Positions 1 through 12,008 of a stretch of 12,008 nucleotides of DNA are shown here, piece after piece (within the stretch, counting starts at the first letter, position 1; each line of letters starts with the position of its first letter). The notes below the pieces were generated by a model. The model searched no databases, was not told the origin of the DNA, and was given only the letters and a program-made list of their open reading frames with translations. The translations under genes were made by a program, and so were the position numbers. This stretch comes from Promethearchaeati archaeon. GTDB lineage: Archaea > Asgardarchaeota > Heimdallarchaeia > JABLTI01. The DNA is taken from contig JABLTI010000135.1 in assembly GCA_013166835.1 (NCBI GenBank), positions 1 through 12,008 of the forward strand, given 5' to 3'.

Positions 1-1
1 G

Positions 2-27
2 TGACGGGGGCTTTGTTTGTCCTCGTC
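2..27. repeat. GC-rich hairpin-forming direct repeat, copy 1
   Basis: TGACGGGGGCTTTGTTTGTCC (2-22) matches 1500-1520 at 19/21 nt. GACGGGGGC/GTCCTCGTC can form a 9-bp stem (two G-U pairs) on the + strand. Confidence 0.75.
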
Positions 28-50
28 CCAAATTCCTTTATTGTCTCAGT

Positions 51-1196
51 TTACTCTTTGATTAATGCTTCAATATTTTTCATTAATTCTTTCCATGTTT
101 TCATTTGTTTCATTTTTTTGAATTCCTTATGATTTTCAAGGGTTTCTTTGAATCGTTTTGGATGCCTTGGTCCCATTTCCACTAATTTGTTTAGCATCTC
201 TATTGCTTCCTCATTTTTCTGTAGTCTGGCTAAAAGCTGAGCATATACGAAGTAATCTCGTCGGTCTTGTCTTTCTTTGATTGCTTTCTTGATGTATTGT
301 ATTCCCACATCAGGTTTATCTAAAATTAGTCCTCTATAAAATGCATTATATAAGAGGTGTTCTTTTTCATCATACATTCCATCTGCAGCTAGATAGCTTT
401 TTTTCCTCACAAGACCTACTTTTTCTGCTGTTCTCCAAGATCCTTCATTATCTTGATTGCAGTGCCATCCTATTTGATAGCCTTTTCCCTGGCCATATTC
501 TACTGTTGCAGTTGTGCATAGTGCAGCAAATCCTCTTCTTCGATATTCTCTTGCTGTTTGGATTCCAATCTCAAATTTATCTTTTACTCCCCAATCTGAG
601 AGACACCAGCCTGCAATCGTTTTATCATTTTCTACCAGACAAAATCCAAATCCTTTTTCAAGGAATTTCTCCTCATTCTCATACTGAGAATTAATCCATT
701 TTTTAATTTCCTCCATATTCTCAAGATTTTCTTGTTTTAGGAATGATTCATCTATTTCTCTCATTATGAAACCTTTTGGAATCTTAGCTCGCCAATCTGG
801 AATTAGTATTTTTTCCAATACGTAATAGTATCTTTCCAATGGTACAGGATCTTTTAGACCAAATGTTTTTTCTATCTTTTCAAACCAATCTTGGTGTTCA
901 AAATAGAATACCCATTCACCATGTGTTATTTCTTCCTTCTTACTTGCAATTGGGAATATTTCATCCTTCAAAATCTTTCCAATCGATACATTGAATTCAT
1001 CATTATTTGGATTCCCAGCTAAAAAGAGGGACCATATACTGTCTACTAGAAACCCACTTGTAGGTTTCTCTTTTGAGTCAACCCATATCCTGCCTGGGTT
1101 AATTCCAGCAATTACCACCATGCAATTCAAGCTGTATTCAACTTCTGCAAACAGTCCTCGAACTTTTTCAAATTCTTCTAATTGTAGTTCTATCAT
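51..1196 (-). CDS. GNAT-family N-acetyltransferase with C-terminal TPR-like helical extension
   Basis: Acetyl-CoA binding motif EIGIQTAREYRRRGFA, WHCNQDNEGSWRTAEKVG and GFGFCLVE are typical GNAT features. The C-terminal YFVYAQLLARLQKNEEAIEMLNKLVEMGP is TPR-like. ATG at 1196 preferred over TTG at 1238. Confidence 0.85.
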   Translation of the reverse strand: MIELQLEEFEKVRGLFAEVEYSLNCMVVIAGINPGRIWVDSKEKPTSGFLVDSIWSLFLAGNPNNDEFNVSIGKILKDEIFPIASKKEEITHGEWVFYFEHQDWFEKIEKTFGLKDPVPLERYYYVLEKILIPDWRAKIPKGFIMREIDESFLKQENLENMEEIKKWINSQYENEEKFLEKGFGFCLVENDKTIAGWCLSDWGVKDKFEIGIQTAREYRRRGFAALCTTATVEYGQGKGYQIGWHCNQDNEGSWRTAEKVGLVRKKSYLAADGMYDEKEHLLYNAFYRGLILDKPDVGIQYIKKAIKERQDRRDYFVYAQLLARLQKNEEAIEMLNKLVEMGPRHPKRFKETLENHKEFKKMKQMKTWKELMKNIEALIKE

Positions 1197-1290
1197 TTTT
1201 ATTTTCACTTGATTCCTGAGGAGTTGCCTTGTTAGCAATAGTATTTTCTCACTAATTATATAACAGCTACAAATGAATCATATAAAGCAC

Positions 1291-1297
1291 AAAAAAA
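1291..1297 (-). terminator. oligo-T tract (T7 on the minus strand), possible terminator/attenuator after the small ORF
   Basis: A7 on the + strand, 13 nt after the first stop codon of the 1311-1385 ORF. Archaeal intrinsic termination uses oligo-U tracts. Confidence 0.45.
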
Positions 1298-1310
1298 GTA
1301 TAGGTCATTA

Positions 1311-1385
1311 TTAACCAATCAATCTTAGGTGCCAACTGCTAATACCAATTGTAAATATCTGTACTCTAATTATTGAATAAATCAT
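1311..1385 (-). CDS. small 24-aa hydrophobic ORF MIYSIIRVQIFTIGISSWHLRLIG (leader peptide or small toxin-like peptide candidate)
   Basis: AGGAGGTG RBS (1397-1404) 11 nt before the ATG at 1385. Ends in three consecutive stops TAA TAA TGA (1305-1313). Too short for the ORF track. Confidence 0.5.
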   Translation of the reverse strand: MIYSIIRVQIFTIGISSWHLRLIG

Positions 1386-1414
1386 TGCTATACTGGCACC
1401 TCCTAAGATTATTG
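1316..1414 (-). promoter_or_regulatory. long RNA stem sequestering the RBS of the small ORF
   Basis: Minus-strand 5' arm CAAUAAUCUUAGGAGGUGCCAGU pairs with 3' arm GUUGGCACCUAAGAUUGAUUG (one 3-nt and one 1-nt bulge; inner G-U pairs favour the minus strand). Confidence 0.65.
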
Positions 1415-1433
1415 CTCTCTAATGGTATTATTC

Positions 1434-1449
1434 TATTTAAGATTTTATA
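1434..1449 (-). promoter_or_regulatory. putative archaeal TATA-like promoter for the hairpin/small-ORF transcript
   Basis: Minus strand reads TATAAAATCTTAAATA. TTAAATA (1434-1440) lies about 20-26 nt upstream of the hairpin 5' end. Confidence 0.4.
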
Positions 1450-1499
1450 CCAATCAATATTAAAATTCATTTAAAACAGAATTTATCTCCCTTTTCCTC

Positions 1500-1525
1500 T
1501 GACGGGGGCTTTCTTTGCCCCTGCA
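1500..1525. repeat. GC-rich hairpin-forming direct repeat, copy 2
   Basis: TGACGGGGGCTTTCTTTGCCCCTGCA, with a GGGGC/GCCCC stem and 7-nt loop, followed by a T-rich run on the + strand. Near-identical to 2-22. Confidence 0.75.
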
Positions 1526-1663
1526 CTATTTTCACTTTTACTCTAGGTATTATTGTTTTAAAATCCAAGAAGAAACTATTATTTTATTTAAGTTACTTTT
1601 TTTCTTCTGATTTATCATTATTGGAATTAACACACTACATTAAAATATACAAAAACTAAATAA

Positions 1664-2473
1664 TTGCACCTCACAATATTATTTGATGTGGCGAAAATCT
1701 TGGCAGCAATTGAACATTGGGTTTGGCTTATTATCTGCCCAATTATTTCTTACTTTATTGGATCAATTCCATTTTCTTTTATTGTTGCTAAATGGAGAAC
1801 TGGTGATGATATACGGGAATTTGGCACAAAGAATGTTGGTGGTTTAAATGTAATGATTAAAACCGGATTCAACTGGGGAATTCTTGCTGGTGGTTTGGAT
1901 TTCTTAAAAGGTTTGTTTTGTGTTATTACTGTTTTATTAATTCCCTTTAATGATACTCCTTTAGGCGGAGCCGGTGAATTTTGGGAAATTTCCATTCATA
2001 ATCTAATTTACATTCTTGTTGCTATGGCTGTTCTCCTAGGACACAATTATCCCATTTATTTGCGATTCCAAGGTGGTCGAGGTATAGCTGCAATTGTTAG
2101 CTTTCTAATTATTGCCAATCCGCTTCTTTTGCTTGTTTTTATTTTCAGTATGATTATTTTTGTTGTAATTACTAGGTATGTTCGCCCCTCACAATTTCTT
2201 GCTCTTTTCATCGGAATCCCTGTTGCCTTTTTCCTAAATTTCTTTCCTCCTTGGATAATATTAGTCGGCATGGATAGTACTTTTGTTCTTGGATTATTTA
2301 CAATAGCAATTGCATTAGCGATTTTACCAAAATATCTCAGATCATTTGTTGATATGTTCAAAGGCAAAGAATATCAGGTTGGCAAATTTTATTTTCTAGA
2401 TTTACATAATATGGTTGCAATGATTTTGGCATACTATCATTCTTTGTTATTTTTGCAAATTCAGAAGCAATAA
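1664..2473 (+). CDS. plsY: PlsY-family (acyl-phosphate:glycerol-3-phosphate acyltransferase-like) membrane protein, divergent
   Basis: SYFIGSIPFS, DIREFGTKNVGGLNV (motif 1), LDFLKG, GHNYPIYLRFQGGRGIA (motif 2) and multiple TM segments. Motif 3 is degenerate. Start is TTG 1664 or GTG 1688, and the 3' end may be extended by a 1-nt deletion. Confidence 0.85.
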   Translation: MHLTILFDVAKILAAIEHWVWLIICPIISYFIGSIPFSFIVAKWRTGDDIREFGTKNVGGLNVMIKTGFNWGILAGGLDFLKGLFCVITVLLIPFNDTPLGGAGEFWEISIHNLIYILVAMAVLLGHNYPIYLRFQGGRGIAAIVSFLIIANPLLLLVFIFSMIIFVVITRYVRPSQFLALFIGIPVAFFLNFFPPWIILVGMDSTFVLGLFTIAIALAILPKYLRSFVDMFKGKEYQVGKFYFLDLHNMVAMILAYYHSLLFLQIQKQ

Positions 2474-3356
2474 GACCGACCAATAATTGTCTATCCTCAT
2501 CTAGAGTTTTCATGTATAGAAATTTTCCTTTGGGGATATTTTTCGTTACTTCCCGGAATGTTCCTTCAGGATGGTATTTGTCTTTTGGTCCATGGCAAAC
2601 ATATACTTCATTTTTAATTTTCTTCAAATCATCAGTTAGATCGAAATTTACATTTTTCAGGGAGAACTTTCGCCATTTCCATGGAACTGCGCTTGCTACA
2701 ATATCCATATTTCTTTCTTTTTGAGCTTCATTCTTCATGTTAGACATAACTATTCTTGCAATAATGAATTTAAGAAATCCAAGAAGAAAAGGAGGTATAA
2801 ATGGCATGATTCCCTTAACGAAAATACGATTTTGTGTCCATTTAGTAAATGGATCAAATAGAATCGATGTGGGAGGAGATAGATGGTTATGTATTAATCC
2901 TTGTAGAATTACTCCTCCACTAAGACAAGCTCCCATTAATATGTAATCTTGATTAGTATAGCCAATAAAATCGATTACTTGAGTAATATCTTTGGCTAAT
3001 TGATTTATTGTCAGATCTGTCTTTCTATATCTTCTAATATTTGCAGATTTTTTGTCTCGAGTTTCAACATAATAATACTCATTTTGTTCATGATGTGCAA
3101 TATGAAAATCACGCCAAGTTAGGGGAGTAGTTCCAAATCCTGGCAAGAAAATTATAGGACGTTTAGAAATCTGTTTTTCAGGTTTATAATGATAGACTTT
3201 AAGTTCACCGTCTTTAACTGGAATATAAAAAACTTCACTGATACCTTCATCATAGAAATTTGGCACTTCATTTCTATATATATCAAGTAATTGATCTAAT
3301 TCGGGATTATTTGCTTTAGTATTTTTTTTGTTTTCATTAGCTTTCAAGATTATCAC
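2358..3356 (-). CDS. alpha/beta-hydrolase fold protein with Cys at the nucleophile elbow
   Basis: RPIIFLPGF oxyanion region, DLTINQLAKDI, ILMGACLSGG elbow, CHGPKDKYHP acid motif. Start probably GTG 3356 or TTG 3347, just after the degV stop, rather than TTG 3389. Confidence 0.8.
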   Translation of the reverse strand: MIILKANENKKNTKANNPELDQLLDIYRNEVPNFYDEGISEVFYIPVKDGELKVYHYKPEKQISKRPIIFLPGFGTTPLTWRDFHIAHHEQNEYYYVETRDKKSANIRRYRKTDLTINQLAKDITQVIDFIGYTNQDYILMGACLSGGVILQGLIHNHLSPPTSILFDPFTKWTQNRIFVKGIMPFIPPFLLGFLKFIIARIVMSNMKNEAQKERNMDIVASAVPWKWRKFSLKNVNFDLTDDLKKIKNEVYVCHGPKDKYHPEGTFREVTKNIPKGKFLYMKTLDEDRQLLVGLIASEFAKITKNDSMPKSLQPYYVNLENKICQPDILCL

Positions 3357-3364
3357 TTTGAAAA

Positions 3365-4255
3365 TTATTCTTTCATTTTCTTGATCCAACGTTTTTTGTA
3401 ATCCCCTATATACATAAAACCAAGTGATTTTTCCCCTACGTGAGTACCAACTACTGGACCTGCTTCTTGAATTCTTATCTCTTTATTTTGAACATTGTGT
3501 GCTTCCATTATTTCGTAAAATTCTTGAGCAACTTCTGGATTTCTGACATGCCAAATAAAGATATTATCAGTAATTGCATTTTTTACTACAAGAGGAGCAA
3601 TGAATTTCATTCGTTTGATAACATCCTTGTTTCCACGAAGTGTTCCACCGGGAACTATTAATCCCTCTTTGAAATTAACAAGTGGTTTGATTTGAAAAGA
3701 CGACACCATAAATTTCTTAGCCCAACCAACGCGTCCGCTTCTATAAACACTATCAACACTATCTAAAACAACAACTAGTCTAGCTTGTGTTTTTAGTTCT
3801 TCCAATTTTTGAAGGATTTCGTCCTTTGAATAATCCTTCTGAATCATTTTTGCTGCTGCCATCACAAGTACTCCAAGTGTAGATGTAGCAACTCTCGAAT
3901 CTACAAGTGAAATATCAGCATTCTCAAATTTGCTTCTTACTTTGACAGCAGCCTGATATAATCCTGAGAAACTATCAGAAAGAAAAATTCCGATAACTGA
4001 ATCAGCTCCATCTAATGCTTCGTTGAAAACCTTCTCAATCTCAGCAAGTGAAGGTATGGCAGAAGTCGGATATTCTTCGCATGTCCTAACTTTTTCATAA
4101 AACTCATCTTTAGTTAGTGTTCCCCAATCACCAAAGGTTTTGATTCTTTCTTCACCAAAAATTACTTGAAAAGGAACAATATGAATATTATATTTCTCTA
4201 CTAAATCTCTAGGAATGTCACAGCTACCATCTGTAACTAATGCAATTTTTGCCAT
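3365..4255 (-). CDS. degV: DegV/FakB family fatty-acid binding protein
   Basis: IALVTDGSCD, LSDSFSGLY, VDSR, SGRVG, IKPL and GPVVGTHVG are DegV hallmarks. 296 aa with a GGAGA RBS upstream. Confidence 0.93.
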   Translation of the reverse strand: MAKIALVTDGSCDIPRDLVEKYNIHIVPFQVIFGEERIKTFGDWGTLTKDEFYEKVRTCEEYPTSAIPSLAEIEKVFNEALDGADSVIGIFLSDSFSGLYQAAVKVRSKFENADISLVDSRVATSTLGVLVMAAAKMIQKDYSKDEILQKLEELKTQARLVVVLDSVDSVYRSGRVGWAKKFMVSSFQIKPLVNFKEGLIVPGGTLRGNKDVIKRMKFIAPLVVKNAITDNIFIWHVRNPEVAQEFYEIMEAHNVQNKEIRIQEAGPVVGTHVGEKSLGFMYIGDYKKRWIKKMKE

Positions 4256-4474
4256 TTGAAATGGTCTCCATAGTTGGAAATATTAAGGAATATTGTATTA
4301 CTATTTAACTTAATAATTATTGAATTTTTTCTTTTCTCAATAGATTTTATGATTATATTTCTTATACTTGTTTTTTACAAAATGAAAGTTTAATCTAATC
4401 TTCCAAACATCTTCTTTTTTTTGCAATAAAAAACACATAAACTTTTTATTAGCTCAAAATAAACACACTCTATT

Positions 4475-5947
4475 ATGGCGAAATTGGAAGTCCCTTTTGG
4501 AAAAAATCTTGCGTTCGGAGTAGGAGAAATTGCTGACCAACTCGCTTATCAAGGTTTTACATTTACGATTTTCACTTTTTATTTTTCAGTTATGAAGCTT
4601 GATGCAAAATACATTACCATTGTTTTCATTCTTTGGTCTATTTACAATGCGTTTAATGATCCTATTATTGGTTCATTCTCTGATAGAACGAGAACCAGAA
4701 AAATTTTTGGTGGGAGAAGACGTCCTTGGATGATTGTTGCTGCACTTCCGCTAGCAATTGTTATGTTCCTTCTTTTTACTCCCCCTGGGGGACAAGTGGC
4801 TGGCGGTTATGCCATTGGAACAATAATCTATATGCTCTTTATTATGTGTCTCTTTGATACTGTCTATACTGCATTTTCTATTAACCGCACTTCTCTTTAT
4901 CCCGAATTATTCCGCACCGATAAGGCTAGGGAAGAAGTTGGTGCTCTTCGCAGAATTTTGATGGTCATTGCTCTGTTATTGGCATTCATCATGCCTACTT
5001 TACTTATATCAGACATGACTTTAGAAGAACCAACATCTTTGTTTGCTGATATTAAATGGCAATATCAACTTACAGGTATAATCTTTGGTGTGATCATTTT
5101 AGTAACAATTTTGATTAATGTTTTGTGGGGTGCTAAGGAAGCACCATTTGAGGAATTAGAAAAGAAGAAGCCATTGAAACTTTGGGAATCTTTGAAGGTT
5201 AGTCTTAAGAATAAGAAATTCGTCATTTTCGCTTTGTGTTCAACTATGAACTGGTATGTCTTCGGTTTAATTCCCACTATTATGCCTATTTATGTGAAAA
5301 GCGTTGTTGACACAACTAACGACTGGTTATATGTTGCACTTGACTCATTAGGTGAATTACGTATTAGTGTACCCTTAGTGTTAGCGTTCGTTATGTCTAT
5401 ATTTGGAGTTCTTTTCTGGTCATTTATTGATAGAAAAATAGGCAGTAAATTGGGTTTCATACTCTCAATGTCTTTGTGGGCAGCTGTTCTTATCCCTTTG
5501 ATTTTCGTCAAATCATACCTTGGAATCCTCATTATCATGACTCTGAATGGGATTGGTCTCGGAGGATCACCCTACTTCATTGATAGACATATTTCAAATA
5601 TTGCAGATGATGATGAACTAAGAACGGGTCAAAGAAGAGAAGGGTCGTATTTTGGTGTTCATGCATTGTTTGTTCGATTATCTACTATTCTATCAATCGG
5701 TTCCATCGCAATAGTTCTTACTACGAATGGTTGGGCTGTGTATGATCCGGCTGTAGTTACGGAACAGATACAATTCGGTCTTCGTTCTCTGATGTCTCTC
5801 TTCCCAGCTGGTGCATTGCTGATTGGTATTGTTATCCTAATCTTTTATCCTCTGGGAAAGAAAGAAGTAATGAAAATGCAAGCTGGATTGAAAGATAGAA
5901 CGGAAGAAACCTCAGAATTTGAAGCTGAAGTTTCTGATGAGAAATAA
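4475..5947 (+). CDS. MFS transporter, GPH (MelB-like glycoside-pentoside-hexuronide:cation symporter) family
   Basis: NAFNDPIIGSFSDRTRT, GRRRPW, DDDELRTGQRREGSYFG and about 12 hydrophobic segments. Confidence 0.93.
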   Translation: MAKLEVPFGKNLAFGVGEIADQLAYQGFTFTIFTFYFSVMKLDAKYITIVFILWSIYNAFNDPIIGSFSDRTRTRKIFGGRRRPWMIVAALPLAIVMFLLFTPPGGQVAGGYAIGTIIYMLFIMCLFDTVYTAFSINRTSLYPELFRTDKAREEVGALRRILMVIALLLAFIMPTLLISDMTLEEPTSLFADIKWQYQLTGIIFGVIILVTILINVLWGAKEAPFEELEKKKPLKLWESLKVSLKNKKFVIFALCSTMNWYVFGLIPTIMPIYVKSVVDTTNDWLYVALDSLGELRISVPLVLAFVMSIFGVLFWSFIDRKIGSKLGFILSMSLWAAVLIPLIFVKSYLGILIIMTLNGIGLGGSPYFIDRHISNIADDDELRTGQRREGSYFGVHALFVRLSTILSIGSIAIVLTTNGWAVYDPAVVTEQIQFGLRSLMSLFPAGALLIGIVILIFYPLGKKEVMKMQAGLKDRTEETSEFEAEVSDEK

Positions 5948-5956
5948 AAAGAAAAG

Positions 5957-6838
5957 CTAAGTTTCTTTAGCTTTCTTCTTCCCCTTTTTTTTTGCTTCCA
6001 CTTCATCAAGTCCATAACCCTTACGCACTCTTTCTCTGAAAAGGGCCAGAAATCGAGTTATTGGACCTCCATCCACAGTTGTATGATCTATATTGAAAGT
6101 TATCCAGAGGTAATCTCGAGGTATTATTTTTTCTGTATCAACTTCACCATTCTCTTTAATCAAGTAACCAGGACGTTTTTCAATTCCTCCAACATTTATT
6201 GAGAGATTCTCAACTGCAATGGGTATAGAGGTTCCTCCACCTCCTGCGTACATACCAACTGATGTGATTCCTATTGTACCAGCAAATTGTCGACGAAGGA
6301 ATGGATTTTTAAAAATACGATTAAAGAGAAATCGTCTAAGAAATCCGGGCATTCTTAGAAGTTTATCAGTAGCTGATGCTCCTTCTTTATCGACCATACT
6401 GTCGTCTTTTATTGTTTTTGTACCCCTTATGACATCTGTTATTTCTTGAATCGTTTTTTCATTTGCTTTACGCATCAAAACTGAGGTGGGCATTTTCTTT
6501 CCTTTAACCTCACGTTCAACTAGGAAAAAAACATCTACATCCTCAAAAATAACCATACGTCTTCGTCGCCATTTTATTGCTTGCATGTAAGGATGCTCTG
6601 CTACAGTTCTAGCAAAAACATATGTTAAATAAGCAGAAAATGAAAGTTTAATATCCTTCTCTTTTAGTTCTTTAATTTTCATAAGAGGATAGGTAACATC
6701 AATATCTCCAATAGCATAAACCTTCAGTGATTTTTTCCCGATAGATATGAAATCAACCACAATATCTCGACCACGAGAGAATGGTACAGTATAATATGAA
6801 CCAAATTTCGATTCTTTTGTTTCTCTTTTTCCGTTCAT
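5957..6838 (-). CDS. stand-alone 2-oxoacid dehydrogenase E2-type acyltransferase catalytic domain (no lipoyl or E1/E3-binding domain)
   Basis: DIDVT, GTIGITSVGM and ITFNIDHTTVDGG (HxxxDG catalytic motif). 293 aa with no lipoyl-Lys domain. Confidence 0.88.
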   Translation of the reverse strand: MNGKRETKESKFGSYYTVPFSRGRDIVVDFISIGKKSLKVYAIGDIDVTYPLMKIKELKEKDIKLSFSAYLTYVFARTVAEHPYMQAIKWRRRRMVIFEDVDVFFLVEREVKGKKMPTSVLMRKANEKTIQEITDVIRGTKTIKDDSMVDKEGASATDKLLRMPGFLRRFLFNRIFKNPFLRRQFAGTIGITSVGMYAGGGGTSIPIAVENLSINVGGIEKRPGYLIKENGEVDTEKIIPRDYLWITFNIDHTTVDGGPITRFLALFRERVRKGYGLDEVEAKKKGKKKAKET

Positions 6839-6898
6839 AATATTTGGATTAACTGAAATGATAACATAAATATTGCGGTAAACAAGTATGTCTTCCTG

Positions 6899-7549
6899 TT
6901 ATATGTCATTGAGATCCAGTACTAGTAGTGCTAAACAATCAACTATCAATACCAATTTCTGAAAAATAATGGACAATAATATTAGTACCGGATTTTTGGT
7001 TATTTCAGATGGAATAAAAAATACAATTAATAAAACAATAACTACAAAAACCAATACAACAATTGATACATCTAGATAATAATCAAATTTTCGTTTCTCA
7101 GGTATTTCTTGACGTTTTCTTACATATCTGAGTAATTGAAGGGTGAAATTTAATATGCCAAATCCTGCGACAAAGAGAGCTGCACCTACTGTATGTAGAA
7201 TCAATAAATTACCTTTGTCTTGGGGGATAGCTACCAAACTAGCTCCAAAAGCAAGTATTAGATTCAATGATCCTTTGAGATACTTGTATCGAAAATCACT
7301 AACAAAATACAGTATAGAATTAACAATAGAAATCAAAGCACATAATCCAAACCCCACACTCATAATAATTGATGAAATTAGATTATCATACAAAAAATCA
7401 ACGCTCAATTGTGCTCCTAATTCACTTAAATAATCTTGGAAAAACCTGTAAGGTTCCGGCAGAAAATAAATCGCAAGACCCACAGTTAAAGCTAAAATTG
7501 GGAAAATTAGCAAATAGAGATATCTAATTGTTTTTTGCATTCTCTTCAA
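6899..7549 (-). CDS. DUF998-like (Frag1/DRAM/Sfk1-related) multi-pass membrane protein
   Basis: About 6 TM segments, YRFFQDYLSELG after TM1 and a His in LHTVGA. TTG start with a GAAGGGG RBS. Confidence 0.6.
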   Translation of the reverse strand: MKRMQKTIRYLYLLIFPILALTVGLAIYFLPEPYRFFQDYLSELGAQLSVDFLYDNLISSIIMSVGFGLCALISIVNSILYFVSDFRYKYLKGSLNLILAFGASLVAIPQDKGNLLILHTVGAALFVAGFGILNFTLQLLRYVRKRQEIPEKRKFDYYLDVSIVVLVFVVIVLLIVFFIPSEITKNPVLILLSIIFQKLVLIVDCLALLVLDLNDI

Positions 7550-7570
7550 AATAAATCCCCTTCATTTAAA

Positions 7571-7589
7571 TTAACTAGCAACTAGTTAA
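7571..7589. promoter_or_regulatory. perfect palindrome TTAACTAG-N3-CTAGTTAA, candidate operator
   Basis: 8-bp perfect arms located 22-40 nt upstream of the 7549 start. Confidence 0.5.
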
Positions 7590-7705
7590 GTTTTTTTCAA
7601 ATTAAGGTAAAATGTATGGCCTTTTTCTGTCAAGTCTAACTAAACTTCTGAAGATTCTACATTTTTTTAGCCTTTAAAATGATTTTTCGCTAACAATTGT
7701 TTGAT

Positions 7706-7754
7706 AAAGAAAAGAAAATGAACCAACCTTTGTTATAATTGCAAAGTTTGGTTC
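7706..7754 (-). terminator. stem-loop plus T-rich tract downstream of the caspase-like gene
   Basis: Minus strand GAACCAAACTTTG...CAAAGGTTGGTTC followed by ATTTTCTTTTCTTT, starting 15 nt after the stop codon. Confidence 0.6.
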
Positions 7755-7769
7755 TATTACATGTTCAGT

Positions 7770-8663
7770 TCAAAGATAGAATGGATCGTTAGGTGATCCA
7801 TCAAATTCCAAAGGCCAGTCACCGGGTCGACGATAAATGTCAATGAATAATGGATAAGCTAGATCAAATGCTTCTTCCATTGAAGCTGAACCACCTAGCT
7901 CGCCGATTAAAGCGTATTCTAAGAACCAATAAGTCCAAGCACCGTTTAAATGTAAAGGATCATCGTAGCCATAACCGTTATCAGAACAAGTTGTAGCCAA
8001 ATAGATTTTTTCTGCATTATCGTTGAACATTACATTCTGAAATCCGCCAGCATAACAGTGATCAATGAATATGAATGTATTTGCGATAGATGGAGACATC
8101 ATTTCTTGGAATTCTAAGTGAGTAATTAGTCCGTTGTAACCGTTTTCTCCTGCAGATGTATCCCACATACATAAATAGTATATGAATTCATCTAAAGTCG
8201 TTGATCTTCCTCTGCCACCATGTCCACTTGTAGTAAAAACGAAGATATCATCTTCATCAACTACTGCTAAAATATTTTCAAGTGCAATTCGTACGTTGTA
8301 TTCTGTTGCACACCCATCCCATTGGGGATAGTCTTCGGGATGACTATCACCTAAGAGTGTGATTTGATATCCTAAAGGACTTAAATAATTAAACCAATCT
8401 GCTGCATCTTCATCAGCATAATTTAAGTCACTAATCACATTATAATCTGAAATCCCAATAAGAAGTGCATATTTGTTGACTATTCCGTCTCCTTTCTTGT
8501 ACTTGTAAGCGAAGCTACTAGCGTCTTCAAAGAAATCTCCATCTGCGATTTCTTCGGTTCGTGTTGAATTTCCTCCAATTGCCATTGCCCCAGCTATACT
8601 GGATACTGTAAAAATCAGTGTTAAGCATGTCATGTATAATGCTTTTCTCTTCAAAGCACCCAC
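7770..8663 (-). CDS. secreted clan CD (caspase/metacaspase C14-like) cysteine peptidase
   Basis: KYALLIGISDY, LNYADEDA, TTSGHGG (His) and FIDHCYAGG (Cys) dyad. N-terminal KRK plus hydrophobic stretch ending AMA resembles a signal peptide. The true start may be TTG 8654 after GAGGTG. Confidence 0.85.
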   Translation of the reverse strand: MGALKRKALYMTCLTLIFTVSSIAGAMAIGGNSTRTEEIADGDFFEDASSFAYKYKKGDGIVNKYALLIGISDYNVISDLNYADEDAADWFNYLSPLGYQITLLGDSHPEDYPQWDGCATEYNVRIALENILAVVDEDDIFVFTTSGHGGRGRSTTLDEFIYYLCMWDTSAGENGYNGLITHLEFQEMMSPSIANTFIFIDHCYAGGFQNVMFNDNAEKIYLATTCSDNGYGYDDPLHLNGAWTYWFLEYALIGELGGSASMEEAFDLAYPLFIDIYRRPGDWPLEFDGSPNDPFYL

Positions 8664-8822
8664 CTCATTTAATTTTAAGGTTGCAAATTACTAATAATAA
8701 CAGTACTCTTTAAACAAAGTCTGAGAATGGTTTCGAATTGGTAGCGTGATAGTATTGAGTTTGTATCATCATGTTCAACTTAAAATAAAGATAGATTAAG
8801 AAATCTTTGAAAAAGGATCAAC

Positions 8823-9194
8823 TTACAGATTAAGCTCAAATTCTATTTCATCGGGTTCTCCATCTTCTCGATATTGTAGCACCTTTCCATTTTCTTTGAA
8901 TCCAAAGCTCACAATTAAATTTCTCATTGCAACATTTTCTACTACTATACTTGTTCTTACAGTTTTTAATCGCCCATCTTTTCGTAAAATATCAAGTACA
9001 AGTTCCATAGCTTTTCTTCCATAACCTCTTCCCTGAGAACGAGCATCAATCATTAATCGCCAAATATCATAATCTTCCAGATCATAAGCGATTAAACCTA
9101 CCGCTTTCTTATCCACGTATACTCCTTTCGCAATTTTCTCTTCTTTAAATTGCATTTGAGCGATTGTGTATAGATTTATGAATTCTACCCTCAC
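8823..9194 (-). CDS. short GNAT acetyltransferase (diamine/spermidine acetyltransferase-like), possibly N-terminally truncated
   Basis: IWRLMIDARSQGRGYGRKAM motif A and ENVAMRNLIVSFGF motif B. Only 123 aa. Confidence 0.7.
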   Translation of the reverse strand: MRVEFINLYTIAQMQFKEEKIAKGVYVDKKAVGLIAYDLEDYDIWRLMIDARSQGRGYGRKAMELVLDILRKDGRLKTVRTSIVVENVAMRNLIVSFGFKENGKVLQYREDGEPDEIEFELNL

Positions 9195-9346
9195 ATTTTG
9201 TATGGAAGTTTTCAGTTATTAGCTTATCTTCTTCGTTTTGATCTTAGAATTATAACCCAAACTCTTGGAAAATCCAATGTAATTCTGGATAAAATTAATT
9301 AAGACTGTTTTTATTTATTGTTTATAAAATCGGGGTAGGTAGTAGT

Positions 9347-9400
9347 AAAAAATCGTTTTAAAGTATAAATTCACAGTAATCTGTTCTAAAACGATTTTTT
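9347..9400. promoter_or_regulatory. 14-bp perfect inverted repeat enclosing a TATA-like box
   Basis: AAAAAATCGTTTTA (9347-9360) and TAAAACGATTTTTT (9387-9400), with a 26-nt spacer containing TATAAAT (9364-9370). Confidence 0.6.
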
Positions 9401-9456
9401 GAGAATTATTGGACTTCTGATTTTATGTTGTAATCACTAAGAGAGCATGTGATATA

Positions 9457-10614
9457 ATGACTGATGATGATAGCCAGTATCATCTATTACGACATGAAAT
9501 TGATACTCGTACAGCTAATGCTTTTCCAGCATCAGAAACAGGATTAGAAATTCGTATTTTAAAACAAATTTTTACACCTTTGGAAGCTCAAATTGCCATA
9601 CATCTAAGTGCCTTTCCTGAGAATATAAACCGGATTCATAAGCGTGTGACTAAGAACGGAATTGATATTTCAATCCATGAATTAGAAGAATTACTAGATG
9701 GATTAGTTAGAAAGGGAGGAATTATTTATGAAAAACTCCTCTTCAAAAAACCAAAGCAGAAAATGTATGGTCTACTTCAATTTGTAATAGGGATTTATGA
9801 AATGCAAGTTGACAAGCTAACTAAAGAACTAGCAGCAGATACTGAACAGTATCTTCACGATACATTTGTTCATACATTTCAAAGCTCAAAAGATCACAAG
9901 CAAATGCGCACAATCCCAGTCAACAAGAGTATTGCGGTGGATCGTTATGTTGCCAACTATGACAATATCAAAGAAATTATTGAGAAAAAAACAGGTCCTA
10001 TTGTAATTCTCAATTGTGTTTGTAAGGAATCAAAAGATCTTTTGGAAGACCCATGCAAATTGGGAGATACTCGTAATTGTTGCATAACTTTTGACTATGC
10101 AGCTGTAGGTTCACTTGATTTATTTCCTTCAGCTAGAGAAATTTCTAAAACAGAATTATTGGAGCTTCTGGATGAATATCAAGATCTTGGTTTTGTTCTT
10201 CAACCTGAAAATTGTATTTCGCCTAAATTTCTGTGTGTTTGTTGTGGTTGTTGCTGTGGGGTGTTAAGTACTTATAAAACAACAGCTCATCCTGCTGATT
10301 CCTGGGTCTCTAATTATTATTCTCAAGTAGATCCTAAGATGTGCACTGGATGCGAAATATGTGTGAAGCGATGTCAAATGGAAGCTATATCACTTGTAAA
10401 TAAGAAAGCTACCGTAGACTTGACTCGTTGTTTCGGTTGCGGAAACTGTGTTTTGAAATGCACACCAAATGCGATAACACTTCACAAGAAAGATAAGATT
10501 ACAAAACCCAGCAGATTTCATAAGGGACTTTATTTAGATTTCTTTAGAAAAAAAAGAGGTCTTTGGGGTGTTCTTAAAATGCTTGGTTTATATTTACTTG
10601 GAAAAAAGGTCTAG
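9457..10614 (+). CDS. Cys-rich iron-sulfur protein with C-terminal 2x[4Fe-4S] dicluster domain
   Basis: CTGCEICVKRC and CFGCGNCVLKC ferredoxin motifs, central NCVC, NCC and CVCCGCCCG, and a helical, possibly wHTH-like N-terminus. Confidence 0.88.
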   Translation: MTDDDSQYHLLRHEIDTRTANAFPASETGLEIRILKQIFTPLEAQIAIHLSAFPENINRIHKRVTKNGIDISIHELEELLDGLVRKGGIIYEKLLFKKPKQKMYGLLQFVIGIYEMQVDKLTKELAADTEQYLHDTFVHTFQSSKDHKQMRTIPVNKSIAVDRYVANYDNIKEIIEKKTGPIVILNCVCKESKDLLEDPCKLGDTRNCCITFDYAAVGSLDLFPSAREISKTELLELLDEYQDLGFVLQPENCISPKFLCVCCGCCCGVLSTYKTTAHPADSWVSNYYSQVDPKMCTGCEICVKRCQMEAISLVNKKATVDLTRCFGCGNCVLKCTPNAITLHKKDKITKPSRFHKGLYLDFFRKKRGLWGVLKMLGLYLLGKKV

Positions 10615-10727
10615 ATAAATAATATTCTTTTTCTATTGACTGCTAATTTACAAAGTAAAGGCATAAGAATAAATTTCATAGAACCTTTTTGTTAATTACA
10701 ATCAAATCAATAGAGATAAGGAATGAA

Positions 10728-11129
10728 ATGACTTCTGCAAAAGACAAAACTGAGGAAGAATGGAAGAAAGAATTATCCAAATTAGAATATGATGTTTTGA
10801 GACTGAAGGAAACTGAAAGACCCTTTACTGGTGAATTTTGGGATCACAAAGAAAAAGGAATCTACAAATGCGCTGGTTGTGGTGCAGAACTCTTTTCCTC
10901 AGAAACAAAATTTGTATCGGGGTGTGGATGGCCTAGTTATTATGATGCAATAGATAAGAGTAAGATAGAAGAGAAAAAGGACCGAACTCATGGTATGATC
11001 CGAATTGAGGTTTTATGTAAGAATTGCGGAGGGCATTTAGGGCACGTCTTCAATGATGGACCAAGTGATAAAACAGGACTACGATATTGCATTAATTCTG
11101 CATCATTGACTTTTGAAAAGGCAGATTAA
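10728..11129 (+). CDS. msrB: peptide-methionine (R)-S-oxide reductase, zinc-binding Cys form
   Basis: [38 protein letters not shown] and [12 protein letters not shown] at 10728 preferred over TTG at 10689. Confidence 0.97.
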
Positions 11130-11177
11130 TTGCGATACATAAAACATAGATGAAAAATTCAAAGTTTTGTTGTAGCT

Positions 11178-11828
11178 TCAACTAATTGCATTATTGATTG
11201 GAAAATAATATCTTCTTCGACCTTTTCTTTGAATAGTGATAAAATCTTCTTGTTCAAGAATTACTAGATGATATGTTACTGTGCTTTGACTTCTTTGCAC
11301 TTTATTCCTAATTCTCAATTGCGTTATTCCTGGTTCTTCACGAATTAAAGACAGTATTTGATTTCTAGTTTCAGATTTTAATATAATTACGTGAGTTAGT
11401 TCACTTGACTCATCCGAAAAACTTCCGTCGTTTAGATAAAACATAAGGTATTGTTTGGTTCTTTTTCTTTTGATCATTTCAAACCTTTCAAGCCAAGAAA
11501 GATGCCACTGAGTTTGTCCTCTGCTTAATTCAAGATTTTTTACAATTTCGCTGAAGTGAACTCCTGGTTTTTGTTTTATTAAATGATAAATTCTAGCTCG
11601 ATTATAGTTAGCTAAAATATTGTCATATGTTACTGTGGAGCTCAATGATCCCACAAAGCTCACAAGCACTAGCAATGCTACTCCAGCTAATACACTATAG
11701 AGTATTTTCTTGTTAAATGGAGTAAAAATATCTAGGTATTTGTAAATCAACCAGCTAATGCCTATTGTTATGCTAGTTGTTATTAGAAAAAGAAATACCC
11801 AAATTGCTAGCTTTATCTTTTTGTGCAA
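11178..11828 (-). CDS. membrane-anchored transcriptional regulator with tandem winged-helix (ArsR-like) domains
   Basis: Two N-terminal TM helices, then NRARIYHLIKQKPGVHFSEI...QWHL and TRNQILSLIREEPGITQ...STVTYHL...I...RKGR. TTG start with a GAGG RBS. Confidence 0.85.
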   Translation of the reverse strand: MHKKIKLAIWVFLFLITTSITIGISWLIYKYLDIFTPFNKKILYSVLAGVALLVLVSFVGSLSSTVTYDNILANYNRARIYHLIKQKPGVHFSEIVKNLELSRGQTQWHLSWLERFEMIKRKRTKQYLMFYLNDGSFSDESSELTHVIILKSETRNQILSLIREEPGITQLRIRNKVQRSQSTVTYHLVILEQEDFITIQRKGRRRYYFPINNAIS

Positions 11829-11840
11829 AGGAATCCATCC

Positions 11841-12008
11841 TCAAACGATTACAGTTATCATTTTCCTATTTTTCTTTTTCATGAGGAAGTAAATAACTAT
11901 TTCAATTATTCTGTCTGCAAGAGTCACTGCTGCAACTCCTATACCCATTTTTGCACTTAAAAATATATCACAATTTGAGCCAACTGTTATTCCTATATAT
12001 ACTAGTAG
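11841..12008 (-). CDS. 3' end of a membrane protein (truncated by the window edge)
   Basis: Open frame LLVYIGITVGSNCDIFLSAKMGIGVAAVTLADRIIEIVIYFLMKKKNRKMITVIV*. Its TGA overlaps the RBS of the regulator gene, suggesting an operon. Confidence 0.65.
   Translation of the reverse strand, partial: LLVYIGITVGSNCDIFLSAKMGIGVAAVTLADRIIEIVIYFLMKKKNRKMITVIV

Follow-up and report, generated by a model that had tools for sequence, protein, structure and literature searches.

Two gene modules on an archaeal contig

The window analysed here is an entire 12-kb contig from the genome of a Heimdall-type Asgard archaeon. The original prediction, made from the sequence alone, had placed this DNA in a probable archaeon, and the assignment holds: the host genome encodes ribosomal protein L21e, the GC content of the contig (0.335) matches that of the genome (0.337), and the labels of five related loci are mostly Heimdallarchaeota (three, with one Promethearchaeati and one Bathyarchaeia). 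All six adjacent genes that had been described were recovered as ORFs at the same coordinates and with the same families (Pfam, NCBIfam), in mixed orientations. Their treatment as a single acyl-lipid module was rejected, as conservation within the genus separates them into two three-gene modules. Module A is a DegV–hydrolase operon convergent with a PlsY-like gene; module B comprises a transporter, an E2-like acyltransferase and a DUF998-like membrane protein. Each module is conserved in the genus, whereas the six-gene block occurs only here and in the closest relative, a restriction that counts against a joint reading. Both modules are joined on contigs of two further studies, and in one congener (G087) module B is missing at the corresponding site. 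The genomes compared are MAGs, 64–92% complete, and the relatives are non-independent samples.

DegV and the Cys hydrolase

The DegV gene (positions 3365 to 4255, minus strand) encodes a predicted fatty-acid-binding protein of the DegV/FakB family (PF02645, E 6.5e-68). It scores 244 bits against TIGR00762 (cut-off 99.7) and 174 bits against the FakB1 model, under that model's 350. Matches include B. subtilis DegV (3FYS, E 2.5e-37) and S. aureus FakB1 (E ~1e-35), with which the stretches PT(S/T), LS..(I/F)SG, SGR and GPVVG(T/A)H align. The end of the DegV gene and the beginning of the hydrolase gene share 25 nt on one strand, and the two genes are predicted to be co-transcribed.

The hydrolase (positions 2358 to 3389, minus strand) is an alpha/beta-fold protein with a Cys nucleophile and a weak match to Abhydrolase_6 (E 2.3e-3). 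Its AlphaFold2 model (pLDDT 89.7) confirms the alpha/beta fold, and Foldseek matches are to esterase, PhaZ, phospholipase A and ABHD6 folds (E ~1e-12, TM 0.5–0.6). The designation Cys hydrolase fits the nucleophile-elbow column (C155), where 23 of the 37 aligned homologues have Cys and the other 14 have Ser. D270, H273, E109 and K113 are invariant in this alignment. Because 35/37 homologues have Arg where a catalytic His would be expected, the protein may be a binding protein or an enzyme with an unusual triad. No bacterial label was found among 47 homologues; where source names carry an organism, as many do not, it is Asgard, Heimdallarchaeota, Promethearchaeota or, once, Thorarchaeota. By these labels, the family is Asgard-specific.

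A divergent PlsY-family protein

The third gene of module A (positions 1664 to 2473, plus strand) encodes a divergent PlsY-family membrane protein (PF02660, E 5.5e-32). It matches Aquifex aeolicus PlsY (5XJ5) with E 4.4e-12 as a single sequence and 8e-30 as a profile, and the two align at the level of topology over positions 5–195. The window protein keeps N37, N42, H92 and the Gly-rich GGxG loop that makes the acyl-phosphate 'phosphate hole' of the solved enzyme. Conversely, all six residues that contact glycerol-3-phosphate (G3P) are replaced: S35T, R45I, K104R and N180S alter the phosphate clamp, and S142Q and H177Y alter the 2-OH contacts. A further substitution, T41L, alters the acyl carbonyl contact. 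In bacterial PlsY the G3P pocket has been termed invariable, and changing T41 to Ala in the Aquifex enzyme is reported to cut activity severely (Li et al., 2017, PMC5700162). The score against TIGR00023 (86 bits) lies under the PlsY equivalog cut-off of 137.2. Thus, the window protein was rejected as a canonical PlsY, and the G3P acyltransferase role first proposed for it is unlikely, because the score is sub-cut-off and all six G3P-binding residues are replaced. Lacking these contacts and T41, it may have no acyltransferase function whatever; the retained acyl-phosphate site suggests that it probably acylates an acceptor other than glycerol-phosphate.

At their 3' ends the PlsY-like and hydrolase ORFs overlap by 116 nt, a local peculiarity; close relatives of both proteins terminate sooner. 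At positions 2386 to 2391 the window is without 64 bases that contigs from public runs have (runs X4 and X5), and the loose end at 2386 codes for the tail found in a 95%-identical relative (P0048, 248 aa), which is unlike that of the window protein. The absence of these 64 bases explains why the two convergent genes run on and overlap at their 3' ends, and the last ~27 residues of the PlsY-like protein are probably such run-on.

Module B

The transporter of module B (positions 4475 to 5947, plus strand) belongs to the GPH/MFS_2 group (PF13347, E 6.1e-63) and scores 152.5 bits against TIGR00792, under 231. The lysolipid symporter MFSD2A, named in the original prediction as a member of the GPH family, is its nearest solved structure (E 1.3e-20 to 6e-13, compared with 5e-9 for MelB). 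The stand-alone E2-like (CAT-fold) acyltransferase (positions 5957 to 6838, minus strand; 293 aa) matches a single Pfam family, the 2-oxoacid dehydrogenase catalytic domain PF00198 (E 2.5e-11). It shares this domain and the DHxxxDG motif (here DHTTVDG) with the E2 (dihydrolipoamide acyltransferase) components of 2-oxoacid dehydrogenase complexes; unlike them, it shows neither a lipoyl nor a peripheral subunit-binding domain in the Pfam search, its similarity to PDB entries is weak (E 5.5e-5), and the genome holds six stand-alone copies, all of which keep (D/N)HxxxDG. Its Atlas neighbours (277–291 aa) likewise stand alone; they are 'E2 family' proteins, for the most part bacterial. An acyl-lipid role for this gene finds little backing at the five other copies, where no lipid context was found except UbiA-like neighbours at two.

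The third gene of module B (positions 6899 to 7549, minus strand), which precedes the co-oriented E2-like gene by 60 nt, encodes a DUF998/Frag1-like polytopic membrane protein, whose scores (Frag1 26.4 bits, DUF998 23.4 bits) are both sub-cut-off. Its Atlas neighbours are DUF998-type clusters, mostly from Promethearchaeota, and each of the three DUF998-like copies in the genome has a DegV gene no more than 5 kb away. The transporter has E2-like and DUF998-like genes alongside in 4/4 genus genomes with a transporter ortholog of at least 80%. In E. coli, LplT and Aas import and re-acylate lysophospholipids. Module B resembles that pair in that a major-facilitator transporter adjoins an acyltransferase; it differs in that the acyltransferase is E2/CAT-fold rather than Aas-type and the DUF998-like protein is a third member.

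Recurrence of the gene combinations

At orthologous loci of the genus, the PlsY-like and hydrolase genes of module A occur together in four of nine (G082, G083, G087 and G090), three of which also have DegV. The other five PlsY-like loci are without a nearby hydrolase or DegV, and three of those contigs are just 4–8 kb. Within the host genome, a paralogous cluster on contig C203 holds co-directional genes for a ceramidase (E 8e-134), DegV, hydrolase and a PlsY-like protein, and one on C21 holds DegV, hydrolase and two DUF998-like genes. In a different family, three genomes have an NTPase gene and a Dak2 gene that stands alone immediately upstream of a hydrolase homologue. In the host genome, three of the 10 PlsY-family genes have a DegV gene no more than 3 kb away, where 0.32 would be expected (three is reached in 0.27% of 20,000 random placements), and the same comparison for hydrolase and DegV genes gives three of nine (0.25%); these counts include the window, which was chosen for this feature, and without it two of nine PlsY-family genes remain. 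Clustering in the host genome is above chance, and the recurrence expected for DegV, hydrolase and PlsY-family genes is borne out by these repeats.

A core Fak pathway and its relation to GGGPS

Contig C106 carries an operon of FakA, DegV and canonical PlsY that is present in all six congeneric genomes examined. This PlsY scores 153.6 bits against TIGR00023 and keeps the G3P-binding motifs. FakA (329 aa) consists of the N and middle domains only, covering positions 1–299 of the 530-position YloV model, and alignment with 7W7H_A (E 2.7e-63) indicates that the catalytic middle domain retains its Cys and His-x-His. A comparable S. aureus construct, FakA_NL, has activity, and its Km for FakB is ten-fold higher (PMC9136124). 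The acyl-phosphate source called for by the original prediction thus has a candidate in this FakA-type kinase. PlsX, PlsC, GpsA, G1PDH and GGGPS were not found in the host genome, itself one of the 64–92% complete MAGs, and CarS and UbiA-family genes were. With no PlsX, PlsC or GpsA detected, the genome does not support a full phosphatidate route of the bacterial type, nor does it account for the fate of any lyso-lipid product. The genome holds 10 PlsY-family, 17–18 DegV and nine hydrolase paralogs; all PlsY-family copies except that on C106 are under the equivalog cut-off, and the six of these that were aligned all have altered acceptor-site motifs.

The Firmicutes FakA/FakB–PlsY pathway (S. 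aureus, Streptococcus, Enterococcus, B. subtilis) incorporates exogenous fatty acids. The archaeal set shares with it DegV/FakB-family proteins with aligned ligand-site motifs, a FakA with Dak2 kinase and Cys-His-His middle domains, and a canonical PlsY over the cut-off in the same operon as FakA. It differs in its archaeal host, a FakA without the C-terminal FakB-docking domain, a genome with no PlsX or PlsC found, the many DegV and PlsY-family copies, and the replaced acceptor pocket of the window copy.

In the 83 genomes of the class, the distributions of canonical PlsY and GGGPS complement each other almost perfectly, GGGPS being undetected in lineages that have canonical PlsY. PlsY and PlsC homologues in Asgard archaea were reportedly described by Villanueva in 2017. 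Such homologues in Loki-, Thor- and Heimdall-type genomes have been discussed in the context of the lipid divide (Coleman et al., 2019, PMC6431249; Manoharan et al., 2019, PMC6737245; Wu et al., 2022, PMC8813620; Rieche et al., 2026, PMC13400652). In contrast to our survey, FakA/DegV linkage, the PlsY-family radiation, the hydrolase family and GGGPS complementarity go unmentioned in the portions of these main texts considered here. PlsY in Asgard archaea is already published, whereas the Fak operon, the paralog expansions and the PlsY/GGGPS complementarity were not found in print.

Proposed role and alternatives

We somewhat favor the reading that modules A and B are accessory copies within an expanded fatty-acyl-lipid repertoire around the C106 core pathway. 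Gene content, residues, paralogy, synteny and distributions are observed; the biochemical steps are all proposed from them. The Cys/Ser hydrolases would remove acyl groups from environmental acyl lipids, a task shared with the ceramidase in the sister cluster. The free fatty acid would then be held by the DegV protein, as its conserved ligand-site motifs suggest, and phosphorylated by the single FakA, whose triad is kept and whose S. aureus N-plus-middle counterpart is active. PlsY-family transferases would use the acyl-phosphate: the canonical PlsY would acylate glycerol-phosphate, and the window protein, with its rebuilt acceptor pocket, would probably acylate another acceptor. Module B may import lysolipid and re-acylate it from acyl-CoA, by analogy with LplT/Aas. 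From the original prediction, the host, FakA, gene recurrence and MFSD2A likeness are carried over into this proposal; the single module, G3P acyltransferase role, complete pathway and E2 lipid context are not.

A less probable alternative is that the Fak/DegV/PlsY-family/hydrolase set, window modules included, serves non-membrane fatty-acid handling, such as detoxification or buffering of free fatty acids, catabolism, or acylation of proteins, glycans or small molecules. That PlsC, PlsX and GpsA were not detected fits such a use, as do the nine sub-cut-off PlsY-family paralogs, the altered acceptor sites of the six aligned, and more DegV copies than one pathway needs. Isoprenoid lipids may still form the membrane, since CarS and UbiA-family genes are present, and archaeal PlsY/PlsC have been judged unlikely to act in membrane synthesis (Coleman et al., 2019, PMC6431249). 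However, the canonical PlsY with its G3P motifs and the FakA–DegV operon in 6/6 genomes are as phospholipid synthesis expects, and GGGPS is undetected in the same lineages.

It is improbable that chance or recent shuffling brought together unrelated genes of large paralogous families with no common function. Mixed orientations, the narrow distribution of the A–B adjacency, the lack of module B at the G087 site and the many-copy families, which make chance adjacency likelier, are what such shuffling would leave; yet random placement gives the observed adjacencies in just 0.25–1.2% of 20,000 trials, the combinations repeat on C203, C21 and C106 and in other genomes, and DegV and hydrolase overlap on one strand.

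Acyl and prenyl transfer are chemically different and we know of no PlsY-family prenyltransferase, so it is very improbable that the radiated PlsY family, window copy included, replaces GGGPS using an isoprenoid phosphate or diphosphate donor, as the PlsY/GGGPS complementarity, the persisting CarS and UbiA-family genes and the kept lipid-phosphate pocket beside a remodelled acceptor pocket might suggest: PlsY-family genes, the C106 copy among them, show linkage to the fatty-acid-handling proteins DegV and FakA, and no known isoprenoid-pathway family was found among the partly surveyed neighbours at C184, C59, C80 and C203 (a survey that left out the copies at C28, C130 and C258).

The accessory-copy reading, with its core Fak operon, is relevant to the question of how archaea related to eukaryotes could produce membrane lipids of the bacterial type.

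The window genes and their host

The original prediction described six adjacent genes, at least four of them for the handling of acyl groups, and all six open reading frames are confirmed in position and in family (Pfam and NCBIfam). A PlsY-family gene on the + strand (PF02660, E 5.5e-32) converges on two - strand genes encoding an alpha/beta hydrolase (2358-3389, weak match) and a DegV protein (3365-4255, E 6.5e-68); DegV overlaps the start of the hydrolase gene by 25 nt. An MFS_2/GPH transporter gene (E 6.1e-63) likewise converges on a - strand pair, an E2-like gene (2-oxoacid_dh catalytic domain, E 2.5e-11) and, 60 nt upstream of it, a gene for a DUF998-like membrane protein (weak Frag1/DUF998 match). 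These two sets of three genes are referred to here as module A and module B. Between module B and a small GNAT gene (8823-9194, - strand) lies a caspase-like Peptidase_C14 gene (7770-8663, - strand, E 3.2e-9), which is kept in the nearest relative and missing at the corresponding site of the genus member G087.

The host had been called a probable archaeon, and this holds: its genome encodes ribosomal protein L21e, found in the control set only in the four archaeal genomes, and the GC content of the contig (0.335) matches that of the genome (0.337). The contig (12,008 bp) comes from a 3.56-Mb genome in 260 contigs (84.75% complete, 6.79% contaminated). Nine further members of the genus have orthologous contigs, and two other studies contribute public sediment runs whose contigs cover 1776-8900, 2433-4623 and 4594-11668; the contig is thus neither a contaminant nor a chimera. 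At 2386-2391, the window lacks 64 bases that are present in contigs of two public sequencing runs (X4 and X5), and the sequence after this gap encodes the C-terminal tail of a 95%-identical relative of the PlsY-like protein. Hence the final ~27 residues encoded by the PlsY-like gene, the final ~9 of the hydrolase and the 116-nt overlap of the two reading frames are local artefacts or a strain-specific deletion. At 9177/9178, near the start of the GNAT gene, 90 bases are missing relative to contigs of three public runs, so that this gene may be truncated in the assembly.

Two modules within the genus

The surroundings of the PlsY-like ortholog were scanned over +-10 kb, contig permitting, in nine genomes of the genus. 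The hydrolase adjoins it in 4/9 (G082, G083, G087 and G090), three of which also carry DegV there; of the five contigs lacking hydrolase and DegV, three are only 4-8 kb long. In G084, G085 and G091 a tandem PlsY-family paralog takes the place of hydrolase and DegV, and in G086 and G088 no other module gene lies near the PlsY-like ortholog. Orthologs of the transporter at 80% identity or more are found in G083, G085 and G090, and in all four genomes that have it (G000, the source genome, and these three) the transporter is accompanied, at no more than 1.5 kb, by the E2-like and DUF998-like genes. Transporter homologues with neither of these neighbours occur at 16 further loci, 15 in one genus of family f3 and one in family f6.

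A single module of six genes is ruled out by genomes in which the two sets come apart. In G087, module A directly joins the GNAT and ferredoxin genes, and the site has no transporter, E2-like, DUF998-like or caspase gene; in G090 the module B block is on contig C4 and module A on contig C11; G085 separates them as well. Thus, gene order is conserved for each module, both of which recur within the genus, but not for the six genes together, which are side by side only in the source genome and its nearest relative. At the seven loci examined in other families of the class, neither DegV nor hydrolase lies within +-10 kb of PlsY.

The window PlsY-like protein

The PlsY-like protein of the window belongs to the Pfam family (PF02660, 111.6 bits vs a gathering cut-off of 24.1) and falls below the TIGR00023 equivalog cut-off (86 bits vs 137.2). 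A profile of 19 Heimdall-type PlsY-like sequences aligns with Aquifex PlsY (5XJ5) over positions 5-195 (E 8e-30), and residue roles can be read from the available part of the structural study (Li et al., 2017; PMC5700162). At the acyl-phosphate site, N37, N42, H92 and the Gly-rich GGxG 'phosphate hole' loop are retained; H92 and the GGxG glycines are invariant across the 19 sequences and N37 is nearly so. The acyl-carbonyl contact is altered (T41L), as are the phosphate clamp (S35T, R45I, K104R and N180S) and the 2-OH contacts (S142Q and H177Y). The G3P pocket (S35, R45, K104, N180, S142 and H177) therefore has 0/6 identical residues (T, I, R, S, Q and Y in the window protein). Because this pocket is described as invariable in the portion of the same study available (PMC5700162), we do not file the window protein as a G3P acyltransferase, the role originally assigned to it. 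Judged from its residues, it may work in the manner of PlsY on an acceptor other than G3P.

Homologues with at least 50% identity bear no bacterial label and, where an organism is named, come from Heimdallarchaeota or Asgard archaea; several are auto-annotated as 'glycerol-3-phosphate acyltransferase'. Among the matches, no bacterial PlsY exceeds 38% identity. The window copy and the type on contig C184 form a supported clade (96/95) in a 43-row tree, and the PlsY encoded on contig C106 of the same genome is placed among more distant homologues (rows P0084-P0105, two labelled bacterial). Given weak deep branches (85/75) and several long-branch rows, neither the origin nor the order of duplications can be read reliably from the tree.

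A FakA-DegV-PlsY operon elsewhere in the genome

The original prediction needed a source of acyl-phosphate, and a candidate FakA is present on contig C106, with DegV and a canonical PlsY directly downstream of it (G000:C106:10040-12789). FakA (329 aa) consists of Dak2 and FakA-like middle domains, covers positions 1-299 of the 530-position YloV model (339.9 bits) and matches Streptococcus FakA (7W7H_A) at E 2.7e-63, with Cys and His-x-His retained in the catalytic middle domain. It is without the C-terminal domain for docking of FakB. In S. aureus, a FakA construct of the N-terminal and middle domains shows activity, its Km for FakB being ten-fold higher, according to the accessible part of the report (Subramanian et al., 2022; PMC9136124). 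The PlsY of this operon (242 aa) carries the motifs GSGNTGFSNAYR, GHNYP, FKGGKGMAT and FRHRDNIKRLL and lies above the TIGR00023 equivalog cut-off (153.6 bits vs 137.2). The gene order is the same in G081, G084, G088, G089 and G090, and thus in all six genomes of the genus that were examined.

Other FakA arrangements occur in the class. Family f3 has a split FakA: in three genomes (loci L104, L105 and L106) genes for a 213-aa Dak2 protein, an NTPase_1 and a hydrolase homologue come one after another, and the middle domain is encoded by itself, away from the Dak2 locus, as a protein of 89-140 aa (mostly ~100-124). In family f7, full-length forms of 585-602 aa are found.

Accessory paralogs and their clusters

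A search of all open reading frames of the source genome gives 10 PlsY-family, 9 hydrolase-like, 6 E2-like and 3 DUF998-like paralogs and 17 DegV genes (18 by Pfam); FakA and a neutral/alkaline ceramidase are present once each. Both window modules are made up of what look like accessory paralogs. Lipid-handling genes fall in four clusters, on C74 (the window), C203, C21 and C106. The cluster on C21 holds DegV, hydrolase and two DUF998-like genes. On C203 (1874-7111, locus L070), one strand encodes a ceramidase (659 aa, E 8e-134), a DegV and paralogs of the hydrolase (Ser-type) and of the PlsY family. In eukaryotes and bacteria, ceramidase releases fatty acid from ceramide; in this Asgard genome it is linked with fatty-acid-binding genes. 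The ceramidase fits a recent paper that ties Asgard archaea to eukaryotic sphingolipid metabolism in the part accessible (Nature, 2026; PMC12872458).

When genes are placed at random (20,000 trials), at least three PlsY-DegV adjacencies arise in 0.27% and at least three hydrolase-DegV adjacencies in 0.25%, the window being one of the three adjacencies in both counts. Apart from the window copy and the canonical PlsY on C106, the PlsY-family copies are likewise all below 137.2 bits, five at 81-108 (hmmscan) and those on C28, C130 and C258 at 94-113 (six-frame search). The copies on C184, C59 and C80 (twice) have no informative neighbours: next to them are proteins without assignment, a nitroreductase, a PAPS reductase, an MBL-fold protein and an APH-type kinase. 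At C80:52487-54103, a divergent PlsY-family paralog is preceded on its own strand, at a distance of 58 nt, by an APH-type phosphotransferase gene (PF01636, E 8.7e-9).

DegV and the hydrolase

The window DegV is a member of its family by both PF02645 (229.5 bits vs 27) and TIGR00762 (244.1 vs 99.7) and scores below the FakB1 equivalog cut-off (174.1 bits vs 350). In alignment with FakB1 and B. subtilis DegV, its PTS, LSxxxSG, SGR and GPVVGTH stretches correspond and include the carboxylate-site residues (Thr/Ser, Ser, Arg and His). Arg173 of FakB is described in the accessible text of PMC9136124. One FakA partner for DegV exists in the genome, the protein with N-terminal and middle domains on C106.

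An AlphaFold2 model of the hydrolase (pLDDT 89.7) has the alpha/beta-hydrolase fold, and the matches of the fold search were generic (esterase, PhaZ, phospholipase A and ABHD6) and pointed to no specific family. The nucleophile elbow after strand 5 is G-A-C-L-S-G, and among 37 homologues the nucleophile column holds Cys in 23 and Ser in 14. Where the catalytic His would follow strand 8, Arg stands in 35/37; an invariant H273 lies three residues past the invariant D270. We infer that a Cys acyl-enzyme of the putative hydrolase would suit acyl transfer as much as hydrolysis. None of 47 homologues has a bacterial label, and the named organisms are Asgard, Heimdallarchaeota, Promethearchaeota and, once, Thorarchaeota. 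The family is present in 11/11 genomes of f1 (the family of the host genus), 30/31 of f3, 1/3 of f4 and 2/12 of f5, and was not found in f6 (0/22) or f7 (0/2). Several genomes of the genus carry it in tandem arrays of 3-4 copies (G084:C89:129963-133949, G085:C178, G086:C15 and G088:C13). The stand-alone Dak2 and NTPase genes of the three f3 genomes named above lie directly upstream of such a homologue.

The proteins of module B

The transporter is a member of PF13347 (213 bits vs 27) and is below the cut-off of the TIGR00792 subfamily (152.5 bits vs 231.35). Its best matches among solved structures are the MFSD2A lysophosphatidylcholine symporters (E 1.3e-20 to 6e-13), and MelB matches at 5e-9. 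The E2-like protein (293 aa) belongs to PF00198 (43.9 bits vs 23) with the motif DHTTVDG (DHxxxDG); no lipoyl domain, subunit-binding domain or other Pfam family was detected in it, and it is therefore no E2 subunit. All six E2-like copies in the genome retain (D/N)HxxxDG. Atlas neighbours of this protein are stand-alone 'E2 family' proteins, mostly bacterial, and those of the DUF998-like protein are mostly Promethearchaeota clusters. E. coli LplT/Aas imports and re-acylates lysolipids, and by analogy module B may have a comparable role.

A Pfam scan of neighbours revealed no lipid context at the other E2-like copies. A UbiA-like gene (394-420 aa, PF01040, E ~1e-12) is ~1-1.4 kb from two of the six E2-like paralogs (G000:C201:1774-4769 and C87:1-2399), which hints at a possible tie between the E2-like acyltransferases and prenyl-lipid metabolism.

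Canonical PlsY and GGGPS across the class

A complete bacterial phosphatidate pathway is not borne out: in genomes that are 85-92% complete, PlsX was not found (0/1, the source genome), PlsC (PF01553) was not found in five genomes of the genus, and PF01210, the profile for GpsA, gave only weak Rossmann-fold matches. One of these, beside CarS and the best in the source genome, is a PanE/ApbA ketopantoate reductase. The archaeal ether-lipid enzyme G1PDH was likewise not found in the genus; of three candidates among the PF13685 matches of the source genome, one of them on C34, the two examined are ordinary Fe-alcohol dehydrogenases. CDP-archaeol synthase is present in 5/5 genomes (E ~1e-37 to 1e-43), and UbiA-family genes are present.

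GGGPS, which forms the first ether bond in archaeal lipids, was searched in two ways across 83 genomes of the class, with the PF01884 profile and with a GGGPS protein from f7. With PF01884, none is found in f1 (0/11, and none in the source genome) or f2 (0/1), and matches are found in 4/31 genomes of f3, 1/3 of f4, 2/12 of f5, 19/22 of f6 and 2/2 of f7. The seven matches in f3-f5 are at 1.9e-55 (G020), 3.4e-9 (G056) and E 1.5e-5 to 9.4e-4 (the other five). The f7 protein finds 19/22 genomes of f6 at E <= 1e-59 and one at 1e-3, and 2/2 of f7; its matches in f1-f5 are at E 4.5e-4 to 1e-2 and span only the C-terminal 35-110 residues (mostly 55-85), with the exception of G020 (6.2e-10). This sole strong match in f1-f5 (G020:C45:1515-2198, locus L058) is just 26% identical to the class's own type and may thus be a transfer or a binning contaminant.

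Canonical PlsY above the cut-off is encoded in 8/12 genomes of f1 (one further genome being flagged by tandem sum only), 1/1 of f2, 26/31 of f3, 3/3 of f4 and 12/12 of f5, and was not found in f6 (0/22) or f7 (0/2). Strong GGGPS matches are found in 21/24 genomes of f6 and f7 vs 1/59 of f1-f5. Canonical PlsY and GGGPS are therefore almost perfectly complementary over the seven families, in counts drawn from related, non-independent genomes, most of them incomplete MAGs. DegV copy numbers split along the same family lines: f1 has 5-23, f3 3-18, f4 2, f5 1-5, f6 0-2 and f7 1. Every f3 genome but the smallest (1.2 Mb) has at least 9, and the two single-contig genomes of this family have 9 each. 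DegV, strongly expanded in the source genome, is found in none of the four archaeal control genomes.

Relation to earlier work and significance

That Asgard genomes contain PlsY and PlsC homologues is already known, and published surveys have mostly discounted them. As far as the accessible parts of these papers go, PlsC and PlsY were noted in a Heimdall-type genome and PlsY in Loki- and Thor-type genomes, with scepticism as to their role (Coleman, 2019; PMC6431249); PlsY/PlsC homologues of Asgard genomes were also reported by Manoharan (2019; PMC6737245), and a mosaic distribution, with PlsC absent from two Heimdallarchaeum genomes, by Wu (2022; PMC8813620). PlsY accepts both G1P and G3P in the available portion of Rieche (2026; PMC13400652). 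We found no report of an archaeal FakA/DegV-PlsY linkage, nor of the family expansions or the absence of GGGPS in Heimdall-type families; supplementary tables might hold such data.

Of the original interpretation, a fatty-acyl handling role linked to the Fak system remains and is well grounded in gene linkage, but the single module and a canonical PlsY in the window do not; a full bacterial phosphatidate pathway is not present. The picture changes in three ways: in one Heimdall-type genus, canonical PlsY shares a conserved operon with a fatty-acid kinase and the kinase's binding protein; around this core operon, genes for DegV, PlsY-like proteins, hydrolase and ceramidase form a large, linked radiation; and canonical PlsY is held by lineages in which GGGPS was not found. 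A vague genomic hint thereby becomes a set of concrete, testable candidates.

In a further-reaching interpretation, which we regard as rather unlikely, five of the seven families, f1-f5 (59 genomes, two of them single-contig), would have lost GGGPS and would instead use a canonical FakA/FakB-PlsY route, together with the radiated DegV, PlsY-like and hydrolase proteins, to turn scavenged fatty acids into glycerolipids of ester-linked or mixed ester/ether type. It is similarly doubtful that the first ether-lipid step was replaced by the acyl-phosphate route in these lineages, as the same interpretation would have it. How eukaryotes, if their host was an archaeon, acquired bacterial-type ester lipids is a long-standing problem. 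If this interpretation were true, these archaeal relatives of eukaryotes would represent living intermediates in the lipid divide, and the window modules would belong to the machinery concerned. If the genes serve only fatty-acid buffering or catabolism, they would still be a clear case of a bacterial pathway taken up and diversified by an archaeon.
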